Assembly: GCA_045541555.1 (NCBI GenBank)
Contig: JAZQJH010000059.1
Coordinates: 16,641-80,640 of the forward strand
Direction: 5' to 3'
Length of the DNA stretch: 64,000 nt
Source of the DNA: Eubacteriales bacterium
GTDB lineage: Bacteria > Bacillota > Clostridia > Oscillospirales > QAKW01
Each line of letters begins with the position of its first letter. Position 1 is the first letter of the stretch. Under the pieces are notes generated by a model. The model was not told the DNA's origin. It was given only the letters and a program-made list of their open reading frames with translations, and did no database searches. This document shows, in pieces, positions 1 to 64,000 of the stretch. Both the position numbers and the translations under genes were made by a program.

Positions 1-750
1 CATCAGATTGACGACCAGCGAAAGCATGGCGTTTTCCGCCTGCATATTCTTCGCAAGATTAAGGGAATATACCCCCTCATCGGTGGTGATCTTTTTAGAA
101 TAGACCAGTAACGTATCGGTTTGATAACGGTGGGTGAATGGCTCTTCCCAGTTTTGGTTATAGGGCAGTTTTCCGGCAAACTCCGAAAGACCGCAGGAAT
201 AGACCTCCGTCCCGTCCTCCCGATAAAGGGAGACGTTTACCGCATCCTCCGCCGCCATACGCTCGGCGATCTCCCGACGTAAGCCGCCGGCTTCTAAAGT
301 GCCGGCCAGCGTCAAAATTTCATTGGTAGCACGCCGATCCACCGTATAATGGGCGGCGGCGGTGACGAACATACTTTGCAATAAAGCAAATGCCAAAAAG
401 ATCAGCACGTAGCTCAGCGTCAGACTGCCGACTAATGATTCCGGCGCGTGCTCAGTAACGATCCGGGTAATACTGCCCAGTTCTTCCCGCAGTTTTTTCT
501 TCAAAATATCGCGCTTTTCCAGATAGATCGCCTTTTGCAGATAAGCCTCTTTTTTAAATTCCCGCTTTTCCGCGCGGATCGCCTTTTGCGCCGCCTTCCG
601 GTTCTCTTTGGTTGCAGATTTCTTCTGAAATTTCAGCTCCGCCTTGCGGATCTTATGGGCATATTTCCGCTGGGTCTTGCCGCCCTTATAATCCAGCTTT
701 AATTCTTTTTTTCGGCGTTTATACGCCACCTTCAGTTCCTGCTTATTCAT
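1..750 (-). CDS. sensor histidine kinase, N-terminal part only (gene runs off the left edge)
   Basis: Absent from the ORF track because no stop lies in the window. The reverse-strand ATG at 750-748 overlaps the response-regulator stop and reads open for exactly 250 codons to position 1. The product has a Lys/Arg-rich N-terminus, then a hydrophobic helix (LTLSYVLIFLAFALLQSMFVTAAA) and a soluble segment. Kinase identity is inferred from its position downstream of an OmpR-type regulator; the catalytic domains lie outside the window. Confidence 0.55.
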   Translation of the reverse strand, partial: MNKQELKVAYKRRKKELKLDYKGGKTQRKYAHKIRKAELKFQKKSATKENRKAAQKAIRAEKREFKKEAYLQKAIYLEKRDILKKKLREELGSITRIVTEHAPESLVGSLTLSYVLIFLAFALLQSMFVTAAAHYTVDRRATNEILTLAGTLEAGGLRREIAERMAAEDAVNVSLYREDGTEVYSCGLSEFAGKLPYNQNWEEPFTHRYQTDTLLVYSKKITTDEGVYSLNLAKNMQAENAMLSLVVNLM

Positions 751-1426
751 CGTCGGCTCCAAAGGCGTAGCCCATTCCCCGGACGGTGCGGATATAATGC
801 ACGCCAAAACGATCGTCGATCTTGCTTCTCAAATAGCGGATATATACATCGATCAAGTTGGTATCACCCATGTAATCATAGCCCCATACCTCACGCAGGA
901 TCTGCTCTCTTGAGCAGACCGCGCCGGGATGCTCCATGAAATAGATCAACAGTTCAAATTCTTTCCGGGTCAAGGTCAGCTCTTCCTCGCCGAAAAAGGC
1001 ACGAAATGCCAATCTGTCTGCCCGAAGCTTTCCGGCAGAAAGGACGGTCTCCTCCCCGGATGGCTGGCGATGGCGCAGCGCAGTACGGACACGGGCGGCT
1101 AACTCCTGCATGGAGAAGGGCTTGACCATATAATCGTCTGCCCCCAGATCCAAGCCCTGGACCCGATCTTCCACCTCGCCCCGGGCGGTCAGCATGATCA
1201 CCGCCACCCCAGACTGACGGCGCAGCCGTTCCAATACCGCAAAGCCATCCAGCTTGGGCAGCATCACGTCCAGCAATACCAGATCGTAGCCGCCGCTTAA
1301 AGCCATAGCCAGTCCTGCTTCCCCGTCGTGGGCGCAGGCGCAGAGATAGCCCTCACGCTCCAGCTCCAGCTGAATCATACGCGCAATATGCAATTCATCT
1401 TCGATGATCAAAATTTTTTCTGCCAT
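743..1426 (-). CDS. OmpR/PhoB-family response regulator (receiver plus winged-helix)
   Basis: 227 aa. The receiver domain shows ILIIEDE...DLVLLDVMLPKLDG...MLTA. The C-terminal winged helix shows LTRKEFELLIYFMEHPG...VWGYDY...IRTVRGMGY. Confidence 0.92.
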   Translation of the reverse strand: MAEKILIIEDELHIARMIQLELEREGYLCACAHDGEAGLAMALSGGYDLVLLDVMLPKLDGFAVLERLRRQSGVAVIMLTARGEVEDRVQGLDLGADDYMVKPFSMQELAARVRTALRHRQPSGEETVLSAGKLRADRLAFRAFFGEEELTLTRKEFELLIYFMEHPGAVCSREQILREVWGYDYMGDTNLIDVYIRYLRSKIDDRFGVHYIRTVRGMGYAFGADDE

Positions 1427-1500
1427 AAAAAGCCATCCTTATTAATCATTATTATTATTCTAACATATTTTTTTACCAATGACAACCCATGCATTATGGA

Positions 1501-1529
1501 TTGATTTTTTAGAATATCTGTGGTAGAAT
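1501..1529 (+). promoter_or_regulatory. sigma-70-type promoter (TTGATT-17-TAGAAT with a TG extension)
   Basis: TTGATT at 1501-1506, a 17-nt spacer ending in TGG, and TAGAAT at 1524-1529. It lies about 30 nt upstream of the RBS AAGGAG of the DUF1292 gene. Confidence 0.5.
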
Positions 1530-1561
1530 ACATATTGAAAATAAATAAGGAGACTATAAAT

Positions 1562-1861
1562 ATGGCAAGCGAATACGGAAATGATTTTATCGTCCTGACC
1601 GATGAAGACGGCCGGGAGCTGGAATTTGAAGTCCTGGGCAAGATTGAGCAGGACGGCATCTCCTACGTGGGTCTGATCGAGCAGTTCGACGATCCCCAGG
1701 AGCAGCTGGAGAGTGACGGTCAGTTGGTCGTCCTCAAGGCCATCGAAGATGATAACGGCGAGGAATTGCTGGTCACCATCGATAACGAAGAACTGGCGCG
1801 CGTCCTCCCTGCCTTTGAAGAGGCGCTGGGCGAGGAATACGACATCGACGAAGAAGAATAA
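1562..1861 (+). CDS. DUF1292-family small acidic protein
   Basis: The track ORF 1520..1861 is trimmed to the ATG at 1562, which is preceded by AAGGAGAC. The sequence (FIVLTDEDGRELEFEVLGKIEQDGISYVGL...LVVLKAIEDDNGEELLVTIDNEE) matches the DUF1292 pattern. Confidence 0.8.
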   Translation: MASEYGNDFIVLTDEDGRELEFEVLGKIEQDGISYVGLIEQFDDPQEQLESDGQLVVLKAIEDDNGEELLVTIDNEELARVLPAFEEALGEEYDIDEEE

Positions 1862-1865
1862 CAAA

Positions 1866-2054
1866 CACCCTGCGGTGTGCGTAATCTACACTACTTTGAG
1901 CCTACAATTTTGAATCGGGAATGCGTTCGGGCGCTGTGAGCATGCCGGCCCTGAGTTTTTACTCAACGTCGGAAGCCTGTGAAGCCAACCCGGCTACTAC
2001 CCACCTGACAACGTCAGGGATCAACTGTGTGTAAATTACGGCATCTGCGGGGCA
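1866..2054 (+). ncRNA. ssrS: 6S RNA
   Basis: The 256-nt gap has no ORF. Positions 1868-1903 pair with 2017-2052 in a long interrupted closing helix. Interior strands flank an apical hairpin (UGAGU-UUUU-ACUCA). The core GUGAGCAUGCCGG...UCGGAAGCC and the 5' UGAGCC..AUUU resemble the E. coli ssrS core as I recall it (GUGAGCAUGCUCGG...CCGAGAAGCC). Ends are approximate. Confidence 0.72.
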
Positions 2055-2093
2055 TTGTTTTTTTGAGGAGGATCCTCAAAAAAACAATGCCCC
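2049..2093 (+). terminator. perfect 21-bp hairpin after the 6S RNA (possible terminator or processing element)
   Basis: GGGGCATTGTTTTTTTGAGGA, a GGA loop, then TCCTCAAAAAAACAATGCCCC. The 5' arm shares GGGG with the 6S closing stem. No 3' U-tract follows the hairpin; the U7 run lies inside the 5' arm. Confidence 0.35.
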
Positions 2094-2117
2094 GTTCGTC
2101 ATATAGGAGATTATTTT

Positions 2118-2840
2118 ATGGAACGATTTATCAGAACTGAAGCGTTGGTCGGAGCGGAAGGGCTTGCAGCGCTCCAAAACGCACATATCGCGGTGGTCGG
2201 ACTTGGCGGCGTGGGCGGTGCGGCACTGGAGGGCTTGGTGCGCGCCGGCATCGGCCGCATCACCGCCATCGACGGCGATACCCTCTCAAAAACCAATTGC
2301 AACCGTCAGCTTTTAGCCCTCTCCACCAATATCGGTCAAAGCAAGGTGGAGGCCGCCCGGGAGCGGATGTGCGCCATCCATCCGGGGCTTCAATTTACCG
2401 GGCACACCGCGTGGGTACAGGCAGAAACGGCAGAAACCCTCCTCCCCAAGGATGCGGATTTTATCGTGGACTGCATCGACGATGCCCCGGCAAAGCTTTT
2501 ACTGGCGGAATTCTGCCGTCAGCACCAAATCCCCCTCATCATGTGTATGGGAACGGGAAACCGCCTCTCCTCTGCCGGTTTGCAGACTGCTAATTTTGAC
2601 CGCACCGCCGGATGCCCTTTGGCAAAAAAAATGCGGCTTCTTTTGAAAAAATCCAGATTTCGCAAGGTGCGGTGCCTATATTCTAATTCTCCGGTCGCCC
2701 CGGCCTTCCCGGTGGAAGACGGCGGAAAACGGACGGTGGGCTCCATCTCCTACGTCCCGACTATCGCCGGAATGAAGCTGGCGGAGCATATCGTCTGCCG
2801 GCTCTTAAATCACGAAACTGAAATGGATATTCCAAAATAA
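2118..2840 (+). CDS. tcdA: ThiF/HesA-family tRNA threonylcarbamoyladenosine dehydratase (TcdA-like)
   Basis: 240 aa. It shows a Rossmann motif VVGLGGVGG, DGDTLSKTNCNRQ and FIVDCIDD, with typical TcdA/CsdL length and layout. Confidence 0.8.
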   Translation: MERFIRTEALVGAEGLAALQNAHIAVVGLGGVGGAALEGLVRAGIGRITAIDGDTLSKTNCNRQLLALSTNIGQSKVEAARERMCAIHPGLQFTGHTAWVQAETAETLLPKDADFIVDCIDDAPAKLLLAEFCRQHQIPLIMCMGTGNRLSSAGLQTANFDRTAGCPLAKKMRLLLKKSRFRKVRCLYSNSPVAPAFPVEDGGKRTVGSISYVPTIAGMKLAEHIVCRLLNHETEMDIPK

Positions 2841-2897
2841 AAATCCCCCGTTGAGGCACACTTCGCAAGGAAATGTGCCTCAACGGGGGATTTTTTG
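2841..2897. terminator. bidirectional intrinsic terminator between convergent genes
   Basis: AAAATCCCCCGTTGAGGCACA, a loop, then TGTGCCTCAACGGGGGATTTTTT. A/T runs lie on both sides. Confidence 0.8.
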
Positions 2898-2900
2898 GTT

Positions 2901-4049
2901 TTATTTTCCTAATAATTTTGCTAAAAAGGGGCGATGCACCTTCAAGGCGCCCTTGGGGCAGAACTCCTGGCAGCAGAAGCAACGGATACATTTTTTGCGG
3001 TCGATCCGCGGCTTTTTCTCCACCATGGTGATGGCATCCGCCGGGCAGACCTTTTCGCATTCCCGGCACCCCACGCACTCCGGGGGCGTGAGAACGGGGC
3101 GAGAGGCCAGCGCGCGGTCGATAAAGGCGGCAGTCAGCTTGCCGAAGAATTTTTCCGACTCCCGATTAAAGCGCAGGCTTCGTACCGTTTCCACCTTTTG
3201 ATAGTCGGGGATGATAAATTGCCGCCAATCCTCGCCGACGGTCTCCAAAGCTTCCGGGCTTTCGGGGATCAAGCCCCGGCGAATGGCGGCAGCCAAGGTG
3301 GGCACCTCCTGGGGCGTCAGTCCGATCACCGCACTGCCGATCAGATCGGCGGCGTGGGGATTTTTCGATGCAATCAGCATCCCCACCGGGCGGGGCGTAC
3401 CAGCGGTGGGGCCGTTGCCCTCCATGCCCACCACGCCGTCGATGATGGAAAGGCAGGGCTTAAAATATTCATCCAGATCCACGATCATATCCGCAAACTG
3501 CGCCGGCTCCGGAAAGCGATAATGATATTCCGGCTTGACCGTCCCGGGGACGGCGCCAAACATATTCTTCGCCGCGGCGCTCATGCTCATCATACCGTGG
3601 GTTTTTAATTTACAAAAATTGATAATTGCATCGCATTCGTCCAGCCAACCGGTATAGGTGAAGGCCTTAGCGGCGCGTGCTTCCGGAAATTCCGCCTCTT
3701 TGACGGAAAAGTCATGGTTCAGTTCGGCACCGGCCGCCACCGCGTCTTTCATCCCGGTCACCGCATACACCCGATCTAAATAAACCTTATTATAGATACC
3801 GCCGGGGCTATCGCCGATGATCACGCGCGCTCCGCGCTCCTTCAAAAGACGCACCAGCCCCATCACCAGAGACGGATGGGTAGTGGCCGCCGCTTCCGGC
3901 TTAATAAAGGTGATGAGATTGACCTTCAGCCCCACCACCATGCCGGGCGTCACCCAATCCAGTCCGCCCAGGGGTTCCAGTAACGACGCTAACGCCGCCT
4001 GAACCTCTGCTTCTTCATAGCTTCTGCATTCTGCAATAGATACCCTCAT
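2901..4049 (-). CDS. DUF362 domain protein with a C-terminal 2x[4Fe-4S] ferredoxin domain
   Basis: 382 aa. The N-terminal region is DUF362-like. The C-terminus carries CVGCRECEKVCP and CIRCFCCQEFCP cluster motifs. Confidence 0.8.
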   Translation of the reverse strand: MRVSIAECRSYEEAEVQAALASLLEPLGGLDWVTPGMVVGLKVNLITFIKPEAAATTHPSLVMGLVRLLKERGARVIIGDSPGGIYNKVYLDRVYAVTGMKDAVAAGAELNHDFSVKEAEFPEARAAKAFTYTGWLDECDAIINFCKLKTHGMMSMSAAAKNMFGAVPGTVKPEYHYRFPEPAQFADMIVDLDEYFKPCLSIIDGVVGMEGNGPTAGTPRPVGMLIASKNPHAADLIGSAVIGLTPQEVPTLAAAIRRGLIPESPEALETVGEDWRQFIIPDYQKVETVRSLRFNRESEKFFGKLTAAFIDRALASRPVLTPPECVGCRECEKVCPADAITMVEKKPRIDRKKCIRCFCCQEFCPKGALKVHRPFLAKLLGK

Positions 4050-4068
4050 TTTATTCTCCCATACTTTT

Positions 4069-4108
4069 CAAAAACTGCGGAATATCCGAAAGACATTCCG
4101 CAGTTTTT
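4069..4108 (-). terminator. intrinsic terminator after the DUF523 gene
   Basis: AAAAACTGCGGAAT, a loop, then ATTCCGCAGTTTTTT. A U-tract is present on the reverse strand as well. Confidence 0.75.
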
Positions 4109-4111
4109 TCT

Positions 4112-4528
4112 TTATAAATCTTCTTCGGTCAAGACTTCAATTCCATGGGCACTTAAAAGTGCGGCGGTGATGCCGTCGCCGGAAATAAGCGTCCGGGTAA
4201 AGCTCCCGTCGTAGACGGCGCCCTTTCCGCAGGAAGGACTCTTGGCCTTGAGAATCGCCTTGGTGATCCCCAGCATTTTGCAAAGCCGCAGGGCTTCCTC
4301 CGCGCCCTTACGGTACTGCTCCGTCACGTTCTGCCCCTCGGCATTGATCACCGCATCCCCCCGGATCTCGGCCGGCGGACGCGGAGTCGAAAGACCACCC
4401 ATACATTCCGGGCAGAAAGGGATCAAATCAAAGCTTTCGGTCAATTCCAACGCCTTTTGGCAGGGCTTGGAACGGCCGTCGTAGCGGCAAGCCTGCCCCA
4501 AAAGGCAAGCGCTGATCAAAGCCTTCAT
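4112..4528 (-). CDS. DUF523 (TudS-like) Cys-rich protein
   Basis: The start is trimmed to MKALISACLLGQACRYDG, the typical DUF523 N-terminus. That ATG lies 1 nt after the upstream stop (TAAAATG). Confidence 0.8.
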   Translation of the reverse strand: MKALISACLLGQACRYDGRSKPCQKALELTESFDLIPFCPECMGGLSTPRPPAEIRGDAVINAEGQNVTEQYRKGAEEALRLCKMLGITKAILKAKSPSCGKGAVYDGSFTRTLISGDGITAALLSAHGIEVLTEEDL

Positions 4529-4529
4529 T

Positions 4530-5597
4530 TTATTTTGCCTTGGCATTTTCGTGAACCAGGTCTACTGCATAATCCAGAATAGCCTGATCTGCCACGACCT
4601 CTTCGCCTACTGCATTGATATACTCATCCGCTGCGCTATAGCCGTATTTCGCGGCGTACTCCTCGGCAACCGCATCCAAGATCTCATCAGTCATGGTATA
4701 GCCCTCGGCCTTGGCGATGGCATAGGCGGTCAGCTGGCTTTTAACAATATTTTCGCCATAGGACTGCGCCTGCTGCTCAAAGATCTCCATGGTCATATTC
4801 TGCTTCTTCACAAAATCCTCCAGAGAGGTGAAAGAATTCTGCTTGGCGACGGCCTCATAATAGTCCGTAAACTCCTTAACGGAATTCTTCACCAGCTTCT
4901 CGGGCAATTTCTCTTCGAATTTCACATTGGCAAGGACGGTGTTCCAAAGGGTATTGGTATCGCTTTCCTCGGCGGTTGCCTTTTTCTCGTTCTCTAAGCT
5001 CGTCCGGAGGTTGGCCATATAATCCTTGGCGGTCTTCACCTCTTCGTCCAGCTCGTTCGCAATATCGTCGGTCAGTTCCGGATAGCTGGTGCGCTCTTCC
5101 ACGTAGTTGATCTTCACTTCGAAGACAACGGCGGCACCGTTCAGCTCCTCGTTGCCGTAATTTTCGGGGAAGGTCAGATTCAGCTTGACTTCAGAGCCGA
5201 CCGCTTTACCCACCAAGCCCTCTTCAAAGCCATCAATAAACTGACCGCTGCCGATGGTCAGGGACTGATCCTCAGCAGTACCGCCGGAAAAAGCGACACC
5301 GTCCTTCAATCCTTTATAATCGATATTCAATTTATCGCCGATCTGAACGGTTCCCTCTTTGATCTCGAGGTTTTTCTCGATTTTAGCATAACCCTTGTCG
5401 TCCAAAGCATCATTGAGTGCAACCGTCACTTCGTAATCCGTCACCGCGGTGGCTGTCGGGGTATAGGAAATGCCTTTATACTCTCCCAGCGTCAGATATT
5501 TTTCCGTTTTTACTTCCGCAAAGGTAGCAGGCCCACCGCAGGCAGTCAGGGTCAAGAGCATCGCCAGCAGCAGGGCGAAAATGGCCGTCTTTTTCAT
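4530..5597 (-). CDS. lipoprotein with trigger-factor-like FKBP PPIase and C-terminal chaperone arm
   Basis: Signal peptide plus lipobox (LLTLTAC). An FKBP-type block follows (DYKGLKDGVAFSGGTAEDQSLTIGSGQFIDGFEEGLVG...FEVKINYV), then a helical region like the trigger-factor C-domain. No ribosome-binding N-domain is present. Confidence 0.75.
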   Translation of the reverse strand: MKKTAIFALLLAMLLTLTACGGPATFAEVKTEKYLTLGEYKGISYTPTATAVTDYEVTVALNDALDDKGYAKIEKNLEIKEGTVQIGDKLNIDYKGLKDGVAFSGGTAEDQSLTIGSGQFIDGFEEGLVGKAVGSEVKLNLTFPENYGNEELNGAAVVFEVKINYVEERTSYPELTDDIANELDEEVKTAKDYMANLRTSLENEKKATAEESDTNTLWNTVLANVKFEEKLPEKLVKNSVKEFTDYYEAVAKQNSFTSLEDFVKKQNMTMEIFEQQAQSYGENIVKSQLTAYAIAKAEGYTMTDEILDAVAEEYAAKYGYSAADEYINAVGEEVVADQAILDYAVDLVHENAKAK

Positions 5598-6325
5598 GAA
5601 TTCAATTCTCCTTTTAATTCGTTTACAGTCTTTTGCAGGAGCTGGCGAACCTGTTCCGGCAATTCCTTTTGTTGTTCCTTCGTCAAGCCCTCGGTGGGGA
5701 TGGGCGGCAGAACCTGCACGAGCACCCGATCGCTCCGCAGTTTTTTACCGTTGCCCTCAAAAAGCTTATAGGTTCCTTCGATGGCCACCGGCAGGATGGG
5801 GGCTTCCGCCTTAGTCGCCATCATAAAGGCACCGCCTTTAAAATCCAAAAGCTCGCCGCCATTATTCCGGGTTCCCTCCGGCGCGATGGTGACGTTGATC
5901 CCTTTTTTCAAAAGCTCTGCCCCTTTCTTGATGCAGAGCATCCCGGCGCGGGGAGAAGACCGATCAATGAAAATACAATGCCCGGCTTTCATCCAGGAGC
6001 TAATGCCCGGCGCCTTTTCCAATTCTTTTTTGGCAACCATGGACTGGGTATTGGGCATATGCCCGATCAGGACAAAGGCATCCAACAAGCTTTGATGGTT
6101 ATACGCCGTCAGGGTGGCGCAGTCCGGTATATTTTCCAAGCCGCGCACCTCCAGCTTCATCCCCATGACCTTGATACACCGCCGGCAAAAGCCGACGATC
6201 TTCTTTCGGCAATAGTTCTCATGCTTTTGGGGATCCTTTTCCAGCAGCTTCGCTTTTAATAACGCAGGCAGATTTACAACAAGATAGCCTGCCACGTAGA
6301 TGAGCATTCCGATGGTTCGCAGCAT
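5594..6325 (-). CDS. plsC: 1-acyl-sn-glycerol-3-phosphate acyltransferase
   Basis: NHQSLLD (HX4D) and PEGTRN motifs are present. The start is trimmed to MLRTIG, preceded by AAGGAGGGGG. A 4-nt overlap links it to the downstream gene. Confidence 0.85.
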   Translation of the reverse strand: MLRTIGMLIYVAGYLVVNLPALLKAKLLEKDPQKHENYCRKKIVGFCRRCIKVMGMKLEVRGLENIPDCATLTAYNHQSLLDAFVLIGHMPNTQSMVAKKELEKAPGISSWMKAGHCIFIDRSSPRAGMLCIKKGAELLKKGINVTIAPEGTRNNGGELLDFKGGAFMMATKAEAPILPVAIEGTYKLFEGNGKKLRSDRVLVQVLPPIPTEGLTKEQQKELPEQVRQLLQKTVNELKGELNS

Positions 6326-6417
6326 CGTGCCCCCTCCTTTTTTCACATTCGTATTTTAATAGTATAACATAGAAAAGGAAATCCGTCAATGAACGGCATA
6401 TTAAATCTTGATTAGTA

Positions 6418-6446
6418 CTTGCTAATTTAATATATTTTTATTATAA
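6418..6446 (+). promoter_or_regulatory. sigma-70-type promoter of the hom operon (TTGCTA-17-TATAAT)
   Basis: TTGCTA at 6418-6423, an exact 17-nt spacer, and TATAAT at 6441-6446, within an AT-rich intergenic region. Confidence 0.55.
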
Positions 6447-6598
6447 TAGGAAATATCTTTGTTCAAAACAGAAAAAATATGAATTTTACTTGCATTTTTG
6501 AAACGAGTGTGTTATTCTGTTCATGTTACAAAGTCAATTGTCCTCCTATGGTGGACAATTTTGAAAAATGTCTTATCATAAACGACAGGAGCAAAAGA

Positions 6599-7717
6599 AT
6601 GGTAATTGGATTAATGGGCTTCGGTACTGTAGGCGCCGGTGTATATGAGTTGGCAAAGGGGCAGAAGGATCTTGAGATCCGCTATGTCCTGGATCTCCGA
6701 GAGATCGGGATCCCGGAGCTGACCCACCGGGCAGAGGATCTTTGGGAAGATGCCGAAGTAGATACCGTAATTGAAGTATTGGGCGGTCTGCATCCGGCTT
6801 ACGAGTTTGTTTCGGCGGCTCTTCGGGCGGGAAAAAACGTGGTGACTGCCAATAAATATCTGGTAGCAAGCTACTATGACGAACTGTTGGCGCTGGCCAA
6901 GGAGCATGGCTCCACCTTCCGTTGCACCGCCGCAGTAGGCGGCGGCATCGGCTGGCTGACCGCCTTGGAGCGTGTCCGCCGTCTGGAGCCGGTGCTGGCG
7001 GTAGAGGGTATCATGAATGGTACCACCAATTATATTCTGACCAATATGACCGAAAATGGGCTTTCTTTTGATACTGCCCTTTCCGAGGCGCAGGCTCTGG
7101 GCTATGCGGAGGCAGATCCCTCGGCCGATATCGACGGCAAGGACATTATGCACAAGCTTCTCCTATCCGCCAACGTAGCTTTCGATCTCTCCCTCAAGGT
7201 GGAGGAGATCCCCGTATGGGGCATCCGGCATATTACCGACGGTGATATCTGCGCCTTCAAGGAGCACGGTCTCACCTGTAAGATCCTGGGCAAAGCACGC
7301 CGGGACGGCAATCGCATCGCCGCTTACGTAGTTCCTATGGCGCTGCCTCAGTCGCTGACCGCCGCAGTCCCCACCAACTTCAATCTCATCACCTATGAGA
7401 CGGAGTATACCGGAAAAATGAGTTTCTACGGCCAGGGTGCCGGTCGCTATCCCACCGCCGCCAACGTGGTGCAGGATTGCCTGGATATGGTGGCCGGGAA
7501 AGACGCGTTCTATGCGGACGCTTTCGATCCCGCTCCCCTCTCCAATGAGATCGTCTCTTACCGGTTCTATCTCCGCTCCAAAGCGGCGTTGCCGGAGGGC
7601 GAGCGTTGGGGCGCGGGCATTGTGACCGCGCCGATGACTGTCAGCGAGATGGCGGCTCTTTATGCAAAATTAAAAACCGAGGACGAAGCAACCTTCGTAG
7701 CGGCGATCGGAGAATAA
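6599..7717 (+). CDS. hom: homoserine dehydrogenase
   Basis: The track ORF is trimmed to MVIGLMGFGTVGAGV (NAD-binding motif), preceded by AGGAGC. It shows GIMNGTTNYIL and LGYAEADPSADIDGKD motifs. Confidence 0.9.
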   Translation: MVIGLMGFGTVGAGVYELAKGQKDLEIRYVLDLREIGIPELTHRAEDLWEDAEVDTVIEVLGGLHPAYEFVSAALRAGKNVVTANKYLVASYYDELLALAKEHGSTFRCTAAVGGGIGWLTALERVRRLEPVLAVEGIMNGTTNYILTNMTENGLSFDTALSEAQALGYAEADPSADIDGKDIMHKLLLSANVAFDLSLKVEEIPVWGIRHITDGDICAFKEHGLTCKILGKARRDGNRIAAYVVPMALPQSLTAAVPTNFNLITYETEYTGKMSFYGQGAGRYPTAANVVQDCLDMVAGKDAFYADAFDPAPLSNEIVSYRFYLRSKAALPEGERWGAGIVTAPMTVSEMAALYAKLKTEDEATFVAAIGE

Positions 7718-7718
7718 T

Positions 7719-9035
7719 ATGTTAAAAGTTTTAAAATTCGGCGGATCCTCCATGGCGGATGGGATCCAATATAAAAAAGTCAAAGAGATCGTGGATGCCG
7801 ACCCTGCCCGTCGGGTGGTGGTGGTTTCCGCGGCCGGTAAACGGCATAAGGACGATCACAAGATCACCGACCTTTTATATCTCTGCCACGCCCATCTGAA
7901 ATACGGCGTTTCCTGCGAGCCCATCTTTAATCAGATTCGGGATCGCTATACAGAGATCAAAAAAGATCTGGATCTTCAAATTGATATTGAAAGCGAGCTA
8001 CAAAAGCTTCGCGAAAAAATGGGCGCCGGCATCAGCGAGGAAGAATTGGTCTCCCGCGGCGAGTACCTCTCCGCAAAGCTGATGGCGGATTACCTTGGTT
8101 TTGAATTTGTGGATGCCGCCCATTGGCTGAAATTCACCTTCGACGGCTCCATTGATAAAGAAAATTCTTATGCGGCGCTTCGCCAGCTGGCTGAGAACCG
8201 TAAGGTGGTCATCCCCGGCTTTTACGGCATCATGCCGGACGGTCGGATCAAGACCCTCACCCGGGGCGGCTCGGATATTACCGGTGCTTTGGCAGCAGCG
8301 GCGCTGGATGCGGATGTCTATGAAAACTGGACGGACGTTTCCGGTATCCTGATGGCAGACCCCCGAATCGTAGAGGATCCTCAACCCATCGAGCGCGTCA
8401 CCTACAGCGAGTTGAGAGAGCTGAGCCACGCCGGCGCGCAGGTGCTGCATGAGGGCACCATCTACCCGGTCAGAGAGAAAAAAATCCCCCTCAATATCCG
8501 TAATACCAACGAGCCGGATCATCCCGGCACCATGATCATGGAGTCCTTCGAGGACGGACCGGACGTGGAGGATCGGATCATCACCGGGATCGCCGGTAAA
8601 AAGAACTATTCCATCGTCACCATCACCAAAAACGGTCTTTCCAGTGCGGTAGGCGAACTGCGGCGCATTCTGGAGTCCTTCGAGACCCATAACGTCCCCA
8701 TTGAGTATCTCCCCTCCGGGCTGGATACCGTCTCCTTAGTAATGGACACCGCCAAAGTGGCGCCCTGCCTCTATTCCGTATTGGGCGAGCTGCAGAAAAA
8801 GGTCAAGCCCGACCATATCAAGGTAACCGATGAAATCGCAGTGGTTGCGGCAGTCGGTCGGAAAATGGCATCCCGGCCCGGTGCATCCGGTAAGATCTTT
8901 GAGCGGCTGGGCAGGCATGGAATCAGCATTCGCATGATCTCTCAGGGTCCCGATGAGGTGAATATTATCGTCGGTATCGATAATAAGGATTATGAGAACG
9001 CGATCCGCGTATTATATAATAGTTTTGTAAAGTAA
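7719..9035 (+). CDS. aspartate kinase
   Basis: 438 aa. It shows KFGGSS, VVVVSA, TRGGSD and C-terminal ACT-like repeats. It begins 1 nt after the hom stop. Confidence 0.9.
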   Translation: MLKVLKFGGSSMADGIQYKKVKEIVDADPARRVVVVSAAGKRHKDDHKITDLLYLCHAHLKYGVSCEPIFNQIRDRYTEIKKDLDLQIDIESELQKLREKMGAGISEEELVSRGEYLSAKLMADYLGFEFVDAAHWLKFTFDGSIDKENSYAALRQLAENRKVVIPGFYGIMPDGRIKTLTRGGSDITGALAAAALDADVYENWTDVSGILMADPRIVEDPQPIERVTYSELRELSHAGAQVLHEGTIYPVREKKIPLNIRNTNEPDHPGTMIMESFEDGPDVEDRIITGIAGKKNYSIVTITKNGLSSAVGELRRILESFETHNVPIEYLPSGLDTVSLVMDTAKVAPCLYSVLGELQKKVKPDHIKVTDEIAVVAAVGRKMASRPGASGKIFERLGRHGISIRMISQGPDEVNIIVGIDNKDYENAIRVLYNSFVK

Positions 9036-9048
9036 AGCGAGGTAAATC

Positions 9049-10041
9049 ATGATGAAAAACGTTGCCATTCTGGGCGCTACCGGTGCGGTAGGCCGCGAAA
9101 TGTTGAAGGTATTGGAAGAGCGTAATTTCCCCATCGGAAAGCTGAAGCTGCTGGCAAGCCCCCGCAGCGTGGGTAAGCTGATCCCCTTCAAGGGTCAGGA
9201 AATTGCCGTAGAGCTGGCAGATGAAAACGCATTTGAGGGCATGGATCTGGTGCTGGGCGCCGCCACCAACGAGCTGGCGAAAAAATTGGCTCCCGCCATC
9301 GTCAAAGCCGGTGCGGTATTCGTGGATAACTCCAGCGCATTCCGCATGGATCCCGACGTTCCCCTGATCGTCCCCGAAGTCAACCCCGAGGACGCGAAAA
9401 AGCATAAGGGTATCATCGCCAACCCCAACTGCTCCACCATCATCACCATCACCGCAGTCAATGCGCTGAATAAGCTCAGCCCCATCAAGTCCATGATCGC
9501 TTCTACCTACCAGGCAGTCTCCGGCGCAGGCGCCGGCGGCCCGGTGGAGCTGATGGGCGAAGTGGAAGCCCTCGGCAAGGGTGAGGAATATGAAAATACA
9601 GTATTCCCCTATCAGATCGCTTATAACCTCATTCCTCAGATCGGCGGCGAGTCCACCGAGGGGTATACCTCTGAAGAGATGAAGATGCAGAACGAAGGAC
9701 GCAAGATCATGCATCTGCCGGAGCTTTTGGTCAACTGCACCTGCATCCGCGTGCCGGTGGTACGCAGCCATTCCATCTCGGTCACCGTCAAGACTGAAAA
9801 GCCCGTCAGCGTCGAGGATGCACGCAAGATCATCGCCTCCGCTCCCGGCTGTAAGCTGGTGGACGATCTGGCAAACCAGCAGTATCCCATGCCCTTGGAT
9901 ACCACCGACCAGGATCTGGTCTACGTGGGACGGATCCGCAAGGATCTGACCGACGAGTGCGGTCTTGCCATCTGGTGCTGCGGCGACCAGGTTCGTAAGG
10001 GCGCTGCCACCAACGCCATTCAGATCGCTGAATTGCTGTAA
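9049..10041 (+). CDS. asd: aspartate-semialdehyde dehydrogenase
   Basis: 330 aa. It shows GATGAVG, the active site NPNCSTI, and SGAG. Confidence 0.92.
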   Translation: MMKNVAILGATGAVGREMLKVLEERNFPIGKLKLLASPRSVGKLIPFKGQEIAVELADENAFEGMDLVLGAATNELAKKLAPAIVKAGAVFVDNSSAFRMDPDVPLIVPEVNPEDAKKHKGIIANPNCSTIITITAVNALNKLSPIKSMIASTYQAVSGAGAGGPVELMGEVEALGKGEEYENTVFPYQIAYNLIPQIGGESTEGYTSEEMKMQNEGRKIMHLPELLVNCTCIRVPVVRSHSISVTVKTEKPVSVEDARKIIASAPGCKLVDDLANQQYPMPLDTTDQDLVYVGRIRKDLTDECGLAIWCCGDQVRKGAATNAIQIAELL

Positions 10042-10098
10042 AAAAATCAGCCTAAAAAGAAAGGCGATTTCTTCGTACTTGCCTTCTCTTTCGTGGTA

Positions 10099-10130
10099 AT
10101 AGATCCCGATCTTTCGGGATCTATTTTTTT
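10099..10130 (+). terminator. intrinsic terminator of the hom / aspartate kinase / asd operon
   Basis: ATAGATCCCGA, loop TCTT, TCGGGATCTAT, then T7. Confidence 0.8.
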
Positions 10131-10177
10131 ATATTGAATTTATAGCCTGCGCGTGGTAAAATAAAAAGGAAGTATAA

Positions 10178-10828
10178 ATGGGAGGGCTGCGAATGGTCGT
10201 CTTAAAGATCATAGGATGGATATTTGCAGGCCTGCTCCTGCTGCTCCTTGGAATATCCATATTGCCGGCAGATCTGCTTTTGCAGTCCGACGGTGTCCGG
10301 GGCTTTCGTGTCCGGGTGCGGATTTTTGGTGTCGCTTTCGGCGGCGGTGAGAAAAAGCCCAAAAAGAAAAAGCCGGAAAGTGCTTTGGTCAAGGCGGTCA
10401 AAAAATCGCTGGGACTTTCCCATCTGGGAAACGCAGATACCGTCCGCAGTACGGTGAAGACCCACGGCTTTTCCATGACCCTGAAGGATACGGTGGAGAC
10501 CTTTCTCCTGCTGCTGGATCGGGTGCTTTGGATCTTAAAGCGCTGCAAGGTCCCCTACTGCCGGATCACGGCGGTCAGCGCCGGCGAGGATGCGGCGCTG
10601 GACTACGGCATCGCCTGCGCCAACCTTTATCCCCTGGCCGGATATCTTCAGGAACGGATGGGGATGAACCCCAAAAAGCTCAAAATGGAGATCCGCTGCG
10701 ACTACAGTCTTCCGGAAGGTCAATTCGAGTTGGATCTTGCGGTGCGGATCCGAATTTATCACGCGCTTTCTGCCCTTGTGCATATTATCATGAAGAATAT
10801 CAAAAAAGATTTGAATGAGGTTTCTTGA
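10178..10828 (+). CDS. DUF2953 (YtfI-like) sporulation-associated membrane protein
   Basis: It has an N-terminal TM helix and a KKPKKKKPE linker, and sits directly upstream of a GerW/YtfJ gene as in the Bacillus ytfI-ytfJ pair. Confidence 0.65.
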   Translation: MGGLRMVVLKIIGWIFAGLLLLLLGISILPADLLLQSDGVRGFRVRVRIFGVAFGGGEKKPKKKKPESALVKAVKKSLGLSHLGNADTVRSTVKTHGFSMTLKDTVETFLLLLDRVLWILKRCKVPYCRITAVSAGEDAALDYGIACANLYPLAGYLQERMGMNPKKLKMEIRCDYSLPEGQFELDLAVRIRIYHALSALVHIIMKNIKKDLNEVS

Positions 10829-10829
10829 G

Positions 10830-11213
10830 ATGGAGAAAAAAATTCAAAGTGGAAATTTAATGAACGTCCTGACCTACGTAGCGGATCAGACCATGGCGCT
10901 GGCCAAGGAAAACTCCGTATTGGGGGAACGGATCGAAAAGGACGGCGTGACGGTCATTCCCGTCTCCAAGCTGACGGTGGGCTTCGCCGGCGGCGGTGCG
11001 GACGTGGTGGATAGCGGCAAGAAAAAGGAACGCTACCCGGCAGGCGGCGGTGCCAACGTTGCCTTGACCCCCATGAGCTTTCTGGTGATCCACGACGGCG
11101 AGGTGGAGAGCATCAGCATTAAAGCGGCACCCAACTCTTCCAAATCGGAGATCATCGACACCGTCATCAAAACCGTCAAAGGCTTTATTAATAAGAAAAA
11201 AGAGGAGAAGTAA
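10830..11213 (+). CDS. ytfJ: GerW/YtfJ-family sporulation protein
   Basis: It shows VTVIPVSKLTVGFAGGGADV...AGGGANVALTPMSFLVI. The start could instead be the in-frame ATG at 10815. Confidence 0.8.
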   Translation: MEKKIQSGNLMNVLTYVADQTMALAKENSVLGERIEKDGVTVIPVSKLTVGFAGGGADVVDSGKKKERYPAGGGANVALTPMSFLVIHDGEVESISIKAAPNSSKSEIIDTVIKTVKGFINKKKEEK

Positions 11214-11229
11214 TTACTTCTCCTCTTTT
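11198..11229. terminator. perfect 32-bp palindrome spanning both convergent stop codons
   Basis: AAAAGAGGAGAAGTAA|TTACTTCTCCTCTTTT, centred between positions 11213 and 11214. Confidence 0.6.
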
Positions 11230-11732
11230 ATTATCGTTATAACGCAGTTGTCTTCATAAAAATGCAAGGGGGATAGATCGGAATAGGAAATATTTTTAAA
11301 ATTCGGGTCGCCATGAATTTTGAAATGGGCTTCTTTTGCCGTCCATTCCTCAAAAACGCGCTCCGGGTCTGCGCCGATCCGCTCTGCCAGACGCGGATCC
11401 ACCGGACGAACTTGCTCAATGTCGATCCCCACCGGGTTCTCGGAGACCGCCGCCACCACCCATTCTCCGGAATGGCTGATACTGAAATGGGGCAAGCCTT
11501 CTGCATAGGGCTTGCCTTTTTCGGTGCGCAAAAGCGTGATTTTCTCCACCGGCAGACCGGACTTTTCCGCCAGCATCGTCTTTACCATCCACTCGCCCAG
11601 CACCGTGGCTCTTCGCCGGTTTTCCTCTTTCATTTTAAGAACCTTTTCTCTCCGGGTAGGATCCATCAAGGAAATACACCGATCATATTCCGTTTTGGAT
11701 AACGTCTCAATGGATCGTTTTTTCCAGATCAT
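11214..11732 (-). CDS. Sfp-type 4'-phosphopantetheinyl transferase
   Basis: 172 aa. It shows GKPY...FSISHSGEWVVAAVSENPVGIDIE and WTAKEA motifs. Confidence 0.85.
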   Translation of the reverse strand: MIWKKRSIETLSKTEYDRCISLMDPTRREKVLKMKEENRRRATVLGEWMVKTMLAEKSGLPVEKITLLRTEKGKPYAEGLPHFSISHSGEWVVAAVSENPVGIDIEQVRPVDPRLAERIGADPERVFEEWTAKEAHFKIHGDPNFKNISYSDLSPLHFYEDNCVITIIKEEK

Positions 11733-11749
11733 TTCATCCCCTCGCTTTC

Positions 11750-11782
11750 AAAAAAAGGATCGCCGTTTTGGCGATCCTTTTT
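11750..11782 (-). terminator. intrinsic terminator of gap
   Basis: AAAAAAGGATCGCC, loop GTTTT, GGCGATCCTTTTTT. Confidence 0.8.
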
Positions 11783-11797
11783 TGAATAAATCAAGAA

Positions 11798-12805
11798 TTA
11801 CAGCTCAGCGAAATACTTGATGGTGCGAACCATCTGGCTGGTGTAGCTGTTCTCGTTGTCGTACCAGGAAACAACCTGAACCTGATAGGTATCCTCGTCG
11901 ATCTTAGCAACCATGGTCTGGGTAGCATCGAAGAGAGAACCGTAGGTGATACCAACGATATCGGAAGAAACCAGCTCTTCCTCGGTGTAACCGAAGGAAG
12001 CGGAGGAAGCAGCCTTCATAGCAGCGTTGATGCCTTCCTTGGTAACGTCCTTACCCTTCACAACGGCAACCAGCAGAGTGGTGGAGCCGGTGGGAACGGG
12101 AACACGCTGAGCGGAGCCGATGAGCTTGCCGTTCAGCTCGGGGATAACCAGGCCGATCGCCTTAGCAGCACCGGTGGAGTTGGGAACGATGTTCACAGCA
12201 GCGGCACGTGCACGACGGAAGTCACCCTTTCTGTGGGGACCGTCGAGAACCATCTGATCGCCGGTATAAGCATGAACGGTGGTCATAATACCGCTCTGGA
12301 TGGGAGCGTACTCGTTCAGAGCCTTAGCCATGGGAGCCAGGCAGTTGGTGGTGCAGGAAGCAGCAGAGATGATGGTGTCTTCCTTGGTCAGAGTCTCTTC
12401 GTTAACGCTGAAGACGATGGTGGGCAGATCGTTGCCTGCGGGAGCAGAGATAACGACCTTCTTGGCACCTGCGGTGATATGAGCAGAAGCCTTCTCCTTG
12501 GAGGTGTAGAAACCGGTACACTCCAGGACAACGTCAACACCGATCTCGCCCCAGGGCAGATCAGCAGCGTTCTTCTCGGCAAAGATCTTGATGGTCTTAC
12601 CGTCGACGGTGATTTCGCCCTCACCGGCAACAACCTCATGCTCGTAGCGACCCTGAGCGGAATCGTACTTGAGCAGGTGAGCCAGCATAGCCGCGTCGGT
12701 CAGGTCGTTGATGGCAACGATCTCATAACCCTCAGCACCGAACATCTGACGGAAAGCCAGACGACCAATTCTGCCGAAACCATTAATAGCAACTTTAACA
12801 GACAT
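11798..12805 (-). CDS. gap: type I glyceraldehyde-3-phosphate dehydrogenase
   Basis: 335 aa. It shows INGFGRIGR and the active site SCTTNC. Confidence 0.95.
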
Positions 12806-12848
12806 TTTAATAGCCTCCTAAAAAATATTTTTTAATTTACCAACATTT

Positions 12849-12877
12849 ATTATATCGAATTTTTCACGCCATTACAA
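12849..12877 (-). promoter_or_regulatory. gap promoter (TTGTAA-17-TATAAT on the reverse strand)
   Basis: The reverse complement reads TTGTAAtggcgtgaaaaattcgaTATAAT. An AGGAGG RBS lies just upstream of the ATG. Confidence 0.55.
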
Positions 12878-13010
12878 GAAAAATTTTGATTTTTTTGCAA
12901 CTTTGCCATAATATCTCAAAAAAATGTTTCATTTCCGTCTCTTTCGGTTGAAAATTGACAAATTTGGTGATAGAATGTTCTCAAATCACTATAAATAGGA
13001 GGAAAAATTC

Positions 13011-13175
13011 ATGGCTTTGCCCATTGCTTTGCAACTCTATTCCGTACGGAACGAGATGGAAAAGGACTTTAAAGAAACCCAACTCAAGGTCAAAGAGCTG
13101 GGCTACGACGGCGTGGAGTTTGCCGGACTTTTCGGGTACGATGCCGCCAACGTCAAGAACTGGTGCGCAAAAATG
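13011..13175 (+). pseudogene. 5' stub of a xylose-isomerase-like TIM-barrel (sugar phosphate isomerase/epimerase) gene
   Basis: MALPIALQLYSVRNEMEKDFKETQLKVKELGYDGVEFAGLFGYDAANVKNW matches the first ~50 residues of a ~280-aa family. The similarity stops where DUF554 gene sequence begins. It keeps an AGGAGG RBS. Confidence 0.6.
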
Positions 13176-13219
13176 AGTATCAACTATTTAAAAACCGTAG
13201 AAACAAAAAGGTGGTAAAC

Positions 13220-13906
13220 GTGGTATTACTCAGTAGCATCGTAAACGGCATCGCCATCATTGCCGGCGCCCTTTTGGGCTTACTTTTGAAAAAAGGACTG
13301 CCGGAGCGGGTCAGCAACGGCATTATGCAGGGCATGGCGCTCTGCGTCATGGGGATCGGCGTCAAAGGATTTTTCGACGGTGAAAACTTCCTCATCACCA
13401 TCCTCTCCATCGCCATCGGCGGTGCCTTGGGGCATTGGATCGACATCGACCGCTATCTCAATCGGTTCGGCGCCTTTATGCAAAAGAAGCTGACCAAAAA
13501 CGAAGGCGGCTCCACCTTTGGCGAGGGGTTTGTCACCGCCACTCTTTTAGTCTGTGTCGGCGCCATGGCCATCACCGGCGCGCTGGATAGCGGCATCCGC
13601 GGTGATAACACCACCATCTTTGCCAAGTCCCTCATCGACTTTTGCTCCTGCATGATCATGGCATCCACCTTAGGGGTGGGCGTCGCCTTTGCAGGCCCTG
13701 CCTGCTTCCTTTATCAGGGCGCCATCGCCCTGGGTGGAAGCGCCATCGCCGGCTTTCTCACCGAAGCCATGATCGGCGAGATGACCGTCGTCGGCTCCCT
13801 GTTGATCGTCGCCATCTCTCTCAATATGCTGGGGCTCACCAAAATCAAGGTGGTCAACTTCATCCCCGCCTGCTTCCTGCCATTATTGCTTTGTCTATTC
13901 CTATAA
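13220..13906 (+). CDS. DUF554 family membrane protein
   Basis: The track ORF is trimmed to the GTG at 13220, which follows AAGGTGG. The N-terminus VVLLSSIVNGIAIIAGALLG fits the family, and the protein is polytopic and hydrophobic. Confidence 0.75.
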   Translation: MVLLSSIVNGIAIIAGALLGLLLKKGLPERVSNGIMQGMALCVMGIGVKGFFDGENFLITILSIAIGGALGHWIDIDRYLNRFGAFMQKKLTKNEGGSTFGEGFVTATLLVCVGAMAITGALDSGIRGDNTTIFAKSLIDFCSCMIMASTLGVGVAFAGPACFLYQGAIALGGSAIAGFLTEAMIGEMTVVGSLLIVAISLNMLGLTKIKVVNFIPACFLPLLLCLFL

Positions 13907-13911
13907 AATTC

Positions 13912-13952
13912 AAAAAGAGCTGTGAAAACTTGCGTTTTCACAGCTCTTTTTT
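13912..13952. terminator. bidirectional intrinsic terminator
   Basis: AAAAAGAGCTGTGAAAAC, loop TTGC, GTTTTCACAGCTCTTTTTT. It overlaps the stop codon of the reverse-strand gene. Confidence 0.8.
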
Positions 13953-14619
13953 ATCTTTTTTCAGCAATCTCGCCTTGTTTTTTATAGATGGAATTTGCCG
14001 GGACAACGCCGCGGACGGCGGAAAGCGGATAGACGTTGCTATCCCGACCGACGACGGTGCCGGGATTGAGGACGCTGCCGCAGCCGATCTCCACCCGGTC
14101 GCCCAGCATGGCGCCCACCTTTTTGATGCCGGTCTCGATCTGCTCCGCGCCGTTCTTGATGACCACCAGGGTCTTATCGCTCTTGACGTTAGAGGTGATG
14201 GAGCCGGCGCCCATATGCGCCTTATACCCCAAAATCGAATCGCCCACGTAGTTATAATGAGGAACCTGGACGTTATCAAAGAGGATGACGTTTTTCAGCT
14301 CGGTGGAATTTCCCACCACGACTCCCTCGCCGATCAAGGCATTCGCCCGGATGAAGGCGCAATGGCGCACCTCGCTGCCGGCGCCGATAATGACCCCCTC
14401 GCCAATAAAGGCAGTGGGAGCGACCTTGGCAGTCTTATGGATCCAGACCGTCTCGGCAGGATGGTCGTATTCCTCCGGCGAAAGGGTCTCCCCCAACTCC
14501 AGAATAAAATGATGAATTTCCCTCAGGGCTTCCCAGGGATATTCCACCCGCTCCAAAAGAGGGCGGGCGGCGGTATGGGAAAGATCATATAATGCAGAAA
14601 TCTTCAATTGGTTCATCAA
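13951..14619 (-). CDS. left-handed beta-helix (hexapeptide-repeat) transferase-like protein
   Basis: 222 aa with repeated [LIV]-G-x4 hexapeptides (IGEGVIIGAGSEV, IGEGVVVGNST, GDRVEIGCGSVL), like the GlmU C-terminal domain. Confidence 0.7.
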   Translation of the reverse strand: MMNQLKISALYDLSHTAARPLLERVEYPWEALREIHHFILELGETLSPEEYDHPAETVWIHKTAKVAPTAFIGEGVIIGAGSEVRHCAFIRANALIGEGVVVGNSTELKNVILFDNVQVPHYNYVGDSILGYKAHMGAGSITSNVKSDKTLVVIKNGAEQIETGIKKVGAMLGDRVEIGCGSVLNPGTVVGRDSNVYPLSAVRGVVPANSIYKKQGEIAEKR

Positions 14620-14660
14620 AACACACTCCTTTTTGCTATTTTACGCAAGAAATATCATTT

Positions 14661-16058
14661 TTATTTCTCTTCTACCAGCTTACGCCCCATCAGCACGCCC
14701 ATGACGGACGCCATCATCAAGCCGCGGGTCCAGCCGCTGGAGTCGCCCAGGCAATGAAGACCCTTGACGCTGGTATTAAAGTCGGTATCCATGGTTACCC
14801 GATTGCTATAGAATTTCAGCTCGGGAGAATAAAGCAAGGTTTCCGTAGAGGCAAAGCCCGGCACCACGTGATCCAACGCCTGAATAAAATTGATGATATT
14901 CATCATGGCGCGGTACGGAATGGCAGCGGTAATATCGCCTGCCACCGCATCGGGCAGAGTGGGCTTCAGATTAGCGCGCATCAGCTCCTTCTGCCAGGTA
15001 CGCTTACCATCCAGAATATCACCAAAGCGTTGCACCAGAATATGCCCGTTTGCCAGCATATTGGAAAGCTCGCCCACCTTCTGAGCATAGGCGATCGGCT
15101 GATTAAAGGGGGTATTGAAATTATGGGAGACCAGGATGGCCAAGTTGGTATTATTGCTCTTGAGTTCCTTATAGGAATGTCCGTTGACCACCGCCAGGTC
15201 GTTATCATAATTCTCCTGGCTGACGAAACCGCCGGGGTTCTGGCAGAAGGTACGCACCTTATTCTTAAAGGGCTGGGGATACCCCACCAGCTTGGACTCA
15301 TAGAGCACTTCATTGACCTGCTCCATGACCTCGTTACGCACCTCCACCCGGACGCCGATGTCTACCGTACCGGGCATATGCTCGATCTCATGCTCGGTAC
15401 AAAGGTGCTCCAGCCATTCCGCACCGCGGCGGCCGGTGGCCACGATGGTATGGGCGGCGTGGAATTCCTCGCTGGACTTTCCATCGCTGATATAGCCACC
15501 CTTGCAGACGCCGTCTTCAATGATCAGGTTGGTGCACTCCCGATTAAAGAACATCTCCACCCCGCGCTCTAAGAGGTACTGCTCGATGGCGTAGTAAATA
15601 TCCTGCGCCTTTTCTGTCCCCAGGTGACGGATGGGGCAATCCACCAATTTAAGTCCTGCCTGGATGGCACGCTTACGGATCTCCTTGACCGCCTCGGGAT
15701 TGCTGACGCCCTCTACGTGGGTATCGGCACCGAAGTCCAAATAAATGCTATCGGTATAGTTGATGGTCTCCTGCGCCAGCTCCTCGCCGATGAGATCGGG
15801 CAGATCGCCGCCCACATCGGAGCTCAGGGAGAGCTTTCCATCAGAAAACGCACCTGCACCGGAAAAACCGGTGGTAATATGGCAATAGGGCTTGCAGCTG
15901 ACGCACTGCTTGGTTTTATGCTTGGGACACCGACGTTTTTCCACCGGCAGCCCCTTTTCTACGATCACGATCTTTTTCTTACTGCCCTTGCGGATCATCT
16001 CCAGAGCAGTGAAGATACCGGCAGGGCCGGCACCGATAATCAATACGTCACAATTCAT
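14661..16058 (-). CDS. FAD-dependent oxidoreductase (COG2509-like)
   Basis: The start is trimmed to MNCDVLIIGAGPAG, which follows GGAGGA. It contains a Cys cluster CPKHKTKQCVSCKPYC. Confidence 0.8.
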   Translation of the reverse strand: MNCDVLIIGAGPAGIFTALEMIRKGSKKKIVIVEKGLPVEKRRCPKHKTKQCVSCKPYCHITTGFSGAGAFSDGKLSLSSDVGGDLPDLIGEELAQETINYTDSIYLDFGADTHVEGVSNPEAVKEIRKRAIQAGLKLVDCPIRHLGTEKAQDIYYAIEQYLLERGVEMFFNRECTNLIIEDGVCKGGYISDGKSSEEFHAAHTIVATGRRGAEWLEHLCTEHEIEHMPGTVDIGVRVEVRNEVMEQVNEVLYESKLVGYPQPFKNKVRTFCQNPGGFVSQENYDNDLAVVNGHSYKELKSNNTNLAILVSHNFNTPFNQPIAYAQKVGELSNMLANGHILVQRFGDILDGKRTWQKELMRANLKPTLPDAVAGDITAAIPYRAMMNIINFIQALDHVVPGFASTETLLYSPELKFYSNRVTMDTDFNTSVKGLHCLGDSSGWTRGLMMASVMGVLMGRKLVEEK

Positions 16059-16075
16059 TTTTCTATCCTCCAAAC

Positions 16076-16132
16076 AAATGCCGTTGTTTTTGAGCCATGA
16101 AATATTATAGCGAAAACAACGGCATTTGCAAG
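16076..16132 (-). promoter_or_regulatory. 16-bp hairpin (terminator of the ABC operon) with an embedded promoter TTGCAA-16-TATAAT
   Basis: CAAATGCCGTTGTTTT (16076-16091) pairs with AAAACAACGGCATTTG (16114-16129). On the reverse strand, TTGCAA at 16132-16127 and TATAAT at 16110-16105 lie in the arm and loop. Confidence 0.45.
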
Positions 16133-16148
16133 TGTAAATTTGTTAATT

Positions 16149-17150
16149 TTATCTTTCTTCTCTGAAATACGGCAAGCCCAGGCTCTCCGGCGGCTGATGC
16201 TCTCTCTTTTTACGCATACTGGTGATGATCAGCACGACGATGGTCACCACGTAGGGAAGCATCATCACAACGTACTGCACCATCCGATTTTCCCCGTATT
16301 GAATATATGCCGGCAAGACGTAAAGAGCGCCGAAAAGAAACGAGCCCAACAATGCCGTATTGGGTCGCCAAAGAGCAAAAATAACCAAGGCGATCGCCAA
16401 CCAGCCACGGTCGCCGAAGCTTCCGCTGCTCCAGGTACCGAAGGCATAGTCCATAATATAATAGAGGCCGCCCAGCCCTGCAATCGCGCCGCCCACTACC
16501 GTTGCTACGTATTTATATCGTGTAACGTTGATGCCGGCAGCATCGGCAGTAGCAGGGTTTTCGCCCACAGCACGAAGATTAAGCCCTATCTTCGTCCGTT
16601 TGAGGACGAAAGCGGAAATAAAAGCTACCACGATCGCCAGATAAACCAAAAATCCGTACGAGAAGAAGACTTCTCCGACAGGCCCCCATTTTTGCGCAAA
16701 AGGAAGGGTGGTGCGGTAAAGCATACTGGTCTGCCGAATAGAGAGGGAGCCACCCTCGCCAAACAAACGGGCAAGAGAGCCGCCGAAGAAATCGCCGATT
16801 CCCACGCCGAAGGTGGTCAGCGCCAGACCGGTCACGTTCTGATTGGCACGCAGGGTGATGGTCAAAAAGCTATAAATCAACGCTAAAAATCCGGAGCCAA
16901 CCAAGGCAGCAACGAAGGGGATCAAAATTCCGAGAACCGGATTGAGGGGCGCACCGCCCATGGCTTTCTCATAGAAGAAAGCACCGATCACACCGGAAAC
17001 ACCGCCCATATACATAATACCCGGAATGCCCAGATTTAAATTACCGGACTTCTCCGTCAAGATCTCGCCAGTAGAGCCGAAGATCAGCGGAGTGCCCTGC
17101 TTAATGGCAACGACGATGAAGCCGCAAAGAAATACTAAAAATTCCTTCAT
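16149..17150 (-). CDS. ABC transporter permease (BMP/nucleoside-type)
   Basis: 333 aa and polytopic. It overlaps the upstream permease by 4 nt. Confidence 0.85.
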   Translation of the reverse strand: MKEFLVFLCGFIVVAIKQGTPLIFGSTGEILTEKSGNLNLGIPGIMYMGGVSGVIGAFFYEKAMGGAPLNPVLGILIPFVAALVGSGFLALIYSFLTITLRANQNVTGLALTTFGVGIGDFFGGSLARLFGEGGSLSIRQTSMLYRTTLPFAQKWGPVGEVFFSYGFLVYLAIVVAFISAFVLKRTKIGLNLRAVGENPATADAAGINVTRYKYVATVVGGAIAGLGGLYYIMDYAFGTWSSGSFGDRGWLAIALVIFALWRPNTALLGSFLFGALYVLPAYIQYGENRMVQYVVMMLPYVVTIVVLIITSMRKKREHQPPESLGLPYFREER

Positions 17151-18259
17151 CTTTCCAGCTCCTTTCTGCTCCGGCGGAATTTGATCTGATATTCAATAAA
17201 GAATTCACAGCCAATAATGAAGAACAAGATGATCCCCGTTACGATGTCTGCCAAGCTGGAGTCCAGCCGGAAGGAGGTCGCGATGGTGGTGGCACCCTGC
17301 TGCAAGAAGATGATCAAGGCAGAGGTGGCGATCATCGTGATGGGGTTGAACTTCGCCATCCAGGAGACCATCATCGCCGTAAAGCCCTGACCGCCCACCG
17401 TATTGGGACCGATGGTATGGCCGGTACCGCTGACCAAAAGGAAGCCGGCGACGCCGCAGACTGCACCGGAAACCAGCATGGTGCGGATAATGACCTTCTT
17501 AACGTTGATGCCGATATACCGCGCCGTATTTTGGCTTTCGCCTACTACCGAAACCTCGTATCCCTGCTTACTATATTTTAAATAGATATAAACCGAGGCA
17601 CAGACCACCGCCACAATAAGGATGATCAGTAAATATTGCTGCCCGAAAAGGGAGGGAAGCCAGCCGGACTCCGTCTGGCGGTTGATAACGCCGACGTTTC
17701 CGGAATTTTTCGGATTTTCCCAAAGCACCTCTAAAACCTCTACCAACTGGATCACAACATAGTTCATCATCAAGGTAAAGAGAGTCTCGTTCGTGTTATA
17801 TTTTGCCTTAAAGATTGCCGGAAGGACACCGCAAAGCGCACCTGCGCAGATACTGGCGATCAAGGTAATAGGAATCAACACGATATTGGGCATGGAATCC
17901 CCCAAATAGATCATGCAAGCAGCAGCGGCAATACATCCCGAAAGGGTCTGCCCCTCGCCGCCGCAGTTCCAAAACCGCATTTTAAAGGCCGGCGTCACCG
18001 CCAAAGCGATGCACAGCAGAATTGCCGTCTTTTGCAGCAGCATCCAAAAGCGGCGAGAAGAACTGAAGTTTCCGTTAAACATCTCCGCATAGACCCGAAT
18101 GGGATTTAATCCGGTCAGAAGCATAATGACAGCACCTGCCACAATCATCGCCGCAACGATGGCGATGCCGCGGATCAGCCAAGCCTTCCACCATTCCAGG
18201 CTTGCACGCTTGGAAATATGGATAAACGGCTCATGATGCTTTTTTGCCTTCTGCGTCAT
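17147..18259 (-). CDS. ABC transporter permease (BMP/nucleoside-type)
   Basis: 370 aa and polytopic. It overlaps the ATPase gene by 4 nt. Confidence 0.85.
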   Translation of the reverse strand: MTQKAKKHHEPFIHISKRASLEWWKAWLIRGIAIVAAMIVAGAVIMLLTGLNPIRVYAEMFNGNFSSSRRFWMLLQKTAILLCIALAVTPAFKMRFWNCGGEGQTLSGCIAAAACMIYLGDSMPNIVLIPITLIASICAGALCGVLPAIFKAKYNTNETLFTLMMNYVVIQLVEVLEVLWENPKNSGNVGVINRQTESGWLPSLFGQQYLLIILIVAVVCASVYIYLKYSKQGYEVSVVGESQNTARYIGINVKKVIIRTMLVSGAVCGVAGFLLVSGTGHTIGPNTVGGQGFTAMMVSWMAKFNPITMIATSALIIFLQQGATTIATSFRLDSSLADIVTGIILFFIIGCEFFIEYQIKFRRSRKELER

Positions 18260-19803
18260 GCCTCATTCCCTCCTTCCGTCTTGGTCATCAAAAGTCCTAC
18301 CTGCTCTTTCGTAGCAGTCCGTCCGTCCACGATACCGGTTACCTTACCGGAGCCAATGACCAGAATGCGGTCGCAAAGCTCCAGTAAAACGTCCAGATCC
18401 TCACCCACGAAGATGACGGCCACGCCACGCTCTTTTTGCTGATTAAGCAGATTGTAGATCGTATACGAAGAGTTGATGTCCAGCCCCCGCACCGGATAAG
18501 CCGCCATCAAAACGGTGGGAGAAGCAGCAATTTCACGGCCGACCAGTACCTTCTGCACGTTACCACCGGAAAGACGGCGCACCGGTGTGGTGGCCCCGGG
18601 GGTGACGACCTCCAGCTCCTCGATAATATGCTCTGCCAGATCCTTGGGTGCCTTGCGCTCCAAAAATGCGCCCTTTCCCTTTCGGTAACTGCGGAGCATC
18701 ATATTATCAATAATATCCATGTTGCCCACAAGACCCATGCCAAGACGATCCTCCGGCACGAAGGAAAGGCGAACGCCCAACTCCCGGATCTGTAAGGGAG
18801 TCTTATTTTGCAGATTATCAACGTTATCAGTCTTTGGATTATGATAAAGGACGGCGCCGCTATCGCTCTTTTGCAGGCCGGCGATCACTTCCAAAAGCTC
18901 ACGCTGACCGGATCCGGCGATGCCGGCAATGCCCAGAATCTCTCCCGAATAGGCGGTAAAGGAGACGTCGTCCAGCACCAAAGTCCCCTCCCGATTGGTG
19001 CAATTCACGTGATGCACCTCCAGCCGGGCTTTAGGTTCCTTGGGTTCGCTACGTTCGATGTTCAGAGAGATCTTCTTGCCCACCATCATCTCCGTCAGCT
19101 CCGCCTCAGAAGTTTCGGCAGTGACCACCGTTCCCACGTACTCGCCCTTTCTCAATACCGCCACGCGGTCAGAGAGAGAAAGTACTTCGTGCATTTTGTG
19201 GGTAATAATGATGATAGATTTTCCATCGTCCCGCATACGCCGAAGGACTGCAAAAAGCTTTTGCGTCTCCTGGGGCGTCAATACCGCAGTAGGCTCGTCC
19301 AGAATGAGAATATCCGCCCCACGATACAAGACCTTGATGATCTCTACCGTCTGCTTTTCAGAGACCGACATGGTATAGATCTTCTTTTTGGGATCCAGCT
19401 CAAAGCCGTACTGCTGGCAGATCTGACTGATCCGTGCGGTGGCACTCTTCAGATCAAAGCGCCCCTCCTGCTCCAGACCCAAAACGATATTTTCGGCAGC
19501 CGAAAAGACGTCAACCAGCTTAAAATGCTGATGGATCATACCGATCTTATAGTCAAAAGCATCCTTTGGAGAAGCGATGACCGCTTCCTCGCCGTTGATA
19601 TAGATCTGCCCTTCGTCCGGAAAATAGATGCCGGAGATCATATTCATAAGCGTGGTCTTCCCGCTGCCGTTTTCTCCTAAAATAGAGAGGATTTCTCCTT
19701 TATCGACAGTAAGATTGACGTTATTGTTTGCAACTACGCTACCGAAGGTCTTGGTAACGTTTCTAAGCTCAATGGCAGGGTGCGTTGCCGGTTGCTGATT
19801 CAT
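18256..19803 (-). CDS. ABC transporter ATP-binding protein with duplicated ATPase domains
   Basis: The start is trimmed to MNQQPATH, which follows AAGGAGGAG. Walker A is GENGSGKTT. Signature and Walker B regions are LSVSEKQ / ILILDEPT and LSGGNVQK. Confidence 0.9.
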   Translation of the reverse strand: MNQQPATHPAIELRNVTKTFGSVVANNNVNLTVDKGEILSILGENGSGKTTLMNMISGIYFPDEGQIYINGEEAVIASPKDAFDYKIGMIHQHFKLVDVFSAAENIVLGLEQEGRFDLKSATARISQICQQYGFELDPKKKIYTMSVSEKQTVEIIKVLYRGADILILDEPTAVLTPQETQKLFAVLRRMRDDGKSIIIITHKMHEVLSLSDRVAVLRKGEYVGTVVTAETSEAELTEMMVGKKISLNIERSEPKEPKARLEVHHVNCTNREGTLVLDDVSFTAYSGEILGIAGIAGSGQRELLEVIAGLQKSDSGAVLYHNPKTDNVDNLQNKTPLQIRELGVRLSFVPEDRLGMGLVGNMDIIDNMMLRSYRKGKGAFLERKAPKDLAEHIIEELEVVTPGATTPVRRLSGGNVQKVLVGREIAASPTVLMAAYPVRGLDINSSYTIYNLLNQQKERGVAVIFVGEDLDVLLELCDRILVIGSGKVTGIVDGRTATKEQVGLLMTKTEGGNEA

Positions 19804-19933
19804 ATTGCATCTCCTCCTTTTGCACTCAAAACATTCCATAAGGGAACAAGAATAATCCGCCTTTTTAAAACAAGGTTCGGATTACTCTTGTCACCTTAAG
19901 GTGAACTCTTTTCAATGCAAAATAACCTCAACG

Positions 19934-19960
19934 GGCGAGGTGGAAATTTTCCACCTCGCC
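19934..19960 (-). terminator. intercistronic hairpin after the binding-protein gene
   Basis: GGCGAGGTGGAAA-T-TTTCCACCTCGCC, 27 nt after the stop. A weak or distant U-tract suggests an attenuating or stabilising hairpin rather than a full stop. Confidence 0.45.
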
Positions 19961-19986
19961 TGTCGGTTCAGATTATTTCAGGTTTC

Positions 19987-21168
19987 TTACTTGGTGGTAA
20001 CACCGTCGATATCAATATCGAAGTAAGGCGCGGAGCGATACTCGGACTCCAGGAAAGCGCCATCCTTGATAACCTCGGTGTCGCCCTGGAAAGCAGCGTC
20101 AGAATCCACGTCAGCCTTATAAGAGGTCAGGGTCTCGCCGCCCTTGGTCCAGGTAGAGGTGGCGAAGACTTCCAGCTCGCCCTTAATGATCTTGTCCTTA
20201 GCAGCCTCGATGGCTTCCTTGGTACCTGCAGCGCAAGCGGTACCCAGGTCAGACAGTTCAACGGAGCCGGTCTCCAGAGTGCCGGTCCAGTCAGCAGGGA
20301 TCTCCTTGCCGTTCTTCACGCAGTCGATAATGAACTCATAGTAAGGAGCCCAGTTGATGCGGGAAGATACCAGGAAGGTATTGGGGCAAGCAGAGAAGGT
20401 GGAACCGTTGTAGGAAACGTTGGGAACGCCGGCAGCCTCGCAGGCATCGGGAGCACCCATGGAGTCAGCATGCTGGCTGATCAGAACGCAACCGTCCTTG
20501 ATCATCTGCTCGGCATACAGCTTCTCCGTATCATAGTTATACCAGGAGTTGGTATACTTTACGTCGATGGTAGCGGTGGGGCAAACGGAACGAGCGCCCA
20601 GGAAGAAGGAGGTCATGCCGGACTTCACTTCTGCATAGGGCATAGCACCAACGTAACCGATCTTAGCCTGCTCAGCGGTGATCTTCTTAGCGGCGATCAT
20701 TTCGTTGAGCTTCATACCTGCAGCGATACCTGCCAGGTAACGGCCTTCATAGATGGAAGCGAAAGCATTGTGGAAGTTCTTAACGCCCTCGGTATGAGCC
20801 TTAGTACCGGTAGCATGGCAGAACTGTACTTCGGGATACTCTTTGGCGGCACGGATCATATTGTCCTCATGGCCAAAGCTATCGGCAAAGACGATGTCAC
20901 AACCGTCCTCAGCCAGCTCGCAAGCCTTATTGTAGCAGTCCTCACCCTCTTCGGGGATGCCGGTGACGATGATCACCTGCTCATCAGTCAGCTCCAGCTT
21001 TTCCTGGACTTCCTTAGCGGCCTTAATGAAGTTCAGGTCGTAGGTGGAGTTCTCATCGTGCAGCATAATGAAGCCGATCTTGAACTCATCTTCTTTAGCA
21101 GGGCCGCAGGCGGTAACACCAACCAGCAGCATTGCCACGATCAACAGCGCGGAAATCAGTCTTTTCAT
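19987..21168 (-). CDS. BMP-family (PnrA/Med-like) ABC substrate-binding lipoprotein
   Basis: 393 aa. It has the lipobox GVTAC and KIGFIMLHDENSTYD, and sits upstream of the matching ATPase and permeases. Confidence 0.88.
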   Translation of the reverse strand: MKRLISALLIVAMLLVGVTACGPAKEDEFKIGFIMLHDENSTYDLNFIKAAKEVQEKLELTDEQVIIVTGIPEEGEDCYNKACELAEDGCDIVFADSFGHEDNMIRAAKEYPEVQFCHATGTKAHTEGVKNFHNAFASIYEGRYLAGIAAGMKLNEMIAAKKITAEQAKIGYVGAMPYAEVKSGMTSFFLGARSVCPTATIDVKYTNSWYNYDTEKLYAEQMIKDGCVLISQHADSMGAPDACEAAGVPNVSYNGSTFSACPNTFLVSSRINWAPYYEFIIDCVKNGKEIPADWTGTLETGSVELSDLGTACAAGTKEAIEAAKDKIIKGELEVFATSTWTKGGETLTSYKADVDSDAAFQGDTEVIKDGAFLESEYRSAPYFDIDIDGVTTK

Positions 21169-21220
21169 TGGGTTTTCCCTCCAAATAAATATTTTTATAA
21201 TATCTACCCTTGGGTAGTTA

Positions 21221-21793
21221 TTACCGTCTGAACGTCAAAGACCGGTCGGACATTTCTTCCACGATGGCAAGAGATTCCACCCGGATGCCCTCACGACGCA
21301 GAGCGTCCCCGCCGCCCTGGAAGCCTTTTTCGATGGCGGTGGTACAGCCGATGACCGCCCCCCCTGCCTGCGCGACCAGATCCATCAGCCCCCGGATGGC
21401 GCATCCATTGGCCAGAAAATCATCCACGATCAGGATCCGCTCTCCTGCCAGCAGGTTTTCTTTGCTGACAACGACCTTATAGTCGGTATTATGGGTATAG
21501 GAATGAACGATGGTACTGTAAAGATCGTCCTCCACGTTGATGGATTTTTTCTTTTTGGCGAACACCAAGGGGATCTCCATCGCCGCAGCGGCAGCCATCC
21601 CCAAAGCGATGCCGGAGGCTTCGATGGTCAGGACTTTATCGGGCTTATCCTCCTCAAAGAGCCGGGCGATCTCCCGCCCCATCTCCATCATGAAGGGTGT
21701 ATCGATCTGATGGTTGAGGAAGCTCCCTACCTTCAGGACGTGCCCGGGCAGAACCTTACCGTCTTTTAAGATGCGTTCTTCCAATGCTTTCAT
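21221..21793 (-). CDS. xpt: xanthine phosphoribosyltransferase
   Basis: 190 aa. It is collinear with B. subtilis Xpt as recalled (VLKVGSFLNHQID..., ILIVDDFLANG). Confidence 0.92.
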   Translation of the reverse strand: MKALEERILKDGKVLPGHVLKVGSFLNHQIDTPFMMEMGREIARLFEEDKPDKVLTIEASGIALGMAAAAAMEIPLVFAKKKKSINVEDDLYSTIVHSYTHNTDYKVVVSKENLLAGERILIVDDFLANGCAIRGLMDLVAQAGGAVIGCTTAIEKGFQGGGDALRREGIRVESLAIVEEMSDRSLTFRR

Positions 21794-21963
21794 GCAGCGT
21801 TCTCCTAAGCAAACATATATTATAACACAGAATTATGTTATCAAATTACGCGAATAATGTCAATAAAAAAACATAAAATCCATTTATTTTCTTCCTGCAA
21901 AAAACGGGTCAATTGCTCCTGCTCTTCACCTTAAGCCCTTAAACTTCTTCCAAAGGTTACTTC

Positions 21964-21993
21964 TTGACAGTAATATAATCTTAATGATATAAT
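21964..21993 (+). promoter_or_regulatory. promoter of the cohesin-domain gene (TTGACA-18-TATAAT)
   Basis: TTGACA at 21964-21969 and TATAAT at 21988-21993. Confidence 0.5.
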
Positions 21994-22063
21994 TGTAGCA
22001 AAATATGGGGACGTTTGCAAAGCAATTTTGCATGGATCCAAATACCCGAAAGGAACATGTTTT

Positions 22064-23314
22064 ATGAAAAGACTACTCTGCTTTATCCTGGTCCTTTTGC
22101 TTCTCATTCCGTCTGCTATGGCAGATGAGCAGAAAATGACCTTCCGTCTGGAAGATGCCAAGGGAAACGTGGGGGATACCGTCACCGTCATCGGTTCGGT
22201 AGAAAATGCACCGGCCTGTGCTTCTTTCCGCGTCACTTTCACTTATGATAATAAAGTTCTCAAACCGGAAAAGGTAAAGAAACTGGACTGCAGCGGTCTG
22301 TTTATGTCCAATACCAGCTTTGTATATCAAGGAAAATCTGCCATCAACGTCCTCTCCGTCGATTCCAAAAAATCCTTTGAGGGAAGCGTGCAGCTTTTCT
22401 CCATTACCTTTACCATTTTGGCCGAGTCTCCGGAGACGGACGGTTCTCCGTTTACTTTGGTGCATAAGGAATTCTTTGATCCCAGTACCCCCAAGCCCCT
22501 GCCCATTCAGCCGAACATAGAGATCGGCTGCGTCTACGTGGGCGACGATAAGCCGGCAGATCCCAATGCCGGAAACGACGGCTCTTCCTCCGAGGGAAAT
22601 ACCGGCTCTAACGAAGGCAGTACCACGCCCTCCAATCCCGATCATACCGATAAAAACGAAGGCGGTACCACGCCTTCCAACCCCGGCAACACCGATTCTA
22701 ACGAAGGTGGCACTACTCCTTCCAATCCCGGCTCTTCTACCGAGGACGGCAGCACCGGTTCTGCCGACGATGGAGACACCTCCGTCAGCAACCCCACCGA
22801 TACCCCGGCCGACGGCACGACCGATCAGCCGGAAAACGATACCCCGACGGACGGCACCCCTGAAATCGCCCCCGGCGATCAAGAGGGCGTAACCGCACCG
22901 GAAATTGAAAAGGATCCTGCCGGCGATCCCCAGCCCGAAGAAGAGGATAAAAAGCCCACCGGCAGCTGGATCGTGGATCCCGAGACCGAAGACATCTATC
23001 ATATAACCGAAGAGGGCGAGGAAACCGTCTTTGAGCCGGAATATACCGAAAAGCCGGAGCCGGGCAAGGTGACGGAAGTGATCTTGAAGGACAAAGAGAC
23101 CGGAAAAGAAGCCGGCTCCATCAAGGTGGAGGGCAACGAGGACGGCAGCTTCGAAGTCATCGAGCAGGACGTCCCCTCCCTGAGAGAGCCCTCCAATCAA
23201 ACCGGCAACGCCCCCAAAGGGAAAATCTGGCTTTGGGTCGGCATTGGAGCAGGCGCGCTGGCACTTTCCGCTGTTGCCCTTTGGGCATTCTTTGCCTACC
23301 GCAAACTAAAGTAA
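22064..23314 (+). CDS. secreted, C-terminally membrane-anchored cohesin-domain protein
   Basis: The start is trimmed to MKRLLCF (signal peptide). A cohesin-like block follows (GNVGDTVTVIGSVENAPACASFRVTFTYDNKVLKPEKV...FSITFTIL). Then come NEGGTTPSNPG repeats, an acidic P/E/T/D linker and a terminal TM helix (IWLWVGIGAGALALSAVALWAFFAY). Confidence 0.7.
   Translation: MKRLLCFILVLLLLIPSAMADEQKMTFRLEDAKGNVGDTVTVIGSVENAPACASFRVTFTYDNKVLKPEKVKKLDCSGLFMSNTSFVYQGKSAINVLSVDSKKSFEGSVQLFSITFTILAESPETDGSPFTLVHKEFFDPSTPKPLPIQPNIEIGCVYVGDDKPADPNAGNDGSSSEGNTGSNEGSTTPSNPDHTDKNEGGTTPSNPGNTDSNEGGTTPSNPGSSTEDGSTGSADDGDTSVSNPTDTPADGTTDQPENDTPTDGTPEIAPGDQEGVTAPEIEKDPAGDPQPEEEDKKPTGSWIVDPETEDIYHITEEGEETVFEPEYTEKPEPGKVTEVILKDKETGKEAGSIKVEGNEDGSFEVIEQDVPSLREPSNQTGNAPKGKIWLWVGIGAGALALSAVALWAFFAYRKLK
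22610..22738 (+). repeat. in-frame 45-bp tandem repeat (about 2.9 copies) inside the cohesin-domain gene
   Basis: Units begin at 22610, 22655 and 22700, each starting AACGAAGG and encoding NEG(S/G)TTPSNP.... Confidence 0.85.
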
Positions 23315-23347
23315 TATCTCAACTATATCAGTCTATTAGGAGCACTT

Positions 23348-24220
23348 ATGATCATCTGTAATCCAACCGCCACACTTGCCGAAAAATACGGCGAAGAAAA
23401 AGCCCTGGAAATGCTCAAAGCCGCCGGATTTGATGCGGCAGATCTTTCCCTCACCTGCATGGAAGAAGCCGCGGACTGCCATTGGCATGGCGCGGACTAT
23501 AAAGAAAAGGCGTCCGCACTACGCGCCTTTTCCGAGCGGATCGGGCTCCCCATCCTCCAGGCGCACGCACCCTTTGCTTTTGGAAAAGCAGACCTGGAAG
23601 AAACGGTCATTCCCATCGTTTCCCGCAGTATTGAGATCGCCGCCTTGGCAGGTGCTAAAAAGATCGTCGTCCACCCCCGGAGCATCCTCCCTTACTTTGA
23701 GCATATCGAAGAAAGCTTTGAGGTCAATATGAATTATTACGGGAGCTTAGCTTCCGTGGCCAAGGAATACGGCATCCAGATCTGTCTGGAAAATATGTGG
23801 GCAACCAATAAGCTGCGGGGGTTCATCGACCATTGCGTCTGCTCCCGACCGGAAGAATTCAACCGCTATCTGGATACCCTGCAGAGAAAATACGGTGATT
23901 GCTTCACCGCCTGCCTGGATCTGGGTCATATCGTTTTGGTGGGTCAGGATCCGGTCGAAATGATCCGCACCATGGGCGATCGGATCACCGCCCTGCATAT
24001 TCACGATAATGACTACAAAAAGGATCTCCATACCCTCCCCGGCCACGCCCGGATGGATATGGCTTCCATCTTTAAGGCATTGCATGAGATCGGCTATCAG
24101 GGAATATTTACCTTAGAGGCAGACAACTTTTTCTGCAGGCAAGCCCCCGAGCTCTGGCCTCTATCGCTGAAATATATGGCGGAGGTCAGCCGGTACTACA
24201 GTAAAATAACAGAGCAATAA
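23348..24220 (+). CDS. sugar phosphate isomerase/epimerase (xylose-isomerase-like TIM barrel)
   Basis: 290 aa with the family pattern (IVVHP..., ICLENM, LDLGH, HIHDN). An AGGAGC RBS precedes it. Confidence 0.8.
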   Translation: MIICNPTATLAEKYGEEKALEMLKAAGFDAADLSLTCMEEAADCHWHGADYKEKASALRAFSERIGLPILQAHAPFAFGKADLEETVIPIVSRSIEIAALAGAKKIVVHPRSILPYFEHIEESFEVNMNYYGSLASVAKEYGIQICLENMWATNKLRGFIDHCVCSRPEEFNRYLDTLQRKYGDCFTACLDLGHIVLVGQDPVEMIRTMGDRITALHIHDNDYKKDLHTLPGHARMDMASIFKALHEIGYQGIFTLEADNFFCRQAPELWPLSLKYMAEVSRYYSKITEQ

Positions 24221-24258
24221 AAACGTGCGAGATGCTGAAGCATCTCGCACGTTTTTTT
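24221..24258 (+). terminator. intrinsic terminator
   Basis: AAACGTGCGAGATGC, loop TGAA, GCATCTCGCACGTTTTTTT. Confidence 0.85.
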
Positions 24259-24264
24259 AGAATT

Positions 24265-24394
24265 TCAAAAAAGTCCCCGAAAGATCCAAAAAGATCTTGC
24301 CGCTTTCGCGGTATAACGGTGAGAAAGAGATTTTACTCTTTCTCTTTTCTTCTTTATAAGGGAAAAATCCGCATGAAAATGCGGATTTTGATTA
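24265..24394 (+). repeat. intergenic repeat element, copy A (second copy at 40542-40684)
   Basis: Blocks shared with copy B: TCAAAAAAGTCCCCGA; the hairpin (G/A)AGAAAGAG..CTCTTTCTC plus a T-rich run; and TTTATAAGG(G)AAAAATCCGCATGAAAATGCGGATTTT(G/A)ATTA. It starts 6 nt after a terminator. Its last hairpin serves as the hisJ terminator. Confidence 0.8.
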
Positions 24395-25195
24395 GATTTT
24401 TATATACTCCCTTCCATGCAACGTCAACGTCACCATTCGTTCAAAGCCGGCGGCTTTGATCTGCGCCAATGCCTGATCAAAACCATAGCCCATAGCTTTC
24501 TCATCGTGGCAATCGCCGGAAAGAATGACCTCTCCGCCCTGCTCCCGGATATATTGCAGCAGCCAAGGGCTGGGATACGGCGTCGTACGGACGCCGCGGC
24601 TCATAGCACCGGTATTGACCTCAAAAAGTGCCCCCATCGGCAAAAGCGCACGCACCGCTTCTGCGGCCGCCGCCCGGTACCGGGGGTGGTCTTCATCATA
24701 GAGCCTCTTTTGCTCCTGATACTTGGTCAAAAGGTCCAGATGACCGATGATATCGCAGGGTGACAACCGCGCCACGTGGGCAAAATAATCCTCCGCAAAG
24801 GCGTAAGGATCTCCGCCGTAGCATTCCGCGATCGCCTTTTCCTGCAAAGCCAGTCCGTCATCCATCTTGCAATCCACGCCCCGGGGATGCAGCTCGTGCA
24901 CCGAGCCGATGAGATAATCATATTCATCCGTCGGATCCTTGGAATAATAGTCCTGCTCGATACCGCAAAGGATCTCGATCTTGCCCCGGTACTCCTCCTG
25001 CAGGGCACGGATCGCTGCCCGATAAGCAGCCGCACCGCCCTCTTTTAAACAATAACCGAACTGGGTCGCGACATAGGAATGGTCGGAAAAACCGAGATGG
25101 GTATAGCCGCACGCCAAGGCGGCAAGCACCATTTCTTCCGGCGTATTTTCACCGTCGCTGAAAACGGTATGGATATGAAAGTCCCCTTTAATCAT
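24392..25195 (-). CDS. hisJ: histidinol-phosphatase, PHP (HisJ) family
   Basis: 267 aa. It shows the DFHIHT PHP motif and is the last gene of the his operon. Confidence 0.85.
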
Positions 25196-25833
25196 ACCAT
25201 CTTTTCCTGCTTAACCTTATGATCAATGACGTGGCGACCCGCCAATTCTTTGCGGATATCCTCCACCGAAATCCCCATTTCCACCATCAGCACCATGATA
25301 TGATACGCCAGATCGGCGATCTCATAGACGGTTTCCTTTTTGTCCTCCGCCTTACCGGCGATGATGACCTCGGTGGACTCCTCGCCCACCTTTTTCAAGA
25401 TCTTATCCAAACCCTTTTGGAAGAGATAGGTGGTATAAGAGCCCTCAGGCAGGGTCTCCTTGCGCCCTTTCAGGAGGGCATAAAGCCCTTCTAAGGAAAA
25501 CGGCTCTTCCCCATTATTGAAAAGTTCATTGGTAAAGCAGGAATCGGTGCCCAGATGGCAGGCAGGACCGTCCTTTTTCACCTTGACCACCAGGGCGTCA
25601 CCGTCGCAATCGGCGGTGATGGAGAGGATATGCTGATAATTACCGCTGGTCTCCCCCTTCAGCCAAAGCTCCTGCCGGGAGCGGCTCCAGAAGCAGGTCA
25701 GCCCCTTTTCCAGGGAAATCTTCAAGCTTTCCTCGTTCATGTACGCCAAGGTCAGTACCCGATCGGTCTCCGCATCCACCACGATGGCGGGGATCAGTCC
25801 ATTTGCATCAAATTTCAGATTACTAAGTTCCAT
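25192..25833 (-). CDS. hisI: bifunctional phosphoribosyl-AMP cyclohydrolase / phosphoribosyl-ATP pyrophosphatase
   Basis: 213 aa covering both HisI and HisE halves. Confidence 0.9.
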
Positions 25834-25834
25834 T

Positions 25835-26593
25835 TTATAACCTCACGTTAATATCGTTTTCTTTCAATGTCTGCTTCAGATCGGCGATCCTGACCTCCCC
25901 GAAATGGAAGATGGAGGCCGCAAGACCGGCATCTACCTTGGGCAGGGTCTTAAAGAGGGTGACAAAGTCCTCCACACATCCGGCTCCGCCGGAGGCAATG
26001 ACCGGGACGTTGACCGCATTGCTGACCGCCTCCAGCATGGGGAGATCAAAGCCGCCCTTGACGCCGTCGGTATCGATGGAATTGAGCACCACCTCACCGG
26101 CACCGTTGCCGACGCAACGCTTGATCCATTCGATAGCTTCCATCCCGGTATTCTCTCTGCCGCCCTTGGCAAAGACCCGATAGACGCCGTCCACACGCTT
26201 GACGTCGGCGGAGATGACGACGCATTGATCGCCGTATTTCTTTGCCGCCGCGGCAATGAGATCCGGATTACGGATGGCGCCGGAATTGACGCTGACCTTA
26301 TCGGCACCGCACTTCAATACCCGATCGAAATCCTCCAGGGTATTGATGCCGCCGCCCACCGTCAGCGGAATGAAGATGGTGCGCGCCACCTCTTTCAGAA
26401 TATCAGTAAAGATGGTGCGCCCCTCGGCGGAGGCGGTGATGTCGTAAAACACCAGCTCATCCGCACCGCATTCGCTATAATATTTTCCCAGCTCCACCGG
26501 AGAGGAAACGTCCGAAAGACCCTGGAAATTGACACCCTTGACCACCCGTCCGTTTTTGACGTCCAGGCAGGGGATAATTCTCTTTGTGATCAT
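25835..26593 (-). CDS. hisF: imidazole glycerol phosphate synthase, cyclase subunit
   Basis: 252 aa, starting RIIPCLDV, with the usual HisF barrel motifs. Confidence 0.93.
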
Positions 26594-27303
26594 TTAGCCA
26601 CCTCAATCGCTTGTTTTAAATCAATGGCGCCGATATAATAAGCCTTGCCGATGATGGCGCCATATAGATCCATTGCCCGAAGCGCCGCAATATCCTCCAT
26701 GGAGGATACGCCGCCGGAGGCAATGAGGTCGATCGTATATTTTTCGCTCAATTCCCGATAAAGCTCCCGGTTGGTACCCTGCATGGCGCCGTCCTTGGAA
26801 ATATCGGTACAGATCACCGTTCGGACGCCGAGGGCTTGCATTTTGGAAAAAAAGTCGTCGGCGGTCTCGGTGGATTTTTCCGTCCAGCCCTTGATGGCGA
26901 CAAATCCGTCCTTGAGATCGACGCCCACCGCCACCTTTTCGCCATACTTGGAAAGAGCCTCCTTTAAAAAGGCTTCGTCAGTCACCGCCGCCGTACCCAG
27001 GATCACCCGATCCACCCCGATTTCGAGATAGGCCTCGGCGATCTCCATATTGCGGATGCCGCCCCCCACCTCCACGAAGAGATCGGTGTTTTTTACAATT
27101 TTTTCAATGGTGGCAAGATTGGCAGGAACACCGCTTTTGGCGCCCTCCAGATCCACCAAATGGATAAAGTTTGCCCCGGCGGCCTCAAACACCTTGGCCA
27201 CCTCCAGGGGATTTTCATGATAGACGGTCATCTCGGCATAGTCGCCCTTGAAAAGGCGCACCGCCTTACCGCCCACCAGATCAATTGCAGGAAAAATATT
27301 CAT
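26590..27303 (-). CDS. hisA: ProFAR isomerase
   Basis: 237 aa, starting IFPAIDL. Confidence 0.9.
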   Translation of the reverse strand: MNIFPAIDLVGGKAVRLFKGDYAEMTVYHENPLEVAKVFEAAGANFIHLVDLEGAKSGVPANLATIEKIVKNTDLFVEVGGGIRNMEIAEAYLEIGVDRVILGTAAVTDEAFLKEALSKYGEKVAVGVDLKDGFVAIKGWTEKSTETADDFFSKMQALGVRTVICTDISKDGAMQGTNRELYRELSEKYTIDLIASGGVSSMEDIAALRAMDLYGAIIGKAYYIGAIDLKQAIEVAK

Positions 27304-27306
27304 GCA

Positions 27307-27918
27307 TTATACCTCGCAAAACGCTTTCAGAATGGCAAGTCCCACCTTGCCGCTTTTTTCGGGATGGAACTGACAGCCGAATATATTGTCCTTCGCCACG
27401 GCGGCGGTCAATTCCTCGCCGTATTCCGCCGAAGCCGCCAGGGCGTCTCCGCACCCCTCGGCATAATAAGAATGAACGAAATAAACGCAGTCGCCCTCTT
27501 GAACGTACTTGAAAAGAGGGCAGTCCTTCTGCTGAAAATGCAGGGCATTCCAGCCGATATGGGGGATCTTCAATTCTTTTGGGATGACCCCTTCCATGGG
27601 AACGACCTTGCCCTTAAGAAGCCCCAGTCCCTCATGCTCGCCGTATTCATAGCCCTTTTCAAAAAGCAGCTGCATTCCAAGGCAGATGCCCATCAAAGGC
27701 TTTCCGGCGGCCGCCTGGGCTTTGACAAAGCAGTCCAGGCCGTTTTCCCGAAGCTTTTCCGCCGCGTCTCCGAAGGCGCCCACGCCGGGCAGGATCAGCC
27801 GGTCGGCCTTCGCCAGTTCCTCTTCCTTACCGGAAACGAAGACCTCCTGACCGATGGACTCCAGAGAAGATTTCAGGGAAAAAAGGTTTCCCACGCCGTA
27901 GTCGATAATTCCAATCAT
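27307..27918 (-). CDS. hisH: imidazole glycerol phosphate synthase, glutaminase subunit
   Basis: The track ORF is trimmed to MIGIIDYGVGN. A TAATG overlap links it to the hisB stop. The catalytic motif is GICLGMQ. Confidence 0.9.
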   Translation of the reverse strand: MIGIIDYGVGNLFSLKSSLESIGQEVFVSGKEEELAKADRLILPGVGAFGDAAEKLRENGLDCFVKAQAAAGKPLMGICLGMQLLFEKGYEYGEHEGLGLLKGKVVPMEGVIPKELKIPHIGWNALHFQQKDCPLFKYVQEGDCVYFVHSYYAEGCGDALAASAEYGEELTAAVAKDNIFGCQFHPEKSGKVGLAILKAFCEV

Positions 27919-28499
27919 TATAATACTCCTTTTGTGGACGGAATGTCCTGGGTGCCGTCCTCCGCCACCGCCGCCCGAAGGGTACGCGCCACCGATTTGA
28001 AGCATCCTTCCGCAATGTGGTGCGCATTGGTGCCGGCAAGCTTGCGGATATGCAGGCTCATGGGGCACTGACGGGTAAAGGCAAGCCAGAATTCCTCGAT
28101 CAGTTCACTGTCAAAGGTGCCAATCTTCTCGGTAGGGATGGCGAGATCATAGCAAAGGCAGGTTCTGCCGGAAAGGTCGGCAGCAGAAAGGATCAACGCC
28201 TCGTCCATGGGCAGGATAAAGCTGCCGTATCGATTGATGCCGCGCTTTTCCCCCAGTGCCTCCTCAAAGGCTTTGCCTAAGCAAATGCCAATATCCTCAG
28301 CGCTATGATGATCGTCCACCTGAACGTCGCCCTTGCAGGTGATAGCAAGATCAAATTTACCGTGGGCGGCAAAGAGGGTCAGCATATGATCCATAAAGCC
28401 AATGCCGGTATCAACGGTACTTTTGCCGGTGCCGTCTAAATTCAGAGTCAGCTGAATTTCGGTCTCTGCGGTCTTTCGCTCAATATTTGCAGTTCTCAT
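27918..28499 (-). CDS. hisB: imidazoleglycerol-phosphate dehydratase
   Basis: 193 aa. It shows the HH..E metal motifs (DDHHSAEDIGI, NAHHIAE). Confidence 0.92.
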   Translation of the reverse strand: MRTANIERKTAETEIQLTLNLDGTGKSTVDTGIGFMDHMLTLFAAHGKFDLAITCKGDVQVDDHHSAEDIGICLGKAFEEALGEKRGINRYGSFILPMDEALILSAADLSGRTCLCYDLAIPTEKIGTFDSELIEEFWLAFTRQCPMSLHIRKLAGTNAHHIAEGCFKSVARTLRAAVAEDGTQDIPSTKGVL

Positions 28500-29557
28500 A
28501 CTTGTTCCTCCAGGATCTCCGCTACCGTCCGGCAGAAGCAGTCCATCTGCTCGGCGGTACCGATGGTAATGCGGTTAAAGTCCTTGATGCGCGCCTTGGT
28601 AAAGTGCCGCACCAGGATGCCCCGTTTTTTCAGTTCCAGATAAAGTGTCTCTCCGTCGATCTTCCCGCTTTTGGCAAAAAGGAAATTGGCGTCGGAGGGC
28701 AGGACGGTAAAGCCCAGTTCCTTAAGACGCGCCGCCGTTTCCTGCCGCACCCGGATGATCTCCCGGCATTTTTCTTGATAATACTCCTCCGCCTCCACCG
28801 TCGCTTCCCCAAGAAGCATGGTCAGGCGGTTAATATTATAGGGATTGGTGGAATACTTGATCTTCTCTAAGTCCTCGATCAACCCCTTGGGGGCGATGGC
28901 GTAGCCCAGCCGTCCGCCGGCCAGGCAACGGGATTTGGAAAAGGTACGTACCACCAAAAGATTTTCATATTTGGCGATCAGCGGATAGCAGCTTTTGCCG
29001 CCGAAGTCCACGTAGGCCTCATCGATCACCACCACCTGCTCCGGATTGCTCTTCAAGATCTCCTCAATTTCGGAAAGCGCTAAGGAAATTCCGGTGGGCG
29101 CATTGGGATTGGCGATTACGATCAGTTTATTCTTGCCGAAATAATCCTCTTTGTTGACAGTAAAATCATCCTGCAAGGGTTGCTCCTCATAGGGGACGCC
29201 GTGCAGGTCGGCAAAGACCGGATAAAAGCCGTAGGTAATATCCGGAAAGACCGCGCCATCTGCACCGAAGGCCATAAAAGCGAAGTTCAGAATATCATCG
29301 GAGCCATTGGAAAGAAAAATATTCTCCGGCTCCACGCCATACAGCCCGGCCAGCTTCTCCCGAAGCCCCTTTGCGGTGGGATCGGAGTACAGCCGGAGGT
29401 TTTCCACCTCCTCCCCGTTCATCGCCGCCACCACCGAGGGTGCCGGAGGAAAAGGGGATTCATTGGTGTTGAGCTTGATATACTGCATATCCCGGGGTTG
29501 CTCACCGGGGGTATAGGCCTCTAATTTTTGGTATTGCTCTTTTAAAAAACGACTCAT
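28496..29557 (-). CDS. hisC: histidinol-phosphate aminotransferase
   Basis: 353 aa, a class-II aminotransferase, with the TFSK lysine motif. Confidence 0.9.
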   Translation of the reverse strand: MSRFLKEQYQKLEAYTPGEQPRDMQYIKLNTNESPFPPAPSVVAAMNGEEVENLRLYSDPTAKGLREKLAGLYGVEPENIFLSNGSDDILNFAFMAFGADGAVFPDITYGFYPVFADLHGVPYEEQPLQDDFTVNKEDYFGKNKLIVIANPNAPTGISLALSEIEEILKSNPEQVVVIDEAYVDFGGKSCYPLIAKYENLLVVRTFSKSRCLAGGRLGYAIAPKGLIEDLEKIKYSTNPYNINRLTMLLGEATVEAEEYYQEKCREIIRVRQETAARLKELGFTVLPSDANFLFAKSGKIDGETLYLELKKRGILVRHFTKARIKDFNRITIGTAEQMDCFCRTVAEILEEQV

Positions 29558-30834
29558 TTTTCCTCATCCAATCTGACGGTGATGCTTCGGGCATGGGCAG
29601 AAAGCCCTTCCTGCTCCGCAAAGTACGCCACGTCCCGTCCTACGCGCTCCAGCGCCTCCCGGGTATAATAGGTATACTGACTTTTCTTGACGAAATCATC
29701 CACCGAAAGGGGGCTACTGAACCGGGCAGTACCGCTGGTAGGCAGGGTATGGTTGGGACCGGCATAATAGTCGCCCAACGCCTCGGGGCAGTTGCGTCCC
29801 ATAAAGATAGAACCGGCGTGCTTGATGCCGTCCAGATAATCAAAGGGATTCTCTACCATCAGTTCCAGATGCTCCGGTGCGATCTCATTTGCGATCTCGA
29901 TGACCACCCGCAGATCCTCTGCCACGATGATCTTGCCGTTATTGTCGATGGAAGCCCGGGCGATCTCTGCCCGAGGAAGGAGCGGAATTTGACGTTCCAG
30001 CTCCGCCTGCACCGCTTTGGCAAGCTCCATACTATCGGTGACCAGCACCGCGCTGGCCAGTTTATCGTGCTCCGCCTGGGAGAGGAGATCCGCCGCCACA
30101 TGCGCCGGCACGCTCTTGCCATCGGCGACCACTAAGATCTCGCTGGGGCCTGCGATCATATCGATCGAAACCTGCCCGAAGACCTGCTTTTTGGCCTCCG
30201 CCACGAAGGCGTTGCCGGGGCCGACGATCTTATCCACCTTAGGAATACTCTCGGTTCCGTATGCCAGCGCCGCCACCGCCTGCGCGCCGCCCACCTTAAA
30301 GATGCGCTGGACGCCGGCGATCTTGGCCGCCGCCAGAATAACCGGATTGATCTTACCGTCCTTACCCGGAGGCGTCACCATGACGATCTCCCGGCAGCCG
30401 GCGATCTTGGCCGGAACGCTGTCCATCAAGACGGTCGAGGGGTAGGCGGCAGTACCGCCCGGTACGTAAAGACCCACCTTTTCAATGGGGGTGATCTTCT
30501 GCCCGGTGATGACGCCGTCCTGCTCGTTGATAATAAAGCTGGTACGCACCTGCTTTTCATGAAAAGCACGGATATTCTTTTCCGCATTGCGAAGAATTTC
30601 CAGAAAACGCGGTTCTACTGCTCTAAAGGCTTCCTCGATCTCCGCCTCGCTGACCTCCAGCGCTGCAAGATCACAGCCGTCAAATTTTTTATTATAGCCA
30701 AAGAGTGCCTTGTCGCCCTCTTTCCGAACCGTGGCGATGATCTCCGCCACGATGGCCTCCACGTTGGTCTTTTGCTCCTGCCGGGCGAAGATCTCTTCAT
30801 AAGAAAGCTCGCCGTAATTCAATACCTTGATCAT
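29554..30834 (-). CDS. hisD: histidinol dehydrogenase
   Basis: 426 aa. It shows SQAEHD and GPNHTLPT. Confidence 0.93.
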   Translation of the reverse strand: MIKVLNYGELSYEEIFARQEQKTNVEAIVAEIIATVRKEGDKALFGYNKKFDGCDLAALEVSEAEIEEAFRAVEPRFLEILRNAEKNIRAFHEKQVRTSFIINEQDGVITGQKITPIEKVGLYVPGGTAAYPSTVLMDSVPAKIAGCREIVMVTPPGKDGKINPVILAAAKIAGVQRIFKVGGAQAVAALAYGTESIPKVDKIVGPGNAFVAEAKKQVFGQVSIDMIAGPSEILVVADGKSVPAHVAADLLSQAEHDKLASAVLVTDSMELAKAVQAELERQIPLLPRAEIARASIDNNGKIIVAEDLRVVIEIANEIAPEHLELMVENPFDYLDGIKHAGSIFMGRNCPEALGDYYAGPNHTLPTSGTARFSSPLSVDDFVKKSQYTYYTREALERVGRDVAYFAEQEGLSAHARSITVRLDEEK

Positions 30835-31460
30835 TGTTCTATCTGCTTCTCCAATCCCGCGCGGATGGCGCGGATCTCTTCATTTTTGAACTTATATCCT
30901 GCCTTATTGGCGATCAGCCGGGCGCTGATGGGGACGATGGTCTCATAGGGTATGAGATCGTTCTCCTTTAAGGTCGTCCCGGTCTCCACGATATCGACGA
31001 TGACGTCGGAAAGCCCTAAGATGGGCGCGATCTCAATGGAGCCGTTCAGCTTGATGATGTCAATATCCCGGCATTTTTCATTATAATACGCACCGGCGAT
31101 ATTGGGGAACTTGGTCGCCACCCGGAGGGTGGAGCCGATGGGATCCCGAAAGCCTTTTTTAGCGGCCACCGCCATCCGGCAGTTGCCCATTTTGAGATCT
31201 AAAAGCTCGTAGACGTCCGGGCGGTACTCCAAAAGAATGTCCTTCCCGGCAACGCCGATATCCGCCGCACCGCGTTCCACGTAGATTGCCACGTCCGACG
31301 GCTTGACCCAAAAGTACCGCACCCCTTTTTCCGGGTTCTCAAAGATCAGCTTGCGGTTATTTTCTTCAATGGAGGGGCATTCAAAGCCGGCCTCCTTAAA
31401 CATTTTATAAACCTTTTCGCCCAATCGCCCTTTCGGCAGGGCTACGTTAACCATTTTCAA
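30831..31460 (-). CDS. hisG: ATP phosphoribosyltransferase, short form
   Basis: 209 aa, the short HisG type that requires HisZ. Confidence 0.9.
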   Translation of the reverse strand: MKMVNVALPKGRLGEKVYKMFKEAGFECPSIEENNRKLIFENPEKGVRYFWVKPSDVAIYVERGAADIGVAGKDILLEYRPDVYELLDLKMGNCRMAVAAKKGFRDPIGSTLRVATKFPNIAGAYYNEKCRDIDIIKLNGSIEIAPILGLSDVIVDIVETGTTLKENDLIPYETIVPISARLIANKAGYKFKNEEIRAIRAGLEKQIEQ

Positions 31461-32538
31461 CGGCTTCGATCCCCCTTTCGGTAAAGCGCAGTAATCGCCG
31501 GGGTGATACCTGCTCCGGCAAGGCTCTTGCCACCAGCAAGGTTCCCTCCTTGGAAAGCTGCTCCGCCGCGGCGATCAAAGCGGTCGGATCGGCATCCGCC
31601 TCATGGAGCAGGACGGTATCCACGTCATACTCCGCTTCTTCCCTCTGCTCCAAGAGATCGAGATAGACCGCAAAGCCGATGGCGCCGCTCTTGCGCCCCA
31701 TCTTCTGCAATAATTTATCGTACTGACCGCCGGAAAGAACGCCGGCAGGAATCCCTTCAATATAGCCCTTAAAGACCACGCCACTATAATATTTCAGATC
31801 GTTGCCCACCGAGAAATCCACCCGAACGCGGGCGTCCTTTTCCAAGGTGGCGCAAAGACGGCTGAATTCCAAAAACGCTTTTTTCTCCCCATCTCCGGTG
31901 AGATAAGGCTCCAATTTGGCAAGGGCTTCGCCGGGCGCACCGCAGCAGTCGATCAAAGCATTCAATTTTTCGACGCTTTGCGCCGAAAGCCCCAGCGCCA
32001 TAAGCTCATGACCGCTCTTTTGATGGATGAAACCGAGCGCCTTGCTCTTTTGCTCCTCCGAAAGACCGCTCTCCTCCAGTATGGCGGAAACCAAGCCCAT
32101 ATGGGAAAGATCCAGGACATATTCCTTGCCGATCAAGCTAAGACTTTCGACTGCCAGATGCAGCACCTCCGCGATCTCATACTCCCCCAGATCGCCGATG
32201 CACTCCAAGCCTGCCTGCATGATCTCTTTAAAGGAATGGGTGCCCTTGGCTACCCGATAGACGTTTTCATTATAATAGACCTTCTGCACCGCACCGGGAC
32301 GATCCACCGTATTCTTGATGATGGAAAGGGTAACGTCCGGCTTAAGCGCCAAAAGCCGACCGGTATGATCGGTAAAGGTGATGACCTCATCGCTGACCAA
32401 AAAATCCTTATTGCGAACGTAAAGGTCATATTCCTCAAATCGGCTCATCTTATACCGGGCATATCCAAACCGCCGGTAAAGACTGCGGAGGGCAAAGACC
32501 GCGCGCTCATCGCTTTTGATGATCTTCTCCTCGATCAT
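31447..32538 (-). CDS. hisZ: ATP phosphoribosyltransferase regulatory subunit
   Basis: The track ORF is trimmed to MIEEKIIKSD. It has a HisRS-like fold without an anticodon domain. A 4-nt overlap links it to the upstream regulator gene. Confidence 0.85.
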   Translation of the reverse strand: MIEEKIIKSDERAVFALRSLYRRFGYARYKMSRFEEYDLYVRNKDFLVSDEVITFTDHTGRLLALKPDVTLSIIKNTVDRPGAVQKVYYNENVYRVAKGTHSFKEIMQAGLECIGDLGEYEIAEVLHLAVESLSLIGKEYVLDLSHMGLVSAILEESGLSEEQKSKALGFIHQKSGHELMALGLSAQSVEKLNALIDCCGAPGEALAKLEPYLTGDGEKKAFLEFSRLCATLEKDARVRVDFSVGNDLKYYSGVVFKGYIEGIPAGVLSGGQYDKLLQKMGRKSGAIGFAVYLDLLEQREEAEYDVDTVLLHEADADPTALIAAAEQLSKEGTLLVARALPEQVSPRRLLRFTERGIEAVENG

Positions 32539-32831
32539 TTTGCTGTCTCCCCTTTCAGACGTTTGATGGCGGTGCGGTAACCGCCGCCGCCGTAATTCAG
32601 ACACTTATTCACCCGGCAGATGGTCGCCGTACTGGCGCCGGTATCTTTATTGACTTCCTGATAGTTGCGGCCGTCCGCCAGCTGGCAGGCAACCTGAAAA
32701 CGCTGGGCAATCTCATTCAATTCCTTGATGGTGCAGGCGTCCTCAAAAAATAAATAACATTCATCCACGCTTTTCAGCGTCAGAATGGCTTGAAACAAGG
32801 TATCAATTTCCTCATTGCGGATCTTATTCAT
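32535..32831 (-). CDS. yerC: YerC/YecD-family TrpR-like DNA-binding protein (HisR-type candidate repressor)
   Basis: 98 aa. It is collinear with B. subtilis YerC as recalled (LFQAILTLKS..E.Y.FFED.CTI.EL...QRF.VA..L..G..Y.E....TGASTATI.RV.KCLNYG). It is the first gene of the his operon. Confidence 0.85.
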   Translation of the reverse strand: MNKIRNEEIDTLFQAILTLKSVDECYLFFEDACTIKELNEIAQRFQVACQLADGRNYQEVNKDTGASTATICRVNKCLNYGGGGYRTAIKRLKGETAK

Positions 32832-32868
32832 GAAGTTTTTTCCTCACTTTTATAAATGATGTTTTACA

Positions 32869-32897
32869 TTTTATCACTTTATCATACTAAAGTCAAT
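32869..32897 (-). promoter_or_regulatory. his operon promoter (TTGACT-17-TAAAAT on the reverse strand)
   Basis: The reverse complement reads TTGACTttagtatgataaagtgaTAAAAT. TGATAAA repeats overlap the spacer. Confidence 0.5.
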
Positions 32898-32914
32898 AGT
32901 TTTTTTAATAGTAA

Positions 32915-32954
32915 AAAAACACCGTAGACCTCTAAAGAAGTCTACGGTGTTTTT
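32915..32954 (-). terminator. intrinsic terminator of the six-gene redox operon
   Basis: AAAAACACCGTAGAC, a loop, GTCTACGGTGTTTTT. It overlaps the stop codon at 32954. Confidence 0.8.
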
Positions 32955-33958
32955 CATGCCATGGTTTCCAGCATTTTGAGGGAAACTTCATATAGATTTT
33001 TCTCGCCTTTCAAGTGACGCTCCAGCTCCTCCACCATATACTTGCTCATCCGGCGGCGCTCATGGGCTTCACTGCCGGCAATATGGGGCGTGAGGAAAAT
33101 ATTCTCGTAGGTATAATAGGGACTGCCCTCCTCCGGCGGCTCGGGAATAGTGACGTCGCAGAGGGCGGTGAGGTCGGGGCGCTCCTGCAAGACGCGGAAA
33201 AAGCCCTCCTGCTCCAGCTGCGCCGCGCGGCCGGTATTGATAAAGGTGGCGTAGGGCTTCATCGAGGCAAAATGCCGCTCCTGCAGCATCCCCTTGGTCT
33301 GCTCGTTATTGGCCAGGTGATTGGAGACCACGTGGCTTCTCTCAAAAAGCTCCTCCAGACTGACCTTTTCCACTCCCAGCTCCTCTGCTACCGCCTCCGG
33401 CAGGAAGGGATCAAAGACCAGGACGGTCATATGCTCGAGGGTCTTGAGCTTTTGGATCACCATTTTACCGATCATACCGGCACCGATAATGCCGATGGTG
33501 GCATCATAATTGCCGACATAATTTTTGCAAAAATCATCCGCCTTTTTATGTCCGCCGCCGGGGGTGATCCGGGTGGCGCGGAAATAGCCTTTATTGGCTA
33601 AAATGATCTGCGCAAAGGTAGACTCCGCCACCGGAACGGCATTGGCCGCCCAAGCACTGCAGACCTTGACCCCACAATGCAGAAACGGCGCGGCAAACTT
33701 TCGCACCGAGCCTGCGGCATAGAATACCGCCTCCAAAGAAGGAAAAATCCGGCGGATCTGCTCCTCATCGGGGCATTCCATCCCCCAGGTGGAGAAGATA
33801 TATCGTACGTCCTTGAATTTTTCCGGCTCCGCCTCCACCGCCGGGAGGGAATAGACGGTATCGTCTAAATCCACCAAGGCATGGAGCGCGGCGGTATTTT
33901 CCGGATTGAAAACGTCGCGAATGCGCGCTTCGCTTCTATTTAAAAAAATGGCATTCAT
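32954..33958 (-). CDS. D-isomer-specific 2-hydroxyacid dehydrogenase family protein
   Basis: 334 aa. It shows the NAD motif GIIGAGMIG, then RGAAQLEQE-type and HIAG motifs. Confidence 0.8.
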   Translation of the reverse strand: MNAIFLNRSEARIRDVFNPENTAALHALVDLDDTVYSLPAVEAEPEKFKDVRYIFSTWGMECPDEEQIRRIFPSLEAVFYAAGSVRKFAAPFLHCGVKVCSAWAANAVPVAESTFAQIILANKGYFRATRITPGGGHKKADDFCKNYVGNYDATIGIIGAGMIGKMVIQKLKTLEHMTVLVFDPFLPEAVAEELGVEKVSLEELFERSHVVSNHLANNEQTKGMLQERHFASMKPYATFINTGRAAQLEQEGFFRVLQERPDLTALCDVTIPEPPEEGSPYYTYENIFLTPHIAGSEAHERRRMSKYMVEELERHLKGEKNLYEVSLKMLETMA

Positions 33959-34695
33959 TGCGTGATCCTCCTTAACGCCTCCGCTTCCCGGGGCAGGCTT
34001 TCGAACAAGCCGTCCGGCATAAATTCCAAAAGCAGATGATGCTCTCCTTCAAAATGGGAAAGATACTGCTCCCAAAGAGGGACGGCTTCCCCAAGGGGCA
34101 TTTTTTCTTTTTCTTTCCAATTAAATACGTGAAGATGGTAGGTATAAGGCGCCAGCAAAGCAGCGTACGCCAAATTCTCTTCCACCGGCTTATTCTGATG
34201 GGGTTGCCAATACATCCGGAAATGGGACGAGTTCACCGCCTCCATCAGCTCCAAAGCACCCTCCTTGCAGTCGGTAAAGGTGCCTTTATGGCACTCCATG
34301 CAGAGAATAACGCCCTCTTGTTCCGCCATTTCCGCACACTTGCGGCACTCCGCAAAAAACGCCTGCTTTTCTTCCACCGTATAATCGGCAAACTCCTTTT
34401 CTTTCCCTGCCCAAAGACGCAAAATGTCCGTTCCTAAGGTCTTGGCCGCTTTGATATAGCCGGGCAATTCCTCTATGGGAGTAATCCCGATGCGGAAATA
34501 GGTGCCGTAGGAACAGCAGGTGATCCCGTATTGCTTTTGTAGCGCCGCGATCTCCTCCGCCTTTTCCGGGGGACAATGCACGTCGCTCCCCCATTCGATA
34601 TGGGAAAGCCCGACCCTTTGCATCGCCTCTAAGACCTCTTTTGGAGAGTTTTTACGGAAAGACACCGAAACCAATCCCAATTTAAATGCTTGCAT
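33955..34695 (-). CDS. xylose-isomerase-like TIM-barrel protein (sugar phosphate isomerase/epimerase family)
   Basis: 246 aa with the family pattern (HIEWGSD, LRLWAG, LCMECH). Confidence 0.75.
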   Translation of the reverse strand: MQAFKLGLVSVSFRKNSPKEVLEAMQRVGLSHIEWGSDVHCPPEKAEEIAALQKQYGITCCSYGTYFRIGITPIEELPGYIKAAKTLGTDILRLWAGKEKEFADYTVEEKQAFFAECRKCAEMAEQEGVILCMECHKGTFTDCKEGALELMEAVNSSHFRMYWQPHQNKPVEENLAYAALLAPYTYHLHVFNWKEKEKMPLGEAVPLWEQYLSHFEGEHHLLLEFMPDGLFESLPREAEALRRITQ

Positions 34696-36367
34696 CTGCC
34701 TGTTCCTTTCCCATTACGATACGTACCGCCTTGGTTTTGACCTTATAGACCCGATACCGTCCGTTGCGGTTATAATACAATTCATAGCCCAAAGGCTCGC
34801 CCTCAAAGATATAGCGGGCAAAGCACCCCTTATACCGGACGGTGATACTGCCGTCAGACTCTTCGATCACCGTCTTTTCCTTGCCGTCGAAATCCAGGAC
34901 CGGCAGGTAAAATCCGTCGCCGTAGGCTCCCAGCGTGATCTCCACGCCGCTTTCCGTGATCACGTAGTTTTCCCGAATAATAAAGTTGTTCTTCTGATCC
35001 GCATCCAAGGTGACGGCAATGCGGTCGGGATGCTCCTCATAAGAGACGAGCATATATTTTGCCGGAACGTCCGCACCGCAAAGGGTCCCGAACTCCTCCA
35101 GTTCCAGATAGCCGCAAAGGCTCATGGGACGCGGATTTTTTCCCTCTTGACGGTAGCGCGGCTCAGCGGAAAAAGGAACCGAAAGCAGGAGTGCCGAGGG
35201 GCAATCCCGATGGTGGATCCGCCCCAAGCCGTTGGCGTCATAAAGCACCATATCCCGCGCATCTAAATCCCATTCCAAAAAATAGCCGCCGGCATTGGCA
35301 AATGCGGTATGAAACTTCGGGGAAGTCATGGCAAAATAGCCGCCCTCATCTGCCGGCGCCGCCGTCGGAACAATGGAATCGTCTGCAAAAAGATAAGCCG
35401 TATAGCACCAAGATGCGAGGGTGACCATGTACTTATTGAAAAAGGCGTAGCCCTCACAGCCGATCTGCAGATCCTCATAGTAGTTCTTATTATGATGGGT
35501 GGGATTTTCCTCCAGCGTCCGCAGGATATATTGCGCCGCCTTTTGGGCCGCCGCCTTGAACTTTCCGGCAGTCTCCCCATCGCCCAGCCGGGCATAACGT
35601 ACCGCTTCATACTCCATCACGATACAGAGCAATCCCTCATTATGCAAAAACTGAATGCTCCGTCCGCCAAAGGGGATCTCTCCGGTGACCGACTGCATCT
35701 TCAGGGTCAAAAGACCTGCTTTTTTCAGCTTATCGTCGATCTCTGCCCGATATTTCCCATTATAACCAGAGGCTAAGACTTGACTGAGAAGAGACCGCGT
35801 AGCCATATCATAGAGGTGATACCCGGCCTTATCCTTAAACATTCCGTTTTCATCCAAGGAGGGCATCAGCCGCTCCAGCTGCCGGTCAATAAAGGGCGTT
35901 GCATCCAGCCCCAGATAGCCGCACCGCGCCGCCTCGCCGGCAGAATTAAAGGCCGGGATATTGGTGCATTTCCATTCCGGCGGCATGGTCCAGGTACGGA
36001 TGCGGTATTCCTCAAAGGGATCAAAGGCGGCAAGGACTGCCTTCCATTGTTCCAGCCGCTCTTGCTCCACTAAACCGCTCTTTTCAAGCACGCCCAAAAT
36101 GGGTGCCAATTCCCGGATGGTGAAGTCAGGGACGCGAATCCGACCCTCAAAGCAAAGATCCATCATCCGGAGCATCCGGGGATAAAGATCCATCCGCCGA
36201 CCCACAGAATTGAGCAGCGCGATATTGACGGCAATACGATGAAAATCATGCTCCGTCTTGAGGTTTTCCGCCACCACCTTGGTGAACCGCTCGATCTCCT
36301 GATCCAGGGCAGTATCGGAATAAGCCGCCAGCGTTTTTTCAATAATGTCCAAATAAATATTTCTCAT
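34682..36367 (-). CDS. hypothetical 561-aa protein with a helical N-terminal half and a beta-rich C-terminal third
   Basis: The start is trimmed to the ATG following GAGGGA. I recognise no motif. The composition suggests an alpha-toroid plus beta-sandwich layout like some glycan-active enzymes, which is inference only. Confidence 0.6.
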   Translation of the reverse strand: MRNIYLDIIEKTLAAYSDTALDQEIERFTKVVAENLKTEHDFHRIAVNIALLNSVGRRMDLYPRMLRMMDLCFEGRIRVPDFTIRELAPILGVLEKSGLVEQERLEQWKAVLAAFDPFEEYRIRTWTMPPEWKCTNIPAFNSAGEAARCGYLGLDATPFIDRQLERLMPSLDENGMFKDKAGYHLYDMATRSLLSQVLASGYNGKYRAEIDDKLKKAGLLTLKMQSVTGEIPFGGRSIQFLHNEGLLCIVMEYEAVRYARLGDGETAGKFKAAAQKAAQYILRTLEENPTHHNKNYYEDLQIGCEGYAFFNKYMVTLASWCYTAYLFADDSIVPTAAPADEGGYFAMTSPKFHTAFANAGGYFLEWDLDARDMVLYDANGLGRIHHRDCPSALLLSVPFSAEPRYRQEGKNPRPMSLCGYLELEEFGTLCGADVPAKYMLVSYEEHPDRIAVTLDADQKNNFIIRENYVITESGVEITLGAYGDGFYLPVLDFDGKEKTVIEESDGSITVRYKGCFARYIFEGEPLGYELYYNRNGRYRVYKVKTKAVRIVMGKEQADASI

Positions 36368-36375
36368 TATATCCC

Positions 36376-38235
36376 TCAATAAACGTTTTTATTCTCCCGA
36401 TAGGTGCGCCAAATATTTTCAAAGAAATCTTCATCGGCAGGAATGGGACGCACCGGACGCCAGGAACAGACGAAATCTTCTCCATTCCAGACGGTCTCCT
36501 GCACCTTCTGCCGGGAGGCCCCATCCTCTTCGTTAAACCGGAAGAGTTCCGGCAAACCATCCCGCAACCGACCGGTTTCATCCGAGCAAAGGGCAGAGCC
36601 ACGGGTATCGCCGACGGACTTGGCATAGTCGATCATCGCCGTCAGCACCGCCTCCTGGGTCACCAAGGTATCGCGCAGTTTATAATAAAGGAACTGCTGC
36701 TCTTTAGTCGGCAGGATCAGCGCCCTGCGCTCCACCCGGACTGCGTCCAGGGTTTCCTGCATCTTCTCTTGATTGCGGATGGCTGCAGCGGTATCGCTCA
36801 TCCGCCGACGCGCCTTTTCCAATGCGGCACCAAGATCCGTATCGGTCGCCGTTTCTTTTTTATCTTCCAATAGTTTTTCAAATACGCGCTCATCCACCAA
36901 CGGGCGCCCATGGACGCTGATATATTGAGCCGCCCGCAATGAGCCCACCTGCCCGGCATTGAGTGCAGATCCGCCGGGACGGGTCACCCCATGGGTGCCG
37001 GCGCACTCGCCGGCGGCAAAAAGCCCCTTGACCGAAGTCTGCCACCAGAGATCCACAGCAATACCGCCGTTATGATGCTGGGCACAGAGAGCGATCTCTA
37101 AGTACTCTTTGGTAATATCCAGCCCCTTACCGCGATAAAGCTCGATGGCAGGGGTATTCATTTTTTCAAGCCGCTGGATGGGGGTGCCGAAGCAAGCCTC
37201 CGCCTTGCAGAGATATTCATAGGCTTCGGTGGAAAGCTTTTGATAGTCGATCTCCGCCAGCCCGAAGGGATTTTGGGTATAATCCAGATAGACCCGACGG
37301 CTTTTCAAAACGCACTCCCGATAGACCAAAAGGTCGATAACCGAGGAGCCCTCCAGCACCTTTTTACTGTCAAAGGGCCATTGATAGCCCTTCAAAAAGA
37401 CGGCGGAAAGAGCTTCATAGGGGTCTTCAAAATAGTCGCTGAGGAATTCGTGCTCCCCCTCCTCGTCCACCGAGACGAACCGGGGCAATACCTGCATATA
37501 AGTACCGGAAACGTTCCAGCGCGGCGCAATGGACGCCAGACCGAACTGCCATTCCGTCAGATTTTGCGCCTTGGCGCCGGCGAGGAGTGCAAGACCGGTG
37601 GAGCCGGTATGACATTCAGGATAGACGCTATCCGCATAAATACCTGCCGGACCGCCGGTGCAAAGGACGACGTCGCCGCAACGGAATGCCACCGCCTCGC
37701 CGGTCTCCACCCGGATGCAAAGCAAACCGGCGACCCCATTCTCCGTCGTGAGAATTTCGGTGGCCAAAAGCCCGTCAAAAAGCTCCAGACCCAATTGGGC
37801 AGCTCTTTTTTCCAGCGCCTCGGTCATGAACTTGGAGGTAAGAGGACCTGCCGAAGTGGCACGTGCATAAGGATCGTGGTCAGTCTTATACCCCACGTAT
37901 TCTCCATAGCGGTTGACCGGAAATTCCACCCCCAGCTCGCAGAGGTTCATAAAGCAACGGGCAGAAAGCGCCGCCTCAACGAGGGCGTTATCCCCGTCCA
38001 CCGAACCGCCGGCAAAAAGATTATCTGCCATCCGGCGAACGCTATCGGTTGCATCGCCGCCCAAACCTAATTTATAATAGGTCTGCTTATCACTGCCGGT
38101 GTTGCGGGAGGTGCCGCAATTCTTGCCCTCGGTGATGATCGCCACCTTTTTTCCGGCCTCTTTTAGCCGGATGGCGGCATTAAAGCCGGCGGCACCGGTG
38201 CCCACCACCAGGCAATCGTAGCTTAAGATCTTCAT
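36376..38235 (-). CDS. FAD-binding oxidoreductase (succinate dehydrogenase / fumarate reductase flavoprotein-like)
   Basis: The start is trimmed to MKILSYDCLVVGTGAAG. It shows the dinucleotide fold and the distal AAGECAGTHG...RPGGSALN motif. Confidence 0.8.
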   Translation of the reverse strand: MKILSYDCLVVGTGAAGFNAAIRLKEAGKKVAIITEGKNCGTSRNTGSDKQTYYKLGLGGDATDSVRRMADNLFAGGSVDGDNALVEAALSARCFMNLCELGVEFPVNRYGEYVGYKTDHDPYARATSAGPLTSKFMTEALEKRAAQLGLELFDGLLATEILTTENGVAGLLCIRVETGEAVAFRCGDVVLCTGGPAGIYADSVYPECHTGSTGLALLAGAKAQNLTEWQFGLASIAPRWNVSGTYMQVLPRFVSVDEEGEHEFLSDYFEDPYEALSAVFLKGYQWPFDSKKVLEGSSVIDLLVYRECVLKSRRVYLDYTQNPFGLAEIDYQKLSTEAYEYLCKAEACFGTPIQRLEKMNTPAIELYRGKGLDITKEYLEIALCAQHHNGGIAVDLWWQTSVKGLFAAGECAGTHGVTRPGGSALNAGQVGSLRAAQYISVHGRPLVDERVFEKLLEDKKETATDTDLGAALEKARRRMSDTAAAIRNQEKMQETLDAVRVERRALILPTKEQQFLYYKLRDTLVTQEAVLTAMIDYAKSVGDTRGSALCSDETGRLRDGLPELFRFNEEDGASRQKVQETVWNGEDFVCSWRPVRPIPADEDFFENIWRTYRENKNVY

Positions 38236-38960
38236 TATAATCTCCTTATATGAAATCCGCCGTCCACGTCGATGGACTGACCGGTCACGTAGGGCAACGC
38301 CCCACTGCAAAGCGTCCATACCGCACCAGCGATATCCTCCGGCTGACCCCAACGCTTGATGGGCAGAAGTCCGCCATCGATGAGGGCGTCGTACTTAGCC
38401 TTGACCTTATCGGTCATGCCGGTAGCAATGATGCCGGGGCGAATTTCATTGACGGTGATGCCGTACTCCGCCAAGCGATCAGCAAAGAGCTTTGTGATCA
38501 TGGTAACACCGGCCTTGGAGATGCAGTATTCGCCGCGGCTGGTACTGCTGGTATAGCCGGACATGGAGGAGATGTTGACAATACTCCCCTCGCCCCGCTC
38601 TTTCATCCGGTTGGCGACCAACTGAGTGAGAAAGAGGGTGCCCTTGGTATTGATGCCCATGACGAAATCATAGCTTTCCTCGGTCATCTCCAGAATATCA
38701 GCCCGGACCCTGGGCGCCACACCAGCCACGTTGACCAGAATATCGATCTTTCCGTATTTTTCCATCGCCAGCGCCACGTAGGCTTCGCGGCTCTCCGCCG
38801 CGCTCAGGTCGCCCTGAAAATAGGTAAATTCTCCTTTTAAAGAATGGGGCATTTCGGGCAGGACGTCCATGCCCACGACAGCCACGCCGTTTTCTAAAAG
38901 TTTTACTGCGGTAGCAAAGCCGATTCCGCCTGCCACGCCGGTCACTAATGCAACTTTCAT
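38235..38960 (-). CDS. SDR-family oxidoreductase
   Basis: 241 aa. It shows TGVAGGIG, NVAG and the catalytic YCISK. Confidence 0.88.
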   Translation of the reverse strand: MKVALVTGVAGGIGFATAVKLLENGVAVVGMDVLPEMPHSLKGEFTYFQGDLSAAESREAYVALAMEKYGKIDILVNVAGVAPRVRADILEMTEESYDFVMGINTKGTLFLTQLVANRMKERGEGSIVNISSMSGYTSSTSRGEYCISKAGVTMITKLFADRLAEYGITVNEIRPGIIATGMTDKVKAKYDALIDGGLLPIKRWGQPEDIAGAVWTLCSGALPYVTGQSIDVDGGFHIRRL

Positions 38961-38974
38961 TCTGTTATCTTCCT

Positions 38975-40210
38975 TTACTTACAATATTCTTGATAAATGG
39001 ACAAATAGGGATCCCGATCCCGGATAACGCATCCGGGGGTACCGCCGGGCTTACGCATGATTTCGGTACACTTGGAGCAGCAAAGACAAAGCTTGTTTTT
39101 ATCCATTTCGCCGGTAGCTAAGATCTCCTTGGCAAAATCCGGATAGGCAAAGATGGTGCGGCCAAAGCCGGCGAGGTCAAATCTTCCGTCCTTGATATAG
39201 CCGGCCACCACGTGGGGCGCCGCCACACCCAGATAAGAAACGGCAGAGCAAAGGATGGCCATCTCCGGGATGGACGCTTTCAATTGCGCCGTTCCCTCCA
39301 GAACACGCCGAACCCCTTCTAAGGGATGCTCGGGATGCTCATAGCCGCCTTGGGCAAAGGGGCGGTTGACGTGGGGATTGAAATAGGGATTGCCCATGGT
39401 GATATTCAAGAGGCGGACGCCATAGCCGTAAAGCTCCTTGATGAGCCATTCCGGCTCGGTGGGATCAAAGTCCAGCCCCTCTTTCCCTACGCCAAAACCA
39501 TAAGGGTACGGAAAGCCGTCGTAGACGTTCAGCCGAGAGCTGACGATAAAGTCCCTGCCGGTTCGCTGGATGGCACCTTGGATACTCTCCCGCAAAAGGC
39601 GCGTCCGGTTTTCCAAGGAACCGCCGTAACGGCCGGGACGCTCAAAGGCGGAAAGCAATTCTGAATTGAGATAGCGATGGCAGCATTTAATATCCACACC
39701 ATCAAAGCCGGCCTTTTCCGCCAAGGCCGCGCCACGCACCAAGGCATCTCCCACCCGATCCAGATATTCATCGCTGACGATGCGCTCCGACGAGATGGGG
39801 GCATCCTTTTCAAAGATCGGATTGTTATAGGCGATCAAGGGTGCCGGCGTTCCCTCCGGCTTGGAATAGCGTCCGGAATGGGTGGCCTGCATGATCACCA
39901 CCGGCTCATAGCCGTTGGTGCGCAGTCCTGCTTCCTTGATGGCTTCCACCTGGCGCTTAAAATCGTCCAGGTTCTCCTCGGTAATGTACAACTGCCGGGG
40001 ATTGGCGCGCCCCTCTGGCAAGACGGCGGTGGCCTCGAACCAAAGCAGTCCCACACCGCCCTCGGCAACCCTCTGATACCGCCGCTTGGTCAGCGTATCG
40101 GGACTGCCACCGGGGGTGCCGTCACACCCCTCCATGGCTTGCGCCGCCTGCCGAACCCGCTTGCCCTTTTGGAGCAAGAGCAGACGGAGATGATTTTGGA
40201 TCTCCAGCAT
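38975..40210 (-). CDS. Old-Yellow-Enzyme-family NADH:flavin oxidoreductase with a C-terminal Cys cluster
   Basis: It shows GGVGLLWFEATAV, QATHSGR, GFDGVDIKCCHRYL and RYGGSLENR, with C-terminal CLCCSKC...C. The start is uncertain (ATG 40210 or TTG 40225) and lies inside the AraC remnant on the other strand. Confidence 0.75.
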   Translation of the reverse strand: MLEIQNHLRLLLLQKGKRVRQAAQAMEGCDGTPGGSPDTLTKRRYQRVAEGGVGLLWFEATAVLPEGRANPRQLYITEENLDDFKRQVEAIKEAGLRTNGYEPVVIMQATHSGRYSKPEGTPAPLIAYNNPIFEKDAPISSERIVSDEYLDRVGDALVRGAALAEKAGFDGVDIKCCHRYLNSELLSAFERPGRYGGSLENRTRLLRESIQGAIQRTGRDFIVSSRLNVYDGFPYPYGFGVGKEGLDFDPTEPEWLIKELYGYGVRLLNITMGNPYFNPHVNRPFAQGGYEHPEHPLEGVRRVLEGTAQLKASIPEMAILCSAVSYLGVAAPHVVAGYIKDGRFDLAGFGRTIFAYPDFAKEILATGEMDKNKLCLCCSKCTEIMRKPGGTPGCVIRDRDPYLSIYQEYCK

Positions 40211-40501
40211 CGGTTTGCGGAGCAATACGACGACCCTTATACCCTGGAGGCCTTAGCGAAAGAGTATAACGTCAGCCCCTCCTCCCTTTCCCATCGGTTT
40301 AAGGAGGTCACCGGAATGTCGGTAATGGAATATCTTCTTTCCTGCCGACTGGCCGCTGCTAAAAATCTACTGATTGAGACCGATCTCCCTATCGGCGAGA
40401 TCGTGGAGCAATGCGGATTCAGCGACAGCAGCAACTTCAGCCGCACCTTCAAGGCGCGCACCGGGCTTTCCCCGTCGGCTTTTCGCAACCTATATAAATA
40501 G
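40190..40501 (+). pseudogene. AraC-family regulator reduced to its C-terminal HTH domain
   Basis: Only about 104 aa of AraC-like sequence is present (YTLEALAKEYNVSPSSLSHRFKEVTG...GFSDSSNFSRTFKARTGLSPSAFR). The rest of the 274-aa track ORF is antisense to the OYE gene. Confidence 0.65.
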
Positions 40502-40533
40502 AAATACGGAGCAGAAAATCTGCTCCGTATTTT
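40502..40533 (+). repeat. 32-bp direct repeat copy 1 (an intrinsic-terminator hairpin)
   Basis: AAATACGGAGCAGAAAATCTGCTCCGTATTTT, directly after the AraC-remnant stop codon. It is identical to 40822-40853. Confidence 0.9.
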
Positions 40534-40541
40534 ACAGACTG

Positions 40542-40684
40542 TCAAAAAAGTCCCCGACCGCAGAAAAAGAAAAGATCTGAAAGTTTGTACTGATTTTGCA
40601 ATATCACGGCAAGAAAGAGAACCCACTCTTTCTCGTTGTTTTTTTATAAGGAAAAAATCCGCATGAAAATGCGGATTTTAATTA
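40542..40684 (+). repeat. intergenic repeat element, copy B (first copy at 24265-24394)
   Basis: It has the same terminal blocks and hairpins as copy A, with a diverged and slightly longer interior. It starts 8 nt after a terminator. Confidence 0.8.
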
Positions 40685-40821
40685 AAATTTTCTGCTATCC
40701 GCGGGGCCGCTCTCTACCGTACCCATGTACGCCGACGAGATCGGCCCCGCGAATTCGGAAACATTTTTGAGAGTCTACCCAGCGTGTCAAAGATAAAAAA
40801 CAGGGTTCTTGACACGCTGAA

Positions 40822-40853
40822 AAATACGGAGCAGAAAATCTGCTCCGTATTTT
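40822..40853 (+). repeat. 32-bp direct repeat copy 2 (terminator of the P-II-like gene)
   Basis: A perfect copy of 40502-40533 in the same orientation. It abuts the reverse-strand stop codon at 40854. Confidence 0.9.
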
Positions 40854-41537
40854 TTATAAACCCATTACCGAATCGATAGGTAAGGACATAACAACGCCCT
40901 TGGCATCGCTGTGCATTCCGCAATTCTTGCTGATGGCACTCATGATATCGGTCTTTTTCTCATGATCGGCGAGGATCAAGACGATCTCTTTTTCCTCCTG
41001 CACGCTCAAGCCCCAAAAGCTGGTACCCTCCTCACTGCCGATACTGCGGCTATGAAGCACCGTACCGCCGCCGGCACCGGCAGCGCGCGCCGCATCCATA
41101 ACTTCGCTGCTGAAGCCACGGTTTACGATGGCGGAAATCAATACGTATTTCGATGTTCCCATAGACATTTCATCCTTTCCGTTTTTGGCGGAGTCTGTTT
41201 CTTTTGCAGTCTGATCCATCATCCGAAGCAAAAGATTGCTGACACCGGTGAGGGGAATGGTGAATGCGATACCGCTATTGACCGCATCCAGCCGCAGCTC
41301 CGAATGGAGCAGCCCCAGCATGGTCTGCCCGAAGCTTTGGGGCACCGTGCTGACCAGCACGCCTTTATCGATACTTCCAAGTCCCAGCGTATCCATGATC
41401 TCGCTGGAGGCGGTACCTTGCGCATTCAGGCGGTACTGGATGGGCAGAGCACTTTTTAAGAATAACTCTGCCGCCCGATCCGCCAGCTTGGGGGTGGCGA
41501 TCAGCATCAAAAGCTGATAGGTTTTCATTTTATTCAT
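40854..41537 (-). CDS. tandem P-II-like domain protein
   Basis: The start is trimmed to MNKMKTY, 6 nt after GGAGGTGG. It contains two beta-alpha-beta repeats; the second (YVLISAIVNRGFSSEVMDAARAAGAGGGTVLHSRS...EKEIVLIL...GVVMSLPIDSVMG) resembles the P-II family. Confidence 0.6.
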   Translation of the reverse strand: MNKMKTYQLLMLIATPKLADRAAELFLKSALPIQYRLNAQGTASSEIMDTLGLGSIDKGVLVSTVPQSFGQTMLGLLHSELRLDAVNSGIAFTIPLTGVSNLLLRMMDQTAKETDSAKNGKDEMSMGTSKYVLISAIVNRGFSSEVMDAARAAGAGGGTVLHSRSIGSEEGTSFWGLSVQEEKEIVLILADHEKKTDIMSAISKNCGMHSDAKGVVMSLPIDSVMGL

Positions 41538-43065
41538 CAAAGTCCACCTCCAAATCAATGATCTCATCACTATCGTCGGTCAGACCGGCATGGAGCAGAG
41601 CATTCTTCTGCAGCTTCGCTGTCTTGACCCGATAGACCAACCCCATGATCTGAATGGCGATCAACGGGGTCAAGGCCACCAATGCCACCACGCCAAAGGC
41701 GTCGGTCATCAGATTGCCGCCCAGTGCCCGGCAGGTGCCGATAGAAAGGGGAAGCAAAAAGGTGGAGGTCATGGGTCCGCTGGCCACGCCGCCGGAGTCA
41801 AACGCGATACCGACGAAGATCCGCGGCACAAAGAGCGACATTCCCAGCGCAATGAGATACCCGGGGACAACGATCCATTGAATGGGGATATTTAAAAGCA
41901 CCCGAAGCATGGCAAGCCCGATACTGATGGCGACGCCCACCGACATACTGCGGTTCATCGCCCGGACGGAGATGGCGCCATCGGTTACGTTCTCGACCTG
42001 ATGGTTCAAGACCTGAATGGCAGGCTCTGCCTTAACGATATAGTAACCGATGATCATACCGATGGGGATCAGCACCCAGTTATAGGAGAGGCTGGCAAGC
42101 TCCTTTCCGAGGAACGAGCCCACCGGCGCAAACCCGACGTTCACGCCGCAAAGGAACAGCACCAAGCCAATATAAGTATAGATCATACCGACGGCGATCC
42201 GCTTCATCTGCCGCCTCTGATAACGATGGGTCATCAGCTGAAAGAGCAGAAATACCGCAAGGATAGGTAAGAGAGATGCCGCAACCTCTCCGGCAAACGC
42301 CGGCAGCTCCCCAAAAAAGACCTCTACCACGTCCCGGGTGGTATCCACCTTTGCCACCTCGCCCAAGGAATAGGCCGCCTCGGTGGGATGAAAAAAGCAA
42401 CCCAAGATCAGCACCGCCAAAATGGGACCGACGCTCCCGAGCGCCACCAGACCGAAGCTATCGCTGGCGGCATTCTTATCGCTGCGTACCGACGCCAACC
42501 CCACGCCCATGGCCATAATAAACGGAACGGTCATGGGACCGGTGGTGACGCCGCCAGAGTCAAAGGCTACCGCCAAAAACTCCTTGGGAACAAAGAACGA
42601 AACGATGATCAGCACCGAATATAAAATGATCAACAACCGGGAAAGGTCGATCTTGAATTTAATACGGAGAATGGCCACCGCCAGGAAGATGCCGACACCG
42701 GCCGCTACCGTCAGAATCAGCACCAGATTGGGGACAGAGGGCACCTGCTCCGCCAGCACCTGCAGATCCGGCTCGGAGATGGTGATGATCGCGCCCATGA
42801 TAAAGCCAATCAACGCCACGACCCAAGCCCTGCGCGTCCGGGAGATCTGCACACCGATGCCCTCCCCGATGGGGGTCATGGACATTTCAGCGCCCAGCTG
42901 GAAAAATCCCATCCCCAGGATCAGCATCACCGCACCTACCAGGAACATCACCATCGTCCCCAGCTCCATCGGCACCAAAAAGATACTGATCAGCATCATA
43001 ATACCGGTAATAGGCAGCACCGCCGATAGAGATTCTAAAGTTTTTTCTCGCAGTTTTGGGTTCAA
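41530..43065 (-). CDS. DUF1538 family membrane protein (two DUF1538 repeats)
   Basis: 511 aa and polytopic. The repeated signature is AFDSGGVTTGPMTVPF / AFDSGGVASGPMTSTF. It has a TTG start. Confidence 0.75.
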   Translation of the reverse strand: MNPKLREKTLESLSAVLPITGIMMLISIFLVPMELGTMVMFLVGAVMLILGMGFFQLGAEMSMTPIGEGIGVQISRTRRAWVVALIGFIMGAIITISEPDLQVLAEQVPSVPNLVLILTVAAGVGIFLAVAILRIKFKIDLSRLLIILYSVLIIVSFFVPKEFLAVAFDSGGVTTGPMTVPFIMAMGVGLASVRSDKNAASDSFGLVALGSVGPILAVLILGCFFHPTEAAYSLGEVAKVDTTRDVVEVFFGELPAFAGEVAASLLPILAVFLLFQLMTHRYQRRQMKRIAVGMIYTYIGLVLFLCGVNVGFAPVGSFLGKELASLSYNWVLIPIGMIIGYYIVKAEPAIQVLNHQVENVTDGAISVRAMNRSMSVGVAISIGLAMLRVLLNIPIQWIVVPGYLIALGMSLFVPRIFVGIAFDSGGVASGPMTSTFLLPLSIGTCRALGGNLMTDAFGVVALVALTPLIAIQIMGLVYRVKTAKLQKNALLHAGLTDDSDEIIDLEVDFDE

Positions 43066-43122
43066 TGCGGTACCGCCTTTCTTATAGTATATCTAATATT
43101 TTAACATACGAGCATTCTTTTC

Positions 43123-43902
43123 TCAACCCCTGTTCAGGTTTTTTCTATATAAGGATGGAGAAACACCGTATTGCTTGAGAAACGCCCGATTAAAGGTGCG
43201 CAGGGTGGAAAAGCCCGACCGCTCTGCCACCTCAGTAATAGAATAACTTTTATTCTTCAGTAAGGAGACGGCGTCCGACAGGCGCAGACCGTTGAGATAG
43301 TCGCAGAAATTCATCCCGATCCGCAGGCTGAAGATATGGGAGACCGAGCTGCGGCTGAGCTTCAGCTCTTCTGCAATAGACGCCACCGAAAGATCCTCTT
43401 TATAGTGCCGGGCGCAGTACTGCAAAATCTCCAGCACCGTATCGCCGGAGACCCGATTTTTCTCGATGGGATAATGCCGCAGAAGCTTCCCGAAAAGGGC
43501 GGTAAGATACGCCCGGATGACGGGGCTATCCCCCTCTTCCTTGTACTCTGCCAGCGCCCTTTCCAGCAAATAGACGACGTTTTCGTCCTCCGCCTGCCAG
43601 AGGGCAGAGCTGGGCTCCCCCTCCAAAAAGACCTCCCCATAGCTCAAAAGGGCACTGGGCTTGACGATCAATACCAGATACTCTCCGGGAACGCAGTCGG
43701 CATACCGATGCACCTGGTTGGGAAAAGCCATAAAGAAGGAGCCGGGGGTCAACCGATAGCGCTTGCCGTTGCAATCTCCATAGCCGCCGCCCTCTTTCAC
43801 GTAGACCAGCTCAATATCCTCATGGATATGCGCCGAAAAATTGAGGGACGGACGGCGGCGAAACTCAATATTCGTTTTGATCTCTCTGAAAATTTCCTGC
43901 AT
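43123..43902 (-). CDS. AraC-family transcriptional regulator (cupin-like N-domain plus HTH)
   Basis: The start is trimmed to MQEIFRE, which follows GGAGAG. It has a C-terminal AraC HTH (GFSTLRTFNRAFLKQYGVSP). It is divergent from the GH3 gene. Confidence 0.85.
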   Translation of the reverse strand: MQEIFREIKTNIEFRRRPSLNFSAHIHEDIELVYVKEGGGYGDCNGKRYRLTPGSFFMAFPNQVHRYADCVPGEYLVLIVKPSALLSYGEVFLEGEPSSALWQAEDENVVYLLERALAEYKEEGDSPVIRAYLTALFGKLLRHYPIEKNRVSGDTVLEILQYCARHYKEDLSVASIAEELKLSRSSVSHIFSLRIGMNFCDYLNGLRLSDAVSLLKNKSYSITEVAERSGFSTLRTFNRAFLKQYGVSPSLYRKNLNRG

Positions 43903-44013
43903 TTTGCTCTCCGTTTGCACAATTTGTCTTGTTTTTCCCAATTATTTACTTGTATCTTAACACATTTCGTCTTATAATGCAATTAGAATTATAAATTTCA
44001 GGAGGATTTTCTT

Positions 44014-46359
44014 ATGAATCTCATGAGACCCCGCTATCAGGTAAAGCCTAAAAAGTGGGCCAGATACCAATATAATCTGACCACCCCCCTCGGCGAGAAC
44101 GGCCAACGCCTCAGCGGTTGCCCTGCGCACATCGCGCTTTCCCGTCGGGTTGCCGGCGAAGGCATGGTGCTTTTGGAGAATAACGGACTGCTGCCCCTCA
44201 AAAAGGGAACTGCCGTTTCCCTTTTCGGCATCGGCAGTCTGGACTACGTCAAGGGCGGCGGCGGAAGCGGCCAAGTCTATTGCGAATATATCCGCAATAT
44301 TTATGAAGGCTTTCTTTGCCAGGCTCCGGACTACTCCGTTTATGAGCAGGTAAGTAAGTACTATTATGATTATGCGGTTCCCCTCCTGCCGGAGTATGAT
44401 AGCGACCGACTTTACGACGAAATCGAACTGCCTGCCGAGCTAATCGCCGATGCGGCAGCCCATTCCGACGTGGCGATCATCACCATTCACCGTTATTCCC
44501 GGGAGCATTTTGACCGCTCCGGCGAAAAGGGCGATTTTTACCTCACCGATACCGAGCAGAAATTGGTAGACGACGTCACCGCGGCTTTCGATCATAGCGT
44601 CGTCGTCCTGAACGTCGGCGGTATGGTGGACGTCTCCTGGATCAAGAATAATGCCAAGATCGATGCCGCCTTGATGGGCTGGCAGGCCGGTATGGAGGGC
44701 GGTCTGGTGATTGCCGATATTCTTACCGGTAAGGTCAACCCCTCCGGTAAGCTGACCGATACCTTCGCCAAGACCTTTGCCGATTATCCCTCCACCGATA
44801 CCTTTAATGCCAGCGACGATTACGTCTGCTACTATGAAGATATTTATGTGGGCTACCGCTACTTTGAGACCATCCCCAAAGCAAAGGATCGGGTCAATTA
44901 TCCCTTTGGCTACGGCCTTTCCTATACCACCTTCGAGCTTTCCAAGCCGGAAGCCGCCCTCAAGGGCGATACCATTGAAGTCACCCTGACAGTGACCAAT
45001 ACCGGCAAGGTTGCCGGTAAAGAGGTGGCGCAAATCTATTATTCCGCCCCTCAGGGCGTGCTGGGCAAGCCGGCCATTTCCTTGGCAGCTTTTAAAAAGA
45101 CTGCCCTTCTGCAGCCGGGTGAAAGCGAAGAGATCACCTGTTCTTTCCCCGTCAGCGATATGGCCAGCTATGATGACCTGGGAAAACTGCAGATGTCTGC
45201 CTACGTTTTGGAAAAAGGCGATTACCGCTTCTTTGCCGGCAATAGCTGCCGCAATCTGCAGGAGGCTGATTATCGCTATACGGTAACGGAAGAATTCATC
45301 GTCACCAAGCAGCTCACCCAAAAATGCGCTCCCAATAATCTGGAAAAGAGAATGCTGGCAGACGGCTCCTTTGAAGCCCTCCCCTCTTTCCCGGTCAAGG
45401 AGTTTAAAGACTACGGCATCGAGAACCCTGCCCTGCAGGTGGAGGTACCGGAACATCCCAAAGGCCCCGGCCGGGCCTGGAAGCTGGAGGACGTGGCAAT
45501 CGGAAAGATCACGATGGAGCAGTTCATCATGCAGATGACCGATGATGAATTGATCGGACTTGTGAGCGGTGTTCCCGATCGCGGTGCCGCCAACACCAAG
45601 GGCTTTGGTGATATTCTTCGCCTGGGTATCCCGGCATTCATGACCGCCGACGGCCCTGCCGGCATCCGTATGTCGCCCCGGGTAGGACTTCCCACCACCG
45701 CCTGGCCCTGCGCCACCCTCATCGCCTGCACCTGGGATCCCAGTCTGCTCTATGAGATCGGTAAAGCCGGTGCCTTGGAATGTAAGGAAAACGGCATGGC
45801 CACCTGGCTGACCCCTGCGCTCAATATCCACCGTACCCCGCTCTGCGGCCGGAACTTTGAATACTTCAGCGAAGATCCGCTGATCTCCGGTAAATTTGCC
45901 GCCGCCAAGGTGCAGGGCATCCAGAGCGAAAACGTCGCCTCCTCCGTCAAGCATTTCGCCTGCAACAATAAAGAGATCAACCGTAAGATGAGCGATAGCC
46001 GGGTCTCCGAGCGCGCCCTTCGGGAGATCTACCTCCGCGGCTTTGAGATCTGCGTCAAGGAGGCTCAGCCCTGGACCATCATGAGCAGTTATAATATCAT
46101 CAACGACCGCCGTTGCTGCACCAGCTATGAGCAGCTGACCGGTATTCTCCGGGAAGAATGGGGCTACGAGGGCATCGTCATCACCGACTGGAACACCCCC
46201 TGCGACCAGACCTATTGCGTCCTGGGCGGCACGGAGATCCGGATGCCGGTAGGCGATCCCGACGTGCTGAAGGAATCCCTCTATAATAACCGCATCACCA
46301 CCGGCGATCTGCAAAAGAGAGCCAAGGCAATTCTGGAACTGTTCCTGAAGTTTGATTAA
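44014..46359 (+). CDS. glycoside hydrolase family 3 enzyme with permuted domain order
   Basis: 781 aa. The GH3 alpha/beta-sandwich and Fn3-like parts come first (YPFGYGLSYTTF...). The catalytic barrel comes last (KHFACNN...SDW-type ITDWN). An AGGAGG RBS precedes it. Confidence 0.85.
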   Translation: MNLMRPRYQVKPKKWARYQYNLTTPLGENGQRLSGCPAHIALSRRVAGEGMVLLENNGLLPLKKGTAVSLFGIGSLDYVKGGGGSGQVYCEYIRNIYEGFLCQAPDYSVYEQVSKYYYDYAVPLLPEYDSDRLYDEIELPAELIADAAAHSDVAIITIHRYSREHFDRSGEKGDFYLTDTEQKLVDDVTAAFDHSVVVLNVGGMVDVSWIKNNAKIDAALMGWQAGMEGGLVIADILTGKVNPSGKLTDTFAKTFADYPSTDTFNASDDYVCYYEDIYVGYRYFETIPKAKDRVNYPFGYGLSYTTFELSKPEAALKGDTIEVTLTVTNTGKVAGKEVAQIYYSAPQGVLGKPAISLAAFKKTALLQPGESEEITCSFPVSDMASYDDLGKLQMSAYVLEKGDYRFFAGNSCRNLQEADYRYTVTEEFIVTKQLTQKCAPNNLEKRMLADGSFEALPSFPVKEFKDYGIENPALQVEVPEHPKGPGRAWKLEDVAIGKITMEQFIMQMTDDELIGLVSGVPDRGAANTKGFGDILRLGIPAFMTADGPAGIRMSPRVGLPTTAWPCATLIACTWDPSLLYEIGKAGALECKENGMATWLTPALNIHRTPLCGRNFEYFSEDPLISGKFAAAKVQGIQSENVASSVKHFACNNKEINRKMSDSRVSERALREIYLRGFEICVKEAQPWTIMSSYNIINDRRCCTSYEQLTGILREEWGYEGIVITDWNTPCDQTYCVLGGTEIRMPVGDPDVLKESLYNNRITTGDLQKRAKAILELFLKFD

Positions 46360-46399
46360 AAAATGGCTGTGAAAAACGTTCGTTTTTGACAGTCTGAAT

Positions 46400-46433
46400 A
46401 ACGCCCGGTCTTATATAGACCGGGCGTTGTTTA
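46400..46433. terminator. intrinsic terminator between convergent genes
   Basis: AACGCCCGGTCT, loop TATAT, AGACCGGGCGTT, then GTTTATT. Confidence 0.7.
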
Positions 46434-46449
46434 TTATAAAGAAATCGTG

Positions 46450-48168
46450 CTAAAAAGAATGAACATTCTTTTGATCTGCGCTGATTTTTGCCGCCGAGTT
46501 TTCTTCTTCTAATTTTTTATACGCTACCTTTCCCACAAGGGTTTTCGGCAGTTCCTCCCGAAATTCCAATTCCCGGGGACAAGCATATTTTGCGATATAA
46601 GTCTTACAATAATCTAAAAGCTCCTCTTTCAGCTCCACGGTAGGGGCCACGCCTTTTTTCGGGACGACGTAAGCCTTGACCCGATGCATCCGATAGGGAT
46701 CGGGGACGCCGATGACGCAGGAAAGCTGTACCTTGGGATGCCCGTCCAGGACGTTTTCGATCTGGGAGGGATAGACGTTATAACCGCTGGTGACGATGAT
46801 GCGCTTCAAGCGCTGGCAGAAATAGATAAATCCGTCTGCATCCATCTTTCCCAGATCGCCGGTATGAAGCCAACGCGCACCGTCGTCATGCAGGCGGAGC
46901 GCCTCTGCCGTTTCCTCCGGGTGGCCGAGATATTCCATCATCACCGTGGGACCCTTCAGGCAGATCTCTCCCTCTTCGCCATAGGGAACCTCTTCGGTGG
47001 TGCCCACCTTGCAGATCTTATAGTCCATATCGGGGTAAGGAAGGCCAATACTTCCCTCCCGTTCTTCTTGGTCGGGGGTCAAACAACTGGCGGTGACGCA
47101 CTCCGTCGTCCCATAGCCTTCCCGGATACGCACCGTCGCACCGCGCTCCGCCAAAAAGCGATCCATCTTTTTCTTGAGCTCCACCGAAAGGCTGTCTCCG
47201 CCGGAGAAGACCCCCAAAAGGCAGGAAAGATCGGCACCGTCCAGATAGTCGGTACGGGTCAGCGCCTCGTAAAGGGTGGGGACGCCGGCGATATAGTTCG
47301 GACGCTCCTTTTTGATCAGCCGCGCGTATTCCTTGACGTTGAACCGGGGCACCAGGAGGGAAGTCATGCCGTTGATCAGCGCCGTATGGACGCAGACCCC
47401 CAGCCCAAAGCCGTGAAACATCGGCATGGCGGCTAAGATCCGCTTGCCCTCCACCGGCCGCGCGCACATAGCGGCGGTCTGCAGCCCCAGAGCATTAAAA
47501 TTGAGATTAGAGAGCAGTATTCCTTTATTGATTCCGGTGGTTCCGCCGGAGAATAAAAGCACCGCGCCGTCCTCGGCACGCATTTCCGCCTTTTCAAAAG
47601 GCTTGCCCCCGGCCAGGAAATCTTGCCATAAAATCAGATTATCAGCAGGACGTAATCTCGGGAACTTCCGCTTGACACCGAAGCAATAGCCCCATTTTTT
47701 CATCCCCGTCAATGCATCGTCCATATCGGTGATGATGAGGTGCTTTAAGGGATATTCTTCCTGCACCTGCATCAATTTTTCATAAAACTGGTGGATGGTC
47801 ACCAACGTGGTGCTTTCCACCTCCCGAAGATAAAAAACGATTTCCTTTTCCGCCGAAAGGGGATGAATAAGGCTGACCACCGCCCCCAGTTGGTTAAGGG
47901 CATAGAGGCAATAGACCGTCTGGGGAATGTTTGGCATACAGAGGGTGACCCGATCCCCTTTCCGTACCCCCAAGCCCCAAAAGGCTTTCGCGGTTTCCTT
48001 GATCTTCTTTGCCAACTGCTCGTAAGAGACCGCGCGTCCCATAAAGGCCAGCGCATCTCTGGTCGGATGCTTTTCTGCACAGCAAAGCACCGCATCGCTC
48101 ATGGAGCCATGCGGATATTGGAGATGATGCGGTACCGCGCCGTAATGATGCAGCCAGGGTCGGTTCAT
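46450..48168 (-). CDS. AMP-dependent acyl-CoA synthetase/ligase
   Basis: 572 aa. The AMP-binding motifs are FSGGTTGINKG, GYGTTE and TGDLG. Confidence 0.88.
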   Translation of the reverse strand: MNRPWLHHYGAVPHHLQYPHGSMSDAVLCCAEKHPTRDALAFMGRAVSYEQLAKKIKETAKAFWGLGVRKGDRVTLCMPNIPQTVYCLYALNQLGAVVSLIHPLSAEKEIVFYLREVESTTLVTIHQFYEKLMQVQEEYPLKHLIITDMDDALTGMKKWGYCFGVKRKFPRLRPADNLILWQDFLAGGKPFEKAEMRAEDGAVLLFSGGTTGINKGILLSNLNFNALGLQTAAMCARPVEGKRILAAMPMFHGFGLGVCVHTALINGMTSLLVPRFNVKEYARLIKKERPNYIAGVPTLYEALTRTDYLDGADLSCLLGVFSGGDSLSVELKKKMDRFLAERGATVRIREGYGTTECVTASCLTPDQEEREGSIGLPYPDMDYKICKVGTTEEVPYGEEGEICLKGPTVMMEYLGHPEETAEALRLHDDGARWLHTGDLGKMDADGFIYFCQRLKRIIVTSGYNVYPSQIENVLDGHPKVQLSCVIGVPDPYRMHRVKAYVVPKKGVAPTVELKEELLDYCKTYIAKYACPRELEFREELPKTLVGKVAYKKLEEENSAAKISADQKNVHSF

Positions 48169-48189
48169 AAAATAATCCTTTCAAATCAA

Positions 48190-48217
48190 TTGACAAAAAA
48201 TTATAAAAATTTATAAT
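48190..48217 (+). promoter_or_regulatory. promoter (TTGACA-16-TATAAT)
   Basis: TTGACA at 48190-48195 and TATAAT at 48212-48217, upstream of the YitT-family gene. Confidence 0.55.
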
Positions 48218-48283
48218 AATTATACCTTATTCATTTCCAAAAAAATAGTCATTATAGAAATATTTTTTAAGAGGTGTATAAAA

Positions 48284-49141
48284 ATGAAAACTAATTGGAA
48301 ACAGGTGGCGATCGACTACCTGCTGATTGCCTTGGGCACCTTAGTTTTAGCCGTCAGTTTAAATATCTTCTTAGCACCCAATAAGATCTCCGGCGGCGGT
48401 GTCAGCTCCATCGGTACGGTACTGCTCCATCTATTTAAAATCCCTCTTTCGGTAACCAATATCGTCTTTAACGCCGTTCTTTTTGCGGCGGGCTATAAAT
48501 TTCTCGGTAAGGGTGCCGTCATCAAGACGGCGATGGGCATCGTCCTGCTTTCCCTTTTCCTGCAGTTCACCTCTTATTTCCCGGCCTATACCGGCGACCT
48601 GATGATCGCCTCTCTCCTGGGCGGCGTGCTGATGGGGGCCGGCGTTGGCTTGGTGGTGCGCCAGAACGGATCCACCGGCGGCAGTGACCTAACGGCGCTG
48701 ATCCTTCATCGGATCCTGCCCCATATCTCGGTGGCCACCTTTATTCTGATCATCGACTGCACCATCATCATAGGCGCGTCGATCGTCTTCCGCAGCTTCA
48801 CCGTCGCCGCTTATTCGGTGCTCTCCCTTTACCTCTCCTCCATCGTCACCGATCGGATCATGACCTTTGGTGATGAAGCAAAATCCGTCTATATCATCTC
48901 CAAGGAGCATGAAAAGATCGCCGCTGAGGTGATGGAAAAATTCGAGCGCGGCGTCACCGCCCTGCATAGCGTCGGTTGCTATACCGAGACGGAAGGAATG
49001 ACCCTCCTTTGCGTCGTCAGTCCCAAGGAACTTCCCCGACTGATCCGTACCGTCCGGGAGCAGGATAAATCCGCCTTCATCGTCATTAACGACTCCCGCG
49101 AGGTTTTAGGCGAAGGCTTTAAATCTATCAACGACGTATAA
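48284..49141 (+). CDS. YitT-family membrane protein (DUF2179 C-terminal domain)
   Basis: 285 aa. It has the typical YitT N-terminus (DYLLIALGTLVLAVSLNIFLAPNKISGGGVSSIG) and a soluble C-domain. Confidence 0.85.
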   Translation: MKTNWKQVAIDYLLIALGTLVLAVSLNIFLAPNKISGGGVSSIGTVLLHLFKIPLSVTNIVFNAVLFAAGYKFLGKGAVIKTAMGIVLLSLFLQFTSYFPAYTGDLMIASLLGGVLMGAGVGLVVRQNGSTGGSDLTALILHRILPHISVATFILIIDCTIIIGASIVFRSFTVAAYSVLSLYLSSIVTDRIMTFGDEAKSVYIISKEHEKIAAEVMEKFERGVTALHSVGCYTETEGMTLLCVVSPKELPRLIRTVREQDKSAFIVINDSREVLGEGFKSINDV

Positions 49142-49154
49142 AAATTCTATAATC

Positions 49155-49190
49155 AAAAGCTCGGGCTTATTCAGTCCGAGCTTTTATTTT
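49155..49190. terminator. bidirectional intrinsic terminator
   Basis: AAAAGCTCGG, a loop, CCGAGCTTTT, then ATTTTTT. Confidence 0.75.
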
Positions 49191-49520
49191 TTATTCTTCT
49201 ATGATTTTTTTAATACAGTCCAAAAAAGTTTCTTCGCCCCAGGTATTGATCTTAAAAAAGAGCGCCTGACTGCCGCCGGAGGTGATCGCCGAAAGGTGAA
49301 TGGGACCGCCGTTTTGAAACAAGGTGACGCTCATACTGAGCCGATTTCCGCCGGTATAGCTGTACCGCTCAAAGACCCGAACGCTGCACCGGGCACCGTT
49401 TTCATAAAAATCGCTGGTCTCCTCTAAGGAAGCGGAAAAACTGCCGTTGAGGATCCCATCCTCAATGCGGCGCAACAACCCATTGAAATCTCCGCTTAAC
49501 GTGCGTTCGTACTTTGCCAT
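49191..49520 (-). CDS. small conserved hypothetical protein (possibly DUF6054-like)
   Basis: 109 aa and soluble. It is the last gene of a tightly packed four-gene operon, 1 nt after the permease stop. Confidence 0.6.
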   Translation of the reverse strand: MAKYERTLSGDFNGLLRRIEDGILNGSFSASLEETSDFYENGARCSVRVFERYSYTGGNRLSMSVTLFQNGGPIHLSAITSGGSQALFFKINTWGEETFLDCIKKIIEE

Positions 49521-49521
49521 C

Positions 49522-50508
49522 TTAGAAAATTCCTCCTAACTTCAGTAAAAAAGCGGCAAGAAAGACCGAAAGTGCCGAAAAGAGGGTCGTCCAGACTACC
49601 AACTGCCCGGCCAGGGTGGCGTCGCCGCCCATCTCCTGCGCCATCGGCACGGAGGACACCGCCACCGGCGTGGCGAATACCGCCACATAGGCGGCGAAAT
49701 GCGCACCGGTAAAGGAGCCCTTGAAGAAGAGAAAGGCGATCCCCAGCGCGACCGCCGGAACGAAAAACGTCCGCATCAGCGTGCCAAAGACGATCTCACG
49801 GCGAAGCCCTTTAATGGCGGAGAATTCAAACTCTGCACCCAGCACCAAAAGCGCAAGGGGCGTCGCCATATTGGAAAGATAGCCCAAGACCTTATAGACC
49901 GGCTCCACGTCGGTCAGCCGGAAGGACACGCCCCACCGCTCAAAGAGCGCACGGACGCCCAGCACCAAAAGTCCCAGAGCGATGCTTTGAATCAAGGGGT
50001 TTTTGACGATATCCAAAAGGATCTCCCGCGCGGAGGCCTTTTTACCGCCGGCGCGAAAGGCGGTCAGACTGACCACCGCCAGAATATTAAACATCGTAAT
50101 ACTGACCGCCGAAAGAAGGGTCGCCACCTTGGCTCCCTCGTCCCCGAAAAGGGACTGCGCCAAAGGGATCCCGATCAAAGCGTAGTTGGAGCGGAAGGTG
50201 GCTTGCAAAAGCGCGCCGACACTCTCTCTTTTTTTGGCGACCGCCAGGCAAAGAGGGATGGAGACGGCAAAAACCGCCAGCAGCACCACCGCCACGTAGA
50301 GGATATACCCCAGCTCCATATGGGCAAAGTCCTCAATTTTATAGATATTAAGGAACAGCATCGCCGGCAGGAAGAAATGAAAGACTAATTTATTGGCCGC
50401 CTTGATAAAGGCTTCCTTGACGTAGCCGCTGCGTTTCAGGCAATAGCCGATGACCACCAATAAAATGATCGGCGTCACCGCATTTAATGCAAAAAGTAAT
50501 GATTTCAT
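49522..50508 (-). CDS. AEC (auxin efflux carrier) family permease
   Basis: 328 aa and polytopic, with the typical N-terminus FALNAVTPIILLVVIGYCLK. Confidence 0.85.
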   Translation of the reverse strand: MKSLLFALNAVTPIILLVVIGYCLKRSGYVKEAFIKAANKLVFHFFLPAMLFLNIYKIEDFAHMELGYILYVAVVLLAVFAVSIPLCLAVAKKRESVGALLQATFRSNYALIGIPLAQSLFGDEGAKVATLLSAVSITMFNILAVVSLTAFRAGGKKASAREILLDIVKNPLIQSIALGLLVLGVRALFERWGVSFRLTDVEPVYKVLGYLSNMATPLALLVLGAEFEFSAIKGLRREIVFGTLMRTFFVPAVALGIAFLFFKGSFTGAHFAAYVAVFATPVAVSSVPMAQEMGGDATLAGQLVVWTTLFSALSVFLAAFLLKLGGIF

Positions 50509-50510
50509 GC

Positions 50511-51704
50511 TTATTTACAAGCCACCGCATCATCGTAGAAGCGGTCCAGTTCCTCCTTGGTGGCAAAGGTCGCCACAAACATCTGATTGCCCATGGCACC
50601 GGCCAGGGCATCGGGGATGCGATCCAGCATCCGCATATGATCCTGATACTTTTCCGCCAATTCTTCATGGGAGAGGACAAAGTTCTTTCCGTCCCGACGT
50701 CCGGCAAAGGCGCAATAATAATGCTCGCCCTCTTGCATCCGACTTTCGCCGAATGCGATCATATCCGCCCAGATCTTATAGACGTTGGTGGAATTGGCAA
50801 AATTGATCATATCGGGGGTAAAGCCGCCGCAAGGACGCATATTGACCTCCAGGGCGATGACTTCACCTTTTTTGCCAAGCCCCTCTTGATCCCGGGTCAG
50901 CCGGAAGAATTCAAAATGAACGAACCGGCTCTTGACGCCGAAGCTCTTGACCGTCGCCCGACCGGCCTTCCGGGTATCCTCCGGCAGATCCTTGACGATA
51001 TAGTAGCAGCTGTTATCCCGGTTATTGACGATGTCCATAATGGAATCGGGGGTGACGTTGCCGGTCTCAAAAATGGGGTTGCCCTCGCCGTCAATGATGG
51101 CGTCGTAGGAATTGACCTCTGCATGGACGAATTCCTCCATGATATACGGCACGTCCTTGGGATAGCTCTCAAAGAAGTGAACCAGCTCTTCATCGCAGGT
51201 CAACTTATAGGTGGCGGCGGCACCCACGCCATTATCCGGCTTGACGACCACCGGGTAGCCCACCTCGGTGATGAACTTGCGGCAGCCCTGCAGGGTCTTG
51301 ACCATATAGTAGCGCGCCACCGGGATCCCGGCCTTGCGGTAATACTCTTTCATCTTGGATTTATGCTTGATCCGTACCATATCGGCGGTCTGGAAGCCGC
51401 TTTGAATATTAAAATCAGTTCTGAGACGCGCATCCTGCTCCAGCCAGTACTCATTATTGGACTCCAGCCAGTCAATACGCCCATGCTTAAAAGTAAAGTA
51501 AGCAACTGCCCGGTAGACCTCCTCATAGTTCTCCAGACTGCCGACCTTATAGTATTCGTTGAGGCTCTCCCGCAGCTCCGGCTTCAGCTCCTCATAGGGC
51601 TGATCGCCGATGCCGAGGACGTTCATGCCGTTATTTTTGAGTTCCCGGCAAAACATCCAGTAGTTGGTGGGAAAATTGGGGGAAATAAAAATGATATTTT
51701 TCAT
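50511..51704 (-). CDS. ATP-grasp domain protein (carboxylate-amine ligase-like)
   Basis: 397 aa. It has an ATP-grasp core (K..MKEYYRKAGIPVARY...GYPVVVKPDNGVGA...) and a C-terminal extension. Confidence 0.75.
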   Translation of the reverse strand: MKNIIFISPNFPTNYWMFCRELKNNGMNVLGIGDQPYEELKPELRESLNEYYKVGSLENYEEVYRAVAYFTFKHGRIDWLESNNEYWLEQDARLRTDFNIQSGFQTADMVRIKHKSKMKEYYRKAGIPVARYYMVKTLQGCRKFITEVGYPVVVKPDNGVGAAATYKLTCDEELVHFFESYPKDVPYIMEEFVHAEVNSYDAIIDGEGNPIFETGNVTPDSIMDIVNNRDNSCYYIVKDLPEDTRKAGRATVKSFGVKSRFVHFEFFRLTRDQEGLGKKGEVIALEVNMRPCGGFTPDMINFANSTNVYKIWADMIAFGESRMQEGEHYYCAFAGRRDGKNFVLSHEELAEKYQDHMRMLDRIPDALAGAMGNQMFVATFATKEELDRFYDDAVACK

Positions 51705-51723
51705 ATTGTTCTCTTTTCTCTAT

Positions 51724-52458
51724 TTATTTTTCTAAAAGCTTCGGCACAAAATAGGCTACCTGCTTATGCCACCAGGGCCAATCGTGGTTGACGTCTTCGC
51801 CCCAGATGTCTACCCAGATGGAAATACCTTTTTCCTCAAAAAGCTTCTTCAGCCGGAAGGTGGTATGAGGCTCCTCCCAAGCGCCGGTACCGACGCAGAT
51901 GATGCCCCGGTTGCGGTTATACTTTTCGGTAAAAGGATGATCCGCCGGGTAATGCGCCATATAGTGCACCGGGGAATTCTGATAGACGATCTCGTCCATA
52001 TAAGTACCAAAGCCGTAAGAGGCGTCATAAATTCCGCTCAGCGCCAGCATCCCGGTGATGCGATCGGGAAATCGCAAAAAGAGATTGACCGCGTGGGTCG
52101 CGCCTAAGCTGCAGCCAAAGGCGGTCACGCCCTTCCGACCGCACCGCTCTTCCAGCATAGGCACCGCCTCATCGATGAGATACCGCATCCACGCTTCATG
52201 AAGCCGGGCACGCTCCTCAGCAGGACGATCCCGATCCGACCAGGTCTCCTTATCAATGGTGTCGATGGCCAGCACCATCACCTGGCCGCTTTCCAGCCAA
52301 GGCCCCCATGTATCGGTCATATTGAAGTTTTCAAAATCGAAATAGCGGCCGTCCTGGCAGGGGATAAAGAGGATCGGCATGCCGCCGTGGCCGTAAAATT
52401 CACATTCCATCTCCCGGCCGAGAGCGTTGGAATAATGCTTAACGTACTGTTTTTCCAT
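51724..52458 (-). CDS. alpha/beta-fold esterase family protein
   Basis: 244 aa. It shows the nucleophile elbow GCSLGA and the putative-esterase pattern (ILFIPCQDG...). Confidence 0.75.
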   Translation of the reverse strand: MEKQYVKHYSNALGREMECEFYGHGGMPILFIPCQDGRYFDFENFNMTDTWGPWLESGQVMVLAIDTIDKETWSDRDRPAEERARLHEAWMRYLIDEAVPMLEERCGRKGVTAFGCSLGATHAVNLFLRFPDRITGMLALSGIYDASYGFGTYMDEIVYQNSPVHYMAHYPADHPFTEKYNRNRGIICVGTGAWEEPHTTFRLKKLFEEKGISIWVDIWGEDVNHDWPWWHKQVAYFVPKLLEK

Positions 52459-52492
52459 AATCGTCTCCTATCTATATAGAATTACTATAACA

Positions 52493-52521
52493 TAACCCGA
52501 TAAAAAATGCAATTCTCCAAA
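52493..52521 (-). promoter_or_regulatory. promoter of the esterase / ATP-grasp operon (TTGCAT-17-TATAGT on the reverse strand)
   Basis: The reverse complement reads TTGCATtttttatcgggttatgtTATAGT, about 25 nt upstream of the RBS AGGAGA. Confidence 0.5.
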
Positions 52522-52524
52522 AAG

Positions 52525-52551
52525 AAAAAACGCCTTTATAAGGCGGTTTTT
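52525..52551 (-). terminator. intrinsic terminator retained by the SGNH gene fragment
   Basis: AAAAAACGCC, a loop containing the stop codon, GGCGGTTTTT. Confidence 0.7.
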
Positions 52552-52790
52552 ATAAAGTTTTCTACCAACACGGCCGTCCGGTCGTAGCCCTTGGCGGTAA
52601 GGTGCTGACCGTCCAGATAAAGACTGCCGGCGGCGATATTTTCCTCCGGGGTCTTTCGAGGATCGTACTGCTCCGGCAGGAGCGGATCTAAGCCGCTTTC
52701 CTCCCAGAGATCCAGATAGGGGATCTCCCATTTCTTGCAGACAGCGATGGCCATCTCAAAAAAGGAGCGGCGGATGAAACGGCTGTTCTA
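52536..52790 (-). pseudogene. 3' fragment of an SGNH/GDSL-type hydrolase gene
   Basis: Only the C-terminal ~75-85 residues are present (..IPYLDLW...LYLDGQHLTAKGYD..), which looks like block V of SGNH hydrolases. An in-frame stop lies just upstream, and the 5' side collides with the DUF4367 gene. Confidence 0.5.
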
Positions 52791-53337
52791 TCATCAAAAG
52801 CATTTTTACTATACCTGGATCAACACCGCCGCCAAGCGTGTAGCCTGTATTTTAGTGGCAATCTTTTTGGCCGCCACCATCACCACCGTCAGCGTAGAGG
52901 CCCTGCGGGAAAGCTTTATCCGCTTTGTGGTAGAGACCTTTGAAAAGGGTAGTGCCATCTGGTTTTCTAAAGAAGACGAAGACACTCTTACCTATCAGCC
53001 CATCACTCCTAAAATTCCAACCTACTTACCGGAGGGGTATCACTTAGTGGCGGATATGAGTGATGAAATTGAATTAAATATGATCTATGAAGGACAGGAA
53101 ACAGAAAATATAAGTTATCAGCAACAGCTAAAAGATTCAAAGTTAACAGTCAACACAGAGGGCGTCGATTACAAAAAAATGGTGATCTCTGATTCCTACG
53201 AGGGCATGATTTTTCAAAACAAGGGGAATACTTTTCTAATCTTCAATGATAACGAATACATGTATTCTTTCGTTGGAACAGTCTCTCAAGAAGAGATCAT
53301 AAAGATCGCTGAATCCATCCCTTTTGAGGAAAAATAA
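52774..53337 (+). CDS. DUF4367-domain membrane protein (anti-sigma-like C-terminal module; N-terminal domain missing)
   Basis: The start is trimmed to MKRLFY. It has one TM helix (VACILVAIFLAATITTVSV) then a DUF4367-like region (YLPEGYHLV...ISYQQQ...). No zinc-finger anti-sigma domain and no adjacent sigma gene are present. GC drops within the gene. Confidence 0.6.
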   Translation: MKRLFYHQKHFYYTWINTAAKRVACILVAIFLAATITTVSVEALRESFIRFVVETFEKGSAIWFSKEDEDTLTYQPITPKIPTYLPEGYHLVADMSDEIELNMIYEGQETENISYQQQLKDSKLTVNTEGVDYKKMVISDSYEGMIFQNKGNTFLIFNDNEYMYSFVGTVSQEEIIKIAESIPFEEK

Positions 53338-53363
53338 AAAATTTTAAAAAAATTCCAGATTTC

Positions 53364-53588
53364 TTGTCACAAATCGTTCCTCTCAAACGAGTTATAGGGC
53401 AAAGGAAGACGTTGCTTTGGTGGAGTGAGGTGGAAACCTGGAGCGCTACCTATAATACTTATTACGGCACGCTCTCCAAAACCGCATCCGTCAAAAGCGG
53501 CACTTACCGTGTGAAGGCTGTTTACACCGTCTATAGCGGCAGTAACAGCAAAAGTATCACTGACTATAGTAGTCAGAAAACTTGCTGA
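53364..53588 (+). pseudogene. possible gene remnant (74 codons, TTG start)
   Basis: It has no ATG start and no RBS. Only the C-terminal-looking sequence (GTYRVKAVYTVYSGSNSKSITDY) seems protein-like. Confidence 0.25.
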
Positions 53589-53657
53589 CCAAAGAGCGGA
53601 ATATCTGATTTATGATCATTCTGCTCTTTGTACCAATAAATAATTAGAGGAAAAAAC

Positions 53658-54284
53658 ATGAAACATCAAAAAATAATCCTTGTACTTTTCCCTTGTTTTA
53701 TTTTAATTTGTTTTATTACTATTTGTATGGTATATGTTCCTTCTTTTTTCAAAAATCAAGTACAGCAAAAAGCAAGAAAATCCACTGTTTCTGTATTCTC
53801 TGGGATTGATATGGAAAAAGGAATTATGACAGAGGATATGTCCATAGGAAGCGGCTTTTGTTTTGATGAAAATGGAAAAATACTGACGAATTATCACAAT
53901 GTCGACGGCGGTAATATTCATATTGTTACAGATGATGGTAGTGTTCATGAAGCAAGAATAATTGCTAAAGATGAAACTTTTGATATTGCTATCATTCAAG
54001 CCGACATTGATTTACCTCCACTTAAGATGAAGGATTCGAACAATTATGAGATTGGTCAATCAGTATTCAGTTTTTCGACACCGCTGTCTCTTTATCTACG
54101 TCAAACCTATTCAGATGGAATTCTTACAAACATAGATATTCAAGGATTTGGAACTCAAACCTTACTACAAACCAACATGGATTTAAGCCCTGGATGTAGC
54201 GGAGCACCACTGTTTAATAACGCAGATAATGTCATAGGGATGATCACATATAAGTCAACTCAATTTGGAGTAGAAGGCCTATGA
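53658..54284 (+). CDS. membrane-anchored trypsin-like (S1) serine protease, minimal form
   Basis: 208 aa. It has an N-terminal TM helix and a candidate catalytic triad: H in TNYHNV, D in DIAIIQ, S in GCSGAP. No PDZ domain is present. The local GC is low. An AGAGGA RBS precedes it. Confidence 0.7.
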   Translation: MKHQKIILVLFPCFILICFITICMVYVPSFFKNQVQQKARKSTVSVFSGIDMEKGIMTEDMSIGSGFCFDENGKILTNYHNVDGGNIHIVTDDGSVHEARIIAKDETFDIAIIQADIDLPPLKMKDSNNYEIGQSVFSFSTPLSLYLRQTYSDGILTNIDIQGFGTQTLLQTNMDLSPGCSGAPLFNNADNVIGMITYKSTQFGVEGL

Positions 54285-55051
54285 AGCATTTTTCTCTTTT
54301 TGTTATTTTGACAATGTTTATTGGGGGAATGCTCGCTTGCGCTCCCTCCAATTCTGAACTCACTATAGAGGATTTCATGAATATTGATCATGCAGAAGTC
54401 AGCATAGAATGCCGTTCTAAAATAAAGGCGCATTCTCTCCCATTAAATCAAATTAATCAACAGTTGAATACTTCTGGGCTACTATGTGAAAGTTATGCTG
54501 ACAATTGTATGGTTTTATTGCTATTTAAGAACATAGGAAAAAAGCGGTTTGATATCTATGTGGATGACGAATTATATCCCCCCACTTTTTATATAAGTAA
54601 AACAAATAAAAATGGAGATATCTACCTTTTTTGTGGCACGATCGGTGACTTCAGAAATATTAAAACCATCAAAATTTTTGAGCGAGAGAACAAACAGTTT
54701 GCCGATTTGACAAATTTACTTTTAACCAACATCAAACACTTCTCTATTTGTCAAAAAATCAATCGAACTATTGTTATTGATGATTTTCAATTTGAATTGA
54801 ATGAATATATAGAATCAGACGGTACGGCTTTTTTGAGATTTGACGTAAATAATCCATACTATCAAAAGAAAATCGATATCTGTATCATTGACGAGAAAAA
54901 AAATACACTTTTTTCAAATTCATATTTTCTTAATAATGCAAATGGAAACGGCGTCTGCTTCTTTTTTAAAAAAGATCATCTAAATTCCCGTTATTTACAA
55001 TTCAAAAGCAAGGAAACAAACGAAACTTTATATGAGATGCTTATATTATAG
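54281..55051 (+). CDS. lipoprotein of unknown function
   Basis: 256 aa with a signal peptide and the lipobox GGMLAC. Its start overlaps the protease stop by 4 nt (ATGA). The gene is about 30-35% GC. Confidence 0.7.
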   Translation: MKHFSLFVILTMFIGGMLACAPSNSELTIEDFMNIDHAEVSIECRSKIKAHSLPLNQINQQLNTSGLLCESYADNCMVLLLFKNIGKKRFDIYVDDELYPPTFYISKTNKNGDIYLFCGTIGDFRNIKTIKIFERENKQFADLTNLLLTNIKHFSICQKINRTIVIDDFQFELNEYIESDGTAFLRFDVNNPYYQKKIDICIIDEKKNTLFSNSYFLNNANGNGVCFFFKKDHLNSRYLQFKSKETNETLYEMLIL

Positions 55052-55107
55052 CTTTATCATATTTGTGTCACAATTTGTCTGCTTAGCACAAAAGAATAGA
55101 ATCACTT

Positions 55108-55139
55108 AAAAAGAGCCCGGCTTCGGCTGGGCTCTTTTT
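55108..55139. terminator. bidirectional intrinsic terminator
   Basis: AAAAAGAGCCC, a loop, GGGCTCTTTTT. Confidence 0.8.
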
Positions 55140-55145
55140 AGTTTT

Positions 55146-55766
55146 CTATAAAATTAAGGTTTCACCGACGGCGGGGATCAGCAGTTGTGAGTCACCCCCG
55201 GTGGTGGCTTTCACCATCTGCCAAAGTCCGTGGGGGTCGTTTTTTCGATCAGGCAAATGCACCAGCACGATATGCTTGGCGCCCCAGCTCTTGACGGCGC
55301 GCCAGGCAGACTCGGTGATGGCGAAGGCATAGGTGATGACCGCTACATCGGGTTTCGGTAACCCCTCCAGCCGTTTCCAGCTCATGGGAGAGGCGTCGCC
55401 GGTGAACCAAACGCATTGACTTCCATCAATGATGAAGCCCACATGGTCGATATCCATTCTGCCGATATGCCGGGTCGGAACTGCTTGGACCTTCACGCCA
55501 CCCACCTCATTGCAAAGAGGACTCTCAGGTCCCATGGGGGCCCTGAGAGTCGCTTTTTCATAGGTTTTGGCATAGGCTTCATCGTAATGATCCTCATGCC
55601 GATGGGTGAACGCCAAAAGGTCGGGGTAATTTGCCGAAAGTCTTGCTCTTATCTCTTCCGGAACCGGAAGATAGGGGGGCAATTCCTCGCAAACGCCGTC
55701 CAGCAGGATGGTGACCCCATCCAACTCCAGCAGGATGCCGGCATTGCACGTTCTCTCTATTTTCAT
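55146..55766 (-). CDS. MBL-fold metallo-hydrolase
   Basis: 206 aa with the HRHEDH (HxHxDH) motif. Its start overlaps the E1 stop (TAATG). Confidence 0.85.
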   Translation of the reverse strand: MKIERTCNAGILLELDGVTILLDGVCEELPPYLPVPEEIRARLSANYPDLLAFTHRHEDHYDEAYAKTYEKATLRAPMGPESPLCNEVGGVKVQAVPTRHIGRMDIDHVGFIIDGSQCVWFTGDASPMSWKRLEGLPKPDVAVITYAFAITESAWRAVKSWGAKHIVLVHLPDRKNDPHGLWQMVKATTGGDSQLLIPAVGETLIL

Positions 55767-58240
55767 TATACGCCCAGCTTTGCACGGCGGAATGCCTCCG
55801 CCTCGGTGCAGCCGTTCTCTACCACGTGACCGGGCAGGGGAACCAGCTTCTCATGGATGGCATCCAGGATCCAACCGGCCTGCGGGAAGAAGAACTCATC
55901 AAACTCGAAGGGCGGGGTGATCCAGTTGCGTGCGCCTACCACAACGGCAGGAGCATCCAGATCGTCGAAGCACAGCTCCGTCAAATTCTGAGCAACGTCG
56001 TTCATAAAGGCACCACGTGCACAAGCGTCGGAGACCAGAACCACACGGCCGGTCTTACGAACGGACTCCACCAGCTTGGTATAATCCAAGGGAACCAGGG
56101 AGTGCAGGTTGATAACGTCGGCTTCCATGCCGTATTTCTCACTGAGGATCTTCGCGGCATCCATGGCACGATACAAAGCAGCACCCAAGGTGATGATGGT
56201 CACGTCCTTACCGTCGCGCACCTTATTGACATCGCCAAATTCGATCTCATAACGCTCGGCAGGAACGCCGCCCTCATGGAACTGCTCGCCCACGTCGTAA
56301 ATTCTCTGGCTCTCGAAGAAGACGACCGGATCGGTGCCCTTCAGAGCGCTCTCCATCAAGCCCTTTGCCTCCCAAGGAGTAGCCGGGAAGCAGACCTTCA
56401 AGCCGGGGATATGGGCGCAAAGAGCGGTCCAATCCTGGCTATGCTGCGCACCGTACTTAGAACCGACGGACACACGCAGAACCACAGGCATCTTCAGGAT
56501 GCCGGCAGACATTGCCTGCCACTTGGACATCTGGTTGAAGATCTCATCGCCGGCGCAGCCGATAAAGTCGGCATACATCAACTCAACCAGCGCACGACCA
56601 CCGGACAGGGCATAACCGACGGCAGTACCGACGATAGCACCCTCAGCCAGAGGAGAGTTGAAGAGACGGCTATGGGGCAGAGCATCCATCATGCCGCGAT
56701 AGACGGCGAAGGCGCCACCCCAGTCACGGCAGTCCTCACCATAAGCGATGAGGGTGGGATCCTCATAGAAACGATCATAGATAACCTCGGACAGGGCGTC
56801 GCGCAGGTTATACATCTTCATCTTGGAAACGGGCTTGCCGTTCTCATCCACCACGTTACGGATCTTGCTCTTGATCTTCTTATAACCCTCAGCCTCTTCC
56901 TTGGGAACGGTATACTCGGGCTCGCGATCGTCGAACTTCTCCACAACTTCGTTGGAATACATCAGACGCTCAACCACAGCGGGATCCTTCTTGAAATCGC
57001 AATAGGGGCTGATTTCGGGATCGGCGGCGGCCTTGCAGATCATGGTCATGCGGTCGGAGGTCTCCTTCAGAATGGCGTCTACCTCTTCCTGGGTCATCAC
57101 GCCGGCTTCGATGAGCTTTGCGGGATAGGTCAGGAGAGGATCGACCTCTTTCCAAGCGTCCATCTCTTCCTTGGTGCGGTATGCATTCTGGTCGGAGACG
57201 GAGTGACCGGAATAACGGTAAGTAACGGTCTCCAGCATGACGGGACCCTGACCCTTACGGAGCAGCTCCAACTTACGCTCCATGGCGTCGATGACTGCCA
57301 AAGGATTGTAGCCGTCTACCGTCTCGGCATGGAACTGGGTGGGGCTGACACCGGAAGCGATCCGGGACATCCGATCCTGACCCATAGTCTCGCCGCGGGT
57401 CTGGTCGCCCATACCGTAGGAGTTATTGAAGATATTATAGAGGATGGGCATTCCATCGTTATGGGACTCCCAAAGGGTTTTATACTGATCCATGGCCGCG
57501 AAGTTCAAAGCTTCCCAGACGGGACCGCGTGCCATAGCGGCATCGCCCACGTTGCAGACGACGATACCCTTCTTATTATTGACCTTCTTAAAGAGGGCTG
57601 CACCGGTGGAAATGGTACCGGAACCGCCAACGATGGCGTTATTGGGATAGATACCGAAGGGCAGGAAGAAGGCGTGCATGGAGCCACCCATACCCATATG
57701 GAAACCGGTCTCACGGGCAAAGATCTCGGAGAGTGTTCCGTACAGGATGAAGCGGATTGCCAGCTCCTTCACGTCCTTGCACTCGCCCAGCTTCTGGGTG
57801 GAGCGCAGGCACTTGCCTTCCAGGAAGTTCTCCATCACGTCCATCAGCTGCTCGTCGCTCATCTTATTGATGGTGGACAGAGCCTTTGCCAGGATCTCGG
57901 AGTGGGAACGGTGAGAACCGAATGCGAAGTCATTCTCATCCAGGAGATAAGCCTGGCCGACGCAAGCGGCTTCCTGACCGGTGGAAAGGTGGGCAGGACC
58001 GGGATAGGTATGGTCGATGCCGTTATAGGAGCCCTGGGTCTTGATGAGATTGAGCATGGTCTCAAACTCACGGAGAACCGTCATATCACGGAAGATCCGG
58101 ATGAGGTCTTCCTTGGTATACTTACCGGACTCCAGCTCTTCCTTTACGGTCTTCTTATACTGGTTTACGGGGATATCCTTAAACTTGACCTTGCCGGACT
58201 TACGTACCTCAGCAGGATCGACAAATAAACTCTTAGGCAT
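55766..58240 (-). CDS. 2-oxoacid dehydrogenase E1 component, fused alpha-beta
   Basis: 824 aa. The N-terminal half is E1-alpha, including the ThDP region GDAAMARGPVWEALNFA. The C-terminal half is E1-beta (NSPLAEGAIVGTAVGYA...). Confidence 0.88.
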   Translation of the reverse strand: MPKSLFVDPAEVRKSGKVKFKDIPVNQYKKTVKEELESGKYTKEDLIRIFRDMTVLREFETMLNLIKTQGSYNGIDHTYPGPAHLSTGQEAACVGQAYLLDENDFAFGSHRSHSEILAKALSTINKMSDEQLMDVMENFLEGKCLRSTQKLGECKDVKELAIRFILYGTLSEIFARETGFHMGMGGSMHAFFLPFGIYPNNAIVGGSGTISTGAALFKKVNNKKGIVVCNVGDAAMARGPVWEALNFAAMDQYKTLWESHNDGMPILYNIFNNSYGMGDQTRGETMGQDRMSRIASGVSPTQFHAETVDGYNPLAVIDAMERKLELLRKGQGPVMLETVTYRYSGHSVSDQNAYRTKEEMDAWKEVDPLLTYPAKLIEAGVMTQEEVDAILKETSDRMTMICKAAADPEISPYCDFKKDPAVVERLMYSNEVVEKFDDREPEYTVPKEEAEGYKKIKSKIRNVVDENGKPVSKMKMYNLRDALSEVIYDRFYEDPTLIAYGEDCRDWGGAFAVYRGMMDALPHSRLFNSPLAEGAIVGTAVGYALSGGRALVELMYADFIGCAGDEIFNQMSKWQAMSAGILKMPVVLRVSVGSKYGAQHSQDWTALCAHIPGLKVCFPATPWEAKGLMESALKGTDPVVFFESQRIYDVGEQFHEGGVPAERYEIEFGDVNKVRDGKDVTIITLGAALYRAMDAAKILSEKYGMEADVINLHSLVPLDYTKLVESVRKTGRVVLVSDACARGAFMNDVAQNLTELCFDDLDAPAVVVGARNWITPPFEFDEFFFPQAGWILDAIHEKLVPLPGHVVENGCTEAEAFRRAKLGV

Positions 58241-58253
58241 TTTTATTCACTCC

Positions 58254-59621
58254 TTATATATGAAAAATAGCTTCACGAATGATTTCGGCAACCGTCGGAT
58301 GGGGGAAGACCAGCTTCTGCAACCGGCTGGGGGTCAGCTCGGTATCCACCATCATGGTAGCGGTCATAATGATCTCAGAGGCGTAGGAGCCGACGATATG
58401 GCAGCCCACCAAGCGGTTCTTATCGGTATCCACCACCAGCTTGATGAAGCCCTTACCGCCCTCGGTCTCTGCCAAATAGCGGCCGGCATAGCTCATGGGA
58501 AGCTTGACTTCCTTGACCTTCATACCCTTTTCCTCGGCGGCTTCCTTGCTATAGCCAACGCTGGCTACCTCGGGATCGGTATAGATGACCGAGGGGATGA
58601 CGTCGTAGCGAATCTCATCGGGCTTGCCCAGCATATGATTGACGGCAACCTCCGCCTCGCGGTATGCGGTATGCGCCAGCATCAGCTTACCGTTGCAATC
58701 GCCGATGGCGTAGACACCGGAAACGTTGGTGCAAAGATGGCGGTCGGTCTTGACAGCCGCCCGATCCATCTCCAGCTGCAGGGTCTCCAGACCGATATCA
58801 GCAGTAGCAGGCTTACGTCCTGCGGAGAGCAGAACCTTATCGCAGGCGATCTCTTTCTTTTCGCCGTTTTCTTCATAGATCACGCTATTGGTCTTGACCT
58901 CCAGCACCTTGCAGGAGAGCTTGAAGACCATACCGCGCTTCTCAAAAGCATCGGAAAGTACCTTACAGATCTCGGGATCGGTAGCACCGGCGATCTTGGG
59001 CATCATTTCGATGACGGTCACCTTAGTGCCGACGCTGGCAAAGTAATAAGCCATCTCCAGACCGATGACACCGCCGCCGATGACCACCAGCTCCTTGGGA
59101 AGCTCTTTCTCGTCCAGCACCTCGCGGTTGGTCACCACGAAGCCGGATGCCAAGCCTTCCTTCAGACCGGGAACGGGGGGAACCACCGTCTCGGAGCCGG
59201 AGGCGATGACCAGGCGCTTGCCTTCATAGGTTTCGCCGTTACATTCCACGGCAAAACCATTTGCGGTCTTGCCCTTAACTACAGCGTTGCCGGTGACCAC
59301 GGTGACCTTATTGGCCTTCATGGTAGCGCCCACGCCGCCCACCAAAGTCTTGACCACCTGATTTTTGCGGTCGATGACCTTGGCATGATCGTATGTAACG
59401 TTTTCTGCCGTCACGCCGAAGGCTTCGCTTTCCTTGGCATGGCGATACATTTTAGAAGAATTCAAAAGGGTCTTGGTGGGGATACAGCCTTCATTCAGGC
59501 AGGTACCGCCCAGCGCTTTTTTCTCAAAGACAGCCGCCTTCAGACCGCCCTGCGCCGCGCGCTCGGCGCAAAGATAACCGCCCGGGCCGCCGCCCAGGAC
59601 CAATACGTCAAAAATTTCCAT
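58254..59621 (-). CDS. lpdA: dihydrolipoyl dehydrogenase (E3)
   Basis: 455 aa. It shows GGGPGG and the redox disulfide GGTCLNEGCIPTK. Confidence 0.93.
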   Translation of the reverse strand: MEIFDVLVLGGGPGGYLCAERAAQGGLKAAVFEKKALGGTCLNEGCIPTKTLLNSSKMYRHAKESEAFGVTAENVTYDHAKVIDRKNQVVKTLVGGVGATMKANKVTVVTGNAVVKGKTANGFAVECNGETYEGKRLVIASGSETVVPPVPGLKEGLASGFVVTNREVLDEKELPKELVVIGGGVIGLEMAYYFASVGTKVTVIEMMPKIAGATDPEICKVLSDAFEKRGMVFKLSCKVLEVKTNSVIYEENGEKKEIACDKVLLSAGRKPATADIGLETLQLEMDRAAVKTDRHLCTNVSGVYAIGDCNGKLMLAHTAYREAEVAVNHMLGKPDEIRYDVIPSVIYTDPEVASVGYSKEAAEEKGMKVKEVKLPMSYAGRYLAETEGGKGFIKLVVDTDKNRLVGCHIVGSYASEIIMTATMMVDTELTPSRLQKLVFPHPTVAEIIREAIFHI

Positions 59622-59633
59622 AATACTAACTCC

Positions 59634-60878
59634 TTATTTCGCCAGCAGGGTGGTGAAGTTTTCCAGGTTCTGGCACAGCTCTTTCTGGAACCGGGCGGCA
59701 GGAGAACCGTCTACCGCGCGGTGGTCATAAGTCAGGCTGAGACCCATGGCAGGATAGATCTCGATATTGCCGTCCTTACCCTTACGGACACGGTCGGTGG
59801 TACCGCAAACACCCAGAATACCGGTCTGGGGGGGATTGATGACCGGAGTGAAGGACTCCACGCCCAGGTTACCCAGGTTGGAAACCGTGAAGGAACCGCC
59901 GCTCAGCAGGTCGGGGCTGATACTGCCCTCACGGCACTGCGCCGCCAGATCCTTGACCGCCTTGGAGATCTCCAGAAGGCTCATCTCATCCGCATGGAAG
60001 ATGGTGGGAACCATCAAGCCGCGGGGGGTATCCACTGCAACGCCCAGATTGACGTGCTTGAAGAGACGGATATTATTATCGTCCAGCATATTGGCGTTGA
60101 GGTCGGGATGGTTCAAAAGGGTACGGGATACGGCGTAAAGCACAATATCGCCCAAGGTGATGCCGGCAACCTCGCCCTCGGAAGCCTTGAGAACCTTCCG
60201 ATAGTTCAGGATGGCGGTGGCATCGAAAGAAGTATTGTGGGTCAGCTGAGCCATGGTGGAGAGAGAGGTGTGCATAGACTTGCTGATCGCACGGCGGATG
60301 CCGCTGAACTTCACGTCCTCATACTCTTCTGCAGCCGGAGCGGCAGCAGGAACAGCAGCCGGAGCGGCAGCGACAACGGGATTATCCATCAAAGTACGGA
60401 CGTCCCGCTCAATGATCCGGCCGTTGGGACCGGTAGGGGTAGCAAGAGATGCGTCCACGCCGGCACGCTCTGCCAGCTTCTTGGCTCTGGGAGAAATCGC
60501 AGACTTCTCACCGGCTACAGCCGTCGTCTCCGCAACGGGGGCAGGAGCGGCAGCAGGCGCAGCCTTAGGCTCCTCTGCAGGAGCGGCGGCAGGGGCTTCT
60601 TCCGCAGCACCCTCGGGGCGCAGCGCGGAGCAATCCTCGCCGGGGTTACCCACAGCGCAGACATTCAGCAGGCAGGGAACTTCATCCCCTTCCTGGAAAA
60701 AGATCTCCAGAAGGGTACCCTCTGCGGTGGATTCACATTCAAAACTGGCTTTATCCGTCTCATAGGTGAAGAGGATATCTCCCACCTTTACCGGATCGCC
60801 GACTTTCTTTTCCCAAGTGCCGATGATACAGCTCTCAACGGTAATACCGGCCTTAGGCATAATGACTGCATTTGCCAA
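59634..60878 (-). CDS. dihydrolipoamide acyltransferase (E2)
   Basis: 414 aa. It has a lipoyl domain with ETDKA, an Ala/Pro linker, a subunit-binding domain, and a catalytic domain with DHRAVDG. Confidence 0.92.
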   Translation of the reverse strand: MANAVIMPKAGITVESCIIGTWEKKVGDPVKVGDILFTYETDKASFECESTAEGTLLEIFFQEGDEVPCLLNVCAVGNPGEDCSALRPEGAAEEAPAAAPAEEPKAAPAAAPAPVAETTAVAGEKSAISPRAKKLAERAGVDASLATPTGPNGRIIERDVRTLMDNPVVAAAPAAVPAAAPAAEEYEDVKFSGIRRAISKSMHTSLSTMAQLTHNTSFDATAILNYRKVLKASEGEVAGITLGDIVLYAVSRTLLNHPDLNANMLDDNNIRLFKHVNLGVAVDTPRGLMVPTIFHADEMSLLEISKAVKDLAAQCREGSISPDLLSGGSFTVSNLGNLGVESFTPVINPPQTGILGVCGTTDRVRKGKDGNIEIYPAMGLSLTYDHRAVDGSPAARFQKELCQNLENFTTLLAK

Positions 60879-60982
60879 AACAATTCCTCCTTATTTATAT
60901 AGAATTATTCAATATATAATTATCCAAAATTCATTGTACTACAATTCCCCCCGTCCGTCAATGACTTTTCCAAATTTTCGCA

Positions 60983-61011
60983 TTGACCCAAGGGAAAAAA
61001 CTTGGTATGAT
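60983..61011 (+). promoter_or_regulatory. lplA promoter (TTGACC-17-TATGAT with a TG extension)
   Basis: TTGACC at 60983-60988 and TGG-TATGAT ending at 61011, 15 nt upstream of the ATG. Confidence 0.5.
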
Positions 61012-61026
61012 ATAAACGGTGATTTT

Positions 61027-61983
61027 ATGATTGAGAATCTATATTTTTATATCCAAAGCAAAACCGACCCATATGAAAATCTCGCCATCGAAAAACATCT
61101 CCTGGACACGGTGGCGGAAGGGACGCTGATCCTCTATCTCTGGCAAAACAGCAAGACGGTAGTCATTGGCAAAAACCAAAACCCTTGGATGGAATGTAAC
61201 TGCCAGCTTTTGGAGGAGGAGGGCGGAAGGCTTGCCCGGCGGTTATCCGGCGGCGGTGCGGTTTTCCATGACCTGGGAAATCTGAACTTTACCTTTATCT
61301 GCCGGGAAGAGGACTATGACCTTGCAAAGCAGCAGGAGGTGCTATTGAACGCCTGCAGGCTTGCCGGAATTCGGGCAGAGGTCTCCGGGCGGAACGACCT
61401 TTTGGCAGAGGGACGGAAATTTTCCGGCAATGCCTTTTACCATGCCGGCGGAAAAGCCTACCACCACGGCACGCTGCTGATCCGCGCAGACACCGCCATG
61501 GTACAGCGCTATCTGACCCCCTCGCAGGCAAAGCTTCAAGCCAAGGGCGTCAAATCAGTGCGCTCCCGGATCGTGAACCTGACGGAGCTTGCACCGAAGC
61601 TGACTCCGGAATTGATGAAAAAGCATCTTTGCTCTGCTGCAGAGCAGGTCTATCAATTGAAAGGGCTGGAGCTTCCGTCTATTCCCCATGCGGAAATTGC
61701 AGAGCTGGCCGCCCAATACGCCGATTGGAACTATCTTTACGGCACGCCCCTCCCCCTCTCCCTCGTTTGCGAAAAACGCTTTGATTGGGGCAGTGTTCAA
61801 ATACAATTAGAGGTCAAAGATGGTCGTATTCAAAAATGCAAGGTCTATACCGACGCTTTGGACTGGACCCTCTCCGAACAGATTGAAAGCCTCCTTACCG
61901 GGGTACGCTTTGCCAAAGATGCCCTCAAAATTGCCCTTGGATCACACCCTTACCAAAAAGATCTGCTGGAATTGTTAATATAA
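61027..61983 (+). CDS. lplA: lipoate-protein ligase
   Basis: The track ORF is trimmed to MIENLYFY. It shows RRLSGGGAVFHDLGN and the lysine region GRKFSGNA. Confidence 0.88.
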   Translation: MIENLYFYIQSKTDPYENLAIEKHLLDTVAEGTLILYLWQNSKTVVIGKNQNPWMECNCQLLEEEGGRLARRLSGGGAVFHDLGNLNFTFICREEDYDLAKQQEVLLNACRLAGIRAEVSGRNDLLAEGRKFSGNAFYHAGGKAYHHGTLLIRADTAMVQRYLTPSQAKLQAKGVKSVRSRIVNLTELAPKLTPELMKKHLCSAAEQVYQLKGLELPSIPHAEIAELAAQYADWNYLYGTPLPLSLVCEKRFDWGSVQIQLEVKDGRIQKCKVYTDALDWTLSEQIESLLTGVRFAKDALKIALGSHPYQKDLLELLI

Positions 61984-62018
61984 AAAACAGACTGTAAAAA
62001 TTTTACAGTCTGTTTTTT
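61982..62018. terminator. bidirectional intrinsic terminator
   Basis: AAAAAACAGACTGTAAAA-ATTTTACAGTCTGTTTTTT. Confidence 0.8.
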
Positions 62019-62021
62019 GAT

Positions 62022-63491
62022 TTAATTCAAAGTCGTAGCGACTGCCGCGTCCATCATATTACTGCCATAATAGGCATCGTTGCCGCTTGCATCGAGCTGC
62101 GGCACCGCAACTCTCTTAAACAGCAGCGTGGAAACAAATGCCAGCAAAAGCAATACGGCCAACACCACCGCAATGACAATGGCGGCGATCTTTCCGGCAC
62201 CGGAGGATTTTTTCTGAACCCCCGACTCGATCCGGCGGATCGCCATGGTACATTTCTTCAAAAGTTCTTGCTCCTCTGCCGAAAGGGATTCTCCGCTTTC
62301 TGCCAGAAGGTCTCCGCAACGCACCGCCTCCCGGAAGGCAGGCAATGCGGCTTGATCGTTTGCTGCAGAAAAGCCCTGCGCCGCATGGTAGCCCATCCGG
62401 TCTCTGATGGCCAGAAGCTGACCTCTTTCCGCCGCCTTATTCAAATAGTCGTGGGCATCTTCACCCCGATGGCTCAAGGCGTAGCGGCACATCGCCGGCG
62501 CATAGCCGGCCTCTGCCGAGGCTTTCAGGAGCGGAGAATAAGGCTCTGCCGTATCCTGCCCCTCTGCATACCGATCTACATAAAGATACTGCGCCGCTCT
62601 CACGCCGCTATCCGCCATACTCTTCAGGCTTTCCCGATCGGTCGCATCGGTAATGCCCGCCTTGATGCCTTCCATCTCGTCCTCCACGCAATAGCTCTTG
62701 AAGGTGGCGCAATCGGTACGGACGGTATTGCGATACTCGCTCTGCTTCAGCAGCGCTTCGGGGGTGTGCTCATGGTCAATGGTGTGCTCCGCCACAAGGC
62801 GCATATTCTTGACGGCGACAAACAAGCCGAAAATCCCAAAGGTGATCACCGTCAAAAAGCCCCACAGAAGATATTTCAAGAAGAACTTACCCAGCGTGCC
62901 GGTGAAGACCAGCCGGCGGGAATCTACCACCGTATGCTCCGTCATCCAACGGGTACGGATGAGTACGCCCCATACCACGCCCACTACGGGTACAATAGTC
63001 ACAAGCCCTGCCAGAATATTGGTGCCGATAAAGCCCCAGATACGGCCGTCGAAATAACTGTTGTTATCTTCTTCGCCTACAAAATGCGTATGCTTGGTGA
63101 TCCAGCGATTGATGGCAAGCGCCATCCAAAAACCGTAGATACCAAAGGTAATCAGGGTCAAGAAGCTCCACAAAAGGAACCGCCCGATCAGCTGAACACC
63201 CGTACCGTCAAAGTACATCCGTTTGCCGCAAACGATGGTGTGCTTCGCCTTCCAACGCTGCATCAAACAACACATCCAGGGAAAGGCGATGCCAAGCGTG
63301 ATCATCGTCACAAACCCGACCAGGATGGAATATCCGATGAATGCAAAATAACCGCCGTCAAAATACGAGCGATCCTCGGTAGGGGCATTCTGATCCTTAC
63401 CCTTACTTACCGCCAATGCCACGACTGCCGCAATCACGGCAATCAACGCTACTGCGATGATAATGAAAATTAAACTTGTCGCTACTTTCAT
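62022..63491 (-). CDS. DUF898-like multi-pass membrane protein with a C-terminal helical-repeat (Sel1/TPR-like) region and terminal TM helix
   Basis: 489 aa. It shows three repeats of SYFDG...ITLGI..PW....RW...HT. The C-terminal half is helical and carries a last hydrophobic helix. Confidence 0.6.
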   Translation of the reverse strand: MKVATSLIFIIIAVALIAVIAAVVALAVSKGKDQNAPTEDRSYFDGGYFAFIGYSILVGFVTMITLGIAFPWMCCLMQRWKAKHTIVCGKRMYFDGTGVQLIGRFLLWSFLTLITFGIYGFWMALAINRWITKHTHFVGEEDNNSYFDGRIWGFIGTNILAGLVTIVPVVGVVWGVLIRTRWMTEHTVVDSRRLVFTGTLGKFFLKYLLWGFLTVITFGIFGLFVAVKNMRLVAEHTIDHEHTPEALLKQSEYRNTVRTDCATFKSYCVEDEMEGIKAGITDATDRESLKSMADSGVRAAQYLYVDRYAEGQDTAEPYSPLLKASAEAGYAPAMCRYALSHRGEDAHDYLNKAAERGQLLAIRDRMGYHAAQGFSAANDQAALPAFREAVRCGDLLAESGESLSAEEQELLKKCTMAIRRIESGVQKKSSGAGKIAAIVIAVVLAVLLLLAFVSTLLFKRVAVPQLDASGNDAYYGSNMMDAAVATTLN

Positions 63492-63579
63492 ATTATTTCC
63501 CTCCTTTGGCAGTGCCCTGCCTTTTTAAGCATAACACAGTTTTCGACAAATTACAACCGTTCCCTTTTCTCGTTTTAAG

Positions 63580-63642
63580 CTAATATCTCAAGACGAACAT
63601 CACCACCGCGGCAATGCCGATGATATTCGCCATGATTCTCAT
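63580..63642 (-). CDS. 20-aa hydrophobic peptide coupled to the NSS transporter (MetS-like small subunit candidate)
   Basis: It is too short to appear in the ORF track. ATG follows the transporter stop by 1 nt (TAAAATG). It encodes MRIMANIIGIAAVVMFVLRY. Confidence 0.35.
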   Translation of the reverse strand: MRIMANIIGIAAVVMFVLRY

Positions 63643-63643
63643 T

Positions 63644-64000
63644 TTAAAACAGTCCCTTTAACCAACCGAGAATGGTAAATCCGTCAGCAAAGCTGAAATT
63701 CAAAATGCCCAAAATAAAGAGTGCTAAAATAATGATCGGCAGCACGTAGGTAACATACGGACGAATCCATTTTCCCAGCTTCAACCCCTTGCCGGCATTG
63801 GCCTCTGCCAAGAAGTTTTCAAAGCCCCAGCCTTTTTTGCTGACGCAGAAAAGAACGTAGCAGAGCGCACCCAAAGGAAGACAGCAATTGCTGACCAAAA
63901 AGTCTTCCAGATCCAGCACTGCAGAGCCGGATGCAAAGGGCACGAAATCTGACCAAAGATTATAGCCCAGCGCGCAAGGAACGGAAAGCAGCAGGATCGC
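63644..64000 (-). CDS. sodium-dependent (NSS/SNF family) transporter, C-terminal part; gene continues beyond the right edge
   Basis: The frame stays open upstream of the track start (..AILLLSVPCALGYNLWSDFVPFASG..), and the C-terminal TM helices are NSS-like. Confidence 0.7.
   Translation of the reverse strand, partial: AILLLSVPCALGYNLWSDFVPFASGSAVLDLEDFLVSNCCLPLGALCYVLFCVSKKGWGFENFLAEANAGKGLKLGKWIRPYVTYVLPIIILALFILGILNFSFADGFTILGWLKGLF

Follow-up and report, generated by a model that had tools for sequence, protein, structure and literature searches.

The window analysed here is a stretch of DNA of 64,000 nucleotides from an Eubacteriales bacterium, in which two intergenic regions carry a similar sequence, each time beside a terminator hairpin. 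This raises the question of what the repeat is, and how it came to lie at the ends of genes. The analysis suggests that it is very probably a gene-less MITE of ~286 bp, which inserts at the two-way terminators of convergent gene pairs and leaves the complete palindrome in duplicate. An earlier note on the same DNA had described a terminator-associated mobile repeat, an interpretation that is partly supported, being right in spirit and wrong in detail. The element family itself is real, well defined and mobile.

The left block TCAAAAAAGTCCCCGA, reported earlier as common to the two loci (copies A and B), occurs exactly twice in the window, as does the right block with its hairpin AAAAATCCGCATGAAAATGCGGATTTT (0 expected), and the AG-rich hairpin with differing loops was likewise confirmed at both loci, which share the same orientation. 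Pairwise alignment of the two originally noted stretches gave 85% column identity with a 13-nt indel. A repeat search revealed a perfect 32-nt direct repeat, AAATACGGAGCAGAAAATCTGCTCCGTATTTT, bracketing copy B at 40502-40533 and 40822-40853; conserved sequence therefore reaches ~140 nt past the right boundary drawn earlier. The length of 130-145 nt first assigned to the element has to be corrected to ~286 nt, as only the left half of copy B had been seen and copy A is truncated. The features that delimit copy B are as follows.

40500-40533, no strand assigned: left target-site duplication of copy B, AGAAATACGGAGCAGAAAATCTGCTCCGTATTTT; a bidirectional terminator palindrome downstream of an AraC-family gene, scored as a terminator
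40534-40819, plus strand: copy B, the full-length element, bounded by the duplicated hairpin; this segment is absent from locus L024
40820-40853, no strand assigned: right target-site duplication of copy B, AAAAATACGGAGCAGAAAATCTGCTCCGTATTTT; the same palindrome, abutting the stop of a P-II-like gene

Copy B is 286 nt long (288 nt with the ambiguous AA at 40820-40821), with a G+C content of 43% vs 52% for the window. The AGACTG upstream of the left block (AGAATT in copy A) is element sequence. The earlier statement that the repeat starts after unrelated terminators is right insofar as the hairpins differ between the two loci; the distance from the U-tract is, however, 0-1 nt and not 6-8 nt. 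Across the copies, the junctions between element and flank are ragged or ambiguous by 1-3 nt.

When one genome per species was scanned for the right-block hairpin core, four contigs matched, all in one related MAG (JAZNVY01, 'Eubacteriales bacterium', SGB_2618), giving the loci L004, L005, L008 and L010. The locus orthologous to that of copy B is L008, with flanks 95% identical to the window. L004, L005 and L010 are three further unlinked loci, each with different neighbouring genes and hairpins, which bears out the earlier claim of a dispersed, terminator-associated and very probably mobile family. Full-length identity to copy B is 85-91% for L005, L004 and L010 and 100% for L008, and the paralogous copies diverge by 9-15%, indels included. 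The variant at L010 is longer by a 113-nt internal segment, and its right-block hairpin has the loop inverted. The sample thus comprises four independent full insertions and one truncated copy. Plain duplication of intergenic DNA within this genome, local or segmental and devoid of any mobility, would account for two copies lying 16 kb apart in the same orientation within a 64-kb window. This explanation is already refuted, and its probability is negligible, given the three unlinked copies in the related MAG with other genes and hairpins alongside, the constant element boundaries and an empty allele with a single hairpin. The earlier note had itself named, as the case for such a duplication, that only two copies and no empty alleles should exist; further copies and a precise empty allele (L024) were found instead.

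Each full copy sits between two copies of a local hairpin, the sequence of which differs from locus to locus. The duplicated palindrome is A(G/A)AAATACGG...CCGTATTTT at copy B (34 nt, 32 of them exact, with 33/34 matches between left and right), ATAAAACTCCCCGGTTGACCGGGGAGTTTTT at L005 (31 nt), GGCTGTGAAAAACG-AA/TT-CGTTTTTCACAGCCT at L004 (31 nt) and GGAAGAGTTTCGC-loop-GCGAAACTCTTCCT at L010 (33 nt). Both hairpin copies are complete at the full insertions. When each target is reconstructed as a single copy, it proves to be a perfect palindrome carrying A- and T-tracts, as two-way intrinsic terminators do, and the DNA folds range from -13 to -20 kcal/mol (z -5 to -10). The position 3' of terminators described earlier is therefore correct but incomplete, as the target-site duplication made by the element comprises the entire terminator palindrome. 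Copies A and B are each flanked by a plus-strand and then a minus-strand gene, and both sites are therefore gaps between convergent genes; indeed, every insertion site in the sample falls between convergent ORFs. The loops differ between the paired hairpin copies at three loci, namely L004 (AA/TT), L008 (AAAT/GAGAT) and L010 (TTTTTT/CTTTG), the loop at L004 being inverted between its two copies. Since a simple fill-in predicts identical hairpin copies, these loop differences mean either fast loop mutation or error-prone repair of hairpin-forming gaps. A resemblance by eye of the target arms to the element repeat (11/14 at L004, 11/13 at L005) was considered and rejected; it is suggestive, yet not significant given the A-tract/GC-stem composition.

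The site of copy B lies between the AraC-family gene (plus strand, ending at 40501) and the P-II-like gene (minus strand, 40854-41537/41570). L024, a Logan contig whose P-II-like protein is 98% identical and whose nucleotide identity is ~94%, carries the same site without the element; its order is the P-II stop (TAA), a single hairpin and the AraC stop, directly adjoining and with no second hairpin. As judged from its sequence, L024 is the exact pre-insertion allele of the copy B site, or one precisely restored. The family, its boundaries, the duplications and the empty site are demonstrated by these comparisons, and several features by which a MITE is recognized were found: inverted repeats, site-specific duplications, unlinked copies, presence/absence polymorphism and no internal transposase gene.

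A comparison with L008 further suggests the time of arrival. The window and L008 differ by ~5% over 6 kb, and their longest perfect run, of 309 nt (40516-40824), coincides with the element. No difference was recorded in the 286 nt of copy B against the L008 copy, vs 5.1% in the flanks, with a chance probability of ~3e-7; the element is therefore recent at the B site in at least one lineage. Distances among the window, L008 and the empty L024 are about equal, and both hairpin copies read AAACGG in L008 vs ATACGG in the window. The identical copies at this site may be independent recent insertions, or may reflect a recent transfer of the filled allele with the tract ends lying in the hairpins.

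The internal organization of the element is given below in the coordinates of copy B.

40536-40557, plus strand: left terminal inverted repeat AGACTGTCAAAAAAGTCCCCGA, matching 18/22 to the reverse complement of 40755-40776; includes the 'left block' of the earlier note
40612-40633, plus strand: AG-rich internal hairpin AGAAAGAG-loop-CTCTTTCT with a near-invariant stem and a T-run behind it
40654-40679, no strand assigned: right-block hairpin AAAATCCGCAT-GAAA-ATGCGGATTTT, a two-way terminator-like palindrome
40700-40751: GC-rich imperfect hairpin between the right block and the internal right repeat
40755-40776, minus strand: internal right inverted repeat TCGGAAACATTTTTGAGAGTCT, which pairs with the left repeat and lies ~45 nt in from the right end
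40780-40819, no strand assigned: 40-nt terminal palindrome CAGCGTGTCAAAG-loop-CTTGACACGCTG, the right end of the mobile unit

The left and right blocks had earlier been suggested as imperfect inverted repeats of each other; the real pair is 40536-40557 vs 40755-40776, and its 18/22 match holds in all four full copies. A 3-nt spacer separates the internal right repeat from the terminal palindrome, which forms the right end in all four independent full copies and whose arms (CAGCGTGTCAAAG) resemble the repeat tip CAGACTGTCAAA (~11/13, by eye). Outward-facing TTGACA boxes are present at both ends of the element. On the minus strand, a promoter-like TTGACA-16-AAAAAT (40790 to 40763) spans the junction of the terminal palindrome and the inner repeat, a layout similar to that of the junction promoters formed by abutted IS ends. 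The hairpin stems are almost unchanged across the copies and the loops vary freely; those of the AG-rich hairpin read AACCCA, ATTTTC, AACCTG, TTGCTG and ATTTTA, and the sole change in its stem is a G-U in L010. The right-block hairpin was scored as a terminator on the minus strand in copy B and on the plus strand in copy A. The earlier view that U-tracts lie on the plus strand only, from which a possible small terminated transcript had been derived, is contradicted by this minus-strand score in copy B.

Copy A can be interpreted against this organization, together with a possible third site in the window.

23348-24220, plus strand: xylose-isomerase-like TIM-barrel gene, upstream of copy A
24219-24258, no strand assigned: target terminator palindrome beside copy A (DNA fold -20.3 kcal/mol, z = -9.2)
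24259-24394, plus strand: copy A, a truncated older copy representing the left ~136 nt of the element, delimited by BLAST to copy B
24259-24280: degenerate left repeat of copy A, with the tip AGAATTTC...
24321-24344: AG-rich hairpin of copy A
24364-24389: right-block hairpin of copy A, adjoining the hisJ stop at 24392-24394
24392-25195, minus strand: hisJ, a PHP-type histidinol phosphatase gene, closing the his operon
46383-46396, minus strand: possible vestige of a third, inverted copy; TTTTTGACAGTCTG is the reverse complement of the left tip of the element

In a BLAST alignment with copy B, 24259-24401 was 75% identical to the element over its leftmost 136-143 nt. One target hairpin remains beside copy A, a second copy of it being absent. 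In L022, a syntenic locus of a related species (83% nucleotide identity), the orthologous hairpin is followed by a 66-nt unrelated spacer and then by the hisJ stop, and no trace of the element was detected at this site. An element-derived C-terminus of hisJ was considered and rejected: the 3' coding end of hisJ is native, because that of L022 is closely similar without the element. Beyond the right block, the short stretch of similarity more probably represents microhomology used in a deletion. The element would first have inserted beside the hairpin 24219-24258; a deletion would then have eliminated the right half of the element together with the second hairpin and the spacer separating that hairpin from hisJ, with its end point in the similarity ATTA(A/G)ATTTTT common to the element and the hisJ end, and would finally have brought the internal hairpin 24364-24389 directly behind the hisJ stop. 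Deletion through short homology is the likely route to copy A. Its right-block hairpin offers a GC stem followed by TTTTT on the minus strand, and the pattern scan scored the plus strand only; a role as hisJ terminator is therefore only plausible. The earlier claim that copy A supplies this terminator stands as to the position of the hairpin, which is the expected one; the internal hairpin is a putative hisJ terminator.

At 46383-46396, TTTTTGACAGTCTG replaces the 3' arm of a terminator (46365-46394) and abuts a second terminator (46400-46428). The terminator corresponding to 46365-46394 is intact in L004, where it is duplicated around a full element, and the synteny between the window and L004 ends at 46392. 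These sequence relations suggest that 46383-46396 may be the vestige of a third copy.

The conserved stems and promoter-like sequence also have to be weighed for a different origin, in which the repeat is a small-RNA gene or a terminator or regulatory RNA module, spread by selection for its transcript and mobile only incidentally. The minus-strand TTGACA-16-AAAAAT followed by the right-block terminator ~85-110 nt later, the invariant hairpin stems with variable loops, the 286 nt identical between strains whose flanks differ by 5% and the position of the copy A hairpin exactly at the hisJ stop would all agree with such a gene. Copy A, however, is devoid of the region from promoter to terminator, the paralogues differ by 9-15% with indels and the 113-nt insertion of L010, and IS elements use a promoter across abutted inverted repeats for their own transposase. 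No Rfam match supports an RNA gene either: a gathering-threshold scan of the window gave 6S RNA (1864-2057) as its sole hit, and an E-value scan of 40480-40870 yielded only weak hits to unrelated leaders, none of them approaching a gathering score. A double change was recorded in 4/91 predicted pairs, with an unfavourable covariation term, a count that is uninformative with only five distinct sequences. A small RNA as the driving force is thus unlikely, and would in any case be compatible with the transposon reading.

No reading frame is conserved between the copies when translations are compared. A plus-strand ORF (MKMRILIK...) and a minus-strand remnant (...TVESGPADSRKF) were rejected as genes, their frame not being kept between copies. 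The spurious ORFs of the element were also used as an index of copies, and 1/10 peptides was present in the protein collection (that of L004, P0121, a singleton). Exact look-ups of the hisJ and AraC-family proteins of the window gave no entry. The extra segment of L010 contains a good ribosome-binding site and a 32-aa ORF that ends just before the right-block terminator. This ORF may be a remnant of a parental gene; padded to 41 aa and compared with the protein database, it yielded no candidate parent gene.

No transposase was found among the large ORFs of the window, in agreement with the earlier note, and all of these ORFs are free of transposase or integrase domains; no RT or HUH gene occurs within the window. 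BLAST against plasmids and phages and two scans of viral contigs gave no match to an autonomous relative, and a scan of the JGI metagenomes with TCAAAAAAGTCCCCGACCGC returned nine loci, all of them unrelated chance matches (soil or marine). No autonomous IS with the same ends was found in the window, plasmids, phages, viral contigs and JGI metagenomes, nor is a transposase linked to the element in any of the sequences compared, which weighs against the transposon reading, as does the small number of insertions.

The insertion directly beside terminator stem-loops, along with a terminal palindrome and several internal hairpins of its own, could also point to a hairpin-seeking relative of another kind, such as an IS200/IS605-type element, a REP/RAYT system, an integron-like attC cassette or a fragment of a group IIC intron. 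These are very unlikely sources. IS200/IS605 elements and group IIC introns insert without target duplication; here a long duplication and inverted repeats are present and the preceding bases differ between sites, a combination that does not fit IS200/IS605 or REP elements. Integron cassettes and site-specific integrases leave one core everywhere, whereas the repeat around this element varies with the locus and is the pre-existing local hairpin. The Rfam scans detected neither a group II intron nor any other ribozyme family, and genes for an RT, HUH or integrase are missing from the window. An accident of host replication or repair at a palindrome, for instance template switching at a stalled fork without any dedicated transposase, is comparably improbable. 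Palindromes are known as hot spots of template switching, loop inversion is evident in the L004 duplication and in the right-block hairpin of L010, and restriction-modification genes provide a published case of 'insertion with long target duplication' for which no enzyme is known (PMC2853133). Such accidents should nevertheless capture variable segments, so that the recovery of one constant 286-nt unit, with ends within 1-3 nt and inverted repeats, at at least four sites speaks against them.

A transposon mobilized in trans remains the preferred reading, and its insertion would most likely proceed as follows. A putative transposase of presumed class would act in trans on the element. DDE strand transfer with an ordinary short stagger would take place at the base of the palindrome, extruded as a cruciform, and gap repair would copy the complete hairpin on each side. 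Cuts 31-34 bp apart would be adjacent at the cruciform junction, and a stagger of 2-3 bp would therefore duplicate the palindrome together with a few further bases. Alternatively, the stagger could be fixed at three helical turns. The duplications of 31, 31, 33 and 34 vs palindromes of 28-38 nt are compatible both with the cruciform-base model and with a fixed stagger of ~32 bp. In either case both neighbouring genes would keep a terminator and the outward TTGACA boxes would be insulated, and the insertion would therefore be nearly neutral. It is possible, though rather doubtful, that a still-active structure-specific system operates in gut Clostridia, in which a transposase, possibly of a non-IS30 type, recognizes extruded terminator cruciforms, and not a sequence, and joins the element at their base. 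If this is true, each insertion would restore a terminator to either flank, giving a built-in 'safe harbour' strategy, and the identical 286-nt copies in flanks differing by 5% would be independent recent hits on the same hairpin.

Transposons of this kind, which choose structure over sequence and duplicate an entire palindrome, are rare and lack a mechanistic explanation; a short element with full, empty and truncated alleles provides material to test duplication length against palindrome length. Annotators who meet ~290 nt of 'intergenic' DNA between two identical terminators should read the pair as the signature of this element and not as a regulatory design. Such repeats may break metagenomic assemblies at gene ends, and terminators, for example the one now behind hisJ, can be second-hand. 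Several related contigs were also seen to end just past a terminator, a suggestive observation.

Described MITEs typically have short duplications (2-10 bp) and a sequence-based or loose choice of target, and a limited literature search found none described as duplicating a whole terminator palindrome. Bacterial MITEs such as Correia, RUP, ERIC/IRU, Nezha and MITEAba12 are small, intergenic and multicopy sequences with inverted repeats and no transposase, which fold into stem-loops and can donate promoters or terminators (PMC3184786, PMC10969869). The present element resembles them in being small, multicopy, intergenic, stem-loop-forming and without transposase. Among small dispersed repeats, SPRITE is likewise associated with termination signals (PMC3184786). 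Compared by description only, SPRITE itself resembles a terminator, whereas the terminators flanking the present element are host sequences duplicated on insertion. Group IIC introns home just downstream of intrinsic terminator stem-loops and recognize structure over sequence; unlike the element, these ribozymes measure 600 nt or more, may or may not encode an RT, and leave the target unduplicated.

IS1272 and TnSha1 of staphylococci (IS1182 family) target hairpins, including terminators confirmed by RNA-seq, with no consensus in primary sequence; the same hairpin is hit repeatedly, and part of it is deleted or replaced with no target duplication (PMC4923244, PMC5678879). The hairpin is thus partly lost in these systems, whereas here the complete hairpin is kept and duplicated.

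The closest precedent is that of IS1630 and ISMhom-1, and the element works in the same way, a comparison based on targeting behaviour and not on transposase sequence. We know of no biochemical study of IS1630. IS1630 of Mycoplasma fermentans, a member of the IS30 family known since 1999 (Calcutt et al., as cited in PMC3317919), duplicates inverted repeats of 19-26 bp (PMC2853133), with duplications of 16, 23, 25 and 26 bp on record (PMC3317919). ISMhom-1 of M. hominis, also of the IS30 family, does the same at the 3' ends of genes and leaves the ORFs intact (PMC7648426). The likeness lies in the targets, which are inverted repeats of variable sequence or terminator-like sequences at gene 3' ends, and in the duplication of the whole repeat. 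IS1630 and ISMhom-1 are, however, autonomous elements of 1.2-1.4 kb in Mollicutes, with an IS30-type transposase and 27-bp inverted repeats, whereas the present element is a gene-less unit of 286 bp with an extra palindrome outside its inner repeat, hosted by uncultured Clostridia/Eubacteriales. Its duplications of 31-34 bp do not match the 16-26 bp of the IS1630 type, a difference which is not decisive if duplication length simply follows the palindrome. In comparison with IS1630, the longer duplication, the non-autonomous nature, the added terminal palindrome and the Clostridia host set the present element apart.

Copy B of the element, a full-length unit of ~286 nt in the window, is identical (100%, within window 40516-40824) to the copy at the orthologous locus L008 of the MAG JAZNVY01, in a 6-kb region across which the two genomes differ by ~5% (P ~3e-7 for the identity of the element). 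In each genome, both copies of the flanking terminator hairpin have a strain-specific base in common, ATACGG in the window and AAACGG in L008. Independent insertion, or transfer of an allele, is a possible source of the identical elements.

Beside copy B, ~690 nt of the MAG (L008:327-1017) is absent from the window at ~40141-40153, and the junction lies within CGCCGCC microhomology. The missing segment is made up of the Oxidored_FMN gene's 5' end, the divergent promoter region and, from the AraC-family gene, its N-terminal cupin/AraC_binding portion, and because this segment is absent the window displays two long overlapping ORFs:

38975-40225, minus strand, long ORF
39677-40501, plus strand, long ORF

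Both genes are probably inactivated in the window genome.

A possible third copy lies at 46365-46428, where TTTTTGACAGTCTG (46383-46396) stands in place of a terminator hairpin's 3' arm; this sequence matches the left tip of the element exactly, in reverse complement. It is directly followed by:

46400-46428, a second, different terminator

In the MAG (L004) the counterpart hairpin is unbroken and two copies of it flank a full element, and synteny of the window with L004 stops at 46392. The stretch at 46383-46396 may be the stump of an inverted element copy, left by deletion or rearrangement.

Several homologues (P0141, P0224, P0230) of the P-II-like protein, the neighbour of the DUF1538 gene, are labelled 'transposase' in NCBI MAG records. 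The sole Pfam match of the window protein is P-II, weak and below the cutoff; the label seems to be a misannotation, and the protein is best not mistaken for the missing transposase. The Rfam scan of the window revealed no family above threshold except the following:

1864-2057, plus strand, 6S RNA (RF00013, 66.1 bits, full length)

One MAG copy, at L010, carries an extra internal segment of 113 nt (L010:4107-4219), the minus strand of which carries AAAGGAG-N7-ATG together with a 32-aa ORF, MDIADFLRLAEWSGFHCFRRTVESGPTDSRKF, that stops just short of the right-block terminator internal to the element. A protein database search with this ORF found no homologue; it may be a remnant of a parental gene, consisting of its start and end. 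The duplicated target hairpins at three MAG loci have stems identical between the two copies and loops that differ:

L004, AA vs TT, an inversion
L008, AAAT vs GAGAT
L010, TTTTTT vs CTTTG

L010 also shows an inverted loop in the right-block hairpin that belongs to the element itself. These differences and inversions suggest template switching at palindromes or a rapid turnover of loops.

Among related species or strains, the contigs of L025 (at 6739), L026 and L027 end within or just past the terminator that follows the P-II-like gene, and GACCGCAGAAAAG, which also occurs near the left end of the element, is found in the L027 tail; these ends could be places where the assembly broke at a repeat that lies at this same site. 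In L033:6150-6600 (GCA_045545255.1, a related species), a stretch of ~400 nt with its own hairpin at either end and many ATATCAC/ATATAAC-like repeats interrupts a terminator-like palindrome, AAAAGCCCTCCCCG...CGGGGAGGGCTTTT; this stretch has the look of another, distinct small element that inserted within a terminator.

Follow-up and report, generated by a model that had tools for sequence, protein, structure and literature searches.

Organization of the locus

The window analysed here is a stretch of 64,000 nucleotides from contig JAZQJH010000059.1 of a Eubacteriales bacterium assembly (GCA_045541555.1), and all positions given below are those of this window unless another locus is named. At the locus under study a remnant of an AraC-family gene and a gene for a P-II-like protein converge on a segment in which a 288-bp insert is bracketed by two copies of one terminator hairpin, arranged as follows.

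40160-40501, + strand: AraC-family remnant, helix-turn-helix part only, ending at the hairpin (Pfam HTH_18/HTH_AraC)
40502-40533, no strand assigned: left target-site duplication copy, a complete terminator-like hairpin (14-bp stem, AAA loop), single-copy in the unoccupied relatives L001 and L198/L199
40534-40821, + strand: 288-bp MITE, non-autonomous, IS1182-type, short form (blastn and nhmmer), without transposase ORF and without Rfam family
40822-40853, no strand assigned: right target-site duplication copy (exact repeat of the left copy, and fold)
40854-41537, - strand: P-II-like gene of 227 aa, convergent with the AraC remnant (ORF and domain matches)

The original prediction had described a perfect 32-bp duplication of a terminator hairpin around a 288-bp insert, and we recovered it at exactly the same coordinates. 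AAATACGGAGCAGAAAATCTGCTCCGTATTTT is a perfect 32-mer which lies on the + strand in direct orientation at 40502-40533 and 40822-40853, its two copies being identical at 32/32 positions, and no such match was expected by chance in 100 dinucleotide-preserving shuffles. It folds into a 14-bp stem with a 3-nt loop (-20.3 kcal/mol), is otherwise a perfect palindrome, and carries an A-tract on one side and a T-tract on the other. The left copy starts directly after the AraC-remnant stop TAG (40499-40501) and now serves this gene; the right copy ends directly before the stop codon of the P-II-like gene (TTA on the + strand, 40854-56) and now serves the latter.

The P-II-like gene, on the - strand, comes after a DUF1538 gene. 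An exact lookup found no record for the P-II-like protein of the window. Homologues of 40854-41537 include P0020, P0103 and P0109, and several public records call the P-II-like protein a 'transposase', a name which looks like an annotation error, since the protein has no transposase domain and only a weak P-II match. The AraC-family gene is intact (278 aa) in L098, the GTDB representative of the same or a sister species. Relative to L098 the window strain shows a deletion of ~690 bp with its junction near 40142-40153 (L098 327-1017), which has cost this strain two thirds of the AraC-family gene from its N-terminal side, together with the divergent promoter region and ~27 codons at the start of the Oxidored_FMN gene; two alignments overlap by 12 bp at this junction, which suggests microhomology there.

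The insert is a dispersed element with fixed ends

The insert had been taken for one copy of a repeat element (copy B) joined to a further 137 bp. This division has to be given up, as both blastn and an nhmmer profile recovered the full 288 bp (40534-40821) as a single repeat unit, with ends falling consistently at 40530-36 and 40819-24, of which the second repeat in the window is an incomplete copy. We conclude that the insert is a small non-coding MITE, an IS1182-type derivative, which landed in the terminator hairpin of two convergent genes. The ORF list held no transposase ORF within the 288 bp, only two unconserved ORFs of 44 aa and 69 aa overlap the element, and blastn against plasmid and phage records gave no match. 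The earlier remark that the insert carries no mobility gene is accordingly correct: the MITE is a non-autonomous one, whose matching IS1182-family transposase element occurs elsewhere (see below).

An insert sequence occurring nowhere else, together with the same duplicated arrangement in all related genomes, would, as originally argued, have made a recent mobile origin unlikely. When sought in other genomes it proved to be a dispersed element with fixed ends, and so not confined to this locus. A scan of one genome per species, anchored on the internal hairpin T2 which is common to both window copies, returned at least 113 loci, mostly from a few uncultured Clostridia/Eubacteriales MAGs, one of which holds more than 20 copies. 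Among the matches listed, about 40 were complete copies with fixed ends, 76-90% identical and distributed over 12 uncultured Clostridia MAGs; the full-length copies among them comprised ~29 of a short form (286-292 bp) and ~10 of a long form (~395 bp). Contig ends truncate many further copies. In L118 and L180 we saw further MITE families which share the ends and also show hairpin duplications; a 'type-2' left end, CAGACTGTCAAAAAACCACTGTTTT, gave 0 matches in viral contigs and metagenome contigs.

The second copy in the window is the following.

24259-24401, + strand: incomplete second MITE copy, left end through T2 (model positions 3-159)

It has no right part and no second hairpin copy, and it stands after another terminator hairpin (24221-24259). 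The last codons, the stop codon and the T2 terminator of the hisK-like gene (24392-25195, - strand) all come from the MITE. Because this copy (copy A) adjoins hisK, the right 137 bp of the insert were considered as a remnant of a hisK-like 3' end, an idea which was dropped since full-length copies show the 288-bp unit.

Ends and internal structure of the MITE

Alignment and folding of the copies resolved the element into the following parts.

40535-40550, + strand: left terminal inverted repeat CAGACTGTCAAAAAAG, nearly invariant in the copy alignment and the same in the autonomous elements L159, L176 and L191
40612-40633, + strand: internal hairpin H1 (AGAAAGAG...CTCTTTCT) with a T-run after it; seven covarying pairs, G-U wobbles favouring the + strand
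40652-40679, no strand assigned: internal bidirectional terminator-like hairpin T2, AAAAAATCCGCATGAAAATGCGGATTTT; stem invariant in all copies
40700-40751, no strand assigned: internal long hairpin H3 (CGCGGGGCCG...CGGCCCCGCG); six covarying pairs, at least three stem variants
40755-40776, - strand: internal inverted copy of the left end (AGACTCTCAAAAATGTTTCCGA on the - strand), 82% complementary, equal to helix 1
40780-40819, no strand assigned: right-terminal palindrome H4 of two inverted end motifs (CAGCGTGTCAA ... TTGACACGCTG), found by inverted-repeat search, equal to helix 7
40800-40819, - strand: right end ACAGGGTTCTTGACACGCTG, reading inward from the end CAGCGTGTCAAGAAC... (copy alignment)

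The ends are imperfect terminal inverted repeats, CAGACTGTCAAAAAAG and CTTTGACACGCTG; the former matches the reverse complement of the right end, CAGCGTGTCAAAGAAC, at ~12/15 positions, which is conserved across 27 aligned copies, and the right part of the element holds two further copies of the end motif. Both additional hairpins that had been noticed in the insert (GCGGGGCCG/CGGCCCCGC and AGCGTGTCAA/TTGACACGCT) are present, and alignment of the long form showed that the ~108 nt by which it is longer lie at the apex of the GCGGGGCCG hairpin (H3). Two further observations concern short repeats of this kind. At L175 784-815 two end motifs alone make up a 32-bp 'element' (CAGACTGTCAAAAAAGTCTTTTTGACAGTCTG) with unlike hairpins on its two sides; it resembles the right end palindrome of the MITE (40780-40819). 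The same MAGs also harbour another, REP-like family of short hairpin repeats (e.g. ACCCAAATGAAATGGGT and CACAAATGATTTGTG) in tandem clusters, as at L075 1105-1575, L096 550-780 and L106 116-310.

RNAalifold on the 27 copies gave seven helices, two of which are merely inverted end motifs. In this structure 97.4% of the cells were paired (40-49% in slid controls), 19 pairs had changed on both sides (5-9 in the controls) and the covariation score was 0.198 (at most 0.069 in the controls), most of the compensatory changes falling in H1 (40612-40633) and H3 (40700-51). The core formed by H1, H3 and, in the long form, the 108-nt apical extension may be more than filler and have a function of its own, as a structure of RNA or of single-stranded DNA. 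One could go further and regard the repeat as primarily a functional small-RNA or terminator module maintained by selection, with its spread being secondary; compensatory changes well above the slid controls, the hairpins resembling terminators inside the MITE and a promoter-like site on its - strand would all suit this. We consider it very improbable, as its presence varies between close strains, incomplete and decayed copies exist, and the duplications in its flanks would be left unexplained, so that a functional role would add to mobility and not replace it. Rfam 15, moreover, contained no family for the short or the long form at gathering and E-value thresholds; the only match in the window which reached threshold was a 6S RNA gene lying outside the MITE, at 1864-2057 on the + strand (RF00013, 66.1 bits, above the gathering score). 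A 10-nt match between the window hairpin and an internal motif of the MITE, AGCAGAAAAT, was considered as a guide-target pairing and treated as chance, since other targets are without it.

The whole hairpin is duplicated at most insertion sites

For 37 complete copies with enough flanking sequence we aligned the left flank with the right flank over 60 nt each, and as a control paired left flanks with right flanks of other loci (mean score 13.4, 99th percentile 22.7). Matching flanks above the 99th percentile of the control were found in 26 of the 37 copies, with scores up to 70; the duplication of a hairpin target by the insertion, as proposed for the window, is hence the same in 26/37 other complete copies. 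The duplicated repeats adjoin the MITE within 0-2 nt, and the duplicated segment is each time a different, locus-specific palindrome of 18-37 bp (n=26), with a mean stem of 11.5 bp, a mean loop of 3.5 nt and usually an A-tract and a T-tract; nine of the 26 duplications are perfect. As typically 0-1 nt are left unpaired at each end of the segment, the duplication spans the hairpin from foot to foot. The targets have no sequence in common, and all are hairpins at gene ends. With regard to genomic context, 24/38 copies lie between convergent ORF ends and 12 more at one ORF end, which are the positions where intrinsic terminators sit.

Different hairpins stand on the two sides in 11/37 copies, which may stem from later recombination between copies or from decay. 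These copies count against the proposed reading, as either recombination after the insertion or another mode of insertion has to be assumed for them. The two flanking hairpins of L046, and likewise those of L030, are alike except that the loop is exactly inverted (TGAT/ATCA and AA/TT, respectively), as would fit template switching within the palindrome at a later time or a hairpin intermediate. These inversions, and the fact that palindromes are known hot spots of template switching, could also be taken in favour of an origin without any transposase, in which template switching during replication, or the repair of a break, introduced the segment at a hairpin and duplicated the latter by chance. 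There is little to recommend such an origin, and we rate its probability as very low, because a MITE with the same two ends recurs about 40 times among the matches listed beside unrelated hairpins, and shares these ends with transposase-encoding elements which make the same duplication.

Bracketing by imperfect-to-perfect palindromes of 20-37 bp is also a property of cassettes and dif modules, and the insert might be the cassette of a site- or structure-specific recombinase (integron attC-like or Xer/dif-like) which uses the hairpins as recombination sites. However, the mismatched-pair control revealed no conserved core among the flanking hairpins of different loci such as attC sites would have, the hairpin pre-exists singly at the unoccupied site and is duplicated, not exchanged, and the cognate protein found is a DDE transposase, all of which makes a cassette extremely unlikely. 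A REP/REPIN-RAYT arrangement does not fit either, as the 32-mer occurs only twice in the window even with 3 mismatches allowed and the flanking hairpins differ between loci. Small size, absence of a transposase ORF, inverted-repeat ends, target duplication, dispersed copies and a cognate autonomous element together identify the insert as a MITE.

Unoccupied sites and strain variation

We compared the closest relatives of the P-II-like protein together with their DNA. In L001, whose P-II-like protein is 98% identical and whose DNA is ~94% identical to the window, the order is P-II stop, one hairpin (loop AGA versus AAA in the window) and AraC stop, with no insert, and in L198/L199 (86% protein identity) a single hairpin with its own stem and loop variant stands between the same two genes. 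The original prediction that without the insert the two genes would share one bidirectional terminator is thus borne out by the relatives. The presence of a single hairpin in the outgroup L198/L199 as well as in L001 indicates that the single-terminator state is ancestral and the insertion derived.

L098, which is 94.9% identical to the window over 6 kb, has the same insertion. The insert of the window (40534-40821) and that of L098 (1410-1697) are identical at 288/288 positions and lie inside an identical tract of 309 bp, as against 5.0% differences in the surrounding 6 kb (probability of 0 mismatches in 288 bp, 3.6e-7) and a longest identical run elsewhere of 185 bp. The hairpin copies differ between the window and L098 at one stem position and agree within each strain. 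The identical tract fits either two separate recent insertions into one hot-spot terminator, for which TnSha1 offers a precedent, or the import of a very short segment by recombination; a MAG consensus artefact is also possible.

A reversed polarity was weighed as well, in which the duplicated arrangement is the older one and the single hairpins of L001 and L198/L199 result from precise loss by recombination between the 32-bp repeats; the insert would still be a MITE, but the window would be no record of a recent insertion. A perfect 32-bp direct repeat can support such a deletion, and few strains are sampled. Against this, even the outgroup at 86% protein identity has a single hairpin with a stem and loop variant of its own, the two hairpin copies of the window have remained identical at 32/32 positions, and the insert is identical to that of L098 between flanks which are 5.0% different. 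We therefore regard an older duplication as unlikely and retain the insertion as the derived event.

A third relative, L197 (P-II-like protein 92% identical), has the left end of another subfamily (…CAAAAAGGCACAGACCGCAGAAAA…) at 921-955, immediately behind the P-II stop, oriented the opposite way and lacking the hairpin; the contig stops after 35 nt. This end suggests an independent hit, and the terminator has probably been struck more than once. Three states of the AraC/P-II-like site were accordingly seen: unoccupied, occupied by the MITE of the window, and occupied by a second MITE subfamily in opposite orientation (L197).

Variation between strains was also noticed at one further position of the window.

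46365-46394, no strand assigned: hairpin fused to a lone 15-nt end motif (TTTTTGACAGTCTGA), recognized by comparison with L030

At the orthologous terminator L030 (strain JAZNVY) has a full MITE with duplicated hairpin (1547-1834). The window holds one imperfect hairpin there, the downstream DNA differs from L030, and the site looks like MITE decay at a strain-variable junction.

An autonomous element sharing the MITE ends codes for an IS1182-family transposase

Viral contigs were scanned with the 16-nt left end of the MITE. L159 and L176 proved to be 1.5-kb elements with a near-identical right end, ACAGGGGTTCTTTGACAGTCTG, and the left end of L159, L176 and L191 equals that of the MITE at 16/16 positions. 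The right end of the MITE, ACAGGGTTCTTGACACGCTG (written as ACAGGGTTCTTTGACACGCTG beside the IS end), differs from ACAGGGGTTCTTTGACAGTCTG by one gap and two mismatches. L159 is flanked by a perfect 25-bp hairpin direct repeat and L176 by a perfect one of 26 bp. The transposase ORF of both elements is 471 aa long and has the Pfam domains DUF772, DDE_Tnp_1 and DDE_Tnp_1_6; that of L159 matched the NCBIfam model NF033551, 'IS1182 family transposase', with 410.2 bits (cut-off 270, E=1.2e-122), a result which concerns the ORF of the partner element and not the window. Relatives of this transposase number in the thousands in gut and rumen assemblies; the IS1182-family transposase clade is very abundant in gut Clostridia.

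Further complete IS copies, with transposases 67-86% identical, showed hairpin duplications of 24 bp (L191), 23 bp (L183), 40 bp (L194) and 22 bp (L195), and a more distant copy, L196, has two different hairpins. Whole-hairpin duplication was thus found in 6/7 complete autonomous copies. Two related arrangements were noticed in passing: in L176 (2269-3741) the transposase ORF has no stop inside the element and reads through its right end into the flank, and in L186 (112-3094) two different IS1182-type elements stand in tandem, with terminator-like hairpins between and after them.

Loci of the host clade were searched as well. By tblastn an IS1182-type transposase was absent from the window and from ~800 kb of loci from MITE-bearing MAGs, and the host-clade loci contained no multi-copy ORF and no 1-4-kb segment which, bracketed by palindromic direct repeats, would represent an autonomous copy. 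The sampled host sequence thus yielded no partner transposase, whose presence in the host is conjectural. MAGs usually lose IS copies. The only hints of a partner are two contig-end fragments from MAG CAYLIT (L008 and L075), which begin with the left-end motif and continue into an IS-like hairpin.

Proposed mechanism of insertion

Taken together, the dispersed MITE copies and their ends, the duplications in the flanks, the relatives with an unoccupied site and the transposase element that matches the MITE make it highly probable that the insert is a MITE with IS1182-family ends which duplicated the whole terminator hairpin and was most likely moved in trans by a structure-targeting DDE transposase. 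The trans-mobilisation of the MITE in this host is deduced from sequence. Weighing against this reading are the failure to find the transposase in the sampled host sequence, the copies with unlike hairpins, the imperfection of the terminal repeats of the MITE (~12/15) and the deletion of the hairpin by IS1272. The transposases appear to choose their targets by the shape and not by the sequence of DNA, taking palindromes able to form a hairpin or cruciform, and in practice these targets are intrinsic terminators at gene ends. At the present locus the target was the single bidirectional terminator common to the AraC-family gene and the P-II-like gene. The transposase would join one 3' end of the transposon to each strand, at opposite feet of the palindrome; extrusion of a cruciform or hairpin would bring these feet close together, and repair of the resulting single-stranded gaps would copy the entire hairpin on both sides. 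Joining at opposite feet followed by gap repair would account for a duplication that is long (32 bp here, 18-40 bp elsewhere), differs in size from site to site and coincides with the hairpin, foot to foot, in every case. This geometry of strand transfer at the cruciform feet is suggested by sequence patterns together with a published model. Owing to the copying of the hairpin to both sides of the MITE, each gene still ends in a full terminator, and the MITE adds its own internal terminator-like hairpins.

Comparison with known systems

Among the closest known parallels is IS1272/TnSha1 of staphylococci, also of the IS1182 family, whose targets are chosen by structure without a sequence consensus and are mostly terminator hairpins just downstream of genes, one hairpin being hit repeatedly (PMC4923244, PMC5678879). 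The elements described here resemble it in their same-family DDE transposase and their structure-chosen terminator hairpins, and, as in IS1272 of TnSha1, the transposase ORF can lack an internal stop codon (here in L176). With IS1272 the stem-loop is lost wholly or in part and nothing is duplicated (PMC4923244, PMC5678879). Unlike this best-studied member, the present elements produce a second copy of the complete stem-loop (18-40 bp, foot to foot), and the element of the window is a 288-bp non-coding derivative and not an IS. Relatives within the IS1182 family are reported with or without target duplication or deletion and with sequence or structure targets (PMC12056078), and one member makes a 4-bp repeat (PMC3281130).

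Duplication of the entire stem-loop by joining 3' ends at the 5' feet of a cruciform was drawn by Wan et al. 2017 as pathway b in their model of structure-dependent transposition for IS1272 (Fig. 13, PMC5678879), a hypothetical alternative for which no example was given. The stem-loop duplications observed here follow exactly the pattern which pathway b predicts; they differ from it as published in being the dominant outcome in dozens of copies, the geometry being read from sequence patterns.

Bacterial MITEs such as Correia, RUP, ERIC and bcr1 are likewise small, non-coding, multi-copy and intergenic, with inverted-repeat ends, flanking direct repeats and stable stem-loops, and their presence varies between strains; in contrast to their short fixed duplications at sequence-defined sites (often TA or 2-9 bp), the duplication here is a locus-specific hairpin of variable length. 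As an analogy only, integration by CRISPR Cas1-Cas2 or casposons also involves two staggered strand transfers at the borders of a unit, gap repair and duplication of the unit, and the CRISPR repeat is often palindromic and 23-47 bp long. There, however, the integrase is Cas1 and not a DDE enzyme, the target is fixed and the spacers are short, whereas here there are no cas genes or repeat arrays. A preference for palindromic extragenic or terminator sites as safe sites is shared with IS1397/ISKpn1, with IS110/IS1111 elements in REP sequences and with class C group II introns located after terminators; these enter one REP family or one side of a hairpin, with 0-4-bp or no duplications, and use other enzymes.

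The ISfinder entry for IS1182 gives direct repeats of 0-60 bp, a range which would imply whole-hairpin duplication as one of the outcomes.

Implications

The duplication at this locus, which had seemed too long for an insertion sequence, is explained without a new class of element. The dozens of copies provide many-copy evidence for whole-hairpin duplication from foot to foot by a DDE transposon, which in the literature searched was only a hypothetical pathway. They further indicate that one transposase family can either delete (IS1272) or duplicate its structural target, and this offers a handle on a poorly understood mechanism.

More tentatively, and with somewhat more doubt than confidence, a large IS1182-family clade and its MITEs would have a distinct, structure-measured mode of integration, the MITE core being in addition a functional structure. 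Strand transfer may take place at the two feet of an extruded terminator cruciform and always rebuild a complete terminator on each side. If so, the rebuilt terminators would make the insertion transcriptionally 'seamless' and would allow repeated hits on one terminator. In the annotation of gut Clostridia genomes, two identical terminators spaced a few hundred bp from each other are a mark of such elements, and the MITE copies also point to junctions which vary between strains.
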